In this document: positions 1-64,000 of the stretch, piece after piece | How positions within the stretch are numbered: position 1 is the stretch's first letter | Layout: every line of letters begins with the position of its first letter | Assembly: GCA_011682695.1 (NCBI GenBank) | Contig: JAACED010000012.1 | Coordinates: forward strand, 43,518 to 107,517 | Source: Gammaproteobacteria bacterium | GTDB taxonomy: Bacteria; Actinomycetota; Acidimicrobiia; Spongiisociales; UBA4744 | Direction of reading: 5' to 3' | DNA length: 64,000 nucleotides | The notes under the pieces: generated by a model | Seen by the model: the letters and a program-made list of their open reading frames with translations, nothing else | The model's database searches: none | What the model was told of the DNA's origin: nothing | Position numbers and translations under genes: made by a program

Positions 1-1
1 C

Positions 2-553
2 TCAGTCGGGGTTCTCCACCGGCCGCACAAGGCGGGACTCGGCCCTGCCTACGCTGCCGGGTTTCATCTGGCATTCTCTGAAGGTGCCCGCATCATCTGC
101 GAGATGGATGCCGATTTCTCCCATGATCCGGCGGCGCTTCCGTCGCTCGTGGATGCAGTGGACCGTGGAGCCGCCCTCGCAATCGGTAGCCGGTATGTCG
201 AAGGGGGCGCCACTCCAGACTGGCCGCTGCATCGGCGCTTGCTCTCCAAAGGAGGGAACTGGTATGCCAGGATCATGCTCGGCCTCCCTGTCCGTGACGC
301 CACGGCCGGATTCCGGGCCTACCGGGCCCTTGCACTGATGCAGCTCGAATCCGAGACCTGTCTGGCCTGCGGATATGCCTTCCAGGTGGAATTGACGCTG
401 CGAGCCGTGGATCAGGGTCTGCGAATCGTGGAGGTGCCGATCACGTTCGGAGACCGCCGCGAAGGTACGTCCAAGATGGGAGCCAGGATCGTCGCCGAGG
501 CCATGTGGCTCATCACAAAATGGGGTGTCCGGAGAAGGATTGCAGGGAAATGA
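2..553 (+). CDS. Polyprenol-monophosphomannose synthase / dolichol-phosphate mannosyltransferase-like GT2 glycosyltransferase, C-terminal part (5' end lies outside the window)
   Basis: Frame-2 ORF is open from base 2. Translation ...GFHLAFSEGARIICEMDADFSHDPAALPSLVDAVDRGAALAIGSRYVEGGATPDW...FRAYRALAL...VEVPITFGDRREGTSKMG shows typical Ppm1/DPM1 family motifs (DAD, GSRY). The N-terminus is missing upstream of the window. Confidence 0.7.
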   Translation, partial: SVGVLHRPHKAGLGPAYAAGFHLAFSEGARIICEMDADFSHDPAALPSLVDAVDRGAALAIGSRYVEGGATPDWPLHRRLLSKGGNWYARIMLGLPVRDATAGFRAYRALALMQLESETCLACGYAFQVELTLRAVDQGLRIVEVPITFGDRREGTSKMGARIVAEAMWLITKWGVRRRIAGK

Positions 554-1026
554 CCGACGTGGCAGTTGGAGCACGACGCGCCAACAGTGAGGATCTCGTC
601 GATCTGGCGCGGCTGTATCGCGTCCTCGAACGCGAGATGGTGAGCCTGCGTCCGATCTGGGCCCTCACGGACGGGCTTCCTGCACCAGAGGAATCTGCTC
701 TCGATCGTGCAGTGATGGAACGCCTGGTGATCGTCGGAACCATCGACGAAGTCGTGGTCGGGTTCCTCATCGCCGGCCTCACTGAGTTGCTGCCGCAAGC
801 TGGAGGCGAGCGAACGGCATCGATCGATCTGGTCTTCACTGAACACGACGCGAGAGGAATCGGTGTGGGAGAGGCCATGCTGGACACCGCCCTCGGCGAC
901 CTGCGAACCCGTGGCATACGAAGATTCGACGTCGCGGTGCTGCCGGGCCACCGCCCGGCGAAGAACTTCTTCGAAGCACACGGGTTCAAAGCTCGCTCGA
1001 TCATCATGCACCATGAAGACCTCTGA
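550..1026 (+). CDS. GNAT family N-acetyltransferase
   Basis: ATG at 550 overlaps the upstream TGA (ATGA). Acetyl-CoA-binding-like segment RGIGVGEAMLDTAL...; C-terminus ...FFEAHGF. The track ORF 505..1026 is the same frame; start chosen at the coupled ATG. Confidence 0.55.
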   Translation: MTDVAVGARRANSEDLVDLARLYRVLEREMVSLRPIWALTDGLPAPEESALDRAVMERLVIVGTIDEVVVGFLIAGLTELLPQAGGERTASIDLVFTEHDARGIGVGEAMLDTALGDLRTRGIRRFDVAVLPGHRPAKNFFEAHGFKARSIIMHHEDL

Positions 1027-1453
1027 TCGAACCCCGATTCCGGGCGTGGGCGTCGTCATCATTCGCGATGGAGAGCTGCTGCTCATTCGCAGAGGTCGCG
1101 GGGCGAACAAAGGCCTCTGGGCGGTACCCGGCGGCAAAGTCAGGTTCGGGGAGACGCTCGAGGCTGCCGCCATACGTGAGGCACGAGAGGAGACAGGTCT
1201 CGAGATCGCCCTCGGAGACGTGGTGTGGGTAGGTGACGCAATCGGTCCCGGGGATCCACCAGCGTGGCATTTCACCCTGGTCGACTTCCTCGCGAGCGTT
1301 CTTGGCGGGACGTTGCGTGCCGGCGACGACGCGGTGGAGATCGAATGGGTTGCGTTGGAGGACGTGCTGGAGCGGCCAGTCACACCAACCATGGTCGACC
1401 TGATGGACGTGCTGCTCGACGCGACAGAGTCCCGTCCGTTCAGAAAGACCTGA
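1013..1453 (+). CDS. NUDIX hydrolase
   Basis: Nudix box GGKVRFGETLEAAAIREAREETGLE (GX5EX7REUXEEXGU). ATG at 1013 (MKTSDRTPIPGVGVV...), 14-nt overlap with the GNAT 3' end. Confidence 0.8.
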   Translation: MKTSDRTPIPGVGVVIIRDGELLLIRRGRGANKGLWAVPGGKVRFGETLEAAAIREAREETGLEIALGDVVWVGDAIGPGDPPAWHFTLVDFLASVLGGTLRAGDDAVEIEWVALEDVLERPVTPTMVDLMDVLLDATESRPFRKT

Positions 1454-2555
1454 GGACAAGGCCGGCGCGCGGTTTCGGAACGAACAGGGTCGTCTTCCGA
1501 GGAAAACGAAGCCGCTGCTCCGCTGCGTCGGAGACTGCTTCCTCCGGCACTGCAGCCATGAGCAGAACTGCACCATCGGGAGCTCCGGCGAGCTCCGCGA
1601 TCAAGCGCTCGGGATCCGGATGGAACACAGCATCTTCTTCCCCGACGCCGCACCGGGGATACAGCAGCTCGCGCGCTACGGCCGTGCTTGCGCTTCTCCA
1701 TGATGGTGGAAGAGCCTGAATCGGACCCGCCTTCGGAATCAGAAGCTTCGACTCTCCGGTGGTGACCATCGTGATGGAGCCGGGCACCGTCGGAGGCGAC
1801 GGTGGGGCAGTTTCCACGTCGAAGATGTCACCGATCTCCTCCACGCGAAGGATCGGAAAGAATCGGTGAATGGGATGTATCTGCAATCCACTGCCCTGGG
1901 CCGGAGCCACGAAGGCCATGATTGCGTCCCATCCACCCCGGCCTTCGTGGGAAGCCTGGTACTCGAGAGCCGCCGTGAACCGATGGTGCCCATCCGCGAT
2001 GGCGAGAGGATGCGTGTCAACGGCTTCGGCAATTGCCGGTACCTGCCGTTCCAGGTCATACAGCGCATGGCGGACGCCGTCGGCTTCGAACGCGAAACGA
2101 GGAGAGCCTTCCGGTTCGAGAAGAGCGGGAAGCCCAGGTGCGGGGGAGAGGGCAATGATCAGATCCAGGTTCGAGCGGGTTGCCCGCAGAAGCTCCAACC
2201 GGTCGACTCCCGTGTGTGCCATCGTCTCCTCGTGGCCGAGGATCCGCTTGCCGATCGGTTCGAGAGCCAGAGCACCGATCACACCACGCGCCTCTCGTTC
2301 GACGCCCTCATCCGTCCGGTAGCGCATCGTGTAGAGGTAGAAGCGCGGATCTGTGTCGATCTGCAGCGTTCCATCCCCGAGCCAGGCTTCGAGAAGGTCT
2401 GCAGATTCCTGATACGTCTTCGGGAGCAGGAGCCTCACCATGTTATGTGGCGAGGTGTCACGTAACGTGGCAGCATCGTCGATCATGTCGTATGGCGGGC
2501 TGGTGCAGGCAGCCACATTGGCCGTGAACGTGGTTCCTCGGAAAGGTGTAAACAT
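1440..2555 (-). CDS. DUF1015 family protein
   Basis: N-terminus MFTPFRG...VAACTSPPYDMIDD and the ADGHHR motif are typical of DUF1015. Start assigned to the internal ATG (codon 68 of track ORF 1440..2756). The upstream in-frame extension is low-complexity R/P/S-rich. Confidence 0.7.
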   Translation of the reverse strand: MFTPFRGTTFTANVAACTSPPYDMIDDAATLRDTSPHNMVRLLLPKTYQESADLLEAWLGDGTLQIDTDPRFYLYTMRYRTDEGVEREARGVIGALALEPIGKRILGHEETMAHTGVDRLELLRATRSNLDLIIALSPAPGLPALLEPEGSPRFAFEADGVRHALYDLERQVPAIAEAVDTHPLAIADGHHRFTAALEYQASHEGRGGWDAIMAFVAPAQGSGLQIHPIHRFFPILRVEEIGDIFDVETAPPSPPTVPGSITMVTTGESKLLIPKAGPIQALPPSWRSASTAVARELLYPRCGVGEEDAVFHPDPERLIAELAGAPDGAVLLMAAVPEEAVSDAAEQRLRFPRKTTLFVPKPRAGLVLRSF

Positions 2556-3369
2556 GGCGGGAGTTCTAGTCGGTGCAGGGCGATTCGGCAATGTCCTCTG
2601 CGATCTCAACGGTGTCCTCAACCGGGACACCGAAGCGATCCCCGGCGCGGGGGATGCTCTGCAACGTCTCGACGAAGCGGGATTCGCCATCGTCTTCGTC
2701 ACGAACAACTCGACGGGAACGTGTGCAGATGTCGCCAACGAGATCACCCGCCTCAACGGCTACGCGGCCTCACCGGACCAGGTCATCGGTTCCGCCCAAG
2801 CCGCCGCCGCACTTCTTGCACCGGATCGGCCGGCATCCTTGGTCCTCGGAGGGAAGGGAATCGTGTCAGCGTTGACCGAACGCGAAATCCCCATCGTCGA
2901 TGACCCTTCCGCCGCCGAAGCCGTGGTCGTGGGACTCGACGTCCACCTCAACTACCGGCGCCTCGACAGGGCGGCGTCTGCCATCCGTAGGGGAGCGCGA
3001 TTCATTGCCACCAACACGGACGCCACCTTTCCCGGACCAGAGGATCTCCACTGTGGCGCGGGTGCGATCGTCGCCGCGATCGCCACTGCATCCGGACGAA
3101 CGCCGACGGTCGCAGGCAAACCTCACTCTGCGATACGGACACTGGTGAAACAGCGGCTGATACCCGGTCCCGTGTGGGTAGTGGGGGATCGTCCCGAGAC
3201 CGATCTGGCCATGGCGAAGGCCGAACACTGGAACGCTGCTTTGGTCCTCACGGGCGTTCTCTCGGACCTGGACGAAGTTCCATCCGACCTGAAACCGGAT
3301 CTCGTCACCGCGTCTCTGGTCGAGTTCGCCGATATCGTGATACGCGGTCGGATCAGCGCAGGGCAATGA
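2554..3369 (+). CDS. HAD-superfamily subfamily IIA hydrolase (NagD/Rv1692-like sugar-phosphate phosphatase)
   Basis: MAGVLVGAGRFGNVLCDLNGVL... (DxDGVL-type motif I), FVTNNS (motif II), GKP (motif III), VGDRPETD (motif IV). Start chosen at the ATG whose CATG is shared with the divergent DUF1015 start. Confidence 0.7.
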   Translation: MAGVLVGAGRFGNVLCDLNGVLNRDTEAIPGAGDALQRLDEAGFAIVFVTNNSTGTCADVANEITRLNGYAASPDQVIGSAQAAAALLAPDRPASLVLGGKGIVSALTEREIPIVDDPSAAEAVVVGLDVHLNYRRLDRAASAIRRGARFIATNTDATFPGPEDLHCGAGAIVAAIATASGRTPTVAGKPHSAIRTLVKQRLIPGPVWVVGDRPETDLAMAKAEHWNAALVLTGVLSDLDEVPSDLKPDLVTASLVEFADIVIRGRISAGQ

Positions 3370-4081
3370 TCCGACGCCGGCGGACCCGTCTGAGCAGTGC
3401 TGGTCGCATGAGGGCCGCCACGGTAACCCCGAAGAGGAATCCGCCAACGTGTGCCTGCCACGCGACGCCCGTCGCTTCGACGAAGAACTGGCCGAGGAAC
3501 CAGAAAACCAGAAAGATCGAAGCTGGGAGCGCGATCGGAAGAAAGAAGAGGATCGGGAATACCGACACAACTCGCGCTCTGGGATAAAGAACGAGGTAGG
3601 CACCCATCACACCTGCGATTGCGCCAGAGGCGCCGATCAAAGGGGTAATCGCTCTCGGATTGGAGACGACGAATGTCGCTGTCGCGACAACTCCCGAGGC
3701 CAGATAGAAGAGCGGATATCCGAGCTTGCCGAAGGCATCTTCGACGTTATTGCCGAAAATCCACAGGACCCAGAGGTTGCCGATCAGATGCAAAAAGTTC
3801 GCATGCAGGAACATCGACACGAAGACGCTTCCCCACAGGTTCTTGTCTGGATAGAGGGGTGGAGGCTGAGGAGCAGCCGAACAGCCTGTGAGATCGCCCT
3901 GGTCGAGGGGCGAACCCGAAGAGAGTTCGCAAGGGATCGCGGCGTGCTGCACGTCGAACTCCAGAGCAGCCCGCGCACCGTGGGGCTGAAGAAAGAAGAA
4001 CACGAACGCACCCGCTGCAATGATCAGCCATGTGACAACAGGGCGGGTGATGCCTGGATTCGCGTCCCGGATGGGAATCAA
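3353..4081 (-). CDS. Rhomboid family intramembrane serine protease
   Basis: GASGAIAG (catalytic Ser) and AHVGGFLFG (catalytic His) motifs; multiple TM helices. Start set to TTG at 4081, preceded by GGAG with a 7-nt spacer. The track ORF extends to 4237 through a Ser-rich low-complexity stretch that overlaps a plus-strand small ORF. The start is uncertain (GTG at 4141 is also possible). Confidence 0.65.
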   Translation of the reverse strand: MIPIRDANPGITRPVVTWLIIAAGAFVFFFLQPHGARAALEFDVQHAAIPCELSSGSPLDQGDLTGCSAAPQPPPLYPDKNLWGSVFVSMFLHANFLHLIGNLWVLWIFGNNVEDAFGKLGYPLFYLASGVVATATFVVSNPRAITPLIGASGAIAGVMGAYLVLYPRARVVSVFPILFFLPIALPASIFLVFWFLGQFFVEATGVAWQAHVGGFLFGVTVAALMRPALLRRVRRRRIIALR

Positions 4082-4112
4082 ATGACTGCTCCTGTCGGAA
4101 TGGGATGTGATA

Positions 4113-4256
4113 ATGCCGACGATGGATGATACGCAAGTCACCGAAATGCTCGACGAACTCGCCGGTATGGATCCAGCCGACGCCGTGGAAGCGGCCGAAA
4201 GGCTGGCCGACTTGCTGGCCGATCGACTCGAAGACAAAGCGGAGGACTCGGCCTGA
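4113..4256 (+). CDS. Small acidic hypothetical protein (47 aa), possible Rv1693-like ORF immediately upstream of tlyA
   Basis: ATG..TGA ORF MPTMDDTQVTEMLDELAGMDPADAVEAAERLADLLADRLEDKAEDSA is below the ORF-track length cutoff. Its stop TGA overlaps the proposed CTG start of tlyA (CTGA). Weak SD. Position conserved relative to tlyA in mycobacteria (from memory, not verified). Confidence 0.3.
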   Translation: MPTMDDTQVTEMLDELAGMDPADAVEAAERLADLLADRLEDKAEDSA

Positions 4257-5032
4257 CCAGACGCAGGCTCGACATCGAGCTCGTTCGCAGAGGGATGGCT
4301 GCAAGTCGCAGCGAAGCCCAGGCTGCCATCGAATCGGGAACGGTGACGGTTGGGGGAATGCCAACCCCAAAGCCGGCAACCCTGGTGGACGACGCAACGT
4401 CCTTGCGTCTCGTTGGGCCGTCGTCACGATTCGTCTCACGAGGCGGTGAGAAGCTCGCCGGCGCTCTCGACACGTTCGATGTGGCCGTTGCCGGAAGACA
4501 CTGCCTCGATGCCGGTGCATCGACAGGCGGCTTCAGCGACTGCCTGCTCCAGCACGGAGCATCCCCGGTCGTCGCCTTGGACGTCGGGTACGGACAGTTG
4601 GCGTGGGGGATCCGAAACGACCCGCGGGTGCGGGTCGTTGAAAGAACAAACCTGCGTTACGTGGACCCTGCCGACATTCATGCTCCCTTCGAGGTGATCG
4701 TGGCCGACCTGTCATTCATCTCCCTCTGCACGGTCGGTGCAGCGCTGGCCGCTTGTAGTTTCGAGGACACCGACTTCGTCCTCTTGGTGAAACCGCAGTT
4801 CGAAGCCGGAAAGGGCAAGGTTGGCAAGGGCGGGATCGTGCGCGACCCTAAGGTGCATAGGGAAGTGCTCGACAAGGTGATCGGCTGTCTCGAACAGTCG
4901 GGCATCGGTGCAAAGCAGGTGATTCGCTCTCCCATCCGGGGAGCCGGCGGGAACAGGGAGTTCTTCCTCTGGGCGAGACAGGGACGTGTCACGGTGGATG
5001 ACGAGATGATTGCAAAGGTGGTGCACGCGTGA
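4253..5032 (+). CDS. tlyA: TlyA family rRNA 2'-O-methyltransferase (hemolysin A homologue)
   Basis: Strong similarity to TlyA (S4-like RRRLDIELVRRG N-terminus; GASTGGF SAM motif; VADLSFISL; LVKPQFE). Homology extends 14 codons upstream of the first ATG (4295) with no ATG/GTG/TTG in frame back to the stop at 4127. A CTG at 4253 sits 6 nt after a perfect GGAGGA and overlaps the upstream TGA. Conservative alternative: 4295..5032. Confidence 0.8.
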   Translation: MTRRRLDIELVRRGMAASRSEAQAAIESGTVTVGGMPTPKPATLVDDATSLRLVGPSSRFVSRGGEKLAGALDTFDVAVAGRHCLDAGASTGGFSDCLLQHGASPVVALDVGYGQLAWGIRNDPRVRVVERTNLRYVDPADIHAPFEVIVADLSFISLCTVGAALAACSFEDTDFVLLVKPQFEAGKGKVGKGGIVRDPKVHREVLDKVIGCLEQSGIGAKQVIRSPIRGAGGNREFFLWARQGRVTVDDEMIAKVVHA

Positions 5033-5832
5033 GGCTGGCAATGGTCGTACACGAGAGGCGTCCCCAGGCTGGAACCGTGGCAGAGCGCTTCCGGGAAGGC
5101 TGCCTGGAACGTGGCATCGAGGTCGTAGACCAGGAAGCCGAGAACGTTGACGCGGTCATCGCGATCGGCGGCGACGGGACCGTTCTGCGAGCTGCCAGGA
5201 TCGCGCTGGAGTCAGGGGCCGCGCTCCTCGGCGTCAACGTTGGACGGAAAGGCTTTCTGGCGGATGTGGAACCGGCCCGACTGCCTGAAGCACTGGACGT
5301 GTTGGCATCGGGGATATGGCGCGAATCGGCTCGCATGACGATCCAGGCCCGCATGAACGGAGGAGAAACGGCCGTCGGCATCAACGATGTCGTGGTCGAA
5401 AAGACCGGAGGGCACAGCATTATCTCGATCGAGGTTCGGGTTGATGGAGAACGGTTCATCGACTATCACGCGGACGGCCTCGTGTTCGCGACCCCGACCG
5501 GTTCTACCGCCTACAACCTCTCTGCCGGTGGACCACTTATGGACCCCGAAGTCGAGGCGTTGATCATCTCGCCCGTCGCTCCCCACTCGTTGTTCTCCAA
5601 GTCGGTCATTCTGCATCCAGATGCCGAGATCCAATGCACCGTGGTCGCCGACAGACCTGCCGGCGTGAGTGTGGATGGACGAGATCTCGGAACCGCCCAT
5701 AGCGGTGACAAGATCCTCATCGAACGTGGATCCCAGCAGGTTCGCTTCATCGATGTTTCGGGCACTTCGTTTCCTCGGCGCGTGAAGGACAAGTTCCATC
5801 TCAATGAGGACCGAAGGCTCGTGGGAGGCTGA
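5029..5832 (+). CDS. nadK: NAD+ kinase
   Basis: GGDGT motif (AIGGDGTVLRAA), NE/D short motif, C-terminal ATP-NAD kinase fold motifs DGLVFATPTGSTAYNLSAGGP. GTG at 5029 overlaps the tlyA stop (GTGA); an ATG at 5041 is an alternative. Confidence 0.85.
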   Translation: MRLAMVVHERRPQAGTVAERFREGCLERGIEVVDQEAENVDAVIAIGGDGTVLRAARIALESGAALLGVNVGRKGFLADVEPARLPEALDVLASGIWRESARMTIQARMNGGETAVGINDVVVEKTGGHSIISIEVRVDGERFIDYHADGLVFATPTGSTAYNLSAGGPLMDPEVEALIISPVAPHSLFSKSVILHPDAEIQCTVVADRPAGVSVDGRDLGTAHSGDKILIERGSQQVRFIDVSGTSFPRRVKDKFHLNEDRRLVGG

Positions 5833-7425
5833 ATGCTCGATGAGTTGAAGGTCGAGAATCTTGGCATCCTCGACGAGGTCAGCATCGAGCCTGGTCCGGG
5901 ACTGGTGGTCGTCAGCGGCGAAACCGGCGCTGGAAAGACCATGCTCCTTGGAGCGTTGCGCCTCTTGATGGGTGGGCGCGTACCCACCGACATGATCGGC
6001 CCGCGCGCAAAGGACGCCGTGGTCGAGGGCAGGTTCGTGATCGGTCAAGAGGAAACGGTGCTTGCGCGGCGTGTCGCAAATGGACGAAGCCGAGCCTATC
6101 TCGACGGGCATATGGTGCCGGCACGCGTGCTCGAAGAACGGACGCAGTCACTCATCGAGATCATCGGTCAGCACGATCGCCTGAAGCTTGCCCGGCCCGG
6201 TGCGATGCGCAATCTCGTCGATACTCGCCTGAGATCACGTCCCGAACTCGAGTCCTACCGGGACGCATGGGAAACAGCGAAGCGCCTCGAAGCCGACCTG
6301 GAGGCACTTGGAGGTGACCGGCGCGCCCTGGAGCGCGAACGCGACCTCCTCTTGTACCAGCACGATGACATCATCTCTGCCGGATTCCAGGCCGGCGATG
6401 ACGAACGGCTGCGTCAAACCGCCACGCGGCTTCGCAATGCCGGCGAACTGACCGAGCGCCTCTCGAGGGTGCGCGCAGCACTCGAAGACACGATCACGGC
6501 CGCCGGATCGGCGATCGACGAACTGAGAGCCGTGGCCGGCCTCGACCCATCGACGACTCCACTGCTCACCGAATCCGACGAGGTGGCCGTCCGCGCAGGC
6601 GAATTGTTCACCCAGGTGCGCCAGATCGCTGAAACAATCGAACATGATCCTGCCGCGCTCGAAGTGCTCGAACAGCGCATTGCGCGCCTCGCCGATCTGC
6701 GGCGCAAGTACGGTGCCACCCTCGATGACGTGCTCAGTTTCGGAGCGCAAGTGGGGGAGAGACTCGAACAATTGGATCGTCTCTTGAGTCGAGCCGATGT
6801 GATTGGAGACGACTTGGAGGAAGCGAAGAGCCGACTGGCCGCGGCGGGAACGGCCCTGCGGCTCGCTCGACAGGAGGCGGCGCAGAACATCGAAGACGAG
6901 GCGGCAGGGCACCTTCGCGAACTGGGGTTCTCCAACGCCTCGCTTCAGGTAGTCGTGGAACCGGCAGAGGCCGGAGCAAACGGGGCCGACACCATCCGTG
7001 TCCTCTTTGCATCGGATAGCCGTCTCGACCCCGGACCCATCGATCGTGTCGCATCGGGAGGGGAACTGAGCCGAATCGTTCTGGCCCTTCGTCTGGCTGC
7101 GGACGTCGGGCATGTTCCCATCGTCGCCTTCGATGAGATCGACGCAGGCGTGGGTGGGGAGACCGCGCTTGCCCTCGGACGAAAACTGGCCAAGCTCGCG
7201 GTCAACCGCCAGGTGCTTTGTGTCACACATCTTCCGCAGGTCGCCGCCTTCGCGGAGCGTCACTTCGTTGTCACCAGGGAAGGGACCCGGGCACGTGTCG
7301 AGAGGGTGGAGGGAGAAGACCGGTTGCGCGAGTTGTCGAGGATGTTGGCGGGACTCCCAGAATCCAAGCAGGGTCAACGGCACGCCGAGGAGCTGATCGC
7401 CGCCGCGCAGAGATATGACGGCTGA
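5833..7425 (+). CDS. recN: DNA repair protein RecN
   Basis: N-terminal Walker A GETGAGKT, long coiled-coil, C-terminal SGGE signature (VASGGELSRIVLAL) and Walker B. ATG 1 nt after the nadK stop. Confidence 0.9.
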   Translation: MLDELKVENLGILDEVSIEPGPGLVVVSGETGAGKTMLLGALRLLMGGRVPTDMIGPRAKDAVVEGRFVIGQEETVLARRVANGRSRAYLDGHMVPARVLEERTQSLIEIIGQHDRLKLARPGAMRNLVDTRLRSRPELESYRDAWETAKRLEADLEALGGDRRALERERDLLLYQHDDIISAGFQAGDDERLRQTATRLRNAGELTERLSRVRAALEDTITAAGSAIDELRAVAGLDPSTTPLLTESDEVAVRAGELFTQVRQIAETIEHDPAALEVLEQRIARLADLRRKYGATLDDVLSFGAQVGERLEQLDRLLSRADVIGDDLEEAKSRLAAAGTALRLARQEAAQNIEDEAAGHLRELGFSNASLQVVVEPAEAGANGADTIRVLFASDSRLDPGPIDRVASGGELSRIVLALRLAADVGHVPIVAFDEIDAGVGGETALALGRKLAKLAVNRQVLCVTHLPQVAAFAERHFVVTREGTRARVERVEGEDRLRELSRMLAGLPESKQGQRHAEELIAAAQRYDG

Positions 7426-7456
7426 GTTCGCCCACGGCCTGCTACCCTGACGTCCC

Positions 7457-9109
7457 GTGGCGAAATACGTGTTCGTAACGGGTGGTGTGGTCTCCAGTCT
7501 TGGGAAGGGGATCACCGCATCCTCCCTTGGAAGACTCCTCAAAGCACGCGGTCTGCGCGTCGTCAATCAGAAGCTGGATCCGTATATCAACGTTGATCCG
7601 GGAACGATGAACCCCTTCCAACATGGCGAGGTGTTCGTCACCGACGATGGTGGCGAGACCGACCTCGACCTCGGGCACTATGAACGTTTCACCGGTGAGA
7701 ACCTCCGGCGGGATTCCAACGTGACCACTGGTTCGGTGTACCTGTCCGTTATTCAGAAGGAACGTCGTGGTGATTACCTCGGCGGCACCGTGCAGGTTAT
7801 TCCACACATCACAAACGAGATCAAATCGCGGATCCGACGAGTCGGTGATCGCGACGACATCGACGTAATCATCACGGAGGTGGGCGGCACCGTCGGCGAC
7901 ATCGAGAGCCTGCCGTTCCTGGAAGCGATCCGCCAACTACGCAAGGATCTCGGAGCGCACAACACCGTGTATGTGCATGTGACGCTCGTTCCCTACATCT
8001 CGGCCTCAGAGGAACTGAAGACCAAACCAACGCAGCATTCGGTGGCTGAACTGCGAAGCCGCGGCATCCACCCCGACGTGATCGTCATCCGCTCCGACCG
8101 CAAGGTCGGGTCCGACGCGATTCAGAAGATCAGCCTCTTTTGCGACGTCGATCGTGAAGCCGTTATCAACGCTCTGGACGCGCCCAGCATCTATGAAGTC
8201 CCCTTGGAGCTGCACGAGGCCGGCCTCGATGACGTGATCACCAGACGCCTTCACCTCGAAACACCGCCTCCCGACCTCGCTGACTGGCGCTCGATGGTGG
8301 AACGTGCGCGAAACGCCACCCGACTCGTCACGATCGGCCTGGTGGGAAAGTACGTCGATTTGCCGGACGCGTACCTGTCGGTCGTCGAGGCTCTGCGGCA
8401 CGCCGCTGCCGGTTCGGACTCGAAGCTGGATCTGAAGTGGATTCCCAGCGACGACATGGGTGGCCTTCTTGCGCCTGAGCATCTTGCAGGAGTGGATGGC
8501 ATCGTGGTCCCCGGCGGGTTCGGGATCCGAGGAATCGAAGGAAAGATCTCGGCCATTCGTTATGCACGAGAGAACGGTATTCCGTTCCTCGGCTTGTGCC
8601 TCGGATTGCAGTGCGCGGTCATCGAATTCTCCCGATCCGTTCTTGGGCTGACGGACGCGGACAGTGCCGAATTCAATCCGACCACGACGAACCCGGTCAT
8701 CGACCTGATGGAAAGCCAGCAGGATGTCTCGGACATGGGTGGAACCATGCGCCTCGGTCTCTACCCGGCCAAGCTCGCAGAAGGGTCTCTCGCCCGCCGC
8801 CTGTACGAGCAAGAGCTGATCTACGAGCGCCATCGGCACCGTTATGAGTTGAACAATCGCTACCGCACGGACCTCGAGAACGGCGGCATGCGCCTCTCGG
8901 GCACGGCCCCCGACGACTCGCTCGTGGAGATCATCGAGCTTCCTGGGCACCCATTCTTCATCGCGTCGCAGTTCCATCCCGAGTTCAAGTCGCGACCGGA
9001 TGATCCACATCCGTTGTTCCTCGGCCTGATTCGCGCCGCGCTCGCGAGGAGGGCAATGCCTGGGGCCGCCGTTGAGACGGTCGGCGTTCCGGAGCCGCAA
9101 AGCCGGTGA
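7457..9109 (+). CDS. pyrG: CTP synthase
   Basis: [19 protein letters not shown]... synthetase domain, GLCLGLQ glutamine amidotransferase active site. GTG start. Confidence 0.95.
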
Positions 9110-9647
9110 CACCCCTGAGGCTGATCGGTCGACGATTCCTCGCACATGGTGCGTTTCTCGATTTCGAACGACTGCACTACACGGCCTTCGACGGCCGCCA
9201 CGCCGCCAGAGAGGTCGTACATCACCCTGGCGCCGTTGCCATCGTTCCGGTCATCGGAGACGAGGTCATCCTGATCGCGCAGGAGCGGATTCTCCGATCG
9301 GAAAGCGGCTGCTGGAGATTCCTGCGGGCAAGCGCGACGAGGCCGATGAACCACTCGAAGTGACCGCGATACGAGAATGCGAAGAAGAGATCGGCTATCG
9401 GCCGGGACGTTTGATTCCGCTGGGGAGTCTCTACACGACGCCAGGTTTCAGTGACGAGAGGATTTGGCTGTTCAGGGGAGAAGACCTGGAACCGGTGCCG
9501 ACCCGACCCCAAGGGCCGGAGGAGGAAATGTCGCAGATCGTACGTCTGCCGATTCCTGAGGCGCTGCGTAGGGTTGATGCTGGAGAGATCCTGGATGTGA
9601 AGACCGTGATCGGACTTCACTCGTTGAGAAGGGAGTTCAGACCGTGA
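9106..9647 (+). pseudogene. NUDIX hydrolase (ADP-ribose pyrophosphatase NudF-like), disrupted by an apparent +1/-1 frameshift near 9289-9296
   Basis: The N-terminal part (REVVHHPGAVAIVPVIGDEVILIAQERI) is in frame 1 (track ORF 9106..9363). The Nudix box and C-terminus (LLEIPAGKRDEADEPLEVTAIRECEEEIGYRPG...) are in frame 0 (track ORF 9072..9647). A 1-nt indel in the ATTCTCC tract would restore one NudF-like ORF. GTG start overlaps the pyrG stop (GTGA). Confidence 0.6.
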
Positions 9648-10771
9648 TCATTGGAGTGCCCCGAGAGGTCAAACTGGGTGAACATCGTGTCGCCATCACT
9701 CCCGTCGGTGTACGTGAGCTCGTCGGCAGAGGCCACCAGGTCGTCGTCGAGACCCACGCGGGGGAGGGTTCGACGATCCACGACGTCGAGTACGAGGGTC
9801 AAGGCGCCCACATCGCCGCATCTGCCCGGGACGTCTTCGAAGTCGCCGACCTCATCCTCAAAGTGAAGGAGCCACAACTGCCGGAAGTCGCGATGTTGCG
9901 TGCAGAACAGGTGCTGTTCACCTATCTACACCTGGCTGCCCATCCGGATCTGACGGCAGCGATGCTCGAGCGCGGAATCATCGCCATCGCGTACGAAACG
10001 GTCGAACTTCCCAGTGGAGCACTGCCGCTGCTCGCTCCGATGTCGGAAGTGGCGGGGAGAATGGCGACGCAAGCCGGCGCCTACTTCTTGGAGAAAGCAC
10101 ATGGGGGCCGCGGCGTCCTCCTCGGCGGTGTGCCGGGGGTGATGCCGGCCAAAGTCGTCATCATCGGTGCGGGCATGGCCGGCACGAACGCCGCCATGAT
10201 GGCGGCAGGCCTCGGCGCCCGCGTGGTCGTGCTCGACAAGGACGCGGCGAAACTCCAAGCCCTCGACGCTCTGTACCGCGGCCGGATTCTGACCCTGTCG
10301 TCAAACATGCTGACCATCGAAGAACAGGTGCGGAACGCAGATCTCGTTATCGGAGCCGTGCTGCTTCCTGGAGCGTCCGCTCCAAAGCTGGTGACCGAGC
10401 CGATGGTGAAGGAGATGAAACGTGGCTCCGTACTGGTCGACATCGCGATCGATCAGGGCGGGTGTTTCGAGACGAGTCGAGAAACGACTCACAGTGATCC
10501 GACCTACATTCTCCACGACGTCGTTCACTACGCCGTCGGGAACATCCCGGGTGCGGTTCCCCACACCTCGACCTACGCGCTCACCAACGCGACCCTGCCG
10601 TACGTCTTGGCGCTCGCCGACAACGGGGTCTCGAGAGCCGTCGCCGGCCATCCGGAGCTGTTGCTGGGACTGAACATCATCGGCCCCGCCGTCGTCCATC
10701 GAGCCGTGGCGGAGAGTCTCGGGTTGGAATATGCAGATCCAACGCAGATCCTCGACCACTGGCCGCATTGA
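9644..10771 (+). CDS. ald: Alanine dehydrogenase
   Basis: MIIGVPREVK...VVETHAGEGS...; Rossmann VVIIGAGMAGTNAA. Full-length match to the Ald family. GTG start overlaps the upstream stop (GTGA). Confidence 0.9.
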   Translation: MIIGVPREVKLGEHRVAITPVGVRELVGRGHQVVVETHAGEGSTIHDVEYEGQGAHIAASARDVFEVADLILKVKEPQLPEVAMLRAEQVLFTYLHLAAHPDLTAAMLERGIIAIAYETVELPSGALPLLAPMSEVAGRMATQAGAYFLEKAHGGRGVLLGGVPGVMPAKVVIIGAGMAGTNAAMMAAGLGARVVVLDKDAAKLQALDALYRGRILTLSSNMLTIEEQVRNADLVIGAVLLPGASAPKLVTEPMVKEMKRGSVLVDIAIDQGGCFETSRETTHSDPTYILHDVVHYAVGNIPGAVPHTSTYALTNATLPYVLALADNGVSRAVAGHPELLLGLNIIGPAVVHRAVAESLGLEYADPTQILDHWPH

Positions 10772-10778
10772 TGCGGAG

Positions 10779-11669
10779 ATGGACGGCCCAGGCATCCGGG
10801 CAGGAGTCGAGGAATACCTCGCATCTCTTGCGATCGAGCGAGGGCTCTCCACAAACACGGTCACTGCGTATCGCCGTGACCTGCGCCAGTATCTGACGTT
10901 CCTCGACGGTCGACCGGCCACGGCAGGGTCGGTCGTCGAGTTCGTCTCGATGCTCCACGAATCCTCACTGGCTCCATCCACCATCGCCCGCAAAGTGGCC
11001 GCACTTCGAGGCCTACACCGCTTTCTGGTTGCCGAAGGCTCCGCCACCGAAGATCCAACCATCTTGATCGAGACGCCCAAGCTCGCGCGTAGCCTGCCAA
11101 AAGCCCTCACGGTTCAGGAAGTACTGAACCTGTTGGAGGCGCCCGATGTCTCTTCACCGCTCGGCCGCAGAGACCGCGCACTGCTCGAGTTCATGTACGC
11201 AACCGGTGCACGCGTCTCCGAGACGACCGGCATCGACATAGAAGCGGTCGACCTCGAAGATCGCACGGCGCTCGTCACCGGCAAGGGTTCCAAGCAACGA
11301 CTCGTCCCGATCGGCGCCTATGCCGTCCAGGCCATTCGGACCTACTTGCACGATCGCATGGTGTTGACGTCGGGACGTCCGGACCCGGGAGCGCTCTTCC
11401 TCAGCGCCAGAGGGCGAAGGCTCAGCCGCCAGGGCGTATGGCTGATCGTGCGGACTCAGGCGCAGCGAGCCGGCATCACCCCCGACCGCGTTTCCCCCCA
11501 TGTGCTCCGGCACTCGACGGCAACCCACATGGTGGAGGGGGGAGCGGACCTGAGGACCGTTCAAGAGATGCTCGGGCACGCTAGTATCTCAACTACACAG
11601 GTGTACACCAGGGTTTCCCCTCAACACCTTTATGAGGTGTACGTCATGTCACACCCACGGAGCAGGTGA
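10779..11669 (+). CDS. xerD: Site-specific tyrosine recombinase XerD
   Basis: N-terminal SAM-like domain (EYLASLAIERGLSTNTVTAYRRDL), catalytic R..HxxR..Y set (ARVSE...HVLRHSTATH...TQVYTRV). Start set to the ATG after the ald stop. The track ORF begins earlier, inside ald. Confidence 0.85.
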   Translation: MDGPGIRAGVEEYLASLAIERGLSTNTVTAYRRDLRQYLTFLDGRPATAGSVVEFVSMLHESSLAPSTIARKVAALRGLHRFLVAEGSATEDPTILIETPKLARSLPKALTVQEVLNLLEAPDVSSPLGRRDRALLEFMYATGARVSETTGIDIEAVDLEDRTALVTGKGSKQRLVPIGAYAVQAIRTYLHDRMVLTSGRPDPGALFLSARGRRLSRQGVWLIVRTQAQRAGITPDRVSPHVLRHSTATHMVEGGADLRTVQEMLGHASISTTQVYTRVSPQHLYEVYVMSHPRSR

Positions 11670-11676
11670 ACGCACA

Positions 11677-12009
11677 ATGGACGACATCCGTTCGACACTT
11701 ACGAGTGAACGTGAAGAGCTGGTTCATCAGCTCGAGGAGTTCGGCGCGACCGATCGTGGAAACCTTCGGTCAGATGCTCAGTTTTCTGGATCCTTCGCAG
11801 ACGCCGGTGCCGCAACCGCCGAACGCAGTGAAGTGATCGGTATCATCCAGAGCCTCGCACGCCGCGTCCGGATGGTGGACCGAGCGCTTGCCAAGATCGA
11901 CGAAGGCACCTACGGAATCTGCGACCGTTGCGGTGAGCGGATCCCCGAAGCCCGTCTCGAGGCTCGGCCCGAGTCTGTATTCTGCGTCGACTGTAAGTCC
12001 CGTTCTTGA
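11677..12009 (+). CDS. TraR/DksA family C4-type zinc-finger transcriptional regulator
   Basis: C-terminal CDRCGERIPEARLEARPESVFCVDC (CxxC-x17-CxxC) after a coiled-coil N-terminal half. ATG at 11677, 7 nt after the xerD stop. Confidence 0.65.
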   Translation: MDDIRSTLTSEREELVHQLEEFGATDRGNLRSDAQFSGSFADAGAATAERSEVIGIIQSLARRVRMVDRALAKIDEGTYGICDRCGERIPEARLEARPESVFCVDCKSRS

Positions 12010-12614
12010 GCCCAATCGTCCAAGGTCTGATCTTCATCGCGGTGCTCGTACCATCGGTGATTCTGCATGAGGTGGCTCACGGCTGGGTGGCGGAGCGTTT
12101 CGGTGATACCACTGCACGAGACGCGGGCCGGATCACCCTCAATCCTCTCGTTCACATCGATCCGATGGGAACGATCATCCTTCCGGCCGTACTCGCATTG
12201 ACGGGCGCTCCGGTATTCGGATGGGCGAAGCCCGTCCCTGTTATCCCCGCGCATCTCCGCAGGCCGGTGCGCGACATGGCGATAGTCGGGTTGGCGGGAC
12301 CGGTCACCAACGCGATCCTCGCTCTGCTTGCAGGTCGGCTGCTCCTGCCGGCCGTCTCAGGCTGGATAGGTGTCGCCGTGTGGGCATTCGCCTATGTCAA
12401 CGTGGTACTCGCAATCTTCAATCTGCTTCCCGTCCCACCCCTCGACGGGAGCCGTCTCCTGCCACTCGTTCTGGGCCCACGCGGCCGCAGCGTATGGTCC
12501 GCGATCGAGCCGTTCGGCCTCTTGATCATCTTCGCGTTCTTGTTCATCCCCCAGTTCTCAGTCGTTCTGATGACACCCATCAGGGCACTCGCCCGGGTTG
12601 CGGGACTCGCATGA
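12006..12614 (+). CDS. Site-2 protease family (M50) membrane metallopeptidase
   Basis: HEVAHG zinc-binding motif in TM helix 1; polytopic hydrophobic profile; LDG motif (PVPPLDGS). TTG start overlaps the upstream TGA (TTGA). Confidence 0.7.
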   Translation: MSPIVQGLIFIAVLVPSVILHEVAHGWVAERFGDTTARDAGRITLNPLVHIDPMGTIILPAVLALTGAPVFGWAKPVPVIPAHLRRPVRDMAIVGLAGPVTNAILALLAGRLLLPAVSGWIGVAVWAFAYVNVVLAIFNLLPVPPLDGSRLLPLVLGPRGRSVWSAIEPFGLLIIFAFLFIPQFSVVLMTPIRALARVAGLA

Positions 12615-13117
12615 GCGAGCTCGGAGGCTGGTGTCATCTCGTACGGCGGTTTCTCGAGGTGCTGACGGCTCGCCCTCTCAACGAACAGCAGAGAGAAGAA
12701 GCTTCGGTCCTCCTGCGATCCGATGCCGAGGAGAGGGTGTTCTTCGGACAACCTGCTGCAGACCAGCAGCACGGCCTCGCTGCTGCGAGGCTGGTGGCGG
12801 GCAGAGTCGAACTCCGGCGAGCAGCATTGCTGCACGACATCGGCAAACAAGAAGCCAGACTCGGGGTCTGGGGCAGATCACTGGCCAGCGCCCTCGCAAG
12901 GTTCCACGTCACGGTCCGCGGCCGCCTGCAAACATATCTCGATCACGGGCCCATCGGCGCCGGCATTCTGCAAAAGCTCGGTGCGGAATCGATCGTCGTC
13001 GACTTCGCACGCCATCATCAGGGCGTGCGACCACCGACGATCACCCCAGATGACTGGGACACGTTGCGAAATGCCGACAGAAAAGCACGAACCCTGTTCT
13101 CGCGCGCAATACGATGA
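12611..13117 (+). CDS. HD domain-containing protein (metal-dependent phosphohydrolase)
   Basis: LLHDIGK HD motif. ATG overlaps the upstream stop (ATGA). The track ORF 12221..13117 N-terminal extension is an alternate-frame read of the M50 gene. Confidence 0.6.
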   Translation: MSELGGWCHLVRRFLEVLTARPLNEQQREEASVLLRSDAEERVFFGQPAADQQHGLAAARLVAGRVELRRAALLHDIGKQEARLGVWGRSLASALARFHVTVRGRLQTYLDHGPIGAGILQKLGAESIVVDFARHHQGVRPPTITPDDWDTLRNADRKARTLFSRAIR

Positions 13118-13124
13118 GGGCGCC

Positions 13125-13889
13125 GTGAAGACCTATGAAGTCAAAACCCCCGTGTTCGAAGGGCCACTCGATCTGCTCCTGCAACTGATCACGAGACGCC
13201 AGGTGGAGATCACGGCGGTGAGCCTGGTCGATCTGGTCGACGAGTATCTGAAGACATTGCAGACGCTCGGGCAACTCGACATGGACGTCACGAGTGAGTT
13301 TGTCCTGATCGCCTCGACGTTGATCCAGCTCAAGGCACGCCGCCTGCTTCCCACGGACGATGGCGTGGAACTGGATGAGGAGCTCGAACTCATGGAGGAG
13401 CGAGACCGGCTTCTCTCGCGCCTGCTCGCGTGCGTAACGTTCAGAGACGTCGCCGCGGTGATCGCGTACCGCCTCGAAGAGGCCGGCCGATATGTCGCTC
13501 GATCCGGTGGCATGGACTTCTCGCCGCTGCAGAAGCCACCGGAGACAGTGCTCACCATCAACGCCGAAGGACTTGCCGCTCTTGCCGAACGTTTGCTCGA
13601 GGCTACGGAGATCGGACCTGACCTCGATCACTTCGACCTCGATCTCCCGTCGGTGGGCGAGGCGATGGCTGATCTGAGAAGCCGAGTCGTCGCAGCTGCC
13701 GAAGCGGACTTCTCCGATCTCGTTGCACATGCAGAGCGAACGGTGGAGGTCGTCGCCTACTTCCTCGCATTGCTGGAGTTGGCCCGCTGGGGAGTCGTGG
13801 AGGCAAGCCAGGCCGGGTGGTTGTCGGAGATTCACGTCAAGGCGACCGAGACGAAGTCGACGGAGGAGGTCGTCAGTGAATGGGAGTGA
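13125..13889 (+). CDS. scpA: Segregation and condensation protein A
   Basis: MKTYEVKTPVFEGPLDLLLQLI... canonical ScpA N-terminus. GTG start in frame, preceded by GAGGG. Confidence 0.8.
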   Translation: MKTYEVKTPVFEGPLDLLLQLITRRQVEITAVSLVDLVDEYLKTLQTLGQLDMDVTSEFVLIASTLIQLKARRLLPTDDGVELDEELELMEERDRLLSRLLACVTFRDVAAVIAYRLEEAGRYVARSGGMDFSPLQKPPETVLTINAEGLAALAERLLEATEIGPDLDHFDLDLPSVGEAMADLRSRVVAAAEADFSDLVAHAERTVEVVAYFLALLELARWGVVEASQAGWLSEIHVKATETKSTEEVVSEWE

Positions 13890-14448
13890 GACGACAGCGG
13901 TCTCGGTCCTGGAAGCGATCCTGTTCGTTGCCGAGGAGCCCGTGCCTATCGCGGAGTTGGCCGAGGTATTGGAGATGAGCACCGAACGTGTGCAATCTGA
14001 GCTCGAGAAACTCGCTACCGAACTGGATGACAGGGGATCAGGTCTGATCGTGCGCACCGTCGGAGGCGGTTGGCGCCTATATGCCAGGAGCGGCGTGCGA
14101 GCCTACCTGGACCGCTATGCAACCACGGCGACCGCGACCCGCCTCTCTCCCGCTGCGCTCGAAGTTCTTTCGATCGTCGCCTACAAACAGCCCGTATCAC
14201 GCGGACAGATCGCAGAGATTCGTGGTGTCGACTCCGGGTCGGCGGTTCGCACGCTCGAACGGCGAGGCCTGATCGAAGAACTCGAGCGCCTCTCCGTGCC
14301 CGGCAACCCGGCCGTGTACGGCACATCAGCCCTCTTCCTCGAGAAACTTGGCATCGGCTCACTCAACGATCTTCCCCCGCTCGCCGATCACGTCCCGCCT
14401 TCGCGGGTCGTCGAATCGCTCGAGGAAACCTTTCGTACGGACCTGTGA
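13876..14448 (+). CDS. scpB: Segregation and condensation protein B
   Basis: VLEAILFVAEEPVPIAELAEVL... two winged-helix ScpB repeats. GTG start overlapping the scpA 3' end. Confidence 0.8.
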   Translation: MNGSETTAVSVLEAILFVAEEPVPIAELAEVLEMSTERVQSELEKLATELDDRGSGLIVRTVGGGWRLYARSGVRAYLDRYATTATATRLSPAALEVLSIVAYKQPVSRGQIAEIRGVDSGSAVRTLERRGLIEELERLSVPGNPAVYGTSALFLEKLGIGSLNDLPPLADHVPPSRVVESLEETFRTDL

Positions 14449-15161
14449 ACGAGCGCCTCCAGAAACTCATCGCTCACTCAGGGTTCACCTCGCGCCGTGG
14501 TGCGGAGGAACTCATCAAACAAGGGAGAGTTTCGGTCGACGGTGCTCCCGCTCATCTGGGACAGAAGATCGACCCTGAGCACGCATCCGTCATGATCGAT
14601 GGAGTTCCACTCCCCGTGGCACCAGGCCTCGTCTACTACCTGCTGAACAAGCCGCCCGGAGTCGTCAGTACGGTACGCGACCCGCAGGGCCGCCGCACCG
14701 TTGTCGATATCGTCGGCAGCGAAACGAGGTTGTATCCGGTGGGACGGCTGGATGTGGAATCCGAGGGGCTACTCATCCTCACCAACGATGGAGATCTGGC
14801 TCACCTGCTGATGCACCCGAAGTTCGAGGTTGCCAAGACGTACATGGTGCTCGTCGATGCGAACCCGACCGCCCGTCAACTCCGCATCCTTCGAGAAGGT
14901 GTCGATCTGGAGGACGGGTCTGCGGCCGCGCTCTCGGCGCGGGTGATCGATCGTTCGAAGGGACAAGCTCTCATCGAGATCGTGATGGGGGAAGGACGCA
15001 AGCGTGAGGTGCGTCGGATGTGCGCCGATGTCGGCCTGCCCGTCTTGAGGCTCATTCGGACAGCCATAGGGCCGCTGCGAGATCGTACGCTTCGACCCGG
15101 GTCGTTCCGGCCATTGACCCTCGATGAAGTGCGAAGCCTCTACGCGGCAGCAGCCCCATGA
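14445..15161 (+). CDS. rluB: RsuA/RluB family rRNA pseudouridine synthase
   Basis: N-terminal S4 domain (ERLQKLIAHSGFTSRRGAEELIKQGRVSVDG), catalytic GRLDVESEGLLILTNDG. GTG overlaps the scpB stop (GTGA). Confidence 0.85.
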   Translation: MNERLQKLIAHSGFTSRRGAEELIKQGRVSVDGAPAHLGQKIDPEHASVMIDGVPLPVAPGLVYYLLNKPPGVVSTVRDPQGRRTVVDIVGSETRLYPVGRLDVESEGLLILTNDGDLAHLLMHPKFEVAKTYMVLVDANPTARQLRILREGVDLEDGSAAALSARVIDRSKGQALIEIVMGEGRKREVRRMCADVGLPVLRLIRTAIGPLRDRTLRPGSFRPLTLDEVRSLYAAAAP

Positions 15162-16441
15162 GACGCCGTATCACACCGACCACAGCCCGGGGAGAGATGA
15201 CCGTGCCGGGGTCTCGAAGCATCACGAACCGGGCCCTGGTGGCGGCCGCTCTGGCCGACGGAGTGAGTTCCCTTCGCGGGGTCCCAGTCTGCGACGACAC
15301 GCAAGCCATGATCGACGGTTTGCGCAGTCTCGGTGTGAGCATCCGCCGGCATGACGACCAGCTGTTGGTCACCGGCAGGGGCGGGAGAATCGGCAGGCCC
15401 GGAGCGGTCGTCAATGCGTTGGCTTCCGGCACGACCGCACGATTCCTGACGGCGGTCGCCTGTCTCGGTGAGCAGAAGGCCGTCGTGAACGGTGTGAAGC
15501 GGCTGCAGGAACGGCCTCTCGGGCCTCTCGTCGATGCGCTTCGCAAGATGGGCGCCCAGATTGAAGGTGAACACCTGCCCCTCCTTGTCGGAGGAGGCAG
15601 CCTCGTGGCCGGCAGCGTCGAGGTCGATGCCTCGGCTTCGAGCCAGTTCGTCTCGGCACTGGCCTTGATCGGACCCGTGATCGAGGGCGGTCTATCGATT
15701 CGGTGGGGTGAACTCGTGTCGAGACCTTTCGTCGAGATGACCGTGGAGGTCATGGCGACCTTCGGCGTGACCGTCGAGCTGTCCGATCGTGGTCTCACCG
15801 TCTCGGACCGAGCCACCTATGGGGCGGCAGAGATGTCGATTCCTCCCGACGCGGCGTCTGCCGTATACCCCGCGCTGGCCGCGGCCATCACCAGGGGCAG
15901 AGTCGTGATCAGGGGATTGCAGCGAGCCCCTTCCCAGGCAGACTTGCGAGTGTTCGACATGTTCCAGGAGATGGGTTGCCGTGTCGAGTGGAGCAGGACG
16001 GGTGTCCGCGTAGACGGTCCCGAACGCCTACGCGCGGTGGACGCCGACATGGGTAGTGCACCGGACGGAGCTCTCGCCGTGGCGATCGCAGCAGCGTTTG
16101 CCGACGGAACCTCGAGGATTCGCGGTCTGGATACGCTCGCAGCCAAGGAGAGCGACCGTACTGCCGGACTCGCCCAAGGGCTGACGGCGATGGGGGCCAC
16201 GGTCGAGGTCGAGGCCGCCGGTCTCTCCATCACTGCCGGCGATCCTCGTGAAGCGACCATCGATCCACATGCAGATCATCGCATGGCCATGGTGTTCTCT
16301 GTCGCCGGGCTCGGCAGGAAGGGGATCCGCGTTGAGGACAGCGACTGTGTGGGCAAGACGTGGCCCGGCTTCTATGAGGACATGAATCGGATCTGTGGTT
16401 CGAGCTGGGCACGCCCAGACCCCCGGGAATCTGCCGAGTGA
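15158..16441 (+). CDS. aroA: 3-phosphoshikimate 1-carboxyvinyltransferase (EPSP synthase)
   Basis: VPGSRSITNRALVAAALADG, LGEQKAVVNG, DASASSQFVSAL, ADHRMAMV motifs. ATG at 15158 overlaps the rluB stop (ATGA). An internal ATG at 15197 (MTVPGS...) is an alternative start. Confidence 0.9.
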   Translation: MRRRITPTTARGEMTVPGSRSITNRALVAAALADGVSSLRGVPVCDDTQAMIDGLRSLGVSIRRHDDQLLVTGRGGRIGRPGAVVNALASGTTARFLTAVACLGEQKAVVNGVKRLQERPLGPLVDALRKMGAQIEGEHLPLLVGGGSLVAGSVEVDASASSQFVSALALIGPVIEGGLSIRWGELVSRPFVEMTVEVMATFGVTVELSDRGLTVSDRATYGAAEMSIPPDAASAVYPALAAAITRGRVVIRGLQRAPSQADLRVFDMFQEMGCRVEWSRTGVRVDGPERLRAVDADMGSAPDGALAVAIAAAFADGTSRIRGLDTLAAKESDRTAGLAQGLTAMGATVEVEAAGLSITAGDPREATIDPHADHRMAMVFSVAGLGRKGIRVEDSDCVGKTWPGFYEDMNRICGSSWARPDPRESAE

Positions 16442-16461
16442 TACCGGTACGTCGCTCGCCG

Positions 16462-16672
16462 GCGACACCTCCCAAGACCCCCTCCGTCCTCGGCAGGACT
16501 TTCCAAGACCCCCTCCGTCCTCGGCCAAAGCCCCGAGGACACCTCCCCCAACGCTCGCCAAGACCCCCTCCGCCCTCGGCCAAAGCCCCGAGGACACCTC
16601 CCCCAACGCTCGCCAAGACCCCCTCCGTCCTCGGCCAAAGCCCCGAGGACACCTCCCCCAACGTCGGCCTTG
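16462..16672. repeat. 55-bp tandem repeat array (about 3 full copies plus a degenerate leading copy) in the aroA-cmk intergenic region
   Basis: Unit CCAAGACCCCCTCCG(T/C)CCTCGGC + CAAAGCCCCGAGGACACCTCCCCCAACGCTCG recurs at about 16503, 16558 and 16613 (period 55). A partial copy lies at about 16472. The array is C-rich on the plus strand. No coherent coding frame (55 is not a multiple of 3). Confidence 0.85.
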
Positions 16673-16678
16673 CGGCCT

Positions 16679-16720
16679 CCTGGGGGAGGAAACGGCCCTC
16701 GCTGGGGGAGGAAACGGCCG
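16679..16720. repeat. Two copies of a 22-bp direct repeat (CTGGGGGAGGAAACGGCC...) immediately after the 55-bp array
   Basis: TGGGGGAGGAAACGGCC at about 16681 and again at about 16703. Confidence 0.6.
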
Positions 16721-16800
16721 GGAGGGGGCCGGCGCCAGACAGAGGGGGAGTGCGGTGCCACCACCGACGCCGCGAGTCAACGCACTAGGGTTGCTGCGCC

Positions 16801-17433
16801 ATGGAGCACCTCGTGATAGCGATCGACGGGCCGGGAGGATCCGGTAAGACCACGGTGAGCCGCGCTCTCGCCAAGGCTCTCGGAGTGGCACATCTGGATA
16901 CCGGTGCGTTCTATCGAGCGGTTACTCTCGCGGCACTTCGGGCGGGACTCTCCGCTCCATCGGACCTGGCCGCTCTCGCGGAGCGCATCGATCTGCGGTA
17001 CGAGGACGGGCACATGTATCTCGATGGGGAAGACGTCTGCGAGGCAATCCGTTCAGAAGCCGTCAATGCGTTCGTGTCGGTGGTCAGTGCAGAGCCGGCC
17101 GTGCGTAGGGCAATGGTGGAACGCCAACGGCGCTGGGTGGAGGAGCATGGTAACCGGGCTGTCGTCGAGGGACGGGATATCGGGACCGTAGTGTTCCCCC
17201 ACGCGGAACTGAAGATCTTCCTCGTTGCACGCCCAGAGATCAGAGCCTCACGGCGGGCCCATGAACTCGACTCCCCCGGAGTAGAGAACGTGAAACAGGA
17301 CCTCGCGCGGCGCGACCACCTGGACTCTTCTCGCGCCGTGTCACCGCTGAGCCCGGCAGAAGACGCAGTCACGCTCGACACCTCGGACGTGACCGTGCCC
17401 GACGTCGTCGAGCATATCCTGACTCTGCTCTGA
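16801..17433 (+). CDS. cmk: Cytidylate kinase
   Basis: MEHLVIAIDGPGGSGKTTVSRALA... P-loop; full-length Cmk. Confidence 0.9.
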   Translation: MEHLVIAIDGPGGSGKTTVSRALAKALGVAHLDTGAFYRAVTLAALRAGLSAPSDLAALAERIDLRYEDGHMYLDGEDVCEAIRSEAVNAFVSVVSAEPAVRRAMVERQRRWVEEHGNRAVVEGRDIGTVVFPHAELKIFLVARPEIRASRRAHELDSPGVENVKQDLARRDHLDSSRAVSPLSPAEDAVTLDTSDVTVPDVVEHILTLL

Positions 17434-17447
17434 CGAAAGGTCGGGCT

Positions 17448-18494
17448 TCAGGAGTTCAGCGCGACCAGCGCCTCCGTCGCCGTCCATGTTCGATCCTTCT
17501 GGAGTGGTCCTGTCTCGCCAGGGCTGCGGACACAGAACCCTCCTTCCACCGCGAATTGGAGAGCGGTGAGGAAGCCACGCAACTGACGCGGAAGTGGAAA
17601 GTACTCGTCTTCGTCGGTGACACGCGCCACTTGATATCCGTTGCGCGGCGCGATTCTGTCGATCACTTCGCGCACGAGGTGATCTGGCGCCGAAGCGCCC
17701 GCCGTGACTCCAACGACGCCGACCCCCTCCAACCAGCGATCCTCGATCTGCCCCGCCGAGTCCACCCTGTGCGCCGGCGTCCCGGCTCGTCGGGCGACTC
17801 TGACGAGCGCCCTGGTATTCGACGATGTTTCAGATCCGACGACCAGGATCAGGTCTGTGCGCTTGGCGAGATCCTTGACTGCCTCCTGACGATTCGTCGT
17901 CGCATAGCAGAGGTCGCTGCGCCGGGCGGTGCGGAGCCCGGCGAAACGAGCCGATGCGGCCTCCAGCACGGCTTCCCACTCGTGCATTCCGAGGGTGGTT
18001 TGTGCGAGCAGAGCGACACGGGACTCATCGGCCGGCGCAAAGGCATCGAGCCCTTCTTCCGGTTCGACGAGCGTGATCGCGTCTGGTGCCTCGGCGACGG
18101 TACCGATGGCTTCATCGTGTCCTTCGTGACCCACATAGATGATGTCGAACCCTCGTTCGGCCATGCGCCTGACCTCATGGTGCACCTTGGTCACCAGCGG
18201 ACATACGGCGTCGATCACAACACCCGCCCACGCCTGAGCCGCCTGCACGACTTCCGGGGCTGATCCGTGTGCGGACAGCATGAGCGGAGCACCATGAGGG
18301 ACTTCGGCGATATCGTCGACGAAGACCACACCGACGTCTTCGAACGCTCTGACAACCCACTCATTGTGCACGATTTCGTGGTAGCAGTAGACGGGGGGAT
18401 CAAAGACGCGGATCATCCACATGAGCGCTTTGATGGCCATCTCCACACCGGCGCAGAAACCGCGTGGCTCGGCGAGGAGTACCTGATCGACCAT
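17448..18494 (-). CDS. ispH: 4-hydroxy-3-methylbut-2-enyl diphosphate reductase
   Basis: MVDQVLLAEPRGFCAGVEMAI..., three conserved Cys (CAG, AVCPLV, DLCYATTNRQ), SETSSNT. Start at the internal ATG (codon 14 of the track ORF). Confidence 0.85.
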   Translation of the reverse strand: MVDQVLLAEPRGFCAGVEMAIKALMWMIRVFDPPVYCYHEIVHNEWVVRAFEDVGVVFVDDIAEVPHGAPLMLSAHGSAPEVVQAAQAWAGVVIDAVCPLVTKVHHEVRRMAERGFDIIYVGHEGHDEAIGTVAEAPDAITLVEPEEGLDAFAPADESRVALLAQTTLGMHEWEAVLEAASARFAGLRTARRSDLCYATTNRQEAVKDLAKRTDLILVVGSETSSNTRALVRVARRAGTPAHRVDSAGQIEDRWLEGVGVVGVTAGASAPDHLVREVIDRIAPRNGYQVARVTDEDEYFPLPRQLRGFLTALQFAVEGGFCVRSPGETGPLQKDRTWTATEALVALNS

Positions 18495-18571
18495 GGACCG
18501 ATGGTAACGATGTGCCTGAAGAACCGGCGCCAAGCCTATCCTTGCCGGACCAAGGAGGGCCAGTGAGTCGT

Positions 18572-19879
18572 ATGCCCGTGGTCGCCGTCGTGGGGCGCCC
18601 GAACGTCGGAAAATCCAGCCTCGTCAACCGAATCCTCGGTCGGCGCATGGCCGTCGTGCAAGAAGAACCCGGCGTCACCAGGGATCGCAGAGAGTTTCGG
18701 GCCGAATGGGCCGGACGAGAGTTCCTCCTCGTCGATACCGGCGGATGGGAGCTCAATCCGAGCGAGGAACTCGTTGCCGCGATCTCCGCCCAGGCGGAGG
18801 CTGCGCTCGGAGCGGCAGACGTCGTCTTGCTCGTCCTCGACGCCACTGCGGGGATTTCCTCCGATGATGCAGAAGTCGCGTCGCTGCTGCGCGGCGCCCC
18901 CAATGAGGTGATCGTCGTCGCCAACAAGGTCGATAGTCCCCGCCAGGATTTCGACACGGCGGAGTTGTGGCAGCTCGGGCTCGGCGAACCGATGCCGATC
19001 AGCGCCCTGCACGGTCGCGGGGTGGGGGATCTTCTGGATCGTGTCGTGGCCGGACTCCCCGAAGGTGTGGGACAGACGGTCAAAGACGTTCAGACCCTCG
19101 CGATCATCGGGCGCCCGAACGTGGGTAAGTCGACACTGCTGAACCGTCTCGTCGGACAAGAACGAGTCCTCGTGTCTCCCGTGCCGGGAACGACACGGGA
19201 TCCCATCGACGCGATGATCGAACTGGGGGAGCGACCCTTCAAAGTGGTGGACACCGCCGGCATCCGACGTACTCCAAAGGTGAAGGACCCTGCTGATTTC
19301 TACTCGGTTCTTCGTGCCAAAGGGGCGCTTGCCGAAGCCGATGTCGCCCTTCTGCTCATCGACACCGTCGATGGTGTCGCTCAGCAGGACCAACGGATCG
19401 CTCAGGCGGCAGCCGAGTCCGGCGCAGGTCTGATCGTTCTGCTGAACAAGTGGGATGCGGCCGACCTCGAACAACGCGAAATGGTGACGCGCGATGTCGC
19501 CGACCGTCTCCAATTCGTGGGATGGGCACCACTGCTACGCGTGTCGGCGCTCACCGGAGCGCGCCTACATCGCCTCGCTCCTGCCGTTGATCGGGTGCTC
19601 GAGTCGAGAGAGTTTCGCATTCCGACCGGAACACTGAACCGGCTCATCAGGGGGTGGCAGGCGAGCCACCCGCCTCCGGTCAGGAAAGGGCGCCGGCCGC
19701 GAATCCTCTACGCCGTCCAAGCAGGGACCTCTCCTCCGACGATCATCCTCTTCGTCTCGGGCGACCAACCAGGTGACGACTACCTGCGCTATCTCGAGAA
19801 CCGTCTCCGCGACGAGTTCGGATTCGAGGGGACCCCGATCAAGATCTTCGCGAGACGCCGCCAAGGTCGATCAAGGTAG
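18572..19879 (+). CDS. der: Ribosome-biogenesis GTPase Der (EngA)
   Basis: Two GTPase domains (GRPNVGKSSL and GRPNVGKSTLLN), C-terminal KH-like domain. ATG at 18572; an in-frame GTG at 18563 directly after GGAGGG is an alternative. The track ORF N-terminus is an antisense read of the ispH 5' end. Confidence 0.9.
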   Translation: MPVVAVVGRPNVGKSSLVNRILGRRMAVVQEEPGVTRDRREFRAEWAGREFLLVDTGGWELNPSEELVAAISAQAEAALGAADVVLLVLDATAGISSDDAEVASLLRGAPNEVIVVANKVDSPRQDFDTAELWQLGLGEPMPISALHGRGVGDLLDRVVAGLPEGVGQTVKDVQTLAIIGRPNVGKSTLLNRLVGQERVLVSPVPGTTRDPIDAMIELGERPFKVVDTAGIRRTPKVKDPADFYSVLRAKGALAEADVALLLIDTVDGVAQQDQRIAQAAAESGAGLIVLLNKWDAADLEQREMVTRDVADRLQFVGWAPLLRVSALTGARLHRLAPAVDRVLESREFRIPTGTLNRLIRGWQASHPPPVRKGRRPRILYAVQAGTSPPTIILFVSGDQPGDDYLRYLENRLRDEFGFEGTPIKIFARRRQGRSR

Positions 19880-19907
19880 GATGCCCCGAACACAAGAAAG
19901 GACACCG

Positions 19908-21272
19908 ATGCGCACGGTCTACGCAATCTCAGGCGGTGTATCCAAGTTCGCCAAGGCACGTCCGGACAAGACGTTCCAGGCGGTGATCAAAGAGGCGTAT
20001 GACGACGCCATCACCGACCTCGGGCTCGACTTCCGTACGTTCATCGCCCTGGCAGATGGATCAGTTGCCTCCTATTTCTCCGACCACTTCACTCGTCAGC
20101 TCATGGCGGGGATCATGGCCCAGGACTATCTGGGGCTCCTCCCCAAGCCCAGTCACCGCGTGGAAGGCGGCGGAGCGACGGGAGGACTGTGCTTTCAGGA
20201 AGCATGGAAAACCGTCGCTTCGGGCGACATGGACATCTGCGTCGCCTACGGCTTCGAGACGATGAGCCACGTCGAGACATGGAAGGGAAACGAGTTCATC
20301 GCACTCGCCTCCGACGTCTCGTGGGATTACCCGGTGGGCGGGTTCTACTCCGGGTACTACGCCATGATGGTGTCACGCCACATGAAGGAGTTCGGCACGA
20401 CTCCGGAACAGATGGCGGCCGTGTCGGTCAAGAATCATCGCAACGCGTACTTCAACCCGTACGCCCAGAAGCGGAACAAGTACACGATCGAGGACGTGCG
20501 CAACGCTCCTATGGTTGCATGGCCCCTCACCCGTCTCGACATCTGTGTGATGTCCGACGGGGCGGCGGTGACGATCCTCGTTTCAGAGGAGGGACTCGCA
20601 AAGATCGAGGAGGCGGGTGGCCGGGTACGGCGCCCCCTCGTCAAAGTGGCCGGCATCGGCCGCGGTACCGACGCGATGCGGATGTCGGATCGTCCGCATG
20701 TCGATTACGACACGTTCATGCGAGAGTACGCAACGGAGCAGGAGAAGGGTTCGGACGACACCCGCTCCTACTACAAAGAGCTGTGGGATCACGGCACGCG
20801 CTATCCGGGGGTCCACTCGTTCAGGGCCGGCCGTAGTGCCGGCAACATGGCGTACAAGCGAGCAGGCATCAGCAACCCGCTCGAAGATCTGGACTTTGTC
20901 GAGTTGCACGACGCGTACACGTCGTCGGAGATACAGACGTATGAAGACCTCGGCCTCTGCCGGTATGGAGAAGGAGGCCCATTCGCGGCATCCGGCAAAG
21001 CGTTCCTCCCCGGAATCGACTACGGCTTGGATCTGCCCGATGATCCGGTGATGCCGGTCAACCCGTCTGGAGGCCTGATTGCCTGCGGTCACCCCGTCGG
21101 CGCGACGGGACTCATGCAGGCGGTCTTCTCGATGTGGCAACTCCAGGGCACGATCAACGAGCATTTCAAGGACGCGACCCTCCAAGTGCAGGACGCCAAG
21201 AAGGGTGCGATTCACTCGCACGCCGGAACGGGTACCTACGTGACGGTGAGCATTCTCGAAAGGGAGGACTGA
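19908..21272 (+). CDS. Thiolase-like protein (SCP-x type thiolase / acetyl-CoA acetyltransferase family)
   Basis: MRTVYAISGGVSKFAKARPDKTFQ... thiolase N- and C-terminal domain pattern (HAGTGTYVTV, NPSGGLIACGHPVGATG). ATG preceded by AAAGGA. Confidence 0.8.
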   Translation: MRTVYAISGGVSKFAKARPDKTFQAVIKEAYDDAITDLGLDFRTFIALADGSVASYFSDHFTRQLMAGIMAQDYLGLLPKPSHRVEGGGATGGLCFQEAWKTVASGDMDICVAYGFETMSHVETWKGNEFIALASDVSWDYPVGGFYSGYYAMMVSRHMKEFGTTPEQMAAVSVKNHRNAYFNPYAQKRNKYTIEDVRNAPMVAWPLTRLDICVMSDGAAVTILVSEEGLAKIEEAGGRVRRPLVKVAGIGRGTDAMRMSDRPHVDYDTFMREYATEQEKGSDDTRSYYKELWDHGTRYPGVHSFRAGRSAGNMAYKRAGISNPLEDLDFVELHDAYTSSEIQTYEDLGLCRYGEGGPFAASGKAFLPGIDYGLDLPDDPVMPVNPSGGLIACGHPVGATGLMQAVFSMWQLQGTINEHFKDATLQVQDAKKGAIHSHAGTGTYVTVSILERED

Positions 21273-21273
21273 C

Positions 21274-21819
21274 ATGGCGAAGCTGCCCGAACGCCGCCCG
21301 GAGACCCTCGGTGGCTATACCGTTCACGGAATCCCCTTCCCTGTCCAGACCGATGCGGACGCGCTGGCGTTCCTCAAGAAGATGGCGCCCATTCAGATCG
21401 AGCAGGGATACTCGATCACGTATCTGCACTCGTACGGTCAGGACAGCCCCTGGTTCGCCGGAGCGACGAACAAGAAGCTGCTGGCAAGCCGTGATGCCGA
21501 GACCGGCTACACGTACGCGACACCGCGGGGCCACGACATGTACACGGGTGAAGAGACGGAGTGGATCGATATCACGGACCGGAAGGCCTCGGTGCACGCA
21601 GTCACCGTCTGCTACTTCGGATCCGAAGAGTTCCTTCCCGAGACTCCATACGTGCTCGCGTTGATCCAATATGAAGGCGTGGACACACTGTTCTTGACGA
21701 GGCTGATGGGAGTCGATCCCGACGCCGTCTCACTCGACTGGATCGACATGGAGGTCAAGCCCCGCTTTCTGCGCAACTCGAAATTGAAGCCGACCGACGT
21801 CTATTTCGTTCCGGCCTGA
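21274..21819 (+). CDS. DUF35 OB-fold domain protein (usual partner of SCP-x thiolases)
   Basis: Follows the thiolase with a 1-nt gap. OB-fold-like C-terminal half. Unlike many DUF35 proteins, no CxxC...CxxC rubredoxin-like Zn ribbon is present. Confidence 0.65.
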   Translation: MAKLPERRPETLGGYTVHGIPFPVQTDADALAFLKKMAPIQIEQGYSITYLHSYGQDSPWFAGATNKKLLASRDAETGYTYATPRGHDMYTGEETEWIDITDRKASVHAVTVCYFGSEEFLPETPYVLALIQYEGVDTLFLTRLMGVDPDAVSLDWIDMEVKPRFLRNSKLKPTDVYFVPA

Positions 21820-21829
21820 TACAACCCCT

Positions 21830-21866
21830 GCCGGGGAGGGCAATCGTCCTCCCCGGCCGTTTGATT
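21830..21866 (+). terminator. Putative intrinsic terminator hairpin after the thiolase-DUF35 pair
   Basis: GCCGGGGAGG-gcaatcgt-CCTCCCCGGC (10-bp GC stem, 8-nt loop) followed by cgTTTgaTT. Coordinates approximate. Confidence 0.45.
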
Positions 21867-21975
21867 CGTGAACCATCATCGGCTTGACCGTGGTGTATCT
21901 CACCTGCTGAATCGTCCAACGAATGGTCTCGTCGGTGTACCAGGCCATCGGCAGGGCAGGTATGATGCTGACCTT

Positions 21976-22050
21976 CGGGCTGTGGCGCAGCTTGGTTAGC
22001 GCGCTTGACTGGGGGTCAAGAGGTCGCCGGTTCAAATCCGGCCAGCCCGA
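21976..22050 (+). tRNA. tRNA-Pro (anticodon GGG)
   Basis: Cloverleaf read by eye: acceptor CGGGCTG/CAGCCCG, D-arm GCGCAGCTTGGTtAGCGC, anticodon stem CTTGA/TCAAG with loop CTGGGGG (anticodon GGG), T-arm GCCGG-TTCAAAT-CCGGC, discriminator A. CCA is not encoded. Coordinates +/-1-2. Confidence 0.75.
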
Positions 22051-22052
22051 CC

Positions 22053-22083
22053 GCCGGATACCCCTCTGAGAGCAGGGGTATCC
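22053..22083 (+). terminator. Hairpin immediately 3' of tRNA-Pro (possible terminator/processing structure)
   Basis: CGGATACCCCT-ctgagagc-AGGGGTATCCG (11-bp stem). No U-tract. Shares the GGGGTATC arm with a hairpin in the trxA leader. Confidence 0.4.
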
Positions 22084-22211
22084 GCGCGTTCACTCATCCG
22101 GCCGCATCGGCATGACCATCGAGTGCTCACCTTGGCCTAGGGCCGTCGCCACAAGGGTGTGTCGACGACCGTGGAACCGCCGCGGGCCACGCTGAATCCC
22201 GCCACGTGAAG

Positions 22212-22233
22212 GTTCACCTCCCGTTCAACTTCC
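22212..22233 (+). promoter_or_regulatory. PHO-box-like pair of 11-bp direct repeat units upstream of pstS
   Basis: GTTCACCTCCC immediately followed by GTTCAACTTCC (11-bp phasing, GTTCA core), about 100 nt upstream of the pstS ATG. Resembles PhoP/PhoB-family direct-repeat operators of actinobacteria. A further single GTTCACTCATC unit lies near 22076. Coordinates approximate. Confidence 0.5.
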
Positions 22234-22335
22234 GGCCATGGTGGGGTCACCAGCGATCCCTAACGTCCTCGCAGACAGAACTGACCCGGTCGCATCGCGG
22301 CACATCGCGGCGCACCGCATCGACGAGGAGGAACA

Positions 22336-23451
22336 ATGTCCGATAGTCAACGGGGAGCGAAGATGTGGCACAGGTTCCGCATCGCAACCCTCATCGCAGC
22401 TGTGACGCTCGTCGCAGCGGCATGCTCGACCTCGTCGGGGTCGTCGGCTGCCGCTCCGGCCCCCGCAGGGGACGCGACCACGACCGCCGCTCCGGCCCTG
22501 GCGGGTACCTTGAACGGCGCCGGCGCAACCTTCCCCGCCCCCATCTACCTGGAGTGGATCGGCGCCTACCAGAAGGAATTCCCGGACGTCCGCGTCAACT
22601 ACCAGGCGATCGGCTCTGGCGGCGGAGTCCAGAACTTCATCCAACAGACCGTCGACTTTGCCGGGACCGACGCCTTCCTCACCGACGATGAGCTGGCCGA
22701 GGCATCGCAGAACGGGACCGTCTACCACATCCCCACCGTCTTCGGCGCGGTCGTACCTGCCTACAACCTGCCTGGTCTCGACGGTCTCACGCTCGACTGT
22801 GACAGTCTGGCCGGCGTCTTCCTCGGCACGATCACCCAGTGGAACGACCCCGCCATCACCGCCCTCAACCCGCAGGCGACGCTCCCTGACGAAAGTATCC
22901 AGATCGTCCATCGCTCTGATGGATCCGGAACCACCAACGCCTTCACCCTCTACCTCGACATCTGCAACCCGCAGTGGCACGACACCGTGGGGTACGGCAA
23001 GGACGTCGAATGGCCTGTCGGAGTCGGCGGCAAGGGCAATGACGGAGTCGCCGCTGCGATCTCCAATACCGAAGGATCTCTCGGTTACGTCGAGTTGGCA
23101 TACGCCACCCAGACCGGTCTCCAGGTCACCTCCATGGTCAACCAGTCCGGCAACGTCGTTGAGCCGAATCTCGCATCCACCGCAGCGGCCGCCGACGGCG
23201 TCGCCTTCCCCGACGACCTTCGCTTCACCCTGGCCGATACGCCGGCACCCCAAGGCTGGCCCATTGCCACCGCCACCTGGATACTCGCCTACGGCAACAT
23301 GCCCCAGGAAGAGGCACAGCTCCTCCAGTCATGGCTGACCTGGGCCCTCACCCAGGGTGACGATGCGGCCAAGGCTCTCGACTATGCGCCCATCCCCGAC
23401 TCGCTCCAGGAGAAGGCGCTCGCCTTCGTCGACAAGATCGGTAAAGGCTGA
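22336..23451 (+). CDS. pstS: Phosphate ABC transporter substrate-binding lipoprotein PstS
   Basis: Signal peptide with lipobox LVAAAC, Thr/Ala/Ser-rich linker, PstS fold motifs (TFPAPIY..., SDGSGTT). ATG preceded by GAGGAGG with a 5-nt spacer. Confidence 0.9.
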   Translation: MSDSQRGAKMWHRFRIATLIAAVTLVAAACSTSSGSSAAAPAPAGDATTTAAPALAGTLNGAGATFPAPIYLEWIGAYQKEFPDVRVNYQAIGSGGGVQNFIQQTVDFAGTDAFLTDDELAEASQNGTVYHIPTVFGAVVPAYNLPGLDGLTLDCDSLAGVFLGTITQWNDPAITALNPQATLPDESIQIVHRSDGSGTTNAFTLYLDICNPQWHDTVGYGKDVEWPVGVGGKGNDGVAAAISNTEGSLGYVELAYATQTGLQVTSMVNQSGNVVEPNLASTAAAADGVAFPDDLRFTLADTPAPQGWPIATATWILAYGNMPQEEAQLLQSWLTWALTQGDDAAKALDYAPIPDSLQEKALAFVDKIGKG

Positions 23452-23470
23452 CCAAACCGACAACCTTGAA

Positions 23471-23504
23471 CCGGGCCGCACGAACCCGTATCCGTGCGGC
23501 CCGG
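23471..23504 (+). terminator. Stem-loop between pstS and pstC (partial terminator/attenuator candidate)
   Basis: CCGGGCCGCACG-aacccgtatc-CGTGCGGCCCGG (12-bp perfect stem) in the 82-nt pstS-pstC spacer. Analogous to the pstS-distal hairpins in other pst operons that give a pstS transcript excess. Confidence 0.45.
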
Positions 23505-23533
23505 TTCACGCGGCGCAGACCACGGAGGAGTCC

Positions 23534-24514
23534 ATGACCAAGACCATCGGCGAACCCAGGGGGCAGCAGCCTCGCCGGCCGATCGTCGATCGTCCCCGAC
23601 GCCGTGGCGATCGCGTCTTCCGGCGCGCCACACTGGCGGCGGCGGCCGTCGTGCTGCTCCTCCTCGCCATCATGATCGTGTCGACCACCATCGCATCGCT
23701 CCCCGTATGGCGATCCCAAGGCATCGTCGGGTTCCTCCTCGGGATGCGCTGGGTGCCGAACAAGGCCATTTTCGGAGCCTTCCCCTTCATATACGGCACG
23801 GTCGTCACCGCACTCATCGGCGTCCTCGTCGGTGTCCCCATCAGCGTGCTCATCGCCCTCTACATCTCGGAGGTCGCCGGCCCGAAGGTCGCAGGCCCGG
23901 TGTCGTACCTCATCGACCTCCTCGCCGCCATCCCTTCGGTCGTCTACGCGCTCTGGGGCATCTTCGTCTTCGTCCCCTACGTGGTGAAGCCGATCTCCGA
24001 TCTTCTCGCCCGATACCTGGGCTGGACCGGCATCTTCGAGGGTCCCGTCTTCGGCCTCTCCTACCTCTCGACCGGACTCGTCCTCTCGATCATGATCGTG
24101 CCCATCATCAGCGCCATCTGCCGAGAAGTCTTCGCCACCGTCCCTGCGGGAGAGAAGGAGGCGGCCCTGGCACTCGGAGCAACGCGCTGGGAGATGATCC
24201 GCCTCGCGATCCTGCCGCGTTCCCGCCCGGGCATCGTCGGTGCGGTCATGCTGGGTCTTGGCAGGGCCCTCGGCGAGACCATTGCCGCCGCGCTGCTCAT
24301 CGGATCTCAGGTGGGCATCCACCTCTCTGTCGTCCAACCCGGCTACACGATGGCAGCGGTCATCGCCAACCAGTTCCAGGAGGCCGACGCGGCGCAGATC
24401 AGCGCTCTCCTCGGCATCGGCGTCGTCCTCTTCTTCATCACCATCGTCGTGAACGTGCTGGCGCGCATCGTCGTGGCGCGCACCGGAGGCACCCTCGTGT
24501 CGGCGGATCTATGA
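23534..24514 (+). CDS. pstC: Phosphate ABC transporter permease PstC
   Basis: Polytopic permease with EAA-like loop (EAALALGATRWEMI). ATG after GGAGGAG. Confidence 0.9.
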   Translation: MTKTIGEPRGQQPRRPIVDRPRRRGDRVFRRATLAAAAVVLLLLAIMIVSTTIASLPVWRSQGIVGFLLGMRWVPNKAIFGAFPFIYGTVVTALIGVLVGVPISVLIALYISEVAGPKVAGPVSYLIDLLAAIPSVVYALWGIFVFVPYVVKPISDLLARYLGWTGIFEGPVFGLSYLSTGLVLSIMIVPIISAICREVFATVPAGEKEAALALGATRWEMIRLAILPRSRPGIVGAVMLGLGRALGETIAAALLIGSQVGIHLSVVQPGYTMAAVIANQFQEADAAQISALLGIGVVLFFITIVVNVLARIVVARTGGTLVSADL

Positions 24515-25380
24515 CCACGGCACCCGTATCACTGGGCAGGCCCCTCTCGGCTCGCCGTCGGCTCGCCGACCGTCTGGCGCTCACCGCCATGTACGCCGCG
24601 GTCGGGGTGTCGCTCATCCCCCTTGCCCTCATTGCGTACTTCCTCATCGTGCGCGGCCTGGGGGCGATGAGCTGGGAGTTCCTCACCAGCTCCCAGCCCC
24701 TCAGCTATGTCCAGCACGGTGGCGGTGCACTCAACGCTCTCGTCGGCACCCTCTACATGGTCGGGCTTGCCTCCCTGCTCGCCGTCCCGCTCGGTATCGC
24801 CGCCGCCATCTACCTCAACGAGTACGGCTCCGGCCGGTTCGCAGCCGTCGTCCGCTTCTTTGCCGATGTCATGACGGGCGTGCCCTCGGTCTTCGTCGGG
24901 CTCTTCATCTACACCCTTCTCATCGTTCCCACGTCGCTCGGGTTCTCGGCCATGGCCGGAGGGATGGCCCTCGCTCTCATCATGCTGCCCATCATCATCC
25001 GCTCGACCGAAGAGATCCTCCGGCTCGTCCCTCCGAGTCTGCGGGACGCCAGCGCGGCATTGGGAGCCACCCGGGCGTACACGATCATGAAGGTCGTGCT
25101 CCCTGCAGCGCGTCGCGGGATCACTACGGGGGTGATGCTCGCCGTCGCTCGCGCCGCCGGGGAGACCGCGCCCCTGATCATGACCGCGCTCGGATCGGTC
25201 CAGCTCGTGTTCGGCTGGACCATCCCGATCTCTGCGCTTCCGCTCTTCATCTACGACGGGGCCCGCAACCCGTTCGCTGCGGGACAGCAACGCGCCTTCG
25301 CTGCGGCCGCCGAACTCCTCGCCATCGTCCTCGTCTTCACCGTCACCGCCTCCCGACATGACCGGGGGCTTGGCCAATGA
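24511..25380 (+). CDS. pstA: Phosphate ABC transporter permease PstA
   Basis: ATG overlaps the pstC stop (ATGA); permease motif [20 protein letters not shown]. Confidence 0.9.
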
Positions 25381-26150
25381 AGACCCTCCAACTCCGCGAT
25401 GTCAGTGCGTACTACGGCGACTTTCGCGCCATCGCCGATGTCGACCTCACCCTCCAACCTGGGGTGATCACCGCCCTCATCGGGCCTTCCGGTTGCGGAA
25501 AGTCGACCCTTCTGCGTTCTCTGAACCGGATGCACGAGTTCGTCCCGGGGGCACGCATCGAAGGCGAGATCACCCTTGACCGCGAGGACCTGTACGGCCC
25601 TTCGGTGTCACCCGCCGAGGTGCGCCGTGTCATCGGCATGGTGTTCCAGCGACCCAACCCTTTTCCAACACTGAGCATCTTCGACAATGTCGCCGCCGGT
25701 CTCCGGCTCGACGGCGGGTACACGCGTGACGAGTTCGACGACCGGGTCGAATGGGCGCTGCGTTCCGCCCACCTTTGGAAGGAGGTCGAGCATAAGCTCC
25801 ACGCCCCGGGAGCATCACTCTCCGGAGGTCAGCAACAGCGCCTCTGCATCGCCCGGACGATCGCCGTTCAACCCGCGGTGATCCTCATGGACGAACCGTG
25901 CTCGGCACTCGACCCCATCGCGACGCTCCGCATCGAGGACCTGATGCGGGAGCTCAAGGAGGACTACACCATCGTCATCGTGACCCACAACATGGAACAG
26001 GCGGCCCGAGTGTCCGACTTCACCGGGTTCCTCGTGATCGAGAAGGCCGCAGACCCCGGCCGTCTCATCGAGTTCGGCGAAACGAGCCAGATCTTCACGA
26101 CTCCGGCCGACGAACGCACAGAGCGGTATATCTCGGGGAAGTTCGGATGA
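25377..26150 (+). CDS. pstB: Phosphate ABC transporter ATP-binding protein PstB (copy 1)
   Basis: Walker [10 protein letters not shown], signature LSGGQQQR, Walker [13 protein letters not shown]-loop VTHNM. ATGA overlap with pstA. Confidence 0.9.
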
Positions 26151-27007
26151 TCGGCAACGCCGCGCGAATCACCCCCCCTGACACGTCGAGCCGGCACGAA
26201 GTCGGGGAGAATCGAGGAGCTTTGGCCGATCGCGTCGCCCCCGTCTATCGCGCCGAGAACTTCTCGCTGTGGTATGGCGAGCACCAGGCACTACGCGATG
26301 TGTCGTTCGAGATTGCTCCTCGCGAGATCACCGCGATCATCGGTCCCTCGGGGTGTGGGAAGTCGACCATGCTGCGTAGCTTCAACCGCATGAACGACAG
26401 CATCGCCGGCGTCTCGGTGGCCGGGAGGATCCTCTTCGAGGGCCGCGACCTCTACGACGACGCCATCGACGCCGTCGAGGTCCGCCGACGCATCGGCATG
26501 GTGTTCCAGAAGCCGAACCCGTTCCCGATGTCGATCTATGACAATGTCGCCTACGGCCCGCGCCTTCACGGTGAGCGGCATCCCGACGACATCGTCGAAG
26601 CGTCGCTACGTCGCACCGCGCTCTGGGACGACGTACGCGGCCGCCTCGACCAGTCGGCGCTGGCGCTCTCCGGAGGTCAGCAGCAACGCCTCTGCATCGC
26701 CCGTGCCATCGCGGTTCAGCCCGCGGTGATCCTCATGGACGAACCGTGCTCGGCACTGGACCCCATCGCGACGCTCCGCATCGAGGAGCTCATGCTCGAG
26801 CTCAAGGAGGACTACACCATCGTCATCGTGACCCACAACATGCAGCAAGCCGCCCGAATCTCCGATCGCACGGCCTTCTTCACCGTCGACGTCGGCGAGA
26901 CCGGCCAGCACATCGGCCACGTAGTAGAGTACGACGAGACGAGCAAGATCTTTACGAATCCCGCGGAAAAGGCCACCGAGGACTACATCACCGGGCGTTT
27001 TGGATGA
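26147..27007 (+). CDS. pstB: Phosphate ABC transporter ATP-binding protein PstB (copy 2, tandem paralog)
   Basis: Same motif set ([33 protein letters not shown]). ATGA overlap with copy 1. Carries a near-identical ~190-nt tract shared with copy 1. Confidence 0.9.
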
Positions 27008-27693
27008 CCAGGTTCCGCACCCAATTCCACACCGAGTTGGAGGCGTTGGAAACAACGCTCGTGGAGATGGCCAAGCTCGCTACCTCGCAGATCGAGAAAG
27101 CCATGGTCTCCATCGCCAATGCCGATACGCGAATTGCGGAAGAAGTCATTGCCGGCGACAGGGAGATCGATCGGATCTACCTCGAGATCGAACAGCGGTG
27201 GACCGAACTCATGGCGCTGCAAACTCCCGTCGCCACCGACCTGCGGCGGATGACACTCATGTTGCAGACAAATCACAGCATCGAGAGGATCGGGGACCAG
27301 GCCGTCAACATCGCCAAGATCGCAAGAGCCACCCACGGGCTGCCACGCAGCAACACCATCCTGCTACATCTCCAGGAAATGGGTGACATCGTCATCCCCA
27401 TGCTGAACGTGGCGATCGAGGCCCTGGTCAAGCGTGATCTGGAGCTGGCATTCCGCCTGCCCGTGATGGACGATCCCGTCGACCGGCTGGATCGCAACAT
27501 GCACAAGGCCGTCGTGAAGTGCGGCCCCGACCCCGAGTTGCTCGAATGGGCGGTGCACATGATCATCGTATCGCGGGCCCTAGAACGCGTCGGCGACCGA
27601 GCAGTAGACATCGGCGAGCAAGTCGCTTTCCTGCAGACCGGCGAGTTCCAAGAGTTCTCGGACAACATGCCAATCGTTTTCCATGCCGACTGA
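27004..27693 (+). CDS. phoU: Phosphate signalling complex protein PhoU
   Basis: Two PhoU repeats (DxxxD-like E/D motifs; [14 protein letters not shown] ... [14 protein letters not shown]). ATGA overlap with pstB2. Confidence 0.9.
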
Positions 27694-28384
27694 GAGTCGG
27701 GTCCTCGTCGTCGAAGATGACGAGACCCTCGCCGAGTCGATCCGCTATAACCTCGAGAGGGAGGGCTTCTCGGTCAAAGTCGTAGCCGACGGAAGCGAGG
27801 TTCTGCGACAGCACGAGGCATTCAGCCCTGCGCTCGTGGTGCTCGACCTGATGCTGCCCGGTCTGTCCGGGTTGGATGTGCTCCGGGAGCTCCGGATCGA
27901 CTCCACTGTTCCGGTGATCATCGTGACGGCCAAAGACAGCGAGGCCGACAAAGTCACAGGGCTGGAGCTGGGTGCCGACGATTATGTAACCAAGCCGTTC
28001 TCGATGCGCGAGCTTCTCTCGCGTATCCGGGCGGTGCTTCGCCGAGCCGACATCTATACGAGCGATCAAGAGCCCGTTATCTTGCTCGGCGGTCGGGTGC
28101 GGCTCGACGCAGATCGTCACGAGGTTCGTGTGGACGCAGAACTCGTGCCATTTCGACCCAAGGAGTTCGACCTGCTCGAAGCTCTCCTCCGCCGAAAAGG
28201 CAAGCTCGTGACCCGGGCCATCCTCTTGGACGAAGTCTGGGGATACACGTTCTACGGAGACATGAAGACACTCGACGTGCACATCAAGCGAGTACGTGAC
28301 AAGATCGAGCGGGATCCTTCCCGTCCGACCCAGATCGTCACGGTGCGCGGTCTCGGCTATAAGTTCGTCGATGAGAACGCGTAG
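27683..28384 (+). CDS. OmpR/PhoB-family response regulator (RegX3/PhoP-like)
   Basis: Receiver domain (VLVVEDDETL...DLMLPGLSG...K), winged-helix C-terminus (VTRAILLDEVWGY...TVRGLGYKF). Overlaps the phoU 3' end by 11 nt. Confidence 0.85.
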   Translation: MPTESRVLVVEDDETLAESIRYNLEREGFSVKVVADGSEVLRQHEAFSPALVVLDLMLPGLSGLDVLRELRIDSTVPVIIVTAKDSEADKVTGLELGADDYVTKPFSMRELLSRIRAVLRRADIYTSDQEPVILLGGRVRLDADRHEVRVDAELVPFRPKEFDLLEALLRRKGKLVTRAILLDEVWGYTFYGDMKTLDVHIKRVRDKIERDPSRPTQIVTVRGLGYKFVDENA

Positions 28385-28392
28385 AAGCCGCC

Positions 28393-30084
28393 ATGCCTAG
28401 GCGGTCGCCTTCGTTCCGGCGTCGACTCGTCACGTGGTACGCGCTCACGCTGCTGGTCGTCCTCGCCGGCCTCGGTCTGGCACTCGACCAGACACTTCGA
28501 TCGTTTCTCCTCGACCAACTCACCGACTCACTCACTGCCCAAGGACGAGCGGTTCAGCAAGCATTGCCCGCCGAAGAGGCCGATCTTCAGGCTGCGGCCG
28601 AGGCACTGGGCGACGACCTCGGCATGCGGATCACGGTCATCGCCCCAGACGGAAGTGTGCTCGCCGACTCGGCTTCCGATCCGACAACGATGGAGAACCA
28701 CAGCACGCGGCCAGAGGTGGTTGATGCCCTCGGGGGGAGAGTGGGGGTGGCGTCGCGAACGAGCGCCACTGTCGGCATCGCCTTCCGATATGTGGCACTC
28801 CCGGTACGCGATGGCGTCGTCGTCAGAGTGGCACTTCCTGAGACCGAGACACAACAGCGGCTTGCTTCGCTCCGGGTCATCCTTCTGGTCTGGGGTCTCA
28901 TTGCCGCGGCCGTCGGCCTCATTGGCGTATGGCTCATCGGTCGACACTCCATGCGTCCCTTGGAGGACTTGGCGCGGTCGGTGGCAGATATCTCACAGGG
29001 TGTAGCCGAAACCGAGATACCCAGGAGCGGTATTGCAGAGTTGGACCATCTTGGCGAAGCAGTCGCACAAATGGCTACCGAGATCGACGCTCGTATCTCC
29101 GACATCCAAAGGGAGCAGAAGGTGCGGGACCTCGTACTTTCCGCATTGGACATCGGGGTGGTGCTCATCGATGGTGACGACATCGCCTACGCCAACCCGC
29201 CGGCCCGTACGCTCATCGGAAACGAGGCAGCCAGAGTGCAGGAACTCCATCCCGCCGTTCTCCGAGAGATGATCTCGCCCGCCGGCGCCGACGAGGAGCG
29301 AGCGGCTGCCGATTATGAAGCGGGTTATCCGGCGCGGTCCATCGCCGCAGCGGCCGTGTGGCTCGAGCGGAGCGGGCTCGTCCTGCTGACCCTGACCGAT
29401 GTGACCGAGGCAAGACGAGTGGAGGCGCTGCGGCGGGATTTCGTTTCCGCCGCGTCACATGAGCTGAAGACCCCGGCAACAGCTATCCAGGCGGGTGCAG
29501 AAACGATTCTTACCGCGCTCGACGATGACCCGGAGGCTGCCCGTCTCTTCGCCCAACGAGTCTGCGACGACGCCTTTCGACTGTCGCGCATCGTGGGTGA
29601 CCTTCTTGATCTGTCACGGCTGGAGATGCAGGAACCGGTACGAGTGCCCCTCTCACTCAGCGAGCTCGTCCAGGACGAGGTCGCTCGACTCGGGGTGGTG
29701 TCGGTCAATATATCGGTGCAGACCGAACCGGCCATTGTGTGTGGAGAACGCGCCGACCTCACCCTGGCAGTCCGGAACCTCTTGGCAAATGCTGTGCGAT
29801 ACACCCCTGAAGGAGGTCATATCTGGGTCAAGGTGTACACAGATGATCGCGCTGCCGTCGTTGAGGTGGCAGACGACGGGGTCGGGATACCCAGTGCCGA
29901 CCTGCCGCGGGTCTTCGAGCGCTTCTACCGCGTCGATGAAGGCCGCTCCCGTCGAACCGGAGGAACAGGCCTCGGCCTTGCCATCGTCAAACACGTGGCC
30001 GAAGAACACGGCGGACGCGTCCAGGCCGAGAGCATCCTCGCGGAAGGATCGGTGTTTCAGATCGTGATACCGCTCGAATCGTGA
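28393..30084 (+). CDS. Sensor histidine kinase (partner of the preceding regulator; PhoR/SenX3-like)
   Basis: TM helices, HAMP-like region, H-box SHELKTP, N/G1/G2 boxes (NLLANAVRYT, DDGVGI, GGTGLGLAIV). Confidence 0.85.
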   Translation: MPRRSPSFRRRLVTWYALTLLVVLAGLGLALDQTLRSFLLDQLTDSLTAQGRAVQQALPAEEADLQAAAEALGDDLGMRITVIAPDGSVLADSASDPTTMENHSTRPEVVDALGGRVGVASRTSATVGIAFRYVALPVRDGVVVRVALPETETQQRLASLRVILLVWGLIAAAVGLIGVWLIGRHSMRPLEDLARSVADISQGVAETEIPRSGIAELDHLGEAVAQMATEIDARISDIQREQKVRDLVLSALDIGVVLIDGDDIAYANPPARTLIGNEAARVQELHPAVLREMISPAGADEERAAADYEAGYPARSIAAAAVWLERSGLVLLTLTDVTEARRVEALRRDFVSAASHELKTPATAIQAGAETILTALDDDPEAARLFAQRVCDDAFRLSRIVGDLLDLSRLEMQEPVRVPLSLSELVQDEVARLGVVSVNISVQTEPAIVCGERADLTLAVRNLLANAVRYTPEGGHIWVKVYTDDRAAVVEVADDGVGIPSADLPRVFERFYRVDEGRSRRTGGTGLGLAIVKHVAEEHGGRVQAESILAEGSVFQIVIPLES

Positions 30085-30244
30085 ACAATCCAGGTGCGGC
30101 GCCGCCTGGCAGATCCTGGCCGGAGGCTGTTGGCGCGGGGCCGCACGAGGGCTAACCTCTGTTACGTTCCCGTCGGCTAGCTGTCTTCGGGCGGATTCGA
30201 CGGTGAACGCGCAAGGAATGGGAAGACCTACGGAGGGTTGCACT

Positions 30245-32263
30245 GTGAGAAACTCACGGAGACTCTGGACGTGGATCGCGGTCGTTGCGCTGCTTGCGCT
30301 CGTCGCGACAGCCTGCGGCCAGGGAACCACCACAGAGTCCACCAGCACCACGGCGGCTGCGACGACGACGACAGCCGGCACGGCTGCGACGACGACCACG
30401 GCAGCGGCGCCGGGTGCGACGGGCTTTACGTACAAACTCGGTGTTTTCGAGGACCTGACGACTGACAACTTCTGGGCCTATATGGACCCGGAGGCTTCGG
30501 TCTGGAATGCATATGTCCTCGGAAACCAGCATCCAGGGTTGTTCACCCTGGCGGCGCCGTCCTGGCAGCTCGTGCCGGACCTGGCGACCGCACAACCGAA
30601 CAACGCTGAGCAGGTTGGTGACGACTGGGTCGTGACGCAGGAACTGCGCCAGGGCTACATGTGGTCTGACGGAGTGCCGGTAACCGCGAACGACGTGGCC
30701 TTCACGTTCAACACCGCAGGTCCCGACTTCAAGTTGGGCGGCAACTGGGCCGGTTCACTTTCGCTGTATTCCCCGGATGACCCGGCGACCACGGACGTGG
30801 ACGAGTCCGCCGACGGCATCAAGACTGTCGAGGCAATCAACGACTACACCGTTCAGATCACGTTCTCGAGCGAGCCAGGCCTCGCCGTGTGGCAAATGGG
30901 TATCGGCCTGATGCCGATTCTGCCGCAGCACTTCTGGCAGTCGGTCGTGGATGAGGCTGCAGCATCGGACGATCCGTCGACGACGCTGTACGCCGCTTCT
31001 GGTGAGGGCGAGCCCTCCGCAGGAGCGTTCATCTACGACAGCCGGGAGCCCGGCGCGTTCGCCAAGAACGTCGCCAACCCTGACGCCTACTACGCCGGTA
31101 CGCAGTACACGTTCTACAGCGACGGCACCTTCCAGCAGACCAATGCTGAGAGGGGCTTCGATGAGATGTACGACGGCTCCGGCACAGGCGACATCACCCT
31201 TCAGTACAGCGAGGGGCCGTTCGCCAAGGACGCCATCTATTCGATCTACTCCGATCAGAACGCGGCCATCCTGGCCCTCAAGAGCGGTGAGATCGACTTC
31301 ATGTTGAACCCAATCGGACTCAACACCGGGTTGAAGAACGAAGTTCTGAACTCACCCGAGTTGAGCCTGATTGCGAACCCGTCCAACGGGTTCCGCTACC
31401 TGGCGTTCAACTTGCGCAAGGCGCCAATGAAATACAAGGGCTTCCGCCAGGCGATCGGCTGTCTGACGCAGAAAGAGTTCCTCCAGACCCTGCTGGGCGG
31501 AGCGATCATTCCTGCGTACAGCCTCGTTCCGGAAGGTAACACCGCGTGGGCGAACCCCAACGTGGAGCAGATCTGCAAGGGTCTCGGCGAGCAAGAGCGC
31601 TTCAATCAGGCCATCCAGTACCTCAAGGATGCCGGTTTCACCTGGGATGTCGAACCCGCATGGGACGAGGGCACCGCAGGCAACCTGCTTCCTGGTACCG
31701 GTACCGGGCTCACGGATCCTGACGGCAACGCCGTTCCGGAACTCGAGTTGCTGGCTCCCGGACCCGGCTACGACCCGCTGCGGTCGACGGCCTCGATCTG
31801 GATCGCACAGTGGGCCGGTTGGTTGGGTATTCCCGTCAAGGCGAATGCCACCGGCTTCAACGTGATCGTCAACAAGGTCTTCGCCGAAGGTGACGCCGCC
31901 AAGGATTGGGACATGTACATCCTCGGTTGGGGTCTCGGGAACCCTGCGCTCCCGGACTTCCACGAAGCGTTCTTCGCCTCGTGGCAGGACTCGGCGAACG
32001 GTGGCTTCAACACCCCCGGCTACAACGACCCGGACTTCGACGCACTCGCGAAGGAGTTCCTGGCAGCGACGGATATCCCGTCTGCCAAGGACGCGGTGCA
32101 GAAGATGGATGCCAAGATCGTTCAGGATCTTCCGTATCTGGTCCTCTTCACCACGCCGGTGCTCGAGGCCTACAACAGCAAGCTGATCTTCCCCTTCACC
32201 GACGTGTTGGACGGATTGGCGAACCTGAACGGTATGCCGGCAGCCGTGCAGATGAGCGACTGA
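30245..32263 (+). CDS. ABC transporter substrate-binding lipoprotein, family 5 (oligopeptide/dipeptide/nickel type)
   Basis: GTG at 30245, 7 nt after GGAGGG, gives MRNSRRLWTWIAVVALLALVATAC (lipobox). Thr/Ala-rich linker, then an SBP_bac_5 fold. The track ORF starts 42 nt earlier, without an SD. Confidence 0.8.
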   Translation: MRNSRRLWTWIAVVALLALVATACGQGTTTESTSTTAAATTTTAGTAATTTTAAAPGATGFTYKLGVFEDLTTDNFWAYMDPEASVWNAYVLGNQHPGLFTLAAPSWQLVPDLATAQPNNAEQVGDDWVVTQELRQGYMWSDGVPVTANDVAFTFNTAGPDFKLGGNWAGSLSLYSPDDPATTDVDESADGIKTVEAINDYTVQITFSSEPGLAVWQMGIGLMPILPQHFWQSVVDEAAASDDPSTTLYAASGEGEPSAGAFIYDSREPGAFAKNVANPDAYYAGTQYTFYSDGTFQQTNAERGFDEMYDGSGTGDITLQYSEGPFAKDAIYSIYSDQNAAILALKSGEIDFMLNPIGLNTGLKNEVLNSPELSLIANPSNGFRYLAFNLRKAPMKYKGFRQAIGCLTQKEFLQTLLGGAIIPAYSLVPEGNTAWANPNVEQICKGLGEQERFNQAIQYLKDAGFTWDVEPAWDEGTAGNLLPGTGTGLTDPDGNAVPELELLAPGPGYDPLRSTASIWIAQWAGWLGIPVKANATGFNVIVNKVFAEGDAAKDWDMYILGWGLGNPALPDFHEAFFASWQDSANGGFNTPGYNDPDFDALAKEFLAATDIPSAKDAVQKMDAKIVQDLPYLVLFTTPVLEAYNSKLIFPFTDVLDGLANLNGMPAAVQMSD

Positions 32264-32364
32264 GCAACCGACAACCGATACTGCTGGAGGGGAGGGCGAG
32301 AGCCCTCCCCTCCTTGTGAGTGTTATGCTCCCACAGCCGCGCACGGCAGGTGAGGAGGTAAAGG

Positions 32365-33537
32365 TTGCTGAAATACGTCGGCAAGCGCACAGTCCAGAAC
32401 GTGATTGTGTTCTTCGTCTTCCTCACTGCAACCTTCTTCCTCCTGCAAGCACAGCCCGGTGATATCAGCGACCAGTTCCTCTCCAATCCGAAGATTCCAC
32501 CGGAGGCGCGCCAGCTGTACGCAGAGCGTCTCGGTCTCACCGGCTCAACGTGGGATCAATACGTCCGTTACATGCACAACTTCGTGACCGGTAACCTCGG
32601 TGTCTCCTTCTCCGAATACCCGCGTGAAGTCTCGGACATCCTCAAGGAACGCATCCCCCGTACCGTCGCACTCTTCGTCTTCGCCACGCTCCTTTCGTTC
32701 TGGATGGGGTTCAAATCCGGGAAGATCCTCGCCTGGCGAAGGGGCAAGAGGGGAGAGAACTTGATAACGATCACGGGTGTGTTCTTTCAGACCGTCTTCT
32801 ACCCATGGTTCGCACTCTTGATGATCCGAACGTTCTCGTTCGACCTCAAGCTCTTCCCGGGCGGCAAGTTCCTCACGGTCGAGAAGTGGCTGGACAAGCC
32901 GGATACGTTCGATGCCAACAATGTCTTCAACAGGATGCTGGTGACCGTCGCTCTGCTCGGAATGGCGCTGCTCATAACGGAGATGATCGGAAGGAAGATG
33001 CACAACCGGATCGTCGGAAGGCGTCTGATCTGGGCCGCCAGAGTCGTCTTCATCGGTACGACGGTCGTCTGGTGGATGACCGTGTGGGGCGAAATGCTGC
33101 CGTACGCGTTGGATATCGGCGACCACCTGATTCTGCCCACGATCACCCTTTCGCTCATCGGATTCGGCGGCACGATGCTGCTGACCAGAGCTTCGATGCT
33201 CGAGACACTGCGTGAGGACTACATCCTGACGGCCAGGGCGAAAGGTCTGCCCTCGCGGGTGATTCGGGATAAGCACGCTGCCAGAAACGCCCTGCTCCCG
33301 GTAACGACCTCTCTCGTGATCGGACTTGCATTTCTCATCGGTGGAGGCGTCATCACCGAAACAGTGTTCTCCTGGCCCGGTATGGGACGCACGCTGCTGA
33401 CCGCGGCGCTGACGGAAGACATCCCGCTCGTTATCGGAGCGTTCACGTTCATCGCGATTCTGGCACTAATCGCTCACATGGTGGTCGACATCTTGTACAT
33501 GTTCCTCGATCCGCGAATTCGAGTGGGGGGGCGATAG
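32365..33537 (+). CDS. ABC transporter permease (DppB/OppB-like)
   Basis: TTG start 6 nt after GGAGG; 6 TM, BPD_transp_1 pattern. Confidence 0.8.
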   Translation: MLKYVGKRTVQNVIVFFVFLTATFFLLQAQPGDISDQFLSNPKIPPEARQLYAERLGLTGSTWDQYVRYMHNFVTGNLGVSFSEYPREVSDILKERIPRTVALFVFATLLSFWMGFKSGKILAWRRGKRGENLITITGVFFQTVFYPWFALLMIRTFSFDLKLFPGGKFLTVEKWLDKPDTFDANNVFNRMLVTVALLGMALLITEMIGRKMHNRIVGRRLIWAARVVFIGTTVVWWMTVWGEMLPYALDIGDHLILPTITLSLIGFGGTMLLTRASMLETLREDYILTARAKGLPSRVIRDKHAARNALLPVTTSLVIGLAFLIGGGVITETVFSWPGMGRTLLTAALTEDIPLVIGAFTFIAILALIAHMVVDILYMFLDPRIRVGGR

Positions 33538-34613
33538 TGACCGATCACCTGAGGGCTCCTGAGACCCGACCCCTGATCCAGGAGCCGTTGTGGCGCGTGC
33601 GCGTTCGGCTTGCCTGGCGCGGATTCCGCAGCGGCTGGTCTTCCTTCGTCGAGAATCGCATCGGGCTGGTCGGTCTCTCGATCATCGTCATCTACGGACT
33701 CGCTGCGCTTTCTCATCCCCTCCTGATGAAGTACGTCTGGGATCCTGGCGTCTACGACCCTGTCATCGGCTACGACGCTCCCCTTCAGGAGAAAGTGATC
33801 GTTCCTGACAACGAGGTCACCGACACGAGTACGGAGATTGATCTCTTCAGCGCTCGCCTCATCAACCCGCTTCTGAAAGTGGGTGACACGATGGATATCA
33901 CGCTGCAGCCGGCGCCCCCGTCGCGCGCACACTGGTTGGGTACGGACCCGTTAGGCCGTGACGTGCTCTCTCAGCTCATGTTCAGTACACGCGCTGCGTT
34001 CATGCTTGGCATCGTCGCTGCACTCGTCACCGTAGGAATCGCCACGACTGTCGGCGCGGTGTCTGCCTTCTTTGGCGGGATAGTCGACACCCTGTTCATG
34101 AGGCTCGCCGACCTGATCATCCTCGTACCGTTCCTCCCGATCCTGATCGTGCTGTCGGCGCTCATCCACTTCGAATTGCTCCACCTTGCGGTGTTGATTG
34201 GGGTCCTGTCAGGTTTTGGAGGCACAGCCATCATCCTCAAGTCCCAGGCGCTGTCGGTATCGGTAAAACCATTCATCGACGCCGCCCGCGTTGCCGGAGG
34301 CGGTCGGATGCATCTGATCTTCCGCCACATCATTCCCAACGTTCTGCCCCTCAGCTTCCTCTACATGATGTTCTCGGTCACGGATGCCATCTCCATCGAG
34401 GCGACGCTGTCGTTCCTCGGATTGATGAACATCAACATGAGCTGGGGAATCATGATCTACACGGCAAACTCTCAGGGATATCTTCTGTCGAGCGCCAGCT
34501 ACTGGTGGCTGCTGTTCCCCGCGGGACTGTCGGTGACACTGCTGGCCGGTTCTTTCTACCTGGTCGGAAGAGCGATGGACGAGATCATCAACCCAAGGCT
34601 GAGGAGACGGTAG
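33537..34613 (+). CDS. ABC transporter permease (DppC/OppC-like)
   Basis: GTG overlaps the upstream TAG by 1 nt; N-terminal OppC-like extension plus a permease core. Confidence 0.8.
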   Translation: MTDHLRAPETRPLIQEPLWRVRVRLAWRGFRSGWSSFVENRIGLVGLSIIVIYGLAALSHPLLMKYVWDPGVYDPVIGYDAPLQEKVIVPDNEVTDTSTEIDLFSARLINPLLKVGDTMDITLQPAPPSRAHWLGTDPLGRDVLSQLMFSTRAAFMLGIVAALVTVGIATTVGAVSAFFGGIVDTLFMRLADLIILVPFLPILIVLSALIHFELLHLAVLIGVLSGFGGTAIILKSQALSVSVKPFIDAARVAGGGRMHLIFRHIIPNVLPLSFLYMMFSVTDAISIEATLSFLGLMNINMSWGIMIYTANSQGYLLSSASYWWLLFPAGLSVTLLAGSFYLVGRAMDEIINPRLRRR

Positions 34614-34617
34614 GGAG

Positions 34618-35637
34618 ATGAGTTTGCACCAAGAGGCGCGTATCGGGGCACGATTGGTGCTCGAGGTCGACCACCTCACCATGCACTACACCGTCAAGGC
34701 AGGCGTGGTCAGGGCGGTGGACGACGTCAGCTTCTCGCTCGCGCAAGGTGAAGCCTTGGGCTTGGTGGGCGAGTCCGGATGCGGGAAGACGTCGGTGGCC
34801 ATGACGCTGATTCGGCTGCTTGCCGACAACGCAGAAATCGTCGATGGTCGCGTCATCCTCGCCGGTACGGACGTAGCGCATATCTCCGACGAGGAGATGC
34901 GCCGCCACCGCTGGAGTGACATTTCGATGGTCTTTCAGGGAGCCATGAACGCCTGGAATCCCGTGTACAAGATCGGCGATCAGATCTGGGAGGCGATGGA
35001 GCAGCACTTCCCCGAGATGATGGAGGACGAGGGGCGCGAGCGCATCGCCGAACTCTTCGAACTCGTGGGGCTGACGCCCGCAATGATGGACCGGTACCCA
35101 CATGAGTTCTCCGGTGGCATGCGTCAGCGGGCGATCATCGCCATGGCGCTGTCGTGTGAGCCCAAGATCATCATTGCCGACGAGCCCACGACCGCACTCG
35201 ACGTCATCGTCCAGGACCAGATCCTCACCGAGCTCAAGCATGTGCAACAGGCACTCGGGATGGCCATCATCTATATCTCCCACGATGTCGCCGTCATCGC
35301 GGAGGTCAGTGACCGCATCGGAGTCATGTACGCGGGAAAACTGGTGGAGCTCGGCGACACCGATGAGGTGTTCCCCCGGCCCCGACATCCATACACCTAC
35401 CTCCTGCTCGCATCGACACCGAGTGTCAAAGGTCCCAAGCGCAAGCTCGCTCCTCTCGAAGGCGAGCCGCCTGATCTCATCAACCCTCCGACGGGCTGCC
35501 GCTTCCACCCCCGGTGCCCGTGGGCAACGGAGCTTTGTACGACCGAGGAGCCTCCCTTCGACGAGGTCTCGCAAGGACACCGTGTCGCCTGTTGGCACTC
35601 GGAGGAAGTCCCAGAACTCGGGAGGCTGGAGGCATGA
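34618..35637 (+). CDS. ABC transporter ATP-binding protein (DppD/OppD-like)
   Basis: Walker A GESGCGKTS, signature FSGGMRQR, Walker B IIADEPTTALD, C-terminal oligopeptide/dipeptide transporter domain (RHPYTYLL...CRFHPRCP). Confidence 0.85.
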   Translation: MSLHQEARIGARLVLEVDHLTMHYTVKAGVVRAVDDVSFSLAQGEALGLVGESGCGKTSVAMTLIRLLADNAEIVDGRVILAGTDVAHISDEEMRRHRWSDISMVFQGAMNAWNPVYKIGDQIWEAMEQHFPEMMEDEGRERIAELFELVGLTPAMMDRYPHEFSGGMRQRAIIAMALSCEPKIIIADEPTTALDVIVQDQILTELKHVQQALGMAIIYISHDVAVIAEVSDRIGVMYAGKLVELGDTDEVFPRPRHPYTYLLLASTPSVKGPKRKLAPLEGEPPDLINPPTGCRFHPRCPWATELCTTEEPPFDEVSQGHRVACWHSEEVPELGRLEA

Positions 35638-36650
35638 CGGTGAAGCAACAGACGGAGCAGCCCCTCATCAAGGTCGAGCACCTCAAGAAGCTCTTCCCGG
35701 TGGGGCGTGGTCTCTTCCGAAAAGCGACACAGTTCATCCACGCGGTCGATGACATCAGCTTCCAGATCCCGCGCGGTGAAAGTCTCGGTCTGGTGGGGGA
35801 GTCCGGCTCCGGAAAGACGACGACCGGGCGCATCCTCGCCCGACTCGAGACCCCCACGGGCGGGGACATCTTGCTGCGAGACGGAGAGGAGATGCTCAAC
35901 GTCTCCGATATCGGCAGGGATGGCATGAAACGGTTCCGCCGCAGAGTGCAGATGATCTTCCAGGATCCCTACGAGTCCATGAATCCCCGGCGCACGATCT
36001 TCGACACGATCGCAGAACCGCTCCAAGTACAGGCCATCGGCACTCTCCTCGAGCGGGAGCATCGTGTTGCCGAACTGCTCGAGATGGTCGGCCTGGCACC
36101 GGCGAGCACGTTCTTGTTCCGGTATCCGCACGAACTCTCCGGTGGTCAGCGGCAGCGGGTCGCCATCGCTCGCGCCCTCGTGATCGACCCTGCATTCGTG
36201 GTGGCCGATGAACCGACATCGATGCTCGACGTGAGCATCCGGATCTCCATCATGGACATCATGCTCCGCCTCGCCGAAGAGTTCGGAGTCTCCTACCTCT
36301 ACATCACCCATGACCTTGCCGTTGCACGCTACATGTGCGACCGGATCGCGGTGATGTACCTCGGCAAGATCGTCGAACTCGCCAAGACCGAAGAGCTGCT
36401 CGCAAATCCGCGCCATCCCTATACGAAAGCGCTTCTCTCCGCGGTTCCCGTTCCCGACCCCAGCTACCAACGGCCAGAACTCGAAATCGAAGGCGGCATC
36501 ACCAAGGCGATCGATCCGCCTCCCGTCTGCCGGTTCATCGAACGTTGCCGGTGGGCCACGGAACATTGCCGCACCAATCCGCATCCCGAACTCGTCGAGA
36601 CCAGCCCTGAGCACTTCGTCGCGTGCTATGTCGTGGAGCAGTCACTCTGA
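35634..36650 (+). CDS. ABC transporter ATP-binding protein (DppF/OppF-like)
   Basis: ATGA overlap; GESGSGKTT, LSGGQRQR, VVADEPTSMLD, C-terminal CRFIERCRWATEHC. Confidence 0.85.
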   Translation: MTVKQQTEQPLIKVEHLKKLFPVGRGLFRKATQFIHAVDDISFQIPRGESLGLVGESGSGKTTTGRILARLETPTGGDILLRDGEEMLNVSDIGRDGMKRFRRRVQMIFQDPYESMNPRRTIFDTIAEPLQVQAIGTLLEREHRVAELLEMVGLAPASTFLFRYPHELSGGQRQRVAIARALVIDPAFVVADEPTSMLDVSIRISIMDIMLRLAEEFGVSYLYITHDLAVARYMCDRIAVMYLGKIVELAKTEELLANPRHPYTKALLSAVPVPDPSYQRPELEIEGGITKAIDPPPVCRFIERCRWATEHCRTNPHPELVETSPEHFVACYVVEQSL

Positions 36651-37180
36651 TTCTCACCATCCCAAACCTGATCTCGGCACTACGCCTGGTCGGAGTCGGC
36701 ATCTTCGCGTGGCTCGCATTCGGTCGAAGCGAACCGGCTGCGGCTGGATGGCTGCTCCTTCTGATCGGTTGGACCGACTGGATCGACGGCTACCTCGCCA
36801 GACGTCTGAACCAGGTGAGTGAACTCGGCAAGGTGCTGGACCCACTTGCCGACCGACTCGCCATCGTTACCGCAGTCGTCGGCGGGATGTTCGTCGGTGT
36901 GATTCCCCTCCTTCTCGGCATCGGGATTGCGGTGCGAGAGATACTCGTCGGTGTGGGAGCGCTGGTCCTCGCAGGGAGCGGAAAGAGGATCGATGTTCGT
37001 CGACTCGGAAAACTTGCCACGTTTATTCTCTACGGAGCGATTCCCGCCTTCTACGTCTCCCACGGTGAGTTTCTCCCAGGCCTGTTCCTCGGGATTGCAT
37101 GGAGCTTCGGGGTGGTCGGGCTGATTCTGTACTGGTGGGTGGCCGTCCTCTACGTCGGAGATGCACGAAGGGCGCTGTAA
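36623..37180 (+). CDS. CDP-alcohol phosphatidyltransferase family protein (PgsA-like)
   Basis: D-x2-DG-x2-AR...G...D...D motif (DWIDGYLARRLNQVSELGKVLDPLADR). GTG start lies 28 nt inside the upstream ATPase gene. Start is uncertain. Confidence 0.65.
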   Translation: MLCRGAVTLILTIPNLISALRLVGVGIFAWLAFGRSEPAAAGWLLLLIGWTDWIDGYLARRLNQVSELGKVLDPLADRLAIVTAVVGGMFVGVIPLLLGIGIAVREILVGVGALVLAGSGKRIDVRRLGKLATFILYGAIPAFYVSHGEFLPGLFLGIAWSFGVVGLILYWWVAVLYVGDARRAL

Positions 37181-37211
37181 ACTGCCGTGAAGGAACAGGA
37201 GGCCGAGCCGA

Positions 37212-37598
37212 ATGCAGGTTGCACAAGACAGGCGCTACACAGAGGACCACGAGTGGACACTCCAGGAATCGGACGGAACGGTCCGCATCGGCATCAGCGA
37301 CTTCGCTCAGGACGCTCTCGGCGACGTTGTGTATGTGGAACTCCCCGAAGTGGGAACCGTCTACGCCAAGGGTGACCCGTTCTGCGAGGTCGAGTCCACC
37401 AAATCGGTGTCGGATGTCTTCGCTCCGATTTCGGGTACCGTCGTGGCCGTCAACGAGGCACTCGCCGATCACCCCGAGCTGATCAACACGGATCCTTACG
37501 GCGAGGGCTGGATTGCTCTTCTGGAGCCAACAGATGCCGGAGAGACCGATGCTCTGCTGGATGCAGCCGCGTATGCGGAGTTGACGGCCCACACCTGA
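37212..37598 (+). CDS. gcvH: Glycine cleavage system H protein
   Basis: Lipoyl-lysine motif EVESTKSVSDVFAP; full-length GcvH. AGGAGG upstream. Confidence 0.9.
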   Translation: MQVAQDRRYTEDHEWTLQESDGTVRIGISDFAQDALGDVVYVELPEVGTVYAKGDPFCEVESTKSVSDVFAPISGTVVAVNEALADHPELINTDPYGEGWIALLEPTDAGETDALLDAAAYAELTAHT

Positions 37599-37726
37599 CG
37601 TCTGCTCACAACCTTTCGAGCGCACCGAAGCTTCCAGCTCCACACGGGAGTCGGTTTTCTCCGAGACGCTGCCGGGTCGCTCTCGCAACATTGCACAGCG
37701 CGCCGTGATCGGCGGCTACGATACGA

Positions 37727-38173
37727 ATGATGCACTGTCCCAGTTGTCATGCCGAGATTCCCAACGATGCGGCCCGGTGTCCGGTCTGTGGGATCTCTAT
37801 CGAGCACGAGCCGACGATCACCTTCGTGCCCGAGATGGCCGCGCCCATCCCGGAAGCAGAGAAAGCGACTCTTTCCGGAGATCACATCCTCCTCGTCAAG
37901 CGCGGTCCCAGAGCAGGCATGGGATGGGTGCTCCAGGAGGGGACGACCACCGTCGGCCGCCATCCGGATTCGGACATCTTCCTCGATGACATCACGGTTT
38001 CTCGCCATCACTGTCGACTGATTCTCGACCGCTCCGACCTCACCGTCGAAGACTCGGGCTCGACCAATGGCACCTATGTCAACGGAGAGCGGGTCGACAG
38101 AGCAACGCTCAAGACGGGGGATGAGGTCATCGTCGGGAAGTTTCATCTCGTAGTGGCCAAAGGCAATGAGTGA
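37727..38173 (+). CDS. garA: FHA-domain protein with N-terminal zinc ribbon (GarA/OdhI-like)
   Basis: CPSCHAEIPNDAARCPVCG ribbon. FHA core GRHPDSDIFLDDITVSRHHCRL...GSTNGTYVNGERV is very similar to GarA/OdhI. Coordinates taken from the track. Confidence 0.8.
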   Translation: MMHCPSCHAEIPNDAARCPVCGISIEHEPTITFVPEMAAPIPEAEKATLSGDHILLVKRGPRAGMGWVLQEGTTTVGRHPDSDIFLDDITVSRHHCRLILDRSDLTVEDSGSTNGTYVNGERVDRATLKTGDEVIVGKFHLVVAKGNE

Positions 38174-38852
38174 AGGGGCCTCGATCGGTGAGGTGATCAC
38201 CCTTCTCAAGGATGAGTTTCCGGACCTCACCGTCTCGAAGGTACGGTTTCTCGAAGGCCGAGGCCTGATCAATCCGAGACGCAGCGCCTCGGGCTACCGG
38301 TCCTTCTCCGACGAAGACGTGGCGCGTCTTCGCTACATCCTCCAGCAGCAGAGAGATCACTTCCTTCCTCTGAAAGTGATCAAGTCGAAGTTGACTATGT
38401 GGGAACGGGGCGAAGAGATGCCGGTTCCCGCGCCGGCCGGTCCACCGCCGGAGCAGCTCTTCCAATCTGCCAGCCAAGAAGTCGATCGCGATGAGCTTCG
38501 GCGAGTGACCGGACTGTCATCGCGCCAACTGGGTGACCTGATCGACCACCGGGTCGTGCGGCCGGAGGAAGGCAAGCCCGAGCGTTACTCGGCGGAAGAG
38601 GTAGCCATCGCCACCCAGGCCCAGAGGTTGCTCGCCTACGGTCTCGAGGCTCGTCACTTGCGCTCCGTGCGCATCTCCAGCGAGCGTGATGCCGAGCTGT
38701 TGGAGGCCCTCACGGCTGCACTACTGCGCGCCAAGAGCCCGGAGGCGAGACAGCGAGCCGCCGAAATGCTCGCGGGATGCGCAGATGCGATCGCGAGAAT
38801 CCGAAGCGCTGCTCTCTCAGAGGAACTTCGCGCCCTCATGGCAGCGGACTAA
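38166..38852 (+). CDS. MerR-family transcriptional regulator (Rv1828-like)
   Basis: N-terminal MerR HTH (IGEVITLLKDEFPDLTVSKVRFLEGRGLINP), long helical C-terminus. Overlaps the garA-like stop by 8 nt. Confidence 0.7.
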   Translation: MSEGASIGEVITLLKDEFPDLTVSKVRFLEGRGLINPRRSASGYRSFSDEDVARLRYILQQQRDHFLPLKVIKSKLTMWERGEEMPVPAPAGPPPEQLFQSASQEVDRDELRRVTGLSSRQLGDLIDHRVVRPEEGKPERYSAEEVAIATQAQRLLAYGLEARHLRSVRISSERDAELLEALTAALLRAKSPEARQRAAEMLAGCADAIARIRSAALSEELRALMAAD

Positions 38853-38978
38853 GGGCCCGAGTCACAGATCATGCACCGAACAAGCTCCCATGTTCCTGGT
38901 TCTACACGCCGGCGAGCGGCTGCTCGGGCGTCGGTCGTCGACACCGCGCGGGCGCCCGCGCCGGCTCCGCGATTCTCG

Positions 38979-40115
38979 ATGCGTCTCATCACACTCGTTC
39001 TCCTGTCCATCGCCCTCGTCGTCGCCTCCGTCCCACCGGCGGTCGCAGCCGTCCAAGATGTGCCACCTCTGCCGATCTATGGCGCCTTTGCGGGGGCTCC
39101 TCCAGACGTGACCGCCGAGGCGTGGATCCTCTATGACGACACGTTCGATCGTGTCCTTGCAGAACACAACGCAGACGAGCGGCGTGCGATGGCATCGACG
39201 ACAAAAATCATGACCGCGCTCGTGGCTCTCGATCAGGGCAACCTCGATGACCCGATCCGGATCAGTGCTCGCGCCGCCGGGGTCGGAGAGGCAGAGGCCG
39301 ATCTCGTCGAAGGGGAGGTGTGGACGCTCAGAGACCTCCTCACCGCGCTGCTGGTTCGATCGGCGAACGATGCCGCCATAGCAGTAGCCGAGGGTGTCGG
39401 CGGCAGCGTCGAAGACTTCGTTGTTCTGATGAACGACAAGGCTCATGATCTGGGACTCGAGAACACTCAGTTCGTAAATCCGCACGGGCTCGATGTGCCC
39501 GGGCATTTCACCAGTGCTCGTGACCTCCTGACGATGACGAGAGCTGCCATGAAGAATCCTCTCTTCGCAACCTTGGTCCATACACAGACGGCGCGACTTC
39601 CGGATGCACCCGACGGAACGCAGCGAATCGTTCACAACACCAATCAACTCCTGGACATCTACCCAGGCGCCATCGGCGTCAAGACCGGCTACACGGGCAA
39701 TGCAGGACACGTCCTCGTCGCGGGTGCGGAGAACTCGGGTCGGCGGCTCTACGCGGTCGTCATGGGATCTACGGACAGCTTCGGAGACGCAACGGCGCTC
39801 CTCGATTACGGGCTCGCCGAATTCGGGGTGATCGAGGTGATCATGGAGGGAGTCACGTATGCCCAGCGGCGATCCTCCACCGAGTTGCAGGATATGACCG
39901 CCGACTCCACCGTCAAGGCCTTCGCCGCCAAGGAGGAGGCAATCACCCTCCGAACGGGCTTCGAAGGAGCGATCCCCGTGGTCACCGCCACCATTGACGA
40001 CGAAACCGCCGGGAAGACAGCGCTCGTCGGCGCCGACCTTCAGCGTCTCCCAACGCTGAAGGATGCACTTGCATGGGCAGGACGCTACTGGTCGTGGTTG
40101 TGGGGCGATGGCTGA
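38979..40115 (+). CDS. D-alanyl-D-alanine carboxypeptidase (S11 peptidase, low-molecular-weight PBP)
   Basis: SxxK (ASTTKIMTA), SxN (SANDAA), KTG (KTGYT). Signal peptide MRLITLVLLSIALVVASVPPAVAA. Start set to the internal ATG (codon 37 of the track ORF). Confidence 0.8.
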   Translation: MRLITLVLLSIALVVASVPPAVAAVQDVPPLPIYGAFAGAPPDVTAEAWILYDDTFDRVLAEHNADERRAMASTTKIMTALVALDQGNLDDPIRISARAAGVGEAEADLVEGEVWTLRDLLTALLVRSANDAAIAVAEGVGGSVEDFVVLMNDKAHDLGLENTQFVNPHGLDVPGHFTSARDLLTMTRAAMKNPLFATLVHTQTARLPDAPDGTQRIVHNTNQLLDIYPGAIGVKTGYTGNAGHVLVAGAENSGRRLYAVVMGSTDSFGDATALLDYGLAEFGVIEVIMEGVTYAQRRSSTELQDMTADSTVKAFAAKEEAITLRTGFEGAIPVVTATIDDETAGKTALVGADLQRLPTLKDALAWAGRYWSWLWGDG

Positions 40116-40671
40116 GACGGTCGTCGAGGTCATCAATGAGCAGGAGCTCGGGGAACGCATCGGAGTGCTCGGTGAACTCATCAGTGCCGATTACGCACAC
40201 ACCGTACCTGTCCTGGTCGGCGTTCTCGCAGGGTCGCTTCCTTTTCTCAGCGACTTGTCACGCGTGATCACCGGGGACTGTGAGATCGACTTTCTCTTGC
40301 TGAACCGCTTTGGCGAAGGAGGCCGAGCTCGCGTTGCAATGGACACGGAGATTTCGCTCGAACACCGCGACGTGCTCATCGTCGAAGACATCGTGGACAC
40401 CGGGCTTTCCCTCACATTTCTACGACGGTTGCTCTCCACGAGAGACGTGGCGAGCTTGCGCACCGTTGCGTTGTTGGACAAGGCACCCCGCCGGATCGTC
40501 GATGTCCCCGTCGAGTATCGAGGGTTCGAGGTGGGAGACGAGTTCCTGCTCGGCTACGGCCTCGACTGGGAGGGACACTATCGCAATCTCCGCTCGATCT
40601 GGGCCGTACTGGACCTCGCGAGGTTTCAGGAAGAGCCGGGCCTGCTCGCGAAATACGCGTTTGGCCGGTGA
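40108..40671 (+). CDS. hpt: Hypoxanthine phosphoribosyltransferase
   Basis: PRPP-binding motif VLIVEDIVDTGLSL; start MAETVVEVINEQ... overlaps the dacB-like stop by 8 nt. Confidence 0.85.
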   Translation: MAETVVEVINEQELGERIGVLGELISADYAHTVPVLVGVLAGSLPFLSDLSRVITGDCEIDFLLLNRFGEGGRARVAMDTEISLEHRDVLIVEDIVDTGLSLTFLRRLLSTRDVASLRTVALLDKAPRRIVDVPVEYRGFEVGDEFLLGYGLDWEGHYRNLRSIWAVLDLARFQEEPGLLAKYAFGR

Positions 40672-40683
40672 TAGGCTTGGGCT

Positions 40684-41190
40684 GTGAATGACGCTATCCC
40701 AGTGGAACTGATCGGAGTACGTCTCCAACTGCCGACCAACCAGCCGGTCGTGCTTCTGCGCGAGACCGCCGGCACCCGATTCTTGCCGATATGGATCGGG
40801 GCCGTCGAAGCGACAGCCATTGCTTACGCCGTAGAGGGCCTGGTCCCTCAGCGTCCACTGACACACGACCTCTTGAAGTTGGTCGCGGAGGCTCTTGGTG
40901 GAACGGTCGTAAGGATCGTGATCACCGAATTGCGTGATGCCGTGTTCTACGCCGACCTCGTCTTCGATCGAGACGGCGAAGAGGTGCACATCTCGGCTCG
41001 GCCTTCCGACGCCATCGCTCTGGCGGCGAGAACCAGCGCGCCGATCTTCGCTTCTGCAGAAGTCATCGACGATGCCGGGATCGAGATTCGCGACGAGGAC
41101 GAGGAGTCCGAGATCGAGAAATTCCGGGAGTTTCTCGACGAAGTGACCCCTGAGGATTTTGTCCCGCACGAAGGGCCTCCCGGGGAATGA
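40684..41190 (+). CDS. Bifunctional nuclease family protein (BFN/DUF151, Rv1829-like)
   Basis: GVRLQLPTNQPVVLLRE...LPIWIGAVEATAIA...; acidic C-terminus. GTG start. Confidence 0.75.
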   Translation: MNDAIPVELIGVRLQLPTNQPVVLLRETAGTRFLPIWIGAVEATAIAYAVEGLVPQRPLTHDLLKLVAEALGGTVVRIVITELRDAVFYADLVFDRDGEEVHISARPSDAIALAARTSAPIFASAEVIDDAGIEIRDEDEESEIEKFREFLDEVTPEDFVPHEGPPGE

Positions 41191-42182
41191 CGAGTACCGC
41201 CAGGATCCGCATCGGGGCAGCGATCCTCATTGCGGTGGTCGTGCTGGGAACCCTCGGATTCATCATCCTGGAACATGCAGGTTTCCTCGAAGCCCTCTAC
41301 ATGGTCGTGATCACGATCTCAACCGTGGGATTCAGGGAAGTGGTACCGCTCTCGGTGACAGGACGTGTCCTCACCATGGCATTGATCATCGTGGGCGTCG
41401 GGACGTTGTTCTTCACCGCGGCTGCCGCCCTGGAAATGGCAGTCGAGAACATCTCGGAACGGAGGCGAGCACAGATGGAGTACAAAACCAGGCGTCTGAC
41501 GGATCACACGATCATTTGCGGCTGGGGGCGGGTCGGCAGGGGAGTATGGGAGATCCTCCAGGAGCGCAAGCTCCCATGCGTGGTCATCGAGCGGGACCGA
41601 TCGGTGGCCGATCGTGCCCGAGAGGCGGGCGCCCTGGTCGTTGAGGGTAACGCCACCTACGACGAGACTCTGGAACTCGCCGGCATCCAGAAGGCCAAGG
41701 CCCTCGTCGCCGCCGTGAATTCCGATTCCGACAACCTGGTCATCGTCCTATCGTCCAAAGCTCTCCAATCCGGTCTGATGGTGGTTGCCCGGGCCTCGGA
41801 CATGGAAGCCGAGCACAAGTTGCTCCTTGCCGGAGCCGACCGGGCGGTCTCCCCCCAGAGCGTCGGGGCCCGGAGGTTGGCTTCCCTCGTGATCCAGCCC
41901 GAACTGGCGGACTTCATCGATCTCGTCGCGCGCAAAGGGCCCGTTGAGTATCGCGTCCAACGCGTCCCGATTCACGAGGGATCAAGAGTTGTCGGCAAGA
42001 GCCTCAAGGATGCCGCTATTCGCGAACGGTCCGGCGCGATGGTTCTGGCGGTGGAGCGTGCCGTAACCGGCGAACTCCATTTCAATCCCGACCCCGATCT
42101 CGTCCTCGCAGCCGGAGACGTCCTCATCGGTGTCGGCGTTCCCGGTCAGCTCGAACGTCTCGTAGATGCGTGTGGAAGGTAG
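41187..42182 (+). CDS. Two-TM pore-loop cation channel with tandem RCK (TrkA-N/TrkA-C) domains (MthK-like K+ channel family)
   Basis: TM1, pore helix, filter-like TISTVGFRE, TM2, then Rossmann ICGWGRVGRGV (TrkA-N) and a TrkA-C domain. ATGA overlap with the BFN gene. Confidence 0.75.
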   Translation: MTSTARIRIGAAILIAVVVLGTLGFIILEHAGFLEALYMVVITISTVGFREVVPLSVTGRVLTMALIIVGVGTLFFTAAAALEMAVENISERRRAQMEYKTRRLTDHTIICGWGRVGRGVWEILQERKLPCVVIERDRSVADRAREAGALVVEGNATYDETLELAGIQKAKALVAAVNSDSDNLVIVLSSKALQSGLMVVARASDMEAEHKLLLAGADRAVSPQSVGARRLASLVIQPELADFIDLVARKGPVEYRVQRVPIHEGSRVVGKSLKDAAIRERSGAMVLAVERAVTGELHFNPDPDLVLAAGDVLIGVGVPGQLERLVDACGR

Positions 42183-42293
42183 GGCACCTTCCACTCCGTA
42201 AGGCTCGCATCGCTGCACTACCGCGATATGAAAACGACAACCCAATGCGGAGCACGATGGGGCAAGGTCCAGTCGAGTTATCCACAGAGGTTG

Positions 42294-42323
42294 TTGACAA
42301 GTCGCCTGTCTCGCCGGTAACTT
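42294..42323 (+). promoter_or_regulatory. Candidate sigma-70-type promoter for the MerR-like gene
   Basis: TTGACA-18 nt-TAACTT about 48 nt upstream of the GTG at 42371, in a 190-nt gene-free spacer. Sequence-only prediction. Confidence 0.3.
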
Positions 42324-42370
42324 GAGTATCCGAATTACGAGCGTGTAACCTGCTACCAAGGAGCGAGACC

Positions 42371-42832
42371 GTGGGCGAACAGGGATTCAGAGCACCGCAA
42401 GTATGCCGCCTCGTCGGTATCACGTACCGGCAACTCGACTATTGGGCGCGCACCGGCCTGCTGCAGCCGTCGCTGAAAACCGCTCGAGGCTCCGGATCAC
42501 AACGCCTCTACGCATTCGGCGACGTCGTACAGCTCAAGGTGGTCAAGCGCCTCCTCGACGCAGGCATGAGCCTCAAGAAGATCCGCCAGGCGATCGGGAT
42601 TCTCCGTGTCCAGCTGCAGTCTGCTCGTCCGCTGGTGGACGTCACATTGCTCTCGGATGGACAGACCATCTACGCGGCGCACAGCTCACAGGAAGTCGTC
42701 GACGTGTTCCGGCGCGGCCAGGGTGTGTTCGGCATCGCCGTCGGCCCCGTTCAGAAAGAGCTGGAAGGTGAGATCCATGCTCTGTGGGCCGAGGAAGAGG
42801 AAGCCGCTCAGGCCAAGGAGGTAGGCGTCTGA
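42371..42832 (+). CDS. MerR-family transcriptional regulator (Rv1830-like)
   Basis: HTH VCRLVGITYRQLDYWARTGLLQP; GTG 8 nt after GGAG. Confidence 0.75.
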   Translation: MGEQGFRAPQVCRLVGITYRQLDYWARTGLLQPSLKTARGSGSQRLYAFGDVVQLKVVKRLLDAGMSLKKIRQAIGILRVQLQSARPLVDVTLLSDGQTIYAAHSSQEVVDVFRRGQGVFGIAVGPVQKELEGEIHALWAEEEEAAQAKEVGV

Positions 42833-43269
42833 ACGAAGACGCTACGTTCGAGAATGGGCGCGCCGATCAGGTGACGTTTGCCCACAACAGCGAACGCCAG
42901 TTCGCACGACTGCTCGACTTCTACGGGATCGACTGGGAGTATGAACCGCGCGCCTTTCCTATCTCGTGGGACGAGAACGGCACGGCAACGGGCTTCTTTG
43001 CCCCCGACTTCTACCTGCCGGCAGAAGACGTGTTCATCGAGATCACCACTATGAACCAGCGCCTCGTGACCCGAAAGAACCGGAAAGTCCGACGGCTGAG
43101 GGATTTGTACCCGGACGTGACCTGCAAGATCTTCTACCAGCGGGACTACCTGCACCTCCTCGTGAAGTACGGCCTGGACGAACCCGACCAGCTCGAAGGA
43201 CTCGCAACACCGACACGAATCCCGGGCCCACCGGACGTGAACGTCGTCGAGGACGCTTCCGCCGGTTGA
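42829..43269 (+). CDS. Conserved hypothetical protein (possible CTG-initiated, coupled to the MerR-like gene)
   Basis: Protein-like ORF (…FAHNSERQFARLLDFYGIDWEYEPRAF…). The only canonical upstream start (GTG 42784) lies 49 nt inside the MerR gene, gives a Gly/Arg low-complexity N-terminus and has no SD. A CTG at 42829 lies 7 nt after GGAGG and overlaps the MerR TGA (CTGA). Confidence 0.45.
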   Translation: MNEDATFENGRADQVTFAHNSERQFARLLDFYGIDWEYEPRAFPISWDENGTATGFFAPDFYLPAEDVFIEITTMNQRLVTRKNRKVRRLRDLYPDVTCKIFYQRDYLHLLVKYGLDEPDQLEGLATPTRIPGPPDVNVVEDASAG

Positions 43270-43343
43270 TTCAGCGAGCATGAGGCCCCAGCGGCGATGT
43301 CTAAGCTGAGCAGCACAATGACGAGCCGGAAGGAGCCGCGCTG

Positions 43344-44396
43344 ATGCCACGTTCCCCGCTGCATGCCGAACACGTCCGCCTCGGCGCCAGATTCGTCGAT
43401 TTCGCAAGCTGGGAGATGCCCATTCAGTACGACAGTGTGCTGAGCGAGCACCAGGTCGTTCGAAAAGCGGCCGGCGTGTTCGACGTCTCCCACCTCGGCA
43501 GGTTCCTCGTCGAGGGAAACGGCAGCACGAACCTGCTCCGCAGCCTTCTCTGTAACGACATCATCAACGTCGATCCCGGTGCGGCGCAGTACACGATGTC
43601 TCTCAATGAAGCGGGCGGTGTACTCGACGACATCATCGTGTGGCGCTGGTCCGACGAGCGGTATTGGGTCATCCCCAACGGCGCGAATGATGACGGGATC
43701 CGGGCGAGGTTTCGTGCAGCGGCGCCCTCGAGCGTGACCATCGAGTCGATACGCGAGGACACCGTTCTCGTCGCTCTTCAAGGGCCCGACTCACCCCGCG
43801 TCTTCAAGGAGATCTTCGGCCTCGTCCCCGATCACTTCCGGGTCACCACAGGTGAATTCCGGGGCACGCCGGTACAGATCGCCGGCACCGGCTACACGGG
43901 GGAGCGCGGTGGTGAGATCGCGATCACCCGAGGCGCAGGTGTCGCCATGTTTCACGCATTGCTGAATGCCGGTGCCGCACCATGCGGGCTCGGAGCGCGC
44001 GACACCTTGAGGCTGGAGATGGGCTATCCCCTGTGGGGACAGGACCTCGACGAATCGACCACACCCCTGGAGGCAGGACTGCGCTGGGTCGTCAAGTGGG
44101 ACCACGAATTCGTAGGCAAGGCCGCCCTCCAACGCCAGATGGAGCAGGGCCTGCCCAAACGCCAGGTTGCGTTTGTGATGGACGGTCGGCAGATCGCCCG
44201 ACACGGATATCCGATGCGTGCGGGAGCTTCGTCCGGAACGGTCACCAGTGGCAACTTCAGCCCGGTGCTCGGGCGGGGGATAGGGCTCGGATACTTGAGC
44301 CCGCCCGCGGAGCCAGATGCGACTATCGAAGTCCAGATCCGCGGGAAGTGGGTCTCCGCCCACCGGGCAAAGTTGCCGTTCATCGGGAGGCGATAA
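43344..44396 (+). CDS. gcvT: Glycine cleavage system aminomethyltransferase T
   Basis: Full-length GcvT (…WEMPIQYDSVLSEHQVVRKAAGVFDVSHLGRF…); GGAAGGAG upstream. Confidence 0.9.
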   Translation: MPRSPLHAEHVRLGARFVDFASWEMPIQYDSVLSEHQVVRKAAGVFDVSHLGRFLVEGNGSTNLLRSLLCNDIINVDPGAAQYTMSLNEAGGVLDDIIVWRWSDERYWVIPNGANDDGIRARFRAAAPSSVTIESIREDTVLVALQGPDSPRVFKEIFGLVPDHFRVTTGEFRGTPVQIAGTGYTGERGGEIAITRGAGVAMFHALLNAGAAPCGLGARDTLRLEMGYPLWGQDLDESTTPLEAGLRWVVKWDHEFVGKAALQRQMEQGLPKRQVAFVMDGRQIARHGYPMRAGASSGTVTSGNFSPVLGRGIGLGYLSPPAEPDATIEVQIRGKWVSAHRAKLPFIGRR

Positions 44397-44399
44397 CCC

Positions 44400-45734
44400 A
44401 TGGATTTCACTCCACACACGGAACAGGACATAGCGATGATGCTCGAGTGCCTCGGACTTCGGGACGTCGACGATCTCTTCGCTCATCTGCCGATCAGCGT
44501 GCTCGTCGATCGTTCTCCAAGGGTCGGGGAAGGCGTCTCCGAGGCGGAATTGCAGCACATGTTCGCCGCCTGGGCCCGGTCGAATCGCTCCGACCTCGTC
44601 TGTTTCGCCGGTGGCGGCTACTACGACCACTACGTGTCACCTACGGTGAAGGCACTCACGTCTCGTCCGGAGTTTGTCACCGCCTACACGCCATACCAGG
44701 CGGAAGTGTCCCAAGGCATGCTCCAGATCCTGTACGAATACCAGTCGATGGTGTGCGGTATCACGGAGATGGACATCACGAATGCCTCCATGTACGACGG
44801 TGCGACCGCCGCCGCGGAGGCCGTGAATGCGGCGATCTTGGCGACCCGGCGCTCTGCCGTCTGGGTTTCGTTGGGGGTGAGTCCGCGGATTCGCGAAACG
44901 ATCCGCACCCTGGCGACGGCGAGAGACATCGAGATGGTCGAACATCCGCTTGTCGGTGGGAGAACCGTCTGGGCAACAGATGCCGGACCGGAACCCGCCG
45001 CCGTGCTGTGGGCCCAGCCCAACTACCTTGGCGTGGTTGAGGACTACGACGACGCCGTGGCCACGGCACGACAGCATGGCGCCCTTGCGGTCGTCTCCTA
45101 TGACCCCATGACGCTCGGCGTACTCCGAAGCCCCGGATCCGCTGGGGTCGACATCGCCGTCGGCGAAGGTCAGGCGCTCGGCAGCTCACTGTCCTTCGGA
45201 GGACCCGGCCTCGGACTCTTCTCCATCACGACCAAGCACATGCGGCGCATGCCGGGTCGGATCATCGGACGGACCGTCGATCGTGACGGTGCAACCGCCT
45301 ATGTGATGACATTGCGTGCCAGGGAACAGGATATTCGAAGAGCCAAGGCGTCCTCCAACATCTGTTCGAACGAGGCGCTCAACGCGGTCGCGGCCGCCGT
45401 GCAGCTCGGATGGCTCGGCCCAAATGGCTTGGCCGAGGTCGGAGAGCAATCGGCACAGAAAGCGCACTATCTGGCAGAACGTCTCGAGCAGATCCCCGGT
45501 GTCCAGCGCGCCAACGAGGCACCGTTCGTACGCGAGTTCGCCGTCCTTCTCCCCATGGAACCTGAGATCGTGATCGAGGCGATGATCGATCGCGGCTACC
45601 TGGCGGGAATCGCCCTTTCGAAGGACTATCCGGATCTTCCCGGTGGGTTACTCATCGCCGTCACCGAACGCAGGAGCAGAGAAGAACTCGACGGATACGC
45701 GGACGCCATGAAGGAGGTGCTCGCGAATGGCTGA
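44400..45734 (+). CDS. gcvPA: Glycine dehydrogenase (decarboxylating) subunit 1
   Basis: N-terminal half of P-protein (…FAGGGYYDHYVSP…TAYTPYQAEVSQGMLQ…) ending at about 444 aa. Split-type gcvP. Confidence 0.9.
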   Translation: MDFTPHTEQDIAMMLECLGLRDVDDLFAHLPISVLVDRSPRVGEGVSEAELQHMFAAWARSNRSDLVCFAGGGYYDHYVSPTVKALTSRPEFVTAYTPYQAEVSQGMLQILYEYQSMVCGITEMDITNASMYDGATAAAEAVNAAILATRRSAVWVSLGVSPRIRETIRTLATARDIEMVEHPLVGGRTVWATDAGPEPAAVLWAQPNYLGVVEDYDDAVATARQHGALAVVSYDPMTLGVLRSPGSAGVDIAVGEGQALGSSLSFGGPGLGLFSITTKHMRRMPGRIIGRTVDRDGATAYVMTLRAREQDIRRAKASSNICSNEALNAVAAAVQLGWLGPNGLAEVGEQSAQKAHYLAERLEQIPGVQRANEAPFVREFAVLLPMEPEIVIEAMIDRGYLAGIALSKDYPDLPGGLLIAVTERRSREELDGYADAMKEVLANG

Positions 45735-47217
45735 ACCCGCAGGACGCGCATCATCCTCGCCGCTCCTGGGCGGCGCCACCGAGCCGACACTCGCAGAATT
45801 CTCCAGTCCCGGAAGGAAGGCGTGGTCTCTCCCGCCCCTCGACGTACCGAAGTCGCCGCTGGATCTCGTGGAGGGACGCGATGGTCTCGTCGATCTCCCG
45901 GAGGTGTCCGAGCACGACCTGGTGATGCATGTCACCCGCCTGGCACACCGCAACTTCGCCGTCGACCTCGGTGCATACCCCCTCGGCTCCTGCACCATGA
46001 AGTACAACCCGAAGATCGCCGATTGGGTTGCCGATCTCCCAGAGTTTGGGACTCTGCATCCGGACACTCCGCCCTACGCAGCGCAAGGGACGATGGAGGT
46101 GCTGGTGGAAGCCGAGCGTATCCTCTGCGAGCTCACCGGCATGTTTCGTGCGACCTTCCAGCCTGCCGCCGGAGCCGCAGGAGAACTCACGGGCATGATG
46201 ATCACTCGTGCGTACCACGCTGCCAACGGGAATCCGCGCAGTGTCATGCTGGTCCCTGACTCCGCACACGGTACGAACCCGGCGTCGGCCGCGCTGAGCG
46301 GCTACGAGGTCAAAGAAGTGCCATCGAATGAGCACGGAATGGTCGACCTCGACACACTCCGTGCAGTCCTGAACGACGAGGTTGCCGGCTTGATGCTGAC
46401 CAACCCGAACACGCTCGGGCTGTTTGAAGTGGAGATCCTGGATATCGCCGATGCCGTGCATGAGGTGGGAGGCCTCCTCTACTACGACGGAGCCAACCTG
46501 AATGCGATCCTCGGAGTGTCCAGACCGGGTGACATGGGGTTCGACATCGTCCACTCCAATCTGCACAAGACCTTCGGGACTCCCCATGGGGGTGGTGGAC
46601 CGGGATCCGGCCCCGTGGCGGTTTCGAGGGAACTTGCTCCTTTCCTGCCAGGACCGCTGCCGGTACGCGACGACGAAGGCCTCCTCCGATGGGGAATGCC
46701 TGCGCGCTCGATCGGCAGGGTGCATGGTCGGCACGGGAATTTCGGCGTGGTGCTGCGCGCCGTCGCCTACATGCGTGCGCTGGGAGGAGCAGGCCTCCGG
46801 CGAGTCGCAGAGCGGTCCGTGCTGAACGCCCGGTATCTCGCCTACCTCCTGAGCGACCGTTTCGAGATTCCGTACCCGGCGCCGTGTATGCACGAGTTCG
46901 TTGCCTCCGCCCATCGGATCAAAACCGAAACGGGCGTACACACCATGGACATCGTCAAGGCCCTCCTCGATGAGGGATTCCATGCTCCAACGATGTACTT
47001 CCCGCTGATCGTTCACGAGGCGCTCATGTTCGAGCCGACCGAGACGCAGTCGAGGGAGACTTTGGAGGCATTGGCTGCCGCGATGAACGCGATCGGCGAG
47101 AAGGCGTACACGGATCCCACAGCCGTCAAGGACGCTCCCATTCTGACGCCTGTCCATCGGCCCGACGACGCCCTTGCCGCCCGTCATCTGAATGTCAGCT
47201 GGTTCATGGAGGAGTAG
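45727..47217 (+). CDS. gcvPB: Glycine dehydrogenase (decarboxylating) subunit 2
   Basis: PLP-binding half (…SNLHKTFGTPHGGGGPG…). Overlaps gcvPA by 8 nt. Confidence 0.9.
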   Translation: MAEPAGRASSSPLLGGATEPTLAEFSSPGRKAWSLPPLDVPKSPLDLVEGRDGLVDLPEVSEHDLVMHVTRLAHRNFAVDLGAYPLGSCTMKYNPKIADWVADLPEFGTLHPDTPPYAAQGTMEVLVEAERILCELTGMFRATFQPAAGAAGELTGMMITRAYHAANGNPRSVMLVPDSAHGTNPASAALSGYEVKEVPSNEHGMVDLDTLRAVLNDEVAGLMLTNPNTLGLFEVEILDIADAVHEVGGLLYYDGANLNAILGVSRPGDMGFDIVHSNLHKTFGTPHGGGGPGSGPVAVSRELAPFLPGPLPVRDDEGLLRWGMPARSIGRVHGRHGNFGVVLRAVAYMRALGGAGLRRVAERSVLNARYLAYLLSDRFEIPYPAPCMHEFVASAHRIKTETGVHTMDIVKALLDEGFHAPTMYFPLIVHEALMFEPTETQSRETLEALAAAMNAIGEKAYTDPTAVKDAPILTPVHRPDDALAARHLNVSWFMEE

Positions 47218-47220
47218 GTC

Positions 47221-48018
47221 ATGGAAGAGAGAACGGCGAGAGACGGAACGATGATCGCCATACGGCGATGGGCGGTACCAAGCCCGAAGGCGGCGATGCT
47301 CATCGTTCACGGACTTGGCGAACACAGCGGACGGTACGACCACGTTGCCCGGTTTTTCAACGGAAGGGGTATCGACGTAACCGCCTTCGACCTGCGAGGA
47401 CATGGTCTGTCCGGTGGGCGACGAGGCTACGTCGGACGCTGGAGCGACTACCTGGACGATCTCGAAGACAGGCTGTTGGAGACGCAATCCATCGGAGCTC
47501 CCGTCGTGCTCTACGGACACTCGCTCGGAGGACTGATTGCCGCGTCGTATGTCACGTCGGATCGTCCGCAGCCGGACGCTCTCATAGCGAGCGCACCCGG
47601 CCTCGAAGACAACCTGAAACCGATACTGCATGTGCTCCCGAAGATCCTCGGTCCGTTACTGCCCACGCTCGCCGTGGCGACGGGGATCACCGCGGATCAA
47701 CTGTCGCGAGACCCGGCAGTCGGAGAGGCCTACTTCGCCGATCCGCTGGTCCTGACAAAGGCCACGCTTCGACTCGCAGCGGAGGCACTGCAGGCCCAAG
47801 TTGCGACAATCGGTCAACTGGCGAAGATCTCGCTCCCGACGCTGACGATTCACGGATCCGAAGACTCACTCGTCCCTCCGTCGGCGAGTGCACTCTTGGA
47901 GCCCCACGCGAAGCGTATCCTGTACGAAGGGCTTCGCCATGAGTGCCACAACGAGCCCGAGCAGGCCAAGGTCCTGAACGACATCGCCACCTGGGTTGAG
48001 GAACAGGTTCAGGCGTAG
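47221..48018 (+). CDS. Alpha/beta hydrolase (lysophospholipase/monoacylglycerol-lipase-like)
   Basis: HGLGEHSGRY, nucleophile elbow GHSLGG, C-terminal His (HECHNEP). Confidence 0.8.
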   Translation: MEERTARDGTMIAIRRWAVPSPKAAMLIVHGLGEHSGRYDHVARFFNGRGIDVTAFDLRGHGLSGGRRGYVGRWSDYLDDLEDRLLETQSIGAPVVLYGHSLGGLIAASYVTSDRPQPDALIASAPGLEDNLKPILHVLPKILGPLLPTLAVATGITADQLSRDPAVGEAYFADPLVLTKATLRLAAEALQAQVATIGQLAKISLPTLTIHGSEDSLVPPSASALLEPHAKRILYEGLRHECHNEPEQAKVLNDIATWVEEQVQA

Positions 48019-49070
48019 GCACTCCGGATTCGCTCCTCCAGAATCCTGTGCTTGAGGGGAAGCGGAGCGAACGCCGCCATCATCGCGTTTTCGGTCACCT
48101 TCAACAGGTCGGAACGTTCGAATCCATGATGCTCCACGACAAAGCGGAACTCGCTGGACAGCGAGGTCCTGCTCATCAGCCGATTGTCGGTATTGAGTGT
48201 GATCGTGAAGCCCGCTCTGTGAAGCGCTCCCACCGGATGGGTACGTGCAGACCAGCCGCCTGTGTGCAGGTTGGAGGAAGGACACACTTCGAGAGGAACC
48301 CGAAAGTCGCGGACATACGCGGCAAGATCTCCAAGCTCGACGATGTCGGTGCCGTCGAGCGTGCAGTCATCGATGATGTGCACACCGTGGCCAACGCGAT
48401 GTGCCCCGCAGCGTTGGAGGGCCGTCCAGATGCTGTGGGGACCGTCCACCTCTCCTGCATGGATGGTCAGGCCCATGTTGGCGCCCCGTACGATCCTGGT
48501 GGCGACCAAATGACGGTCGGCTGGAACGTCGAGTTCGGAACCCGCGAGATCGAAGCCGACCACGCCGAGATGTGAGTACGCCGATGCAAGCCGCGCCACG
48601 AGAGGAGAGTCGTCGCGCTCACGCATCGCATCCAGGATCAGGCCCACGAACATTCCGGTCTCCGCGGATCCCTGGTTGAGGCCGGCAAGCGCGGCTTCGA
48701 CCACCTCCTCCGGACTGAGGCCTAGCTCTGTGTGGTTGGTCGGGGCAAACCGGAACTCTCCATACACCACTCCGTCCGATGCAGTATCCAGGACTGCCTC
48801 ATAGGCCACGCGCTGCAGAGCTTCTGCAGTCTGCATGACACCGATCGTGTGCCGGAACGACTCGAGATATCTGGCCAGAGAACCAGATTCACCCTGGTAG
48901 AACCATGCCGCCAGATCCCGCTCATCGGTCTCCGGGAGGAACCCGTAGCCTTGCGCCTCTGCAAGATCGAGGATCGTCTCGATCCGGAGGCCACCGTCGA
49001 GATGGTCATGCAGCAAGACCTTCGGCAGCGTGTTCACGAGGATCTCATCAGAGCAGACTCCATCCACCAA
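48009..49070 (-). CDS. add: Adenosine deaminase
   Basis: LPKVLLHDHLDGG metal-binding motif, HAGE, SLNTDN-like (TLNTDNRL). Confidence 0.85.
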   Translation of the reverse strand: MVDGVCSDEILVNTLPKVLLHDHLDGGLRIETILDLAEAQGYGFLPETDERDLAAWFYQGESGSLARYLESFRHTIGVMQTAEALQRVAYEAVLDTASDGVVYGEFRFAPTNHTELGLSPEEVVEAALAGLNQGSAETGMFVGLILDAMRERDDSPLVARLASAYSHLGVVGFDLAGSELDVPADRHLVATRIVRGANMGLTIHAGEVDGPHSIWTALQRCGAHRVGHGVHIIDDCTLDGTDIVELGDLAAYVRDFRVPLEVCPSSNLHTGGWSARTHPVGALHRAGFTITLNTDNRLMSRTSLSSEFRFVVEHHGFERSDLLKVTENAMMAAFAPLPLKHRILEERIRSAYA

Positions 49071-49531
49071 CGCCTCTCCAGGAACGGCTCTCCGTAGAGA
49101 TGAACCTCCATTGTCTCACCCGGGCTGAACCCGAGATGCTCGACAAAGCCTTCTCCCGATTGGTTTCCGAGGATCAGATCCACGGTGACCGGAAAGGAAG
49201 GTGCCAGGGATCGAATCTTCTCGAGGAGCGCCGTTGCCGCACCGTGCCGGCGATACTCCGGGTGCGTGCACATCGCCGCCACGACGATTGTGCTTCCTTC
49301 GACATAGACGTCGGTGAACGCCGCGGGGCGGCCATCGATCTCGATCAGGAAGATCGGATGGTCCTCCCACCGTTGCTCCAACGCCGAAGGCGAATACGCG
49401 GCCGCGAGCCATCGTTCGATCGTGTCTGCATCCAGAAGATCTCGGTATGTCATACGCCACGACACATTCGCGATCTGCGCCACGGACGCCAGGTCCTGCT
49501 CGTCTGCCCTCCAGATCCTCACGACCTCCAA
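49034..49531 (-). CDS. GNAT family N-acetyltransferase
   Basis: Acetyltransferase core (…HPEYRRHGAATALLEKI…). TTG start after GGAG. The 3' end overlaps the add start by 37 nt. Confidence 0.55.
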   Translation of the reverse strand: MEVVRIWRADEQDLASVAQIANVSWRMTYRDLLDADTIERWLAAAYSPSALEQRWEDHPIFLIEIDGRPAAFTDVYVEGSTIVVAAMCTHPEYRRHGAATALLEKIRSLAPSFPVTVDLILGNQSGEGFVEHLGFSPGETMEVHLYGEPFLERRWWMESALMRSS

Positions 49532-49733
49532 ACTACTAGCTCCACAGGCAACGTTTGCGCCATCTCTCCGCCGGAATTCCGCTCCCGGTGTTCTCTTCCC
49601 GTGTCCTCACGGGCGACGCCCCCGACCGGCCATCGAAACCACGAACACTGTCTGCCAACACAGTCGTACCCGTGAACTTCCCGGTGTTGCCTGCTCTCAT
49701 GCGACACAAGTCGGATCGTGCAAACATGAGGCC

Positions 49734-50270
49734 ATGCTGAAGGCAGGGAAGCTTCTCGTCGCCACTCCAACGATTGTCGACCCCAACTTCGCTCGCACGG
49801 TCGTGTTGCTGTGCCAGTACGGAGATGAGGGGGCCGTCGGCCTGGTCCTCAATCGACCGTCTGACGTCGCCGTAGCCGATCACCTGCCGGAGTGGACCCA
49901 CTTGGCGTCCGACCCCCTCGTGGGGTTCGGTGGACCCGTCGATACCGATGCGGCCATCGGTCTCGGAAGAGGGGTGGTGCAATCAGATCTGTGGACACCG
50001 ATCTGCTGCGGCCTGGGATTGGTCGACCTCAGCCGCAGCTCGACGCAGATCGAAGGTCTCGAGGAGGTGCGGGTCTTCGCGGGCTATTCGGGATGGGGCC
50101 CCGGTCAGCTCGAGAGAGAGATTGCCGAGGCCGGCTGGTTCGTGGTCGACTTGGATGATCAGGATGTCTTCTCATCCGACGCCACCTTGCTCTGGTCGAA
50201 GGTGTTGAGACGACAGCACGGAGACCTCGCATTGTTCGCGGACTTTCCCACCGATCCGAGCATGAACTGA
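49734..50270 (+). CDS. YqgE/AlgH family protein (UPF0301/DUF179)
   Basis: MLKAGKLLVATPTIVDPNFARTVVLLCQYGDEGAVGLVLNRP... is typical of the family. Start at the internal ATG of the track ORF. Confidence 0.8.
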   Translation: MLKAGKLLVATPTIVDPNFARTVVLLCQYGDEGAVGLVLNRPSDVAVADHLPEWTHLASDPLVGFGGPVDTDAAIGLGRGVVQSDLWTPICCGLGLVDLSRSSTQIEGLEEVRVFAGYSGWGPGQLEREIAEAGWFVVDLDDQDVFSSDATLLWSKVLRRQHGDLALFADFPTDPSMN

Positions 50271-50295
50271 GCAGTTTGTCGGGTAGGCTCGCCCG

Positions 50296-50961
50296 GTGGC
50301 AACGACACGGCTTCGTCCATCCATCAGAGGTGTCTCTCCGAACCTCCTGGTGGAACAGGAGTATTGGAATTCGGGAGAAAGTGTCGTCGCGGGGATCGAC
50401 GAGGTCGGTCGTGGAGCATGGGCGGGTCCGCTCACGATCGCAGTTGCCGTCCTCCCGAAACGGCGACGAATCTACAGGGTTCGTGATTCCAAACTCCTCA
50501 ACGAGCACGAACGTGAGGCCCTGTTCGACCGGGTGGCGGAGTGGTGCGACGACTGGGCGGTCGGGCACGCGACTGCAGCCGAGTGCGATCGTCTCGGCAT
50601 GTCCCAGGCGCAACGCCTGGCGGCTTCGAGAGCGATCGGTGCTCTGCATCGACAGCCTGACAGGGTGCTCGTCGACGGGCCGTGGGACTTTGTAGCCCGG
50701 GGAAACAGCCACACGATCGTTCACGGAGACCGAACCTCGCTTTCGATCGCGGCCGCGTCGATTCTCGCCAAGGTAACCCGCGACAGGCTCATGCGCTCCC
50801 TCTCCAGCGACCTCCCGTGGTATCGGCTAGAGCGAAACAAGGGCTACCCGAGCCCAGCTCATCGAGCGGCGCTACAGGTGTGGGGCCCTTCGACCCTCCA
50901 CCGCACGTCATGGGGATTCATGGACAAACTGATGTGGCAACGGCGTCCGGCGATCCGATAG
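50296..50961 (+). CDS. rnhB: Ribonuclease HII
   Basis: GIDEVGRGAWAGPL active-site motif, DSKLL, HGD…S.SIAAASILAK. GTG start; an internal GTG at 50350 is an alternative. Confidence 0.85.
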   Translation: MATTRLRPSIRGVSPNLLVEQEYWNSGESVVAGIDEVGRGAWAGPLTIAVAVLPKRRRIYRVRDSKLLNEHEREALFDRVAEWCDDWAVGHATAAECDRLGMSQAQRLAASRAIGALHRQPDRVLVDGPWDFVARGNSHTIVHGDRTSLSIAAASILAKVTRDRLMRSLSSDLPWYRLERNKGYPSPAHRAALQVWGPSTLHRTSWGFMDKLMWQRRPAIR

Positions 50962-51349
50962 GTCGAAGCCGAAGACCTGATCTGCGGTCTCCATGGCTGC
51001 GGACGGCTGTTTACGGCGGGAGTGAACGCCCGCGCTGCTTCAGAGCAACTCTGCAGAATCGCCCCACGAGTCGAGGACGGGGGAGCGCATCAAGACGCTC
51101 ACTGGACCGGAAACGAACCCTGCGTGTGTCTCAGACACGCGCGCCGGCTACAAACGGTCTCAACGGCTCTCATGGCCCAATCGCAGCCGCAGAGCGCAAC
51201 AATCCACGCCTTCCCGACTCGACGAGGCACCCTCGGAAACCGCACTGGCCACGGGAACAGGCCGCCACCGACCACGCATCCGAGCGCGTTCGCCGGGAAG
51301 GTGCACCACGCCGTGATCAGGAGTTGATCCGGTGCGGTAAGCTCGAATC

Positions 51350-52111
51350 ATGAGGGTGCGTCTACCTGCCGTCGCCGGTACCTTCTATCCGCAGGACCCC
51401 GTCCAGCTTCGCGGCATGATCGAAGGGTTCCTTGCCTCGGCGAAGGTCGACATCACCCGCCACCCGAAAGCGATCATTACTCCTCATGCCGGGTACATCT
51501 ACTCGGGTCCTGTTGCCGCCATGGCATACGCGACCCTCAACCGGGACATCGTTCACAGAGTCGTCGTGATTGGACCGTCCCACTTCGTCTGGCTCGAAGG
51601 CCTGGCCCTCCCCGGTGTGGACAGTTTCCGAACTCCACTTGGGGACATCCCGCTGGTCGATCCTCTCCCGGTGCAGCTTCCCGTCATCCCTTCCGCACAC
51701 GCCAGGGAGCACTCCATCGAGGTCCAGCTGCCCTTCCTCCAGGTCGTCCTCGACGAGTTCGACCTGATTCCACTGGTCGTTGGAGACGCTGAGCCGGCAC
51801 TGGTCGCCGACACACTCGAAGCACTCCAGGGAGGACCGGAAACGTTGATTGTCGTCAGTTCCGATCTGTCCCACTATCTCGGTTATGAAGACGCCCGACG
51901 CGTGGATTCGATAACGGCATCCCGGATCGTAAAGGGGCAAGGGAATGCCCTCGCGCGACATTCCGCCTGTGGGCTTCGCGGGATTCAAGGTGTCTTGCAG
52001 TTCGCCGAACGGCACCAACTCTCCGTACGCCTTCTCGATCTTCGCAACTCGGGAGACACCGCCGGCGACAAGGATCAGGTCGTTGGCTACGGAGCGTTCG
52101 CGATCGGTTGA
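51350..52111 (+). CDS. MEMO1-family protein (AmmeMemoRadiSam system protein B type)
   Basis: RLPAVAGTFYPQDP, PHAGYIYSGPVAA, DLSHY motifs. Confidence 0.8.
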   Translation: MRVRLPAVAGTFYPQDPVQLRGMIEGFLASAKVDITRHPKAIITPHAGYIYSGPVAAMAYATLNRDIVHRVVVIGPSHFVWLEGLALPGVDSFRTPLGDIPLVDPLPVQLPVIPSAHAREHSIEVQLPFLQVVLDEFDLIPLVVGDAEPALVADTLEALQGGPETLIVVSSDLSHYLGYEDARRVDSITASRIVKGQGNALARHSACGLRGIQGVLQFAERHQLSVRLLDLRNSGDTAGDKDQVVGYGAFAIG

Positions 52112-52194
52112 CGACCTCAGCGGGAAGGACGCTGCGTGACGTTCGTACAGGGAGGGCAACAACAGACTCGTCGACCCCCATTAGGCTGCTGTGC

Positions 52195-53703
52195 GTGAAC
52201 GTAGTCGTCATCGGAGCGGGCCTCGGAGGGCTGAGCGCCGCTGCCCACCTGGCACGAGCAGGCCTCGGTGTGACCGTGCTCGAGCACCATTCCGTCCCTG
52301 GAGGCTACGCCCACGAATTCAAGCGGGATGACTTCCGCTTCGAGGTTGCCCTGCACGCCCTGGACGGCGCCGGTCCGGGAGGTTGGCTGTATCCCATCCT
52401 GGAGGAACTCGGAATCGATCTTCCGATGACGAGACTCGACCCTCTCTACCAGGCACACTATCCAGACATCCACATCACGGTACCGGCCGATCTGGCCGAG
52501 TACCAGGCGCAGCTCAGGTCTCTGTTCCCCGGCGAGCGTGAGGGAATCGATAGTCTGGTCGAGGCACTCAGACGGGTCTCCCACGACGTCGCCCGCTACA
52601 CGCTCGACCGTCAGCATGGGGAGCGGCCGGCTCCCTTCGAGATGCTCGAACGCTATCCGGCCATGGCACGTGCCTTCTCCCAAACGTGGTCTGAGCTCCT
52701 CGAAGGCCATATCCGTGACGCACGGCTCACGACCATCTTCTCTACCCTGTGGGGGTATCTCGGTCTGCCGCCGAGCCGGGTGAGTGCCGGACTGTTTGCC
52801 CTCGCGTGGAACAGCTATCACGTCGGCGGAGGGTATTACCCGGTCGGCGGCAGTCAGGCGCTCAGTCGCGCCTTCGAAGATGTGATCACCAGACACGCGG
52901 GGGAGATCCTCTACCGCCAGACGGTGAACGGAATCGTCGTGCGAGACGGTACCGCCGTTGCCGTGACCACAGAGCGCGGGCTCACGGTGGACGCGGATGT
53001 CGTCATCTCGAACGCCAGTCCCGTCGATACGATGCGTTTCCTGGGCACGGATGTGCTTCCGGACGACTACGTCCAGGACCGACGCGCCGATGTGCCATCG
53101 TTGTCCACACTCGTCCTGTACCTGGGGCTCGACCGCGACATCCGTGCCGAGGGGTGGAACGCCCACGAGGCCTTCCTCTCGGAGACGTTCGACACCGACG
53201 CGGACTACGCCGCCGCGATGTCCGGGGATTTCTCAAAGGCATCCATGGTGATTGCGGACTACACGCACACCGATCCCGGCTGTGCGCCGGCAGGCAAGAG
53301 TGTCGTGGCGATGCTCACGTTGGCACCGTGGGAATATGCGGACACCTGGGGTACCGGTGGAGATCTGGTTGGATACCGACGGAACCCTCGGTACCGAGCA
53401 TTGAAGCGCGCAGCAGCCGACATCCTGCTCGCGCGAGCCGAACGCCTCATCCCCGGCCTGCAGGACTCCATCGAGGTAATGGAGATAGCGACGCCGCTGA
53501 CCAACCATCGCTACGGTCTGGCGACCCGAGGCTCCATCTACGGCCGTGAGCAGACGGTTGACAACCTGCTGGTACGCATTTCCCCGAAGACGCCGATCCC
53601 CAATGTGTTCCTGACCGGAGCCTGGATCAGTGGGGGAGGGATGAGCACGGCGATCGCTTCAGGGAGAACCGCAGCAGAGATCGTGGCGTCCCGGCTCCGG
53701 TGA
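52195..53703 (+). CDS. NAD(P)/FAD-dependent oxidoreductase (phytoene-desaturase/CrtI-like amine-oxidase fold)
   Basis: Dinucleotide-binding VVVIGAGLGGLSAA…LE motif at the proposed N-terminus (GTG 52195). The track ORF begins at the TTG at 52108 (TTGA overlap with the Memo gene), giving a 29-aa low-complexity extension. Start uncertain. Confidence 0.7.
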   Translation: MNVVVIGAGLGGLSAAAHLARAGLGVTVLEHHSVPGGYAHEFKRDDFRFEVALHALDGAGPGGWLYPILEELGIDLPMTRLDPLYQAHYPDIHITVPADLAEYQAQLRSLFPGEREGIDSLVEALRRVSHDVARYTLDRQHGERPAPFEMLERYPAMARAFSQTWSELLEGHIRDARLTTIFSTLWGYLGLPPSRVSAGLFALAWNSYHVGGGYYPVGGSQALSRAFEDVITRHAGEILYRQTVNGIVVRDGTAVAVTTERGLTVDADVVISNASPVDTMRFLGTDVLPDDYVQDRRADVPSLSTLVLYLGLDRDIRAEGWNAHEAFLSETFDTDADYAAAMSGDFSKASMVIADYTHTDPGCAPAGKSVVAMLTLAPWEYADTWGTGGDLVGYRRNPRYRALKRAAADILLARAERLIPGLQDSIEVMEIATPLTNHRYGLATRGSIYGREQTVDNLLVRISPKTPIPNVFLTGAWISGGGMSTAIASGRTAAEIVASRLR

Positions 53704-53706
53704 AGC

Positions 53707-55080
53707 TCACGAGTCTGGAGAGTCGGTCAACTCGTCCTGCTCGCCCAGAAGCGGCACTCCAACCTCCCACCCAAGCTCCGATCGAATGCGAACTCGCAAC
53801 GCCTCTGCAGCGTCCGGCTCGCCATGGGTGATGAAGGTCCGCTTCGGCGGACGTTCGAAGGTTCCGAGCCACTGCATGATCTCGTTTGCATCGGCATGGG
53901 CCGACAGGCCCCCGATGTGTTCCACATTGCAACGGACGGGTACCCATTCACCGTGAATCTTCACCTTGTCCTCGCCATTGAGAATCCGGCGTCCACGGGT
54001 TCCCGCGGCTTGATAGCCGACGAACACGAGCGTGTTTCGCTCGTCGGGAGCGATGAATCTGAGATGATGGAGAACCCGGCCGCCAGTGAGCATGCCTGAG
54101 GCCGAGACGATCACCCCAGGACCTTCCAGGTGGTTCAGCTCCTTCGACTCCTCCACAGACCGCACCAGGCGCACGTCACGCTCCAACTCCCGGAGCTGGC
54201 CAACGGTGAGCCGGTGGTCCTGCGGGTACTTGAGGTACAGATCGGTGGTCTTGACGGCCATGGGACTGTTGAGATACACCGGCATACTCGGGATCCGGCC
54301 CGCTTCCATGAGGGTGTAGATGGCGTAGAGCACGGCCTGTGCCCGTCCTACCGCGAACGAGGGAATGAGCACGACGCCCTTGCGTTCGGCCGTACTGTTG
54401 ATGATCGTCTCGAGACGGGATGCTGCATCCTCGTGCTCGTGAATCCGGTCACCGTACGTGGATTCACACACCAGGTAGTCGGTGCTCAATCCTGTTCGTG
54501 GTGGGATCATGACCGGGTCGTCCGGCCTGCCGAGATCACCACTGAAGGTCAATGTCGTCTCACCAGACTCGATCTGAACCATGGATGCTCCGAGGATGTG
54601 TCCGTCTGGAAGGAAACGGAACGACAGGTTCTGGTCGATGCGGTGGCGTGTGTCGAAGTCGAGCGGTCGGAAGCTGTCGAGCGCAGCGAGAGCGTCGGCT
54701 TCGGTGTAGAGGGGGAGTGCGGGCTCGTGTTTCGAGAACTTCTTCTTGTTGGCGTACTCGGCGTCTTCCTCTTGGATGTGTCCGCTGTCGGGAAGGAGAA
54801 TCGCGGCGAGATCGATGGTGGCCGGTGTGGCAAACACGGGGCCTGAGAAACCGTGCTTGATGAGAAGGGGGAGATAGCCACTGTGATCGAGATGCGCGTG
54901 CGTGAGCATGACTGCATCGAGCGACGCCGGGTCCAGGGGGAGGGGAGCCCAGTTGCGCTCACGCAGGTTCTTGTAGCCCTGGAACAAGCCACAGTCGACG
55001 AGAACTTGCCTGTTTCCCGCCGTGACGAGGTACTTGGAGCCGGTGACGGTGCCCGTGCCACCGAGGAACTCGATGTTCAT
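53707..55080 (-). CDS. MBL-fold metallo-hydrolase with beta-CASP/RNA-specificity domain
   Basis: MNIEFLGGTGTVTGSKYLV…, HxHxDH (THAHLDHSGY), beta-CASP motifs and C-terminal RMBL domain. Start at the internal ATG (codon 70 of the track ORF). Confidence 0.8.
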   Translation of the reverse strand: MNIEFLGGTGTVTGSKYLVTAGNRQVLVDCGLFQGYKNLRERNWAPLPLDPASLDAVMLTHAHLDHSGYLPLLIKHGFSGPVFATPATIDLAAILLPDSGHIQEEDAEYANKKKFSKHEPALPLYTEADALAALDSFRPLDFDTRHRIDQNLSFRFLPDGHILGASMVQIESGETTLTFSGDLGRPDDPVMIPPRTGLSTDYLVCESTYGDRIHEHEDAASRLETIINSTAERKGVVLIPSFAVGRAQAVLYAIYTLMEAGRIPSMPVYLNSPMAVKTTDLYLKYPQDHRLTVGQLRELERDVRLVRSVEESKELNHLEGPGVIVSASGMLTGGRVLHHLRFIAPDERNTLVFVGYQAAGTRGRRILNGEDKVKIHGEWVPVRCNVEHIGGLSAHADANEIMQWLGTFERPPKRTFITHGEPDAAEALRVRIRSELGWEVGVPLLGEQDELTDSPDS

Positions 55081-55344
55081 GGTGCGGAGGCTAGTGTCAC
55101 GGCGCGAGAACCTGTCCATGGTCGGTCGCGAGTCCCTGTCGACATCGAGACCTGTGTCCGCGGACCCCGAATGCACGCATGGCCCCCAACCTGCTCGGAG
55201 GCCACCCGGTGGGGGAGTGGTGGCAAAGCTCTGATGGCCTCTTGGCCGTCTTGTCCATGTCGCGGCACCTTGCTGCGGCCGAGGCAACCGGAGACGGCAA
55301 CAATCGCTCCCCGGTGGTCCTCCGCCATGTCACGATCCGACCCT

Positions 55345-57159
55345 TCAGGCATCCACTTCGGAGTTGGCGGACACGAGCAAGATGACGGTGTCGCCCGGTG
55401 CAGCGTCGCGCAACGCCCGCGTGTTGCCACTCTCGCTGATGAGCACTTTCCCGTTGGGTTTGACCACGAACAGCACCGCAGCTGCCCGCTCGCCCAGTCC
55501 GGCGGCGCCCAGACCCTCAGGATCGGTATCGAGCTTGGTGCGGTGAATCTCCCCGCCGTTGTCGAGAAGATGGAGCAGCGCGTTGTAGCTCCAGTCCGGT
55601 CCGAAGAGGAGGCGGCCACCCAAGTCGGCCCGAGGATGTGAGTCGATCCCGGCGCCCCGACGCCGAGGCACCAGCTGGTATGTCTCGGCACCGCCAAAGG
55701 TGCCGGCGTAGCGGCCGGTGGCAAGGGTGTTGACATCGTCGTTCGGAGTCAGCGCCAGAAGCCGCCCGATGCCGGACAGATCGAGGTCGAGATCGACGTC
55801 GCGGGCGAGGATATCGCCGTAGTAGGTGCGCAGGCCGGCCATCCAGGCGTCGTCGTGGTCGGCGCGGTTGGTCGTGGCGAGCACGACGTCCACACCCGAG
55901 TTGGCCAGTGCGTCCGCGATTGCTCGCTCCACCGGGCCGGCGCCCAGGATCAGCGCACCCTCCTGGTGCCGATCCGCCAGTCCGAGTCGGCGGGCGAGCG
56001 GGCCCATGCCAAGCCCGTAGATGGTGACGGTCGCGACGATCACTGCAAAGACGAGCGGCGTGATCTCGTCGCCGCCGGGAATGCCCTCGCGTTGGAGCTC
56101 GAGCGCAAACACCGATGCGATGGAGGCAGCGACGATACCGCGAGGAGCTACCCCGGCGAGTAGTACTCGCTCCTGCCACGACAATCGCGACCGCCATGTC
56201 GCGACCGCCACTGCCACAGGTCGCGCAACGAGCACCAGAGTCAGCACCAGCGCGATCGCTGCAGGTAGGTCGACTTGGAGCTGCTCAGCCGAGAGGCGGG
56301 CGCTCAGAACGATGAACAGGACCCCTATCAGCAGCACTCTCAGCACTTCGGAGAACTGGACTATCTGTTCGGTGCGGATCGTTTTGTGGTTCGCGAGGAC
56401 CAATCCGAGCACGGTCGTGGCGAGCAGGCCGGACTCGGCGGCGAACATGTCGGCGACGATGAAGGCCAGAAGAGCGACACTCACACCGAACAGCGACAGC
56501 AGATGCTCGGGAACCCAGTGGCGCCGAAGGGCAGCAATCGCACCGAGGGCAACGAGCCCTCCGACCGCGACTCCCGCAAACGTGAACTGGGCAACCTGGC
56601 TGATGACCTCGCCCGGCGTTGCGGCGACCCTGCCGACAAGGAACACCTCGAATGCCACCACGGCCACCAGCGCCCCGATCGGGTCGATGAAGATGCTCTC
56701 CCACTTGAGGATCGAACTGACCGAGCGCCGCGGCCGGACGTGGTTGAGAAGAGGCCCCACGACCGTTGGTCCCGAAACCACGAGAATCGACCCGAGCAGC
56801 ACGGCCAGACCAGGCTTGAGATCGGTGAAGGCGAGGGCGGTCACCGCTCCAACCGCCCAGGTGACGAGCACCCCGACGGTTACCAGCAGCCACAGCACCT
56901 GTTGTTGACCGGCCATTTCCCTCATACGAAGGCTGAGGCCTCCCTCGAAGAGGATGAGACCGACTGCGATCGAGACCACCGGAGTGAGGAGGTCTCCCAT
57001 CAGATCATCCGGATTGATCAGCCCAAATGCGGGGCCGATGAGGAATCCCGTCAGCAGCAGTGGAAGAATCGCCGGTACCTGGATACGTTCTCCCAGCCAA
57101 GTGACCGCAAACGCGAGAACGACTATGCCTCCCAACTGCACTATTGGATCCTCGAACAC
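55345..57159 (-). CDS. Cation:proton antiporter (CPA1/NhaP-type) fused to a C-terminal RCK/TrkA-like domain
   Basis: About 12 TM Na_H_Exchanger core, then LILGAGPVERAIADALANSGVDVVLAT (Rossmann-like) and a TrkA-C-like tail. GTG start. Confidence 0.8.
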   Translation of the reverse strand: MFEDPIVQLGGIVVLAFAVTWLGERIQVPAILPLLLTGFLIGPAFGLINPDDLMGDLLTPVVSIAVGLILFEGGLSLRMREMAGQQQVLWLLVTVGVLVTWAVGAVTALAFTDLKPGLAVLLGSILVVSGPTVVGPLLNHVRPRRSVSSILKWESIFIDPIGALVAVVAFEVFLVGRVAATPGEVISQVAQFTFAGVAVGGLVALGAIAALRRHWVPEHLLSLFGVSVALLAFIVADMFAAESGLLATTVLGLVLANHKTIRTEQIVQFSEVLRVLLIGVLFIVLSARLSAEQLQVDLPAAIALVLTLVLVARPVAVAVATWRSRLSWQERVLLAGVAPRGIVAASIASVFALELQREGIPGGDEITPLVFAVIVATVTIYGLGMGPLARRLGLADRHQEGALILGAGPVERAIADALANSGVDVVLATTNRADHDDAWMAGLRTYYGDILARDVDLDLDLSGIGRLLALTPNDDVNTLATGRYAGTFGGAETYQLVPRRRGAGIDSHPRADLGGRLLFGPDWSYNALLHLLDNGGEIHRTKLDTDPEGLGAAGLGERAAAVLFVVKPNGKVLISESGNTRALRDAAPGDTVILLVSANSEVDA

Positions 57160-57811
57160 CAGCAGAGCCTTCCAGGGGACGCCTTGTGGATGGGGATTCT
57201 ACGGTGCCCCAGGAGTTTGTACCCCAGATCCCACCGGACCCCCAAGGCAACATCCGGCCGGCCTTGTCGATCTCCTCGAGCCCCCGGGCCGACCGGTAGG
57301 GGGGCGCGCCTCGTCACGGCGGCACCCACATGCCCGATGCCCGTCCACGAAAGCGGAGCACATGCAGCCTCCACCCATCACTGCCACCGCGTTCGACCTG
57401 GCCGCCCGGACACCGGCAGTGGGGGCGAGCGCGAGATCGAGTCGGAGCCACTGTGCCTGCAACGCCCCATTCCTGGCCCGTTGGACAAATACGTCGCAAC
57501 TCGACATAACGTGGATTATGGGCGTTCCGCCAATGCATCGGGTTTCACCGTCCAGACCCGCACCGTTGCCAGGCCTGGTCCGACCCAGACCTTCTCGCAC
57601 CGCCGAGCCGACGGCTTGCCCACTGTCTTGACGTTCGCCGGCTGCAATCGACGCGCGGCCCCGTGTCCGTCCCCGCGTTGTTCGCAATCGCGCCCATGAT
57701 CCCTCCGACGTGTCGTAACGACCTGTCACCACACGCCCCAGGCAGGCCTCGGCCGGCTCGGTGCCCCGTATCGCCATCGTCGGCCCGCAGTGTCCCATTC
57801 GGGCCCCCAAA

Positions 57812-57826
57812 CGTCACGTGACGGAT
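57812..57826. promoter_or_regulatory. Palindromic motif CGTCACGTGACGGAT (copy 1), about 130 nt upstream of trxA
   Basis: Perfect 12-bp palindrome CGTCAC|GTGACG plus GAT. The same 15-mer recurs at about 59963. Coordinates +/-1. Confidence 0.4.
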
Positions 57827-57955
57827 TGGTTTGTCGATGCGGCGCTCGGCGTTGCACAATGGTGGGAATGGAAGTGGCGCTTGCGGCGTTAGCTCCACAG
57901 AAGGGTACAATATACCCCCTCGGGGTATCATGATCACAGAACTTTTGGAGAGATA

Positions 57956-58330
57956 ATGGCAACCGTCACACTGACCAAGGACAACTTCGAGGACACCGTC
58001 ACGAACAATGATATGGTCCTCGTCGACTTCTGGGCCGAATGGTGCGGTCCCTGCAAGATGTTTGGACCCGTGTTCGAGAAGATGTCGGAGCAGTACCCCG
58101 ACATCGTCTTCGGCAAGGTCGACACCGAGGCCCAGCAGGAACTGGCCGGCTACTTCAACATTCGCTCGATCCCGACTCTCATGGTCTTTCGTGAGAAGGT
58201 GATCCTGTTCTCGCAGGCGGGAGCGCTTCCGGAGCCGATGCTCGAGGACCTGATCACTCAGGTTCGCGACATCGACATGGAGGATGTCCACCGCAAGATC
58301 GAGGAAGAGTCCGCCCAAGCCGACGCCTAA
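57956..58330 (+). CDS. trxA: Thioredoxin
   Basis: WCGPC active site; full-length Trx fold. Leader contains TACAAT (-10-like) and an ATACCCC-ctc-GGGGTAT hairpin, then GGAGAG. Confidence 0.9.
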   Translation: MATVTLTKDNFEDTVTNNDMVLVDFWAEWCGPCKMFGPVFEKMSEQYPDIVFGKVDTEAQQELAGYFNIRSIPTLMVFREKVILFSQAGALPEPMLEDLITQVRDIDMEDVHRKIEEESAQADA

Positions 58331-58352
58331 TCCAACACCGACCCCGCTACGC

Positions 58353-58376
58353 GCACCGCCGGCTCCCCGGCGGTGC
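58353..58376 (+). terminator. Putative intrinsic terminator hairpin downstream of trxA
   Basis: GCACCGCCGG-ctcc-CCGGCGGTGC (10-bp perfect GC stem, 4-nt loop) about 25 nt after the trxA stop. The following tract is only weakly T-rich (cgccTTaTgg). Confidence 0.45.
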
Positions 58377-58484
58377 CGCCTTATGGCGAATCGCCAAGTG
58401 CAGCTAGTGTCCTCGCGGGGCACGGATACTGGACCGGAGTTCCCCTGGCCGACCGGACAGTGCCGATGAGCTGGAGGTGACACA

Positions 58485-59624
58485 GTGGCTGGACGCGACC
58501 GCGCGATCATGCTGTTCACGACCAAATATGATGCCAAGCCAACGGGACTCGTACGCGTACCCGGCCGCGTCAACCTGATTGGCGAGCACACGGATTACAA
58601 CGGTGGATACGTGCTCCCGATGGCCATTGAGAGAGCCATCTGGATAGCGTTTCGACCCCGTAGCGATCGGAAGGTTTTCCTCCGTTCCGAAGCCTTCGTC
58701 GATGAGGCACGGCTTGATCTCGACGAACTCACGCGCGGTGAGGGTTGGGCCGAGTACGCCAAAGGTGTGGCATGGGCCATGGAGAAGGCGGGCAACCGTC
58801 TCCAGGGCTGGGAAGGAGTCATCGCGAGCGATATCGCCATGGCCGCAGGTCTCTCCTCTTCGGCTGCCTTCGGCATCGCCATCGAAGTGGTCTTTGCCGA
58901 GGTCTCGGACCTCGGTTGGGATCCCGGTACGTTCGCACAGCTTCAGCAACACTCCGAGAACGAGTGGGTCGGGGTTCGCAGCGGCATCATGGATCCGCTC
59001 ATCGTGACGGGTGCCCACAAGGGCCATGCGATGCTCATCGATTGTCTTTCTTTCAAAGGTGTCCACGTCCCGATTCCGCCCGAGGCGGCGATCGTCGTCA
59101 TGGACACCGGAACCCGCAGAAACCTGATTGAGGCCGGGTACAACCGGCGACGATCTCAGTGTGAAGTCGCCGCGGCGAAGCTGGGCGTCACGACACTGCG
59201 AGACGTCACGATGGCCCGGCTCAACGCCCACAAGAACGACTTGGGAGAGTCTCTGTACGAATGTGCAAAACATGTTGTGACGGAGAACGAACGCACGCTC
59301 GCCGCGAAGGATGCACTGCTTCGGGGTGCCCTCGGAGAGTTTGGAAGCCTCATGAACGAAAGCCACACTTCACTGCGCGATTCCTTTGGAGTCTCCAGCC
59401 GCCCGCTCGATGCGATGGTGGAGGCTGCGCAGTCCACACCCGGGTGTTTTGGAGCCCGTCTCACAGGCGGTGGCTATGCCGGTGCTGCCATCGCCCTCGT
59501 CACACGCAAGTCGAGCGAGCGCTTCATTCACGCCGTAGAGGACGCGTTCCATGAGGCGACGGGCCTCCAGGGCCACTGCTACGTCGTCGAATCGGCGCAT
59601 GGGGCAAGCTTCGAGCCCATTTGA
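58485..59624 (+). CDS. galK: Galactokinase
   Basis: Galactokinase signature PGRVNLIGEHTDYNGG, GHMP ATP motif GLSSSAAF. GTG start 7 nt after GGAGG. Confidence 0.85.
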   Translation: MAGRDRAIMLFTTKYDAKPTGLVRVPGRVNLIGEHTDYNGGYVLPMAIERAIWIAFRPRSDRKVFLRSEAFVDEARLDLDELTRGEGWAEYAKGVAWAMEKAGNRLQGWEGVIASDIAMAAGLSSSAAFGIAIEVVFAEVSDLGWDPGTFAQLQQHSENEWVGVRSGIMDPLIVTGAHKGHAMLIDCLSFKGVHVPIPPEAAIVVMDTGTRRNLIEAGYNRRRSQCEVAAAKLGVTTLRDVTMARLNAHKNDLGESLYECAKHVVTENERTLAAKDALLRGALGEFGSLMNESHTSLRDSFGVSSRPLDAMVEAAQSTPGCFGARLTGGGYAGAAIALVTRKSSERFIHAVEDAFHEATGLQGHCYVVESAHGASFEPI

Positions 59625-59956
59625 GCGGCTTTGGGCTCCATCCAGAAGGCGGCGAGCGGTTCGGCAGCGCCGCGCAACCACTCGAAAGCCTCCCGATACG
59701 CATCACCGTCTACTCCAGCCGTCTCCAGATCACCTGCGACGTCCTCCAGAGCGGTCTCGAGACCGTACAAAAGCCCCTGAAGCTCCTCGAGGTCGCGGCG
59801 CGACACCAGAACTTCGTCCGCACCGAGACCATGTGCGTCCGCCAGTTTCCGCGCGATGTGCGCCTGCTGTCGACAACTCTGCTTGCAGTAGCGCCTCGGC
59901 CTTCCCGGGCCCGCGCGTCTGGGCAGCACTCCCCCACACCACCTGCACCGGTTCAT
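59579..59956 (-). CDS. Small C4 zinc-ribbon protein (hypothetical, candidate regulator)
   Basis: MNRCRWCGGVLPRRAGPGRPRRYCKQSCRQQAHIAR… (C-x2-C-x17-C-x3-C), then an acidic helical C-terminal half. Start set to the ATG 6 nt downstream of palindromic motif copy 2. The track ORF extends 32 codons further upstream, across the palindrome. The 3' end overlaps the galK 3' end by 46 nt (convergent). Confidence 0.5.
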   Translation of the reverse strand: MNRCRWCGGVLPRRAGPGRPRRYCKQSCRQQAHIARKLADAHGLGADEVLVSRRDLEELQGLLYGLETALEDVAGDLETAGVDGDAYREAFEWLRGAAEPLAAFWMEPKAAQMGSKLAPCADSTT

Positions 59957-59962
59957 ACGTTT

Positions 59963-59977
59963 CGTCACGTGACGGAT
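59963..59977. promoter_or_regulatory. Palindromic motif CGTCACGTGACGGAT (copy 2), immediately upstream of the zinc-ribbon gene
   Basis: Identical 15-mer to copy 1, in the same orientation on the plus strand. Coordinates +/-1. Confidence 0.4.
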
Positions 59978-60401
59978 GCTACCGGGTATACGCATGCATG
60001 TCGTCGGTACCCGATGCGCGATGGCGATGATCATCCCTACCCCTCGCCCCATCGCTCACGCCCGTACAGGAGTTCACGAACATTCCCCAGGATCCTATGC
60101 GGCCGAGTCTCGTTCGGTTCCCTCCAGAAGGCGTCGAGCGACCTCGAGCGCAGTGGCCTCGTCGCTTGCCGCGTGCGCCACCGGACGTTCGATCCACCGA
60201 GCGATCTGTTCGGAACTCGGATGATCGTGAGCTGTGAGAGCAGCCGCCAGATCGTCGGTCCAGAACCATCGCATTGCGCACCTCCGTGGGATGAGTGAGG
60301 GGATGAGTGAGACGATCTCACGGTACCGCCCATGTCAAGAGTGCTGGACCTGGGAAAACACAGCCGTGCAGTTCCACCCGCGTATGTGCGCAGATCGACG
60401 C

Positions 60402-61925
60402 TCACGTAATGACGGCAGCTCCCGACCGACGAGGGTCCACGCCTGCTTCCATCGTGCCATCGGGATGGAGGGCAACGGCGCCCACACCCCCAAAGAACAT
60501 GTCTTCACGATCGAAGGGCCTTGTTGGATACCCGGGAGATTCGACCGCCAGCCCCGGCTCATGGGCAACACGGGCCTCTCCGTCTGCGAACTCGACGTGA
60601 ATCCGCGGATGTTCCACGGCATCCTGAAGGCTCATGCCGAGATGAGCGATGTTCAGAAATGCCTGAAGGATGGCCGTGGTGATTCGATCTGCGCCCGGTG
60701 ACCCGATGACCACCACCGAACCCGAGCCGTCCCTGGCGACCGTCGGTGCCATGTTCGAAAGGAGGCGCTCTCCCGGCTCGAGCACGTGAAGGCCTCCAGG
60801 ATTGAGTTCAGTCTCGCCGAGGGAGTTGTTCAGCCATATCCCGGTACCAGGGGCCATCACCCCTGAGCCGTAGCCGGCAGAGAACGTCGCGGCACACGCG
60901 AGCCCACTCTCATCGACGACGGAAGTGTGGATGGTCGATGGAGACGTTGCCAGCCAGGCGGCCCCTTCTTCGCCGATCATGTTCAGCAGGTGTTCGGCTT
61001 CGGCGGCCAGGTCCTCTGCCCCGTCGAGATGTCCCCGCCGATACTCGAAGACCGAGCGCTGAACCTTGATGAGACGGTCCAGCGCCTCCTTCGTCCAACC
61101 ACCGACAGGCTCCTGATCCATCAGCGCGATCATCGCCGCCAGGGCCACGCCTCCGACCGCCGGCGGCGGATTCGAAGCGATGTCCCATCCGAGGATCTCG
61201 AGTCGAAGGGGATCGCGAAGGGTCGCTTCGTAGCCTGCAAGGTCCTGTTCCGTCAGCAGTCCACCGCCTGCATCCATGTCGGCGACGATCTTGCGCGCAA
61301 GAGAGCCTTTGTAGAAGACGTCTGCACCGAACTCCGCGATGGAGCGCAGACTCTCTGCGAGCCCTTCGACGTGCACGGTCGCGCCCACCTGCAGTACCCG
61401 GCCGCTCTTGTCGTGAAGTGCGGCGTAGCTGGGTTCATGCCACCCGAAGATGGTGTCGTGGCAGTGTTCGAGGTAGCGCGACGATGCAGCGGAGAGCGGG
61501 AATCCACGCTCGGCGAGATCGACCGACGGTTCGACCAGGAGACCCCAGGGCAGCCTTCCGAAGCGTGTGGAGGCGACTTGGCAGCCTGCAAGTGCGCCTG
61601 GAACGGCCACCGATCCGTGGCCGACCGTGGTGGTCATGCCGCCCCCGTACGCCATCCAGGCGTCGAAGATGCCCCCTCCGAGCCGGGAGGGATCCCGCCC
61701 CTTGCCCGGCATGCTGGCGTACCCGTCGACGGTGCAAGGAGGCTCGTCCGGCGGCCAAATGGTGAAGAAGCCACCGGCGCCCAAGGCAACGACGCCCGGC
61801 TCAGAGATCATGCCCACGAGTGACGCGGCAATCGCAGCATCCACGGCATTGCCCCCTTGCGCTGCGATCCGTTCGGCGGCGCCGGCTGCGTGTGTTGAGA
61901 CTGCTGCAACAGCGATGCGGGTCAT
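60402..61925 (-). CDS. ggt: Gamma-glutamyltranspeptidase
   Basis: Full-length GGT family; autoprocessing/catalytic Thr region (…SPSTIHTSVVD…) and GGxxG small-subunit motifs. Confidence 0.85.
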   Translation of the reverse strand: MTRIAVAAVSTHAAGAAERIAAQGGNAVDAAIAASLVGMISEPGVVALGAGGFFTIWPPDEPPCTVDGYASMPGKGRDPSRLGGGIFDAWMAYGGGMTTTVGHGSVAVPGALAGCQVASTRFGRLPWGLLVEPSVDLAERGFPLSAASSRYLEHCHDTIFGWHEPSYAALHDKSGRVLQVGATVHVEGLAESLRSIAEFGADVFYKGSLARKIVADMDAGGGLLTEQDLAGYEATLRDPLRLEILGWDIASNPPPAVGGVALAAMIALMDQEPVGGWTKEALDRLIKVQRSVFEYRRGHLDGAEDLAAEAEHLLNMIGEEGAAWLATSPSTIHTSVVDESGLACAATFSAGYGSGVMAPGTGIWLNNSLGETELNPGGLHVLEPGERLLSNMAPTVARDGSGSVVVIGSPGADRITTAILQAFLNIAHLGMSLQDAVEHPRIHVEFADGEARVAHEPGLAVESPGYPTRPFDREDMFFGGVGAVALHPDGTMEAGVDPRRSGAAVIT

Positions 61926-62128
61926 GAAGTCTTGAGCGTAACCGGAGCGTTCTCACAAGGAGTTCTCGGTGTCGGCATGTCATCCTGCTGCGTTTCTCGT
62001 CAGTTGCCTGCCGTGCTCTCCTCGTGGCTGCCACGGCGACGGTAGGCAGTGAAGAGGAGCCGCCGTCCATGCTCGCCGCCTCGGCAGACTTGAAGGCCTG
62101 CCGACGACGAGCAGCCGTCGGACGACAT

Positions 62129-62452
62129 TCACGGAACGAGCGCTGTCTCATCAAGGCGGACGGTCACTTGGTCTGCGATGATCTCGAGACGGCTTCGCCG
62201 GCCCTGCACCCCGTCCCAGAATCGTCGTTGGATCGCTCCGACGACCCAGAGACGAGAACCGGCCGCAGGGGCGTCTTCGACCAATTCCTCCGGCGGATCC
62301 CACAACGTGACGGGCAGGACGTCGACGCGTCGTCGGGGCTGCTCGCTGCGAACCGTGAGGAGATAGCGAACCAGACGCGTCCCCGAATCGAAAGAGCGCA
62401 CTTCGGGCGGGGCGGCCAGGCGGCCACAGAAAACTGCAAGATTGAGGTCCAT
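62129..62452 (-). CDS. SSB-like OB-fold protein lacking the acidic C-terminal tail
   Basis: MDLNLAVFCGRLAAPPEVRSFDSGTRLVRYLLTV…SRLWVVGAIQRRFWDGVQGRRSRLEIIADQV aligns with the SSB OB fold. 107 aa with no DDDIPF-type tail. Start at the internal ATG (codon 35 of the track ORF). Confidence 0.55.
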   Translation of the reverse strand: MDLNLAVFCGRLAAPPEVRSFDSGTRLVRYLLTVRSEQPRRRVDVLPVTLWDPPEELVEDAPAAGSRLWVVGAIQRRFWDGVQGRRSRLEIIADQVTVRLDETALVP

Positions 62453-62543
62453 GACGGTGCCTTTCCGGGGAAGGCGGGAGGTGATGGTCACCGTAGGGCC
62501 GGGGTGTGACATTTCTGGTCGACGAACGACGTAAAGTGTCCCC

Positions 62544-63467
62544 ATGACTGACATACGTGCCGTTGAAATCGGTGACCACGTCTACGCAATCGACGCTTGG
62601 ATGGAAGGCCGGTCCGAGCGTCTCGCCTGCTATCTCTTCGACACTCCTGAGCGAGTGCTCGTCGAAGTTGGCCCCTCTGCAACACTCGGGCATCTGATCG
62701 AAGCACTCGACGAGCTTGGGGTGGATGATCTGGCGGCATTCGTCGTCACTCATATCCATCTCGATCATGCGGGCGGGGCCGGGCAGATGGCGAAGCGATA
62801 CCCCAATGCAAAGGTGGGAGTGCACTCTCGGGGAGCAAGGCATCTCGTACACCCGGAACGCCTGTGGACTTCGGCCATTCAGGTCTTCGGAGAAGAGTGG
62901 CTCACCTCCGAATGGGGTCCCATGGAGCCTGTGGATTCCGAACGCATAATGGTTCTCGACGAGGGAGACCGAGTTCCCCTGGGCAACGGAAGGTACCTCG
63001 ACGTCATGTACACGCCAGGGCACGCGAAGCACCATGTCGTCTACCAGGATTCGGACGGCGGCGGCATGTTCGTCGGTGACGCCCTCGGGCTGTGCTATCC
63101 ACACGGGCACTTCGTTCAACCCGTGACGCCGCCGCCGGATTTCGATCCCGACGCGCAGATCGCACAGATGAGGAGAATGGCGCAGCGTCGTCCGACTTTC
63201 CTCGGGTTTGCCCATTTCGGCCCGCGTTACGACATAGAAACCACACTCAACGAAGCTGAAGAACGCTTGCGCGAATGGGTGGAGGCGGTGTCGACATTCT
63301 CGGGAATGTCAGATGAGGCAGCGGGCGAAGCCCTCAGGGTGTGGACGGCAGAGAAATATCGTGCCTTTGGCTATCCGGAGGATGCGATCGCCTCGTACGC
63401 CGAGAAGACCAATTGGCCGATGCAGGCCGCCGGGATCAGGCGATGGCTAGCTGCACAGGAAGACTGA
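62544..63467 (+). CDS. MBL-fold metallo-hydrolase
   Basis: HIHLDHAGG motif, additional His/Asp ligands (…TPGHAKHH…). Confidence 0.75.
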   Translation: MTDIRAVEIGDHVYAIDAWMEGRSERLACYLFDTPERVLVEVGPSATLGHLIEALDELGVDDLAAFVVTHIHLDHAGGAGQMAKRYPNAKVGVHSRGARHLVHPERLWTSAIQVFGEEWLTSEWGPMEPVDSERIMVLDEGDRVPLGNGRYLDVMYTPGHAKHHVVYQDSDGGGMFVGDALGLCYPHGHFVQPVTPPPDFDPDAQIAQMRRMAQRRPTFLGFAHFGPRYDIETTLNEAEERLREWVEAVSTFSGMSDEAAGEALRVWTAEKYRAFGYPEDAIASYAEKTNWPMQAAGIRRWLAAQED

Positions 63468-64000
63468 ACTCGACGCGTTGGACGACGGGCGTCTCCGGAC
63501 CGGCGACCACGTCGCTTCTGCTCGAGGTGTTGCCGTATACATAGATCGGCATTCCGAGCCTCAACCGTCCGAGCAGGTAGTTCATGTCCGGGATCCGAAC
63601 GCGCACGCATCCGTGAGAAGCCGGGTAGGCAGGAACGCTCCCAGACCCGTGAATCGCGTACCCGCCCCGGAAGTAGTAGGGCTCATAGAGTCCTCCCAGA
63701 TACGATATCCGCCATCCGTCGACATGGCGGTAGAACGAGAATGCCCCCTCGGGAGTACGCGCCTTCGAGACACTTCCACTTTGTCCGCGATACGTGCCTC
63801 CACTGCCCGATGAGATCGGCAGGATGCTTTCCACATTCTGGTTCTCGATCAGGAAGAGCACCTGACGCTCAAGATCGATTTCCACACGATTCGGCGCCGC
63901 TGCAGCGCCCACGACGATGGGCTCATCGAGAAGTTGCCAATCCCCCGATCGAAAGATTCCGTCGCGGGGGAGATCGTGCGCTTTCTGGAACGCGACCACG
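63436..64000 (-). CDS. L,D-transpeptidase (YkuD domain), 5' end outside the window
   Basis: Catalytic HGCVRV motif with conserved His/Cys. The ORF runs to the window edge, so the N-terminus (signal/PG-binding region) presumably lies beyond 64000. The 3' end overlaps the MBL gene by 32 nt (convergent). Confidence 0.75.
   Translation of the reverse strand, partial: VVAFQKAHDLPRDGIFRSGDWQLLDEPIVVGAAAAPNRVEIDLERQVLFLIENQNVESILPISSGSGGTYRGQSGSVSKARTPEGAFSFYRHVDGWRISYLGGLYEPYYFRGGYAIHGSGSVPAYPASHGCVRVRIPDMNYLLGRLRLGMPIYVYGNTSSRSDVVAGPETPVVQRVEFSLPVQLAIA

Follow-up and report, generated by a model that had tools for sequence, protein, structure and literature searches.

A rare CTG codon overlapping the stop of a tiny upstream gene is the most likely start of tlyA, an arrangement conserved across many Acidimicrobiia

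The tlyA gene of an uncultured member of the Acidimicrobiia raises the question of where its translation begins. It lies in a tightly packed operon (mini-ORF-tlyA-nadK-recN) within the window, the whole stretch of 64,000 nucleotides analysed here (contig JAACED010000012.1, assembly GCA_011682695.1), and public gene callers start it at an internal ATG. The initial annotation had proposed instead that tlyA is initiated at a CTG codon standing behind the Shine-Dalgarno-like sequence GGAGGA and overlapping the TGA of a small acidic ORF. These positions were reproduced (4241-4246, 4253-4255 and 4254-4256), the spacer between GGAGGA and CTG being CTCGGC (6 nt). Between the stop at 4127-4129 and ATG 4295 the tlyA frame is uninterrupted and contains no ATG, GTG or TTG, as had been stated. 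The features of the locus are collected in Table 1.

Table 1. Positions of the features described at the tlyA locus, numbered within the window
Feature	Position	Strand	Details
Rhomboid protease gene, 242 aa	3353..4081	-	TTG start 4081-4079; AGGAG 4093-4089; Pfam Rhomboid match
Candidate promoter -10 element, TGTGATAAT	4106..4114	+	Core GATAAT 4109-4114; mini-ORF ATG 7 nt downstream
Mini-ORF, 44 aa (MDDTQVTEMLDELAGMDPADAVEAAERLADLLADRLEDKAEDSA)	4122..4256	+	Probably on a leaderless mRNA; alternative ATG 4113
Shine-Dalgarno-like GGAGGA	4241..4246	+	Inside the mini-ORF (3' end), 6 nt ahead of the CTG
CTGA	4253..4256	+	Proposed tlyA CTG start (4253-4255) overlapping the mini-ORF TGA stop (4254-4256)
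tlyA as proposed, 259 aa	4253..5032	+	S4 N-terminal domain and FtsJ-type 2'-O-methyltransferase domain
14 N-terminal codons, (M/L)TRRRLDIELVRRG	4253..4294	+	Absent from the public 245-aa annotation
First in-frame ATG	4295..4297	+	Start in public gene calls (P0001, 245 aa)
NAD kinase gene	5029..5832	+	GTG 5029 forms GTGA with the tlyA stop; alternative start ATG 5041
recN	5833..7425	+	ATG directly after the nadK stop

Type II TlyA enzymes are 16S/23S rRNA (cytidine-2'-O)-methyltransferases with C1920 of 23S rRNA and C1409 of 16S rRNA as targets. The product encoded here is predicted to be a TlyA rRNA 2'-O-methyltransferase with S4 and FtsJ domains. The Pfam S4 profile was matched by residues 4-45 of the CTG-started protein (E=1.5e-9) and the FtsJ profile by residues 60-242 (E=5e-40), with the SAM motif (GxSxG) present as LDAGASTGGFS. 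The S4 match begins at profile position 1 with residue 4, which bears out the earlier claim that TlyA homology starts 14 codons before ATG 4295. Mycobacterium tuberculosis (Mtb) TlyA (PDB 7S0S) aligned to residues 3-243 (E=3e-75, about 50% identity over the aligned region), R5, D7 and R19 being matched with Mtb R6, D8 and R20. The two proteins have in common the S4 and FtsJ-type domains, the N-terminal arginine residues and the GASTGGF SAM motif, and they differ in the non-canonical start proposed here (PDB 7S0S; PMC9168844). By this alignment, a full S4 domain with the Arg6, Asp8 and Arg20 equivalents is obtained only if translation begins at CTG 4253. The 14 codons missing from the public record encode the equivalents of Mtb Arg4, Arg6, Asp8 and Arg14; the R6A substitution in Mtb TlyA abolishes 50S methylation and R14W is a clinical capreomycin-resistance mutation (PMC9168844). 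The annotated 245-aa product would thus be defective, because residues essential in Mtb fall within the missing codons.

The pattern of substitutions among close relatives was consistent with translation of this segment. Only five columns vary within the 14 codons, four at third positions and one at the first position of an I/V codon, so that the variable codons in the tlyA frame comprise four synonymous-only and one conservative change. Upstream of the CTG, the same frame has one synonymous-only and 22 amino-acid-changing variable codons. Judged from these counts, the coding signature of the tlyA frame switches at the CTG. On this comparative evidence, translation must start upstream of ATG 4295, since the evolution of the 14 codons is that of tlyA coding sequence and some of their residues are essential in Mtb. 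The public annotation, which has translation start at ATG 4295 to give a 245-aa TlyA with a curtailed S4 domain and takes the upstream similarity for a remnant, is therefore very unlikely to be correct, even though this ATG is the sole canonical start in the frame and all public gene calls in the clade adopt it or an internal codon of a similar kind. In addition to the purifying selection on the upstream codons and the essential residues that they specify, the Met at 4295 is not conserved, the codon encoding Leu or Ile in most relatives, and no Shine-Dalgarno sequence precedes the CGCAGAGGG ATG, the best candidate being a marginal AGAGGG with zero spacing. Another near-cognate codon within the 14, such as the in-frame ATC 4274, would be the true start only in an extremely improbable case. 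ATC is occasionally used as a start codon in bacteria, but relatives carry GTC, GCC, CTA, CAG or ATG at this position, no Shine-Dalgarno sequence stands at a suitable distance, and the Arg4, Arg6 and Asp8 equivalents would still be lost.

The CTG was next considered in relation to the starts of homologous genes. It had been placed exactly where homologues have their Met, and this was confirmed in the 120 closest TlyA protein clusters: 39 of 79 full-length calls start at this very codon, with the sequence M-x-R-R-R-L-D. The R-L-D motif was missing from 40 of the 120. TlyA is shortened in the records of this clade because gene callers allow only ATG, GTG and TTG. The shortened records lack the Mtb Arg6 equivalent, and TlyA function or capreomycin susceptibility would be wrongly predicted from them by automated means.

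A CTG exactly four codons ahead of the conserved R-L-D motif was found in 17 distinct sequences (the window and loci L001, L004, L005, L166, L169, L171, L172, L175, L006, L088, L087, L009, L007, L086, L052 and L158), which are phylogenetically related and do not represent 17 independent events. Close relatives were obtained through individual protein look-ups; the genome and metagenome scans gave mostly distant TlyA genes among the matches listed. CTGA is formed with the stop of the upstream gene in 14 of the 17 (the window and 13 other loci), and it is invariant in the alignment of close relatives (A1). The upstream stop ends 1 nt ahead of the CTG in one sequence, and in two (L007 and L086), where it is not the TGA of CTGA, its place is 16 nt downstream of the CTG. 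No ATG, GTG or TTG is present nearby upstream in frame in 16 of the 17; L086 has a GTG three codons further up. Purine-rich equivalents of the Shine-Dalgarno sequence stand 3-10 nt ahead of the CTG in the other loci (GGAGGAG, GAGGAG, GGGGAG, AGGGA, GGAG and AAGGGGAG). Six codons (GCC, ATC, GTC, CTC, CAC and ACC), all ending in C, occur as the final sense codon of the mini-ORF; the C of the CTG is thus kept although the overlapping mini-ORF codon changes. As to whether relatives have an ATG at this codon, some do carry a canonical start there: L012 has ATGA, and the proteins P0037 and P0038 begin with MTRRRLD and VTRRRLD, respectively. In the sequences compared, the CTG is the only conserved near-cognate codon of the 14-codon stretch, relatives having ATG or GTG in its place. 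The same data dispose of a sequencing or assembly error that made CTG from ATG or GTG, a concern raised in the initial annotation. Although the window comes from a metagenome-assembled genome of an uncultured organism, the identical base is carried by 16 other sequences, all of them assembled independently (NCBI, ENA, JGI and Logan), which refutes such an error and leaves it a negligible probability.

Taken by itself, the motif GGAGGA-N6-CTGA is not significant, because its single match in the window compares with at least one match in 24 of 100 shuffled sequences. The weight of the CTG motif is in its place relative to the TlyA homology and in its conservation. In a crude search for genes over the 64-kb window, where GC3 separates the frames poorly at 62.6% GC, no other gene without a canonical start was found, and in the same weak scan CTG 4253 was the sole CTGA that pairs a Shine-Dalgarno sequence with the absence of a canonical start. 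A second CTG-start candidate (14478-15170, reverse strand) was an artefact, being the antisense strand of a pseudouridine-synthase gene. The window contains no initiator tRNA gene, and the only tRNA gene found there was that for tRNA-Pro.

The small upstream ORF had been described as an acidic ORF of 47 aa starting at 4113. Its acidic character and its end at the overlapping TGA were confirmed, but the start is more probably ATG 4122, which gives 44 aa. The three codons between the two ATGs show amino acid changes among close relatives, an ATG at the position equivalent to 4113 is missing in several distant homologues, and the N-termini of the family are all MD[DT]T or ME[DV]T. Among close relatives, synonymous-only variable codons number 11 in the mini-ORF's own frame, versus 1-3 in the other two frames, and by this measure the mini-ORF is conserved as a protein. 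The word-indexed search with the mini-ORF returned five matches. An exhaustive profile search returned 21 cluster representatives of small proteins (42-82 aa) that have the motif DPADA...A..LA..L and an acidic tail; it gave no link to a named family, and no Pfam match was found for the mini-ORF. The AlphaFold2 model was a two-helix hairpin (pLDDT 86), for which Foldseek found no significant match in the PDB (best E = 3). The mini-ORF defines an unannotated family of about 45 aa that is genetically tied to tlyA. Since this family is conserved and has both the DPADA motif and a predicted helical hairpin, the mini-ORF may have a function of its own.

The mini-ORF ATG is invariant in 16 loci and lacks a Shine-Dalgarno sequence. 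In all 16 loci examined, GATAAT or CATAAT stands 6-7 nt ahead of it amid diverging flanking bases. The window has one match to GATAAT-N7-ATGGA, against none in 100 shuffled sequences; a scan for the sigma-70 consensus, for which a -35 element is needed as well, was negative. The conserved GATAAT 7 nt ahead of the mini-ORF ATG suggests a leaderless mRNA, and the operon transcript probably begins in this way at the mini-ORF. On the opposite strand, the start of the rhomboid gene had been left between TTG 4081 and GTG 4141, the longer version overlapping the mini-ORF in antisense. TTG 4081 is the most likely start: the AGGAG 7 nt upstream and the TTG itself are both invariant in A1, and relatives are called at 242 aa. 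The antisense stretch 4082-4141 has one synonymous-only versus eight amino-acid-changing variable codons, and the rhomboid coding signature ends at 4081. In the absence of a coding signature over 4082-4141 and with the start at TTG 4081, the rhomboid gene does not overlap the mini-ORF.

We consider it likely, given the arrangement and its conservation, that tlyA is translated from CUG 4253 by termination-reinitiation, giving a 259-aa product with a complete S4 domain. The mRNA would begin at or next to the mini-ORF AUG 4122, driven by GATAAT 4109-4114, and ribosomes would translate the mini-ORF and terminate at UGA 4254-4256. Reinitiation would then take place at the overlapping CUG, where GGAGGA 6 nt upstream would hold the small subunit in place, and the CUG would be read by initiator tRNA as Met, in the formylated form. 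Because the CUG is weak, tlyA would be expressed at a low level and would depend mostly on the mini-ORF being translated. Coupling of this kind had been suggested from the stop/start overlap. It is favoured because all the near-cognate tlyA starts found (17 CTG and one ACG) lie -17 to +3 nt from an upstream stop, and in three loci (L052, L158 and L115) the near-cognate start adjoins the stop of an unrelated K/A-rich upstream gene. The uncoupled tlyA lineages start with ATG or GTG. In L173, for example, the mini-ORF and tlyA are 33 nt apart and tlyA starts with ATG.

Alternatively, the strong Shine-Dalgarno sequence could allow independent initiation without coupling. In such a case the CUG would be used through ordinary entry of free 30S subunits, and the overlap would reflect compact packing with no dependence on mini-ORF translation. 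The ideal 6-nt spacing of GGAGGA agrees with this, Shine-Dalgarno motifs are common ahead of overlapping starts in general (PMC6728339), and RNA folding around the Shine-Dalgarno sequence and the CTG gave z = -0.31 (4215-4300) and z = -1.36 (4122-4330), indicating no inhibitory structure that would need an upstream ribosome. The same folding values led us to reject an unfolding model in which a hairpin masks the Shine-Dalgarno sequence and the CTG. Independent entry is nevertheless rather unlikely in our estimation, as it does not account for the restriction of near-cognate starts to the vicinity of an upstream stop, even with a different upstream gene, or for the ATG of the uncoupled L173. 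Stand-alone CUG is also essentially inactive in E. coli reporters, where it gave no detectable expression (bioRxiv 10.64898/2026.09.08.748864), and the mini-ORF would be an obvious ribosome entry point if the mRNA is leaderless. CUG initiation complexes are moreover unstable (PMC11497404). In view of both observations, the output from the CUG start could be very low.

A programmed -1 frameshift near the end of the mini-ORF, fusing it to TlyA with the CTG read as Leu, was rejected as exceedingly improbable. The tlyA frame is indeed -1 relative to the mini-ORF, and a Shine-Dalgarno-like GGAGGA precedes the junction, as is the case at dnaX-type frameshift sites. However, a slippery heptamer (X XXY YYZ) is absent in the window and in relatives, and none of the six codons found before the stop can re-pair after a -1 shift. 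Frames and spacings also differ between lineages: the relative frame is different in L007 and L086, the separated genes of L173 have stops in all frames between them, and L052 and L158 have an unrelated gene upstream. The ATG or GTG present at the same codon in relatives likewise places the TlyA N-terminus there.

A more elaborate version of the reinitiation model, which we regard as quite improbable, involves 70S ribosomes. Ribosomes would enter only via the leaderless mini-ORF, remain unsplit once they have terminated and reinitiate on the CUG, evading the start-codon proofreading that IF3 exerts on free 30S subunits. The two targets of TlyA, C1920 in H69 and C1409 in h44, lie at bridge B2a, a site that governs subunit association (PMC5778110; PMC12805891). 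How efficiently 70S ribosomes reinitiate at the CUG would then depend on the methylation by TlyA itself, making the CUG a methylation sensor in a tlyA feedback. Within this scheme, the conserved acidic mini-protein could be a partner or an inhibitor of the basic S4 domain. With its CUG kept across lineages down to 44% pairwise TlyA identity, and only beside an adjacent upstream stop, the locus offers a natural test case that could show if reinitiating ribosomes accept start codons rejected by free 30S subunits. It thereby bears on the 30S versus 70S models of translational coupling.

Judged from its layout, the CUG case is a variation on known translational coupling. The NTGA overlap is the most frequent geometry of coupling and works through termination-reinitiation (Huber et al. 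2019 PMC6728339; PMC12548453). The locus shares with such pairs the four-base stop/start overlap (-4 nt), a Shine-Dalgarno sequence within the upstream gene's end as well as the co-directional operon genes, and a further overlap (GTGA) is present downstream at the tlyA/nadK junction, where relatives are called at the equivalent of ATG 5041. In contrast to the described cases, which use ATG, GTG or TTG, N is C here, and this near-cognate codon is conserved across a clade and present only with an adjacent upstream stop. Neither PMC6728339 nor PMC12548453 mentions CTGA or CUG. The literature search found no paper on a tlyA CTG start, and the combination of 'CTG start codon' with Actinobacteria brought up only an unrelated phage-defence study. 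As recounted in PMC12548453, leaderless short ORFs of mycobacteria supply the downstream gene to which they are coupled with ribosomes (Shell et al. 2015). They resemble the present case in the short, apparently leaderless upstream ORF, the -4 nt coupling and the actinobacterial genome; the mini-ORF here differs in being a conserved protein family, and the downstream start in being non-canonical.

Weak non-canonical starts also limit or regulate expression in E. coli, namely the AUU codons of infC (IF3 autoregulation) and pcnB. The likeness consists in a conserved near-cognate start and a product that acts on the translation machinery and of which small amounts suffice. The codon here is instead CUG and is tied to an upstream stop, and feedback on it by TlyA or by IF3 would be hypothetical. 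The gene order is common to Mtb and the present operon (HAD phosphatase - small ORF - tlyA - nadK - recN). By position, the mini-ORF has its counterpart in the small gene upstream of Mtb tlyA (Rv1693), a possible homologue.

The tlyA reading frame is open from a stop codon at 4127-4129 and, as the initial annotation had claimed, contains no ATG, GTG or TTG ahead of ATG 4295. The + strand around the start site reads ...GCGGAGGACTCGGCCTGACCAGACGCAGGCTCGACATCGAGCTCGTTCGCAGAGGGATGGCT..., which bears out the placement of the proposed CTG after a GGAGGA motif and its overlap with the stop of the upstream acidic mini-ORF as CTGA (see the table). The CTG-started protein, with the N-terminus (M/L)TRRRLDIELVRRGMAASRSE, matches Pfam S4 at residues 4-45, from profile position 1, and Pfam FtsJ at residues 60-242, so that TlyA homology does extend upstream of ATG 4295. 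The GGAGGA-N6-CTGA pattern occurs once in the window and at least once in 24 of 100 shuffles, and is therefore not significant by itself as a single-sequence pattern. Position 4253 is the sole CTGA in the 64-kb window with both a Shine-Dalgarno-like (SD) motif and no canonical start. A crude and weak gene scan of these 64 kb found no other gene lacking a canonical start, and on that scan the CTG start looks tlyA-specific, not genome-wide.

Features of the window and CTG loci of its relatives
Feature	Position	Strand	Remark
HAD phosphatase gene	2440-3369	+	convergent with rhomboid gene; 3' ends overlap by 17 nt (3353-3369)
Rhomboid gene	3353-4081	-	
GGAGGA	4241-4246	+	SD-like, before CTG
CTG	4253-4255	+	proposed tlyA start codon
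TGA	4254-4256	+	stop of acidic ORF in another frame; overlaps CTG
GTGA	14445-14448		between scpB-like and pseudouridine-synthase genes; canonical start
TTGA	52108-52111		between ORFs 51341-52111 and 52108-53703; canonical start
L166			CTG locus; contig with mini-ORF homologue P0122
L169			CTG locus; P0005, 68% identity
L171			CTG locus; P0031
L172			CTG locus; P0050
L174/L175			CTG locus; P0041
L006, L088, L087			CTG loci; 57% identity
L009			CTG locus; 50-52% identity
L007			CTG locus; 55-60% identity
L086			CTG locus; additional GTG 3 codons further upstream
L052, L158			CTG loci; upstream gene is an unrelated K/A-rich protein

Codon changes were compared between the window and the loci of three close relatives (L001, L004 and L005). 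Five columns vary in the 14 codons between CTG and ATG 4295; in the tlyA frame these are four third codon positions and one I/V first position, and in either alternative frame all changes would alter amino acids. Among the variable codons directly before the CTG, 1 is synonymous-only and 22 change the amino acid in the tlyA frame, against 11 and 17 in the mini-ORF frame. By this codon signature, the 14 codons are judged to be translated as part of tlyA. The alignment with M. tuberculosis TlyA (PDB 7S0S) begins at query residue 3. In that protein 50S methylation requires both Arg6 and Arg20, Asp8 is conserved almost universally, Arg4 aids 30S recognition, and R14W is among the clinical mutations to capreomycin resistance (PMC9168844). 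ATG 4295 comes after all of the window equivalents R5, D7, R4 and R13, so a product initiated there would be without them. Since the tlyA-frame 14 codons are also conserved in relatives, where the initial annotation had considered that the upstream residues might be missing, a start at ATG 4295 has no appreciable probability, and the same holds for one at ATC 4274.

CTGACC was invariant at the proposed tlyA start site in the DNA of the close relatives (L001/L003, L004, L005); these loci lack a canonical start and have a called mini-ORF before the site. Further loci were counted if a CTG stood exactly 4 codons ahead of the R of the conserved R-L-D motif, and TlyA pairwise identity among the CTG loci goes down to 44%. 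Start codons in relatives, a check proposed initially, proved to be ATG (L012, as ATGA; P0037, MTRRRLD) or GTG (P0038, VTRRRLD) at this same codon in those with canonical starts; of the 79 full-length calls in the 120 closest clusters, 39 begin at it. The same CTG in relatives' loci excludes a conversion of ATG or GTG by sequencing error, which has no appreciable probability; on these alignments, the CTG is conserved and not an error. In an Acidimicrobiales tlyA (L053, ~1986-2012), eight open codons, none of them ATG, GTG or TTG, precede R-L-D, and the start candidates are an ATC or the TTG coding the L of the motif.

In public databases the window's protein (P0001) has 245 aa and starts at ATG 4295, as do its three closest relatives (84-86% identity), and R-L-D is absent from 40 of the 120 closest TlyA clusters as called. 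Among eight truncated calls with DNA read, seven had CTG and in one (P0113/L170) the gene caller had skipped an ordinary GTG. In this clade the TlyA of public gene calls is cut short (window 4295-5032; P0001-P0005 and others), with misplaced starts at internal ATG, GTG or TTG and N-termini such as MAASR.., MELVRRG.., MVRRG.. and MRRSLF... The nadK start is ambiguous, as GTG 5029 overlaps the tlyA stop (GTGA) and the calls in relatives correspond to ATG 5041. The NCBI label of the window's TlyA is 'Gammaproteobacteria bacterium'; the close relatives are without exception MAGs of Acidimicrobiia or Actinomycetota, and HAD - rhomboid - tlyA - nadK - recN - pyrG is an actinobacterial gene order, so the source MAG appears to be taxonomically mislabelled.

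The CTG and the upstream stop form CTGA in 14 sequences. The longer mini-ORF of L007 and L086 stops 16 nt past the CTG, and in L158 the upstream stop ends 1 nt ahead of it; L052 and L158 keep the same geometry despite their unrelated upstream gene. Just before its stop the mini-ORF has GCC, ATC, GTC, CTC, CAC or ACC: the amino acid varies, while the third base, always the C with which CTG begins, is constant. L115 has ACG 2 nt past a TAG stop (~740-760), at a codon that is GTG in its relative L143 (~1000-1016), possibly another type of near-cognate start for tlyA. In L173, 33 nt separate the mini-ORF from tlyA, which starts with ATG; GATAAC 7 nt upstream of this ATG and the lack of an SD (1467-1503, 262-aa TlyA group) suggest that tlyA may have its own leaderless promoter. 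A lysine/alanine-rich protein replaces the mini-ORF in L039, L083, L090, L115, L143, L170, L052 and L158, from other Acidimicrobiia lineages; it is histone-like, with AKKAAPAKK repeats, and has a weak Pfam Phasin match in L170.

GATAAT or CATAAT stands 6-7 nt before the mini-ORF ATG in 16 loci with diverging flanks, and GATAAT-N7-ATGGA was found in 0 of 100 shuffles of the window. No SD precedes this ATG, and a sigma promoter scan requiring a -35 element was negative. Leaderless mRNA is common in Actinomycetota, and the conserved GATAAT fits a putative -10 element of such an mRNA. The best-supported account is a leaderless start followed by termination and CUG reinitiation: the mRNA would start at the mini-ORF AUG, ribosomes would terminate at the UGA after its 44 codons, and reinitiation would follow on the overlapping CUG, with GGAGGA holding the ribosome in place. 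Coupled genes most often overlap as NTGA, a geometry for which termination-reinitiation has been demonstrated (PMC6728339; PMC12548453); neither paper mentions CTGA or CUG. Independent SD-directed initiation at the CUG also has appreciable probability, given the GGAGGA, and is the only rival reading that does; a frameshift fusion has none to speak of. Against it, a stand-alone CUG is very poor in E. coli, being undetectable in a reporter versus 41% (GUG) and 21% (UUG) of AUG (bioRxiv 10.64898/2026.09.08.748864), and CUG initiation complexes are unstable (PMC11497404), which makes the conservation of CUG only beside stop codons meaningful. No RNA structure masking the start site was found, leaving the unfolding model of coupling without support here. 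Translational coupling and weak start codons are known, whereas a clade-wide conserved tlyA CUG dependent on stop-codon proximity is distinctive, and our literature search found no description of one. Without TlyA, which modifies bridge B2a, subunit association is disturbed (PMC5778110; PMC12805891), so unsplit 70S ribosomes reinitiating at the CUG could conceivably feed back on tlyA expression, a speculative and improbable idea.

The mini-ORF was confirmed as an acidic ORF ending at the TGA, but not its 47-aa start at ATG 4113: codons between 4113 and 4122 change amino acids among close relatives and the upstream ATG is missing from several distant homologues, which makes ATG 4122 the likely start. 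Its homologues all begin with MD[DT]T or ME[DV]T and share L..L...DP[AV][DE]...A..LA..L, with an acidic tail after it. An exhaustive profile search gave only 21 cluster representatives, of 42-82 aa except P0126 (518 aa). The mini-ORF had no Pfam match, and its AlphaFold2 model, a two-helix hairpin (pLDDT 86), had no significant match in the PDB. P0126 matched the profile in eight separate stretches (E=1e-13) and may either repeat the motif in tandem or be an artefact of low complexity. In the other actinobacterial loci L036, L135 and L153 a canonical tlyA start directly follows a longer small ORF (..L..L..LD.EDVH....V...VH..L..L..), which may be distantly related to the mini-ORF and to mycobacterial Rv1693.

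Of the alternative rhomboid starts, TTG 4081 and GTG 4141, TTG 4081 is made the most likely by the 242-aa calls in relatives, an invariant AGGAG 7 nt upstream (4093-4089, - strand) and the codon signature, with both variable codons downstream of 4081 synonymous (2/2) and 1 synonymous-only versus 8 amino-acid-changing codons in 4082-4141. The longer version overlapping the mini-ORF did not stand; its 294-aa ORF comes from the antisense strand of the acidic mini-ORF, which reads as an open S/A-rich frame, and the predicted rhomboid and mini-ORF genes are without overlap.

Follow-up and report, generated by a model that had tools for sequence, protein, structure and literature searches.

Organization of the locus

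The window (the whole stretch of DNA analysed here, 64,000 nucleotides) carries a gene for a NUDIX protein between pyrG and ald, with all three genes on the forward strand. The upstream gene, pyrG (7457..9109), encodes a CTP synthase of 550 amino acids, as judged from the list of open reading frames and from the Pfam domains CTP_synth_N and GATase on the identical gene in two near-identical assemblies (see below). The downstream gene, ald (9644..10771), encodes an alanine dehydrogenase of 375 amino acids (NIA24646.1). At both junctions the genes overlap as GTGA. The pyrG TGA (9107-9109) overlaps the NUDIX GTG start at 9106, and the NUDIX TGA (9645-9647) overlaps the ald GTG at 9644. This arrangement, pointed out in a preliminary description of the locus, can be read directly in the window, and in the orthologous loci compared the relatives have identical 4-nt overlaps at both ends of their NUDIX gene. 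Moreover, the gene order of the block nadK-recN-pyrG-nudix-ald-xerD-dksA-like-M50 protease-HD-scpA is identical in relatives.

The NUDIX gene is read in two frames

In the window, the NUDIX gene is split between two reading frames. An 85-amino-acid open reading frame at 9106..9363 covers the N-terminal part of the protein (…REVVHHPGAVAIVPVIGDEVILIAQERI…), whereas the Nudix box and the remainder (PIGKRLLEIPAGKRDEADEPLEVTAIRECEEEIGY…) are in a different frame that runs to the stop at 9645-9647. The first of these frames (frame A) encodes residues 1-62 of an intact 179-residue protein, P0001, between 9106 and 9291, ending …LIAQERI; its residues 1-62 are those of P0001, save that the GTG start is written V or M. 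It then continues as an out-of-frame tail (LRSESGCWRFLRASATRPMNHSK; 9292..9363) to a premature TGA at 9361-9363, such that the frame-A product consists of 62 native and 23 nonsense residues. The second frame (frame B; 9294..9647) encodes the native C-terminal part from Pro63 to the end (PIGKRLLEIPAGKRDEADEPLEVTAIRECEEEIGY…REFRP*), holds the Nudix box and is 100% identical to P0001 residues 63-179.

Two further lines of evidence bear on the split. First, GC content by codon position follows the high-low-high pattern of the neighbouring genes (0.66/0.42/0.73 in pyrG) on both sides of the break, with 0.76/0.40/0.69 in frame A (9106-9291) and 0.67/0.46/0.64 in frame B (9294-9647). Second, the Pfam NUDIX profile (PF00293) matches the C-terminal piece alone with 36.7 bits and the repaired protein with 44.6 bits (cut-off 21.1), the latter match covering profile positions 2-118 and spanning the junction, while the 85-amino-acid frame-A product has no Pfam match. 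The open reading frames, the codon-position GC and the Pfam match across the repaired junction thus bear out the earlier observation that the gene breaks near 9290.

Identity of the NUDIX protein

On its PF00293 match, which is above the gathering threshold, the gene is assigned to the NUDIX superfamily. The Nudix box GKRDEADEPLEVTAIRECEEEIGY (9327-9398) reads G-x6-E-x7-REUXEEXGU, compared with the canonical pattern GX5EX7REUXEEXGU; the core E-x7-REUXEEXGU is canonical and the spacing from G to E is one residue longer than in GX5E. This longer spacing is kept in all 14 aligned homologues. A Pro at +15 after the box (…YTTPGF…; P113) is invariant among the aligned homologues, and a Pro about 15-16 residues past the Nudix box is what we take to be a signature of the ADP-ribose pyrophosphatase subfamily.

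The matches to solved structures point in the same direction. The top 10 solved chains are ADPRases, NudF or the Bacillus methanolicus activator protein (E-values from 2e-25 to 6e-16), and the intact allele matches 8zr8, 8wv3 and 9jax with E about 1e-25, 1mk1 with 4e-21 and 5c7q with 5e-20. The best matches are NudF/AdpP-type structures, i.e., 8zr8_A ("methanol dehydrogenase activator"), 8wv3_A and 9jax_E ("ADP-ribose pyrophosphatase") and 5c7q ("NudF protein"), with E-values from 2e-25 to 5e-20. Of these, 8zr8, 8wv3 and 9jax align to residues 29-174 of the intact protein, and the 8zr8 and 8wv3 alignments run without gaps through the junction (…QYRKPLEKSIVEIPAGK… vs …QERIPIGKRLLEIPAGK…). The structures and the intact protein have in common the REUXEEXGU core and the Pro 15 residues past the box; the relationship is a moderate one, at about 75-93 bits.

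Many of the JGI homologues are named "ADP-ribose pyrophosphatase". The best-scoring NCBIfam families are NudE (NF008736; 54.1 bits) and TIGR00052 (YffH/AdpP; 51.3 bits), and both scores are under the curated cut-offs (169 and 79.55, respectively). The description of the gene as NudF- or ADP-ribose-pyrophosphatase-like nevertheless agrees with its nearest solved relatives, which are ADPRases and NudF, even though TIGR00052 is below its cut-off. The NUDIX protein is therefore, on homology, probably an ADP-ribose (or ADP-sugar) pyrophosphatase, and it would be expected to convert ADP-ribose into AMP and ribose-5-phosphate.

The two frames are separated by a TC duplication

The site of the break was identified base by base against two near-identical sequences, the 135-kb ENA scaffold SONG20-1_SAMN10739805_METAG-scaffold_12 and the Logan contig SRR8443421_90832 (run SRR8443421), and by alignment with five more distant orthologous loci. 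Where the window reads GGATTCTCCGATCGG, the ENA and Logan contigs read GGATTCCGATCGG, with a gap at 9291-9294. Hence, the intact allele ATTCCGATC corresponds to ATTCTCCGATC in the window. The near-identical and the related DNA are both without the two bases, which identifies the lesion as a gain of 2 nt, a tandem duplication that turns TC into TCTC at 9291..9294 on the forward strand (ATTC[TC]CGATC). Which of the two TC copies is the extra one is undecidable from the alignment.

Removal of one TC gives exactly the 179-amino-acid protein of the other assemblies. In the preliminary description, the break was instead attributed to the loss of one base from a homopolymeric tract within ATTCTCC. 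This is not what the comparison gives: the window has two extra nucleotides relative to the near-identical assemblies, the local C run at the lesion is CC only, and the duplicated unit is a dinucleotide that borders a 12-bp palindrome on its 5′ side. The suggestion that a single-base correction would restore the gene is right in one respect, as one C added at 9295 produces a single open reading frame of 180 amino acids with a NUDIX match across the junction. However, this repair creates an extra Leu (…QERILPIG…) that is present in 0/14 of the aligned homologues, and for this reason removal of TC is the preferred repair.

The palindrome is 12 bp long in the intact allele (TTCCGATCGGAA), and the duplication at its 5′ edge cuts it to a perfect palindrome of 10 bp in the window (TCCGATCGGA; 9293..9302). 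It is not conserved, relatives having TTCCGGTCGGAG at this position. A second copy of the sequence that spans the insertion might explain a mis-join, but the search for one returned partial matches at chance level only. Rfam and tRNA scans of the window gave nothing near the lesion, the sole hit being a tRNA-Pro at 21976-22052.

The frameshift is private to one record

Neither the ENA scaffold nor the Logan contig has the two extra bases, and both encode the intact 179-amino-acid P0001. The alignment of the Logan contig with the window (7,655 bases matched) has the 2-base gap as its sole difference, and that of the ENA scaffold (19,647 bases matched) has the 2-base gap and one SNP at 16628. 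The repaired protein, used as the query, retrieved P0001 (179 amino acids, 99% identical) together with thousands of single-ORF homologues, those listed being about 175-185 amino acids long. In 14/14 aligned homologues, down to 50% identity, the junction reads …Q-x-R-x-P-(V/I/L/T)-G… and has no extra residue. The TC pair is also absent from the five further orthologous loci (78-86% protein identity), in which synteny and the 4-nt overlaps are kept. A scan of GTDB genomes with the intact protein found, among the matches listed, relatives of ≤48% identity, mostly MAGs of Acidimicrobiia/Acidimicrobiales.

All the orthologues inspected (50-86% identity) are single open reading frames with the same spacing. 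The orthologue comparison called for in the preliminary description is thereby answered: neither an orthologue nor another same-population assembly has the two-ORF arrangement, so that a conserved split gene finds no support. The same holds for a fixed pseudogene, in that the lesion is not shared by relatives and, outside it, the gene matches the intact allele at 100% identity. Searches for the products of the frameshifted gene agree with this picture. The 85-amino-acid product is absent from a collection of 15 billion proteins, and the window's 191-amino-acid open reading frame (P0012, identical to NIA24645.1), which the search with the repaired protein also retrieved, on a contig of 144,592 bp, is present in the NCBI record only. 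A scan of JGI metagenomes for either allele, with a variable gap, gave no match, and literature searches on the run, sample and protein accessions found nothing relevant. As far as the sequences compared go, the frameshift is private to this record, and the other same-population assemblies and the relatives are intact. Being private to the record, the lesion represents neither the population nor the lineage.

PyrG and Ald proteins identical to those of the window occur only in NCBI, in one ENA assembly and in one Logan run, which suggests that a single read set may underlie all three assemblies. The comparison was extended to the full 64 kb of the window against the ENA scaffold and Logan contigs. 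Between the window and the ENA scaffold there are six differing sites: the TC insertion at 9291-9294, a 12-nt deletion in pstA, and SNPs at 16628, 34223, 52060 and 62738. Both indels are private to the window's record, and both are unlike the state in close relatives. The SNPs at 34223, 52060 and 62738 are coding, and all three are synonymous, while that at 16628 lies between genes, in a tandem repeat with a 55-bp unit. The Logan contig sides with the window against the ENA scaffold at 34223, whereas at 62738 both other assemblies disagree with the window. The synonymous SNPs and the Logan agreement at 34223 are consistent with real microdiversity in the sampled population.

Consequences for the product and its annotation

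In frame B there is no start codon between a TTG at 9072 and a GTG at 9360. The TTG is inside pyrG and lacks a Shine-Dalgarno-like sequence, and the GTG is past the Gly and the first Glu of the Nudix box, also with no Shine-Dalgarno-like sequence upstream. A product initiated at 9360 would be without the N-terminal domain and part of the Nudix box. The insertion allele, if real, would thus be a null allele that yields a fragment of 62 native residues with a nonsense tail of 23 and no functional C-terminal product. The premature TGA of frame A (9361-9363) overlaps the frame-B GTG at 9360 as GTGA, in the manner of the true gene junctions; this resemblance is probably a coincidence.

It had been suggested that a real frameshift would also affect the initiation context of ald. 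This concern is weaker than stated, as ald has its own Shine-Dalgarno-like sequence, AGGGAG at 9630-9635, 8 nt 5′ of its GTG. If the insertion is real, ald should still be translated from this ribosome-binding site, while termination-reinitiation coupling to ald would presumably be lost.

The annotated product, NIA24645.1 ("NUDIX domain-containing protein", 191 amino acids, 9072..9647 on the forward strand), starts at the TTG inside pyrG. Over roughly its first 73 residues the entry translates the true N-terminal domain out of frame, into an Arg-rich sequence, which identifies it as an annotation by-product of the frameshift. It is a chimera of a wrong-frame N-terminus and the true C-terminus, and it needs to be replaced by the 179-amino-acid protein or flagged as frameshifted.

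Origin of the two extra bases

Collectively, the data can be accommodated by a model in which an ordinary conserved gene of the ADP-ribose pyrophosphatase type is broken in this contig alone by the change of TC to TCTC at 9291-9294. The two extra bases would be an artefact that arose in this one assembly, during assembly or consensus calling, and the gene in the organism would be a single open reading frame of 179 amino acids. The comparisons show what the lesion is, where it lies and that it is absent from the other sequences; that it is an artefact is the reading we take as the most likely, with a probability of roughly 0.5. Four observations favour this reading. Two private indels, the TC insertion and the 12-nt deletion in pstA 16 kb away, fall within 64 kb of one assembly. 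Two indels against four SNPs also exceed the indel share that we would expect of natural coding variation. Moreover, the allele is in no other record and the frameshifted products are in no other source, and 3′ of the lesion the gene agrees fully (100%) with the intact allele and shows no secondary decay. On the other hand, assembly of Illumina reads on a de Bruijn graph requires several reads carrying the same 2-nt insertion for it to enter a contig; if the record was produced in this way, the insertion would be a real minority allele. The synonymous coding SNPs and the in-frame indel likewise look like microdiversity filtered by selection, which argues against an artefact and for the window being a slightly different haplotype.

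The strongest competitor takes the insertion as real. The TC duplication may be a real, recent loss-of-function allele in a sub-population of the Acidimicrobiia-like organism, with one assembler following the null haplotype and the other two the intact majority allele. We hold this to be a serious possibility, if at somewhat less than even odds. The other differences between the assemblies look biological, the coding SNPs being synonymous (3/3) and the 12-nt indel in-frame, and the agreement of Logan with the window at 34223 would fit the presence of both alleles in the sample, provided that the run and the ENA sample are the same. In addition, a dinucleotide tandem duplication beside a 12-bp palindrome is a typical product of replication slippage, short-read graph assemblers rarely invent indels, and enzymes of this class are usually dispensable. 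However, the allele occurs in no second record, every relative, down to 50% identity, has the gene intact and conserved, and two private indels in 64 kb represent a high ratio of indels to SNPs for natural variation. Such an allele would also be a null, and selection on a conserved gene should keep nulls of this kind rare. The options named in the preliminary description, a sequencing or assembly error or a genuine pseudogene with phase variation unlikely, still cover those that remain.

It is very improbable that the two-frame arrangement is functional, either as a programmed -1 ribosomal frameshift from frame A to frame B near 9291-9296 or as reversible, phase-variable slippage of TC. In formal terms, frame B is reached from frame A by a -1 shift, and the site has a minimal (TC)2 repeat next to a palindrome, but G GAT TCT CCG (9288-9296) contains no slippery heptamer of the type X XXY YYZ, no orthologue and neither of the two other same-population assemblies has the arrangement, and the palindrome is not conserved in relatives. 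Appreciable slippage requires tracts far longer than two repeat units or a CC run of 2. A search for a phase-variable tract at the lesion found only (TC)2 and CC, and Tandem Repeats Finder reports nothing there. Hence, there is no support for a programmed frameshift, for phase variation or for a conserved split gene. We also attach very little weight to the idea that TC/TCTC is a real and reversible length polymorphism, arising by slippage at the edge of the palindrome TTCCGATCGGAA and serving in part of the natural population as an on/off contingency switch of an ADP-ribose pyrophosphatase in a housekeeping operon. The least probable reading, refuted by the base-by-base comparisons, is a homopolymer-type sequencing error in which one C was lost from a short homopolymer in ATTCTCC: a C inserted at 9295 does restore a 180-amino-acid frame with a NUDIX match across the junction, but the repaired protein has a Leu found in none of the 14 aligned homologues, and the near-identical assemblies reveal exactly two extra bases in the window and no missing base.

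Whether the two bases are an artefact or a minority allele, the population consensus and the lineage carry an intact, ordinary gene. The significance is one of data quality only. If the insertion is real, it would be a routine segregating null allele in a gene that is probably dispensable, and neither reading adds anything new on NUDIX enzymes, recoding or operon organization.

Other features of the window

The deletion in pstA (24511..25380) removes 12 nt (CGCACGCTGGAT) after 25346, in-frame and near the 3′ end of the gene; the segment is present in the ENA scaffold and is flanked by a 3-nt CGC microhomology. Four residues are lost, changing …TVTARWIASRH… to …TVTASRH…. The resulting 289-amino-acid PstA (NIA24662.1) is found in the NCBI record only, whereas the protein is 293 amino acids long in Logan, in ENA and in most other members of the protein cluster.

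The intergenic region between aroA (15158..16441) and cmk (about 16811..17433) contains a 55-bp unit repeated 2.9 times with 98% identity (16503-16663), each unit carrying an 8-bp hairpin (GTCCTCGG…CCGAGGAC); this repeat is followed by a 22-bp unit present twice (CCTCCTGGGGGAGGAAACGGC; 16676-16719). By coordinate arithmetic, the Logan contig ends inside the 55-bp repeat, and in this repeat the window and the ENA scaffold differ by one repeat-copy SNP, at 16628. The 55-bp repeat region has no Rfam match, and its fold z-score is only -2.5. The repeats may represent a terminator array or an element of the REP type.

The NCBI record is labelled "Gammaproteobacteria bacterium". The closest named homologues of the NUDIX and PstA proteins belong to Actinobacteria/Actinomycetota or to the unclassified bins BMS3Abin02/BMS3Bbin01, and more distant named homologues to Acidimicrobiia. 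The gene order recN-pyrG-nudix…xerD is, as we understand it, actinobacterial. The contig is probably mis-binned or the MAG mislabelled.

Comparison with known systems

Among proteins of known structure, the ADPR pyrophosphatase 1mk1/5i8u matches the intact protein with an E-value of 4e-21 over residues 12-170, with the N-terminal domain included, although the two are distant in sequence. We take this protein to be Rv1700 of Mycobacterium tuberculosis. The Rv1700 gene immediately follows pyrG (Rv1699) and precedes xerD (Rv1701), an actinobacterial neighbourhood like the one described here. The present locus differs from that of Rv1700 in that ald separates the NUDIX gene from xerD and 4-nt overlaps are present at both ends of the NUDIX gene.

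With respect to the lesion, the closest parallel is the class of private frameshifts in MAGs, which comprises assembly or consensus indels as well as rare null alleles. As in those cases, one small indel interrupts an otherwise perfectly conserved gene, neither independent assemblies nor relatives carry the change, the gene shows no secondary decay, and a longer wrong-frame open reading frame has been rescued by the annotation pipeline. The sole distinction is that such frameshifts are usually homopolymer length errors, whereas the NUDIX gene of this contig carries a dinucleotide duplication.

Follow-up and report, generated by a model that had tools for sequence, protein, structure and literature searches.

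The closest described counterparts of the element reported here are the REP sequences and their compounds, the REPINs and BIMEs. These are short, GC-rich imperfect palindromes, dispersed between genes and mostly behind them, whose inverted pairs form long hairpins and which gather in clusters of tandem or mosaic form. A REP family is normally confined to one lineage, and to our knowledge REP-like families are poorly charted outside Proteobacteria. Most of the catalogued REPs are defined by an unpaired GTAG or CGTC tag (PMC3733652). In REPINs, which also form tandem arrays, the spacers vary in sequence and keep the hairpin (PMC3337134), and IS110-family elements are known to target REPs (PMC1525189).

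Within the 64-kb stretch of DNA analyzed here (the window), the repeat in the spacer between aroA and cmk is very probably an element of this REP/BIME-like kind. Taken as a whole, our reading is that the spacer probably holds clustered modules of a dispersed palindromic family of REP/BIME-like type, with a terminator or insulator role included. The family consists of multicopy extragenic palindromes (at least 120 loci) that occur as inverted doublets and tandem clusters and lie preferentially downstream of genes. As in REPINs, the intervening sequence differs from copy to copy yet retains a hairpin, and, as with REPs, one copy (at locus L002) has served as the target of an IS110-family insertion. 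Several features set the family apart. Its elements combine two hairpins, HP1 and HP2, with conserved single-stranded C-blocks; GTAG is absent; no transposase family recurs beside the elements among the ORFs of 120 listed loci; the conserved blocks are identical in two phyla; and a single locus is found in 74 kb of the window's genome.

The CGTC-tagged REPs (Di Nocera et al. 2013, PMC3733652) resemble the present family in lying mostly downstream of genes, in forming head-to-head dimers, in occurring in Planctomycetes and in having no dedicated transposase, and many present copies likewise read ...CCGUC at the foot of HP1. However, the G, U and C of this frequent CGUC motif are base-paired here rather than part of an unpaired tag, the stems are 5-9 bp long and variable in sequence, unlike stems of 8-9 bp whose first two positions are A/T, the loops are 3-8 nt or more, and the CCA tail is absent. 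A further counterpart is the MIRU, an interspersed family of 40-100-nt tandem units between co-directional actinobacterial genes, with copy numbers that vary between lineages; here, a 55-nt unit is repeated 2.9 to about 3.5 times. This likeness is one of layout, and the host is an Acidimicrobiia-like MAG, not a Mycobacterium. Moreover, the present unit makes up one half of a palindromic element, with the partner arm downstream of it, and the small ORF that overlaps the neighboring stop and start codons is not conserved here, being broken in the relative L005.

The repeats of the aroA-cmk spacer

An initial annotation of the window described about 3.5 copies of a 55-bp repeat followed by a 22-bp doublet, together filling the gap between aroA and cmk. 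The gap between the TIGR01356 and TIGR00017 genes is 359 nt (gene coordinates from the ORF list and the NCBIfam matches; Table 1). Tandem Repeats Finder detected two arrays, one of period 55 at 16503-16663 (2.9 copies, 98% matches, score 315) and one of period 22 at 16676-16719 (2.0 copies), the latter being the doublet as described. The repeat search gave four in-register copies, at 16472-16526, 16503-16557, 16558-16612 (98%) and 16613-16667 (95%), along with two exact 18-nt copies at 16680-16697 and 16702-16719. The match of the first in-register copy is limited to its first 22 nt, and it was therefore counted as a 31-nt partial unit. With three full units spanning 16503-16667, this partial unit, a degenerate unit and the 22-nt doublet, the earlier figure of about 3.5 is a fair count. 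The 22-nt and 24-nt sub-motifs were placed only at the array (4 and 3 occurrences), with none elsewhere in 64 kb and 0 in 100 shuffles.

Table 1. Features of the aroA-cmk region, in window coordinates
Feature	Position	Strand	Evidence
aroA (3-phosphoshikimate 1-carboxyvinyltransferase)	15158..16441	+	NCBIfam TIGR01356, E=1.7e-118; ORF list
Degenerate unit 0: hairpin GUCGCU/CGCC/GGCGAC, then C-block ACACCUCCC	16451..16473	+	repeat family D2; fold -8.7 kcal/mol
Partial unit 1, 31 nt: CCAAGA-CCCCCUCC, then truncated hairpin GUCC/UCGGCA/GGAC	16472..16502	+	R1 match 16474-16501, E=1.2e-3
Full unit 2: CCAAGA-CCCCCUCC, HP1 (GUCCUCGG/CCAAAGCC/CCGAGGAC, 16517-16540), ACA-CCUCCCCC-AACGCUCG	16503..16557	+	R1, E=1.5e-6
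Full unit 3, variant: C at 16573 gives a C.A mismatch in HP1	16558..16612	+	R1, E=6.4e-5
Full unit 4	16613..16667	+	R1 match 16615-16685, E=1.2e-8
HP2, second hairpin: CCUCCCCCA pairs with UGGGGGAGG	16652..16689	+	inverted pair I9, 9 nt, 100% complementary
22-nt doublet: HP2 3' arm duplicated (CUGGGGGAGGAAACGGCC x2)	16676..16719	+	Tandem Repeats Finder and repeat search
Two more G-blocks: GGGAGGGGG 16720-16728, AGAGGGGGAG-UGCGG 16741-16755	16720..16755	+	inverted pairs I4-I6, I11-I14
CACTAGGGTTGC, conserved just 5' of cmk	16783..16794	+	kept in L003, L005, L009
cmk, (d)CMP kinase	16801..17433	+	NCBIfam TIGR00017, E=6.5e-63

The copy number of the array rests on short-read assemblies. In a second assembly of the same organism the spacer is also 359 nt, with one difference inside the array, at 16628 (T in the window, C there), and a third assembly breaks at 16532, within the array.

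Two features not mentioned in the initial annotation are an 8-bp hairpin (HP1) inside each 55-nt unit and the complementarity of the C-blocks to G-blocks downstream. Unit 2 folds at -14.8 kcal/mol (z=-3.4), with both flanks of the hairpin unpaired. The degenerate unit upstream of the array consists of the hairpin GTCGC..GCGAC plus ACACCTCCC and has no 5' C-block. At the other end of the array, the 3' C-block of unit 4 (CCUCCCCCA, 16652-16660) is the 5' arm of HP2, which encloses a small hairpin, GGCC/UUGC/GGCC (16666-16677); unit 4 and the first 22-nt unit together fold into the two-hairpin shape of the family at -40.6 kcal/mol (z=-4.0). The ...CCUGGGGGAGGAAAC end is likewise duplicated in the Acidimicrobiia-type loci L079, L107, L108 and L110. 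The two G-blocks beyond the doublet complement the units' CCCCCUCC blocks, and when the whole spacer is folded at minimum energy they pair with the 5' units; the sequence GGGGAGTRCGG is conserved in L003 and L005 in the spacer alignment. In all, the window has 8 C-blocks and 4 G-blocks. The two strands of the whole spacer fold about equally (z=-3.4 and -3.2), and a strand-specific RNA is thus not favored.

Judged from its sequence, the array is non-coding, as was originally stated. The period of 55 nt is not a multiple of 3, so consecutive units fall in three frames, and the spacers of orthologues (359, 215 and 214 nt) leave unequal remainders when divided by 3. A GTG at 16438 overlaps the aroA stop (TGA, 16439-16441) and opens a frame that runs to a TAG at 16786, 12 nt before the cmk start; this frame is open in the window and in L003 and broken in L005. 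Stop codons are nearly absent from all three frames of the plus strand of the spacer.

Immediately upstream of cmk, CACTAGGGTTGC has the counterpart CACTATCGTTGC in L008, which is without the repeat; on this sequence comparison it is part of cmk, not of the repeat. It includes a match to TANNNT, the -10-like hexamer TAGGGT (16786-16791), which is a putative promoter element. A sigma-70 promoter scan gave no promoter at CACTAGGGTTGC upstream of cmk, and no site resembling an intrinsic terminator was found.

A dispersed family of two-hairpin elements

A complete element reads, in order, AAGA-CCCCCUCC, the variable hairpin HP1, (A)CA-CCUCCCCC, a loop and GGGGGAGG, the second C-block also being written CACCUCCCCC. 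Its last two blocks, the C-block and GGGGGAGG, pair to form HP2. The 55-nt unit of the array corresponds to the 5' module of this element (C-block, HP1, C-block), and the 22-nt unit to the 3' arm of HP2 (CUGGGGGAGGAAAC), which is duplicated. The initial view of the array as an intergenic minisatellite stands as far as the tandem arrangement and membership in an interspersed family are concerned, but the repeat is not self-contained: the unit is one half of a two-hairpin element and the doublet is the other.

A metagenome pattern scan for the two C-blocks (AAGACCCCCTCCG-N10-30-CACCTCCC) matched at least 120 loci, with several matches each on single large contigs. A GGGGAGG-type arm, which the pattern does not demand, lay no more than 60 nt away in 103 of the 121 unique matches (85%), compared with 4.5% of control windows, and the HP1 segment folded with at least 4 bp in 70 of the 121 unique matches listed, compared with 9% of shuffled sequences. 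In 63 foreign copies, 84.9% of cells were paired and six of the seven HP1 pairs had changes on both sides. The covariation score of these copies was 0.263, against 0.091 for shuffled sequences (none of 500 shuffles reached it) and at most 0.078 for slid controls. A covariance model, R1, built from the foreign copies alone with no window sequence, recognized units 1 to 4 of the window (Table 1) and the orthologous units of L002 (E=1.9e-9), L003 (E=1.5e-4) and L005 (E=5.8e-4).

Within 426 kb of family loci, R1 had 85 matches. Many of these are inverted pairs, head-to-head and tail-to-tail, and form long hairpins with folding energies between -88 and -234 kcal/mol. Tandem arrays recur in the family as well, with 33 nt x3.0 at L110, three doublets at L107 and 60 nt x3.9 at L049. 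By crude ORF calls, 17 of the gene pairs around elements are convergent, 19 co-directional and 5 divergent, and the distance to the stop codon of the neighboring gene is 12-130 nt. Family elements are enriched at gene 3' ends; examples lie directly behind a thiolase gene (L079), typA (L107) and, in the window, aroA. The gene adjoining the element is on the other strand more often than on the same strand (53:26, again by crude ORF calls), and A.C cells outnumber G.U cells 42:19, a count that is confounded by misaligned copies with a short HP2 and is weak evidence on the transcribed strand. On these counts, the transcribed strand in the family may often be the G-rich one, the opposite of the situation in the window.

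Acidimicrobiia and Phycisphaerales, along with other uncultured bacteria, are among the hosts of the family. Actinomycetota and Planctomycetota have the same conserved blocks, while HP1 varies. Rfam gave no match at the window locus at the gathering score and none in eight family loci; relaxing the threshold to E<=10 gave just four sub-threshold chance matches at the window locus. A literature search with four sequence strings of the element returned unrelated eukaryotic matches only and no description of the family. We therefore regard this structurally conserved repeat family, which is abundant in metagenomes and has members in two phyla or more, as new with respect to Rfam and to that search. 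It provides a covariance model for masking and annotation.

All-against-all clustering of 2578 ORFs from the 120 listed family loci found no protein family recurring beside the elements, and no RAYT (the IS200-like tyrosine transposase that REPs flank) or other transposase turned up among their neighbors. With only 3 matches among the viral contigs of IMG/VR, nothing points to a phage vector. The organism's own genome shows no second locus across about 74 kb (the window plus L136 and L138, which add about 10 kb of flank), so dispersal within this genome is no more than possible. A weak model match at 46550-46613 on the minus strand lies inside a long ORF, is without the motifs and was set aside as chance. 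The exact 24-nt hairpin GYCCTCGGCCAAAGCCCCGAGGAC had no matches in 185,579 species genomes and is thus private to the locus. In the same genomes, CCCCCTCCGYCCTCGGCCANNNCC had single matches in two, a Planctomycetota MAG and an Opitutia MAG; both are coding-like, with the rest of the element absent, and were likewise dismissed as chance.

The same locus in relatives

The relatives of the host are Acidimicrobiia/Actinobacteria MAGs. When aligned, the window, L002, L003 and L005 spacers share a common framework, and the number of units at the aroA-cmk locus is 1 in L005, at least 1 in L002, 2 in L003 and L004, and about 3.5 in the window. In this comparison at the species level, the result agrees with the original expectation of a variable copy number. 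Because the element is at the same locus in three related lineages, it appears to be older than the split of the window, L002, L003 and L005 lineages. Unit 4 and unit b of L003 are identical at 46 of 51 positions (90%), four of the five differences being in the loop; four-fold degenerate sites of aroA are only 57-63% identical, and 59% identical to L003. The GGGGGAGG arms have been lost in L003, and the long-range pairing is consequently not conserved. At 58-60% AroA identity, L008 and L009 are without the element.

In L002, an IS110-family element (transposase PF01548, PF02371) is inserted in the conserved motif at the junction of CACCTCCC and CCAACG, so that it is bounded by ...CACCTCCC on one side and CAACGTCGG... 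on the other. The family thereby offers natural target sites for an IS110 (bridge-RNA) element.

These comparisons explain the apparent VNTR at aroA-cmk as a local amplification of a repeat module. It follows that copy number alone says little here and that short-read assemblies of the array are unreliable.

Candidate roles of the array

The array may have grown by slippage or unequal recombination. Beginning 30 nt past the aroA stop, the spacer would fold through local hairpins and long-range pairing of C-blocks with G-blocks, either in single-stranded DNA or in the RNA of the aroA 3' UTR. A REP/BIME-like structure at this 3' end could pause, terminate or protect the aroA transcript and insulate cmk, which has a conserved -10-like TAGGGT of its own. 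This role in separating aroA from cmk is a tentative proposal, to which we give less than an even chance. The mechanism we would favor is Rho-dependent termination at the unpaired, C-rich and G-poor tracts of about 33 nt between successive hairpins, in a layout like rutA-boxB hairpin-rutB of λ tR1 repeated several times. In the λ site, too, such tracts are broken by a stable hairpin and lie behind a stop codon. The likeness is one of composition and layout only, and many copies of the family differ in having a G-rich sense strand. The highest C/G ratio in 64 kb is at the array (43 C versus 12 G in 78 nt), and no other run with a C/G of 2 or more is as long as the one here (16437-16685). By composition alone, the array has what is expected of a rut site, namely, some 70-80 nt that are C-rich, G-poor, predicted to be largely unpaired and behind a stop codon; with these tracts between its hairpins it is the most rut-like stretch of the 64 kb. 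If the terminator or insulator role is true, the locus would show how a fused or tightly linked aroA-cmk pair becomes transcriptionally uncoupled.

The array might instead be a selfish or neutral passenger, the relic of a mobile or recombinogenic palindromic repeat that has no role for aroA or cmk and whose length drifts by slippage. We consider this unlikely, though a real contender. Its copy number and content are free to vary among relatives (1, 2 or 3.5 units, loss of the G-arms in L003 and a tolerated IS insertion in L002), neither strand folds better than the other, L008 and L009 manage without it, and its tandem and inverted rearrangements are typical of the family. A passenger accounts less well for a unit core that is 90% identical to that of L003 when four-fold sites are at 59%, for the two-sided changes that maintain HP1 pairing, and for the enrichment at gene 3' ends. 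However, gene conversion from other copies, or hairpin-templated repair, could yield both the core identity and the HP1 pairing without selection. The family is in this respect a test case for whether repeat conservation comes from selection, gene conversion or horizontal spread.

A strand-specific regulatory RNA is improbable. Here the array would be processed from the aroA 3' UTR into C-rich sRNAs or a sponge with anti-SD-like CCUCC motifs, comparable to the CcsR/"cuckoo" or 6C RNAs; alternatively, HP2 would mimic the SD:anti-SD helix. CcsR has tandem copies that come from a 3' UTR, and CcsR and 6C RNAs, like the array, have repeated C-rich, anti-SD-like motifs beside stable hairpins. CACCUCC is the anti-SD core of the 16S rRNA 3' end and GGAGG the SD core. 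On the plus strand the unit is one stable hairpin between unpaired CCCCCUCC and CACCUCCCCC, the 8 C-blocks exceed the 4 G-blocks of the window so that some would stay free, and blocks identical across two phyla beside a variable HP1 are more easily explained by a universal partner, the ribosome. In contrast to CcsR and 6C, however, the C-motifs lie between the hairpins rather than in loops, and most family copies pair each C-block with a G-rich partner in cis. The orientation of the family relative to neighboring genes is mixed, and no Rfam match appears, even at E<=10.

For a locus-specific, MIRU-type VNTR, in which G-quadruplexes or i-motifs of the G-rich strand tune read-through, we see the chances as quite low. 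The 55-nt tandem unit between co-directional genes and its varying copy number accord with it, and the frame from the GTG on the aroA stop to the TAG before cmk is reminiscent of the small ORFs of MIRU. The G-runs noted earlier on the minus strand are indeed there (GGGGG, GGGG and GGGGG, three of at least 4 in each unit). The G-quadruplexes proposed from them were nevertheless rejected: neither strand has a canonical motif (four runs of three or more G separated by loops of 1-7 nt), the loops being typically 10-17 nt, with one minus-strand site at <=12, and hairpins compete, the G-runs having complementary C-runs on the same strand. Furthermore, the unit belongs to a dispersed two-hairpin family that extends to other phyla, the overlapping ORF is interrupted in L005, and the host lies outside the mycobacteria.

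A long shot is that the family is not selfish DNA at all but a cross-phylum structured RNA module made from the two sequences used universally in translation initiation. Helix 45 and the anti-SD tail of 16S rRNA would be imitated by a hairpin with (A)CACCUCC after it, and HP2 would be a ready SD:anti-SD helix. As a decoy, sponge or stand-by site, a copy behind a gene would then target ribosomes, factors associated with them or mRNAs that contain an SD, and the tandem array in the 3' UTR of aroA would be a multivalent version. With a universal partner, it would make sense that Acidimicrobiia and Phycisphaerales have identical blocks while HP1 is free to vary.

Coding sequence (a Pro/Arg-rich linker or peptide, or the remnant of an AroA-Cmk fusion) or an assembly artifact is scarcely credible and was rejected: many relatives at 45-58% AroA identity do have AroA-Cmk fusions, the plus frames are nearly stop-free, one assembly breaks inside the array and two differ at 16628, but the fusions are about 630-680 aa against 637 aa for AroA (427 aa) plus Cmk (210 aa) and so, to judge from lengths alone, have little or no linker, aroA and cmk are in different frames, the period and the spacer remainders argue against a reading frame, and two independent assemblies share the 359-nt spacer while relatives from other samples carry homologous units.

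Anatomy of the aroA-cmk spacer

The 359-nt spacer between aroA and cmk lies among scpA, scpB and rluB, upstream of aroA, and ispH and der, downstream of cmk. Tandem Repeats Finder located in it one array of period 55 (16503-16663; 2.9 copies, 98% matches, score 315) and another of period 22 (16676-16719), so the 55-bp array of about 3.5 copies and the 22-bp doublet that the initial annotation placed in this gap are real. Within the 64 kb, the unit sub-motifs occur at this locus only, with none in shuffled sequence.

Coordinates of the repeat units, flanking genes and minor repeats in the window
Feature	Position	Strand	Remark
aroA	15158-16441		upstream flank of spacer
Degenerate unit (unit 0)	16451-16473		repeat comparison and fold
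Partial unit, 31 nt (unit 1)	16472-16502		in-register copy
Full units (units 2-4)	16503-16557, 16558-16612, 16613-16667		in-register copies
Exact 18-nt copies, two	start 16680 and 16702		22 nt apart
cmk	16801-17433	+	downstream flank of spacer
Low-scoring tandem repeats and skewed stretches	30349-30421, 23813-23855, 50349, 7276, 49483-49611

Each unit runs from CCAAGA-CCCCCUCC through an 8-bp hairpin (GUCCUCGG/CCAAAGCC/CCGAGGAC) to ACA-CCUCCCCC-AACGCUCG. As plus-strand RNA, a single unit is predicted to form only this hairpin (-14.8 kcal/mol, z=-3.4), leaving both C-rich flanks unpaired. An inverted-pair search and folding brought out what had been overlooked initially, namely the unit hairpin and four complementary G-blocks 3' of the units: UGGGGGAGG twice (within the 22-nt units), GGGAGGGGG and AGAGGGGGAG, all exact or near-exact complements of the unit C-blocks (inverted pairs I1-I14). 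Two side-by-side hairpins are predicted for unit 4 together with the first 22-nt unit (-40.6 kcal/mol, z=-4.0), and a branched ladder for the full spacer (-167 kcal/mol, z=-3.4); the predicted fold of the minus strand is of similar stability (z=-3.2). The proposal that the G-rich strand could form G-quadruplexes is not supported, as neither strand has a canonical motif. The last aroA codons (16409-16424, GCACGCCCAGACCCCC) are 88% like the unit junction GCTCGCCAAGACCCCC (repeat family D3), a likeness that may be coincidental or go back to a very old unit extending into the end of the gene.

The locus in relatives

Among 5.8 billion proteins there are only three close AroA relatives, at 76-79% identity, and the next in rank stand at 58-60%. 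Many homologues at 45-58% are single AroA-Cmk fusions of 630-680 aa (PF00275+PF02224; e.g., P0007-P0013). In the window clade aroA and cmk are separate genes, with the repeat occupying the gap; they are also split in L008 and L009, two contigs of the 58-60% group. Comparison of the contigs of both groups of relatives (L002-L009) shows that copy number differs at the same locus, with one unit and a degenerate 22-nt doublet in L005-L007 (79%) and two diverged units, without the GGGGGAGG arms, in L003/L004 (76%). L002 (79%) has one unit with the same flanks and a different hairpin sequence (GCCGC/GCGGC), followed by an IS110-family element. The spacers of L008 and L009 are short, unrelated and repeat-free.

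The spacers of the window, L002, L003 and L005 share one alignment framework. Unit 4 and unit b of L003 agree in 46 of 51 positions, four of the five differences being in the loop, and four-fold degenerate sites of aroA are just 57-63% identical between lineages. From the shared framework we infer that the element would be older than the split of the lineages, with a gain of units in the window.

The insertion sequence of L002 (PF01548 + PF02371; about 4358-5652, junctions near L002 4357 and 5653) is bounded by ...CACCTCCC on the left and by CAACGTCGGCC...CCTGGGGGAGG on the right, and therefore lies within a conserved C-block. In the orthologous spacer, the insertion point falls exactly between CACCTCCC and CCAACG of the family-conserved block, and the repeat is a probable programmed (bridge-RNA) target of this element.

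A dispersed REP-like family

The private hairpin sequence of the window unit had no meaningful match in 185,579 species genomes. Metagenome contigs were scanned with the two C-blocks only, any 10-30 nt being allowed between them (AAGACCCCCTCCG-N-CACCTCCC). The approximately 74 kb of the organism's own genome examined holds one locus; in metagenomes, the scan matched at least 120 family loci. Several of the listed matches share single large contigs (six lie on one of 1.5 Mb), and the segment between the C-blocks is a hairpin of varying sequence, different even between copies on one contig. Conservation reaches beyond the search pattern: CACCUCCC extends to CCUCCCCC, after which come a loop or small hairpin and GGGGGAGG. 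A G-arm lies no more than 60 nt away in 103 of the 121 unique listed matches, compared with 4.5% of random windows, and HP1, the variable hairpin inside the unit, folds with at least 4 bp in 70 of 121, compared with 9% when shuffled. Aligning 63 copies gives 84.9% paired cells and a covariation score of 0.263; shuffled alignments give 0.091 (none of 500 as high) and slid registers no more than 0.078. Both-side changes occur in six of seven HP1 pairs and in the apical pair of HP2, the second hairpin formed by the C-block and the downstream G-arm.

R1, a covariance model built from foreign copies only, matches the window units with approximate E-values of 1.2e-8, 1.5e-6, 6.4e-5 and 1.2e-3, as well as the orthologous units in L002, L003 and L005; it has no other significant match in the 64-kb window. 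One subfamily (L036, L079, L107, L108, L110, L128) shares the 3' end ...CACCUCCCCCAACGUCGCUCCGCUCCUGGGGGAGGAAAC with window 16650-16693, and its arm is sometimes duplicated, as in the window. The window array consists of a locally amplified 5' module of the family and a duplicated 3' arm.

R1 finds 85 copies in 426 kb of family loci, many of them head-to-head or tail-to-tail inverted pairs predicted to form long hairpins (-88 to -234 kcal/mol). Tandem arrays recur in L110 (33 nt x3.0, 30 nt x2.2) and L049 (60 nt x3.9), and L107 has three mirrored doublets. Directly 3' of typA, L107 3594-3823 is one long palindrome (predicted fold -234 kcal/mol) with mirrored tandem duplications in its arms (29 nt x2, 27 nt x2, 35 nt x2), which suggests hairpin-templated or symmetric expansion. 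By crude ORF calls, flanking genes converge 17 times, are co-directional 19 times and diverge 5 times, with a neighbour's stop codon 12-130 nt from the element; Acidimicrobiia-type clusters lie directly 3' of a thiolase gene (L079), typA (L107) and aroA (window). Family loci range in GC from 0.43 to 0.73. The host of L079 is an acidimicrobiian (Ffh 84-97% identical to proteins, several of them NCBI-named Acidimicrobiia), and that of L012 belongs to Phycisphaerales, Planctomycetota (mutase about 90% identical to NCBI-named Phycisphaerales proteins). On the 1.5-Mb Phycisphaerales contig, L012, L034, L037 and L071 have entirely different HP1 sequences between identical blocks. CACCUCC is the anti-SD core and GGAGG the SD core. 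Since the C- and G-blocks are also identical across two phyla and the intervening hairpin varies inside one genome, a ribosome-linked role at the RNA level is conceivable, though we consider it unlikely. The source MAG is labelled 'Gammaproteobacteria bacterium' at NCBI; its AroA relatives are Actinobacteria/Acidimicrobiia MAGs and its upstream flank (L138 1-7560) has the actinobacterial arrangement pafB/pafC (WYL)-tatA-tatC-helY, so the label looks wrong.

REP, REPIN and BIME elements are dispersed imperfect palindromes 3' of genes, with inverted doublets, long hairpins, tandem or mosaic clusters and inter-REP sequence that varies while the hairpin is kept, and they are IS110 targets (PMC3337134, PMC3733652, PMC1525189). 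Our family shares the palindromes, gene-3' location, inverted doublets, clusters, variable hairpin and IS110 insertion. However, it lacks a GTAG/CGTC tag in unpaired form (the HP1 foot often carries CGUC, but base-paired), and no RAYT was seen beside its elements. We therefore classify it as a new REP-like family, outside the named ones. No protein family recurs beside the elements among ORFs of the family loci, viral contigs gave almost no matches, and a literature search with the element's sequence strings found no paper containing them. Rfam has no match for the repeat in the window or in eight family loci; a tRNA gene (21976-22050, 66 bits) is the window's sole hit at the gathering threshold.

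The initial reading as a MIRU/VNTR-like minisatellite gives way to that of a module of a dispersed family. Judged by host and ORF, a MIRU is unlikely: the host differs, and the overlapping small ORF (GTG 16438 to TAG 16786), open in the window and L003, is broken in L005. The array is non-coding, as first proposed: the 55-nt period puts successive units in three frames, orthologous spacers of 359, 215 and 214 nt leave remainders of 2, 2 and 1 modulo 3, and the frames of aroA and cmk differ. An assembly artefact is dismissed by the 359 nt found in two assemblies and by homologous units in relatives from other samples. Those two assemblies of the organism have exactly one difference in 3621 nt, T/C at 16628 within the array, at the hairpin position where units also vary (16573), and a third (Logan) assembly stops at 16532, also within the array; the difference and the break reflect either population heterogeneity or repeat mis-assembly.

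A possible role at the aroA 3' end

The cluster, which starts 30 nt past the aroA stop codon, has the strongest C>G skew in the window (43 C vs 12 G in 78 nt; C/G at least 2 over 16437-16685), and predicted unpaired C-rich tracts of about 33 nt alternate with stable hairpins, a layout resembling λ tR1 (rutA-boxB-rutB). CACTAGGGTTGC, at 16783-16794, 9-10 nt upstream of the cmk ATG, is kept in every relative, even where the repeat is missing (as CACTATCGTTGC in L008, retaining the TANNNT pattern). Its TAG closes the frame running through the spacer. A simple sigma-70 scan found no promoter upstream of cmk; the motif fits a TANNNT -10 element that would give a near-leaderless cmk mRNA. Because of the skew, the rut-like layout and the conserved CACTAGGGTTGC, we favor a 3'-end element at which aroA transcription would be ended or paused, probably via Rho, and/or which would protect the 3' end of the aroA transcript, with cmk transcribed from its own promoter. 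The main rival is a purely neutral passenger. Against the 3'-end element count the loss of G-arms in L003, the lack of any U-tract terminator at the locus, and the mixed orientation of the family, whose G-rich strand is often sense. Non-Watson-Crick cells on the C-rich strand are A.C in 42 cases vs G.U in 19, a hint that the transcribed strand is often the G-rich one.

Further tandem repeats elsewhere in the window score low (30 nt x2.4, 12 nt x3.6), and there are also a C-skewed stretch and two 78-nt stretches with strong G skew. cmk and ispH/lytB (minus strand, 17448-18533) are convergent across a 14-nt gap (17433-17448) that holds no terminator-like hairpin; transcription from ispH would proceed antisense across cmk in the direction of the repeat cluster.
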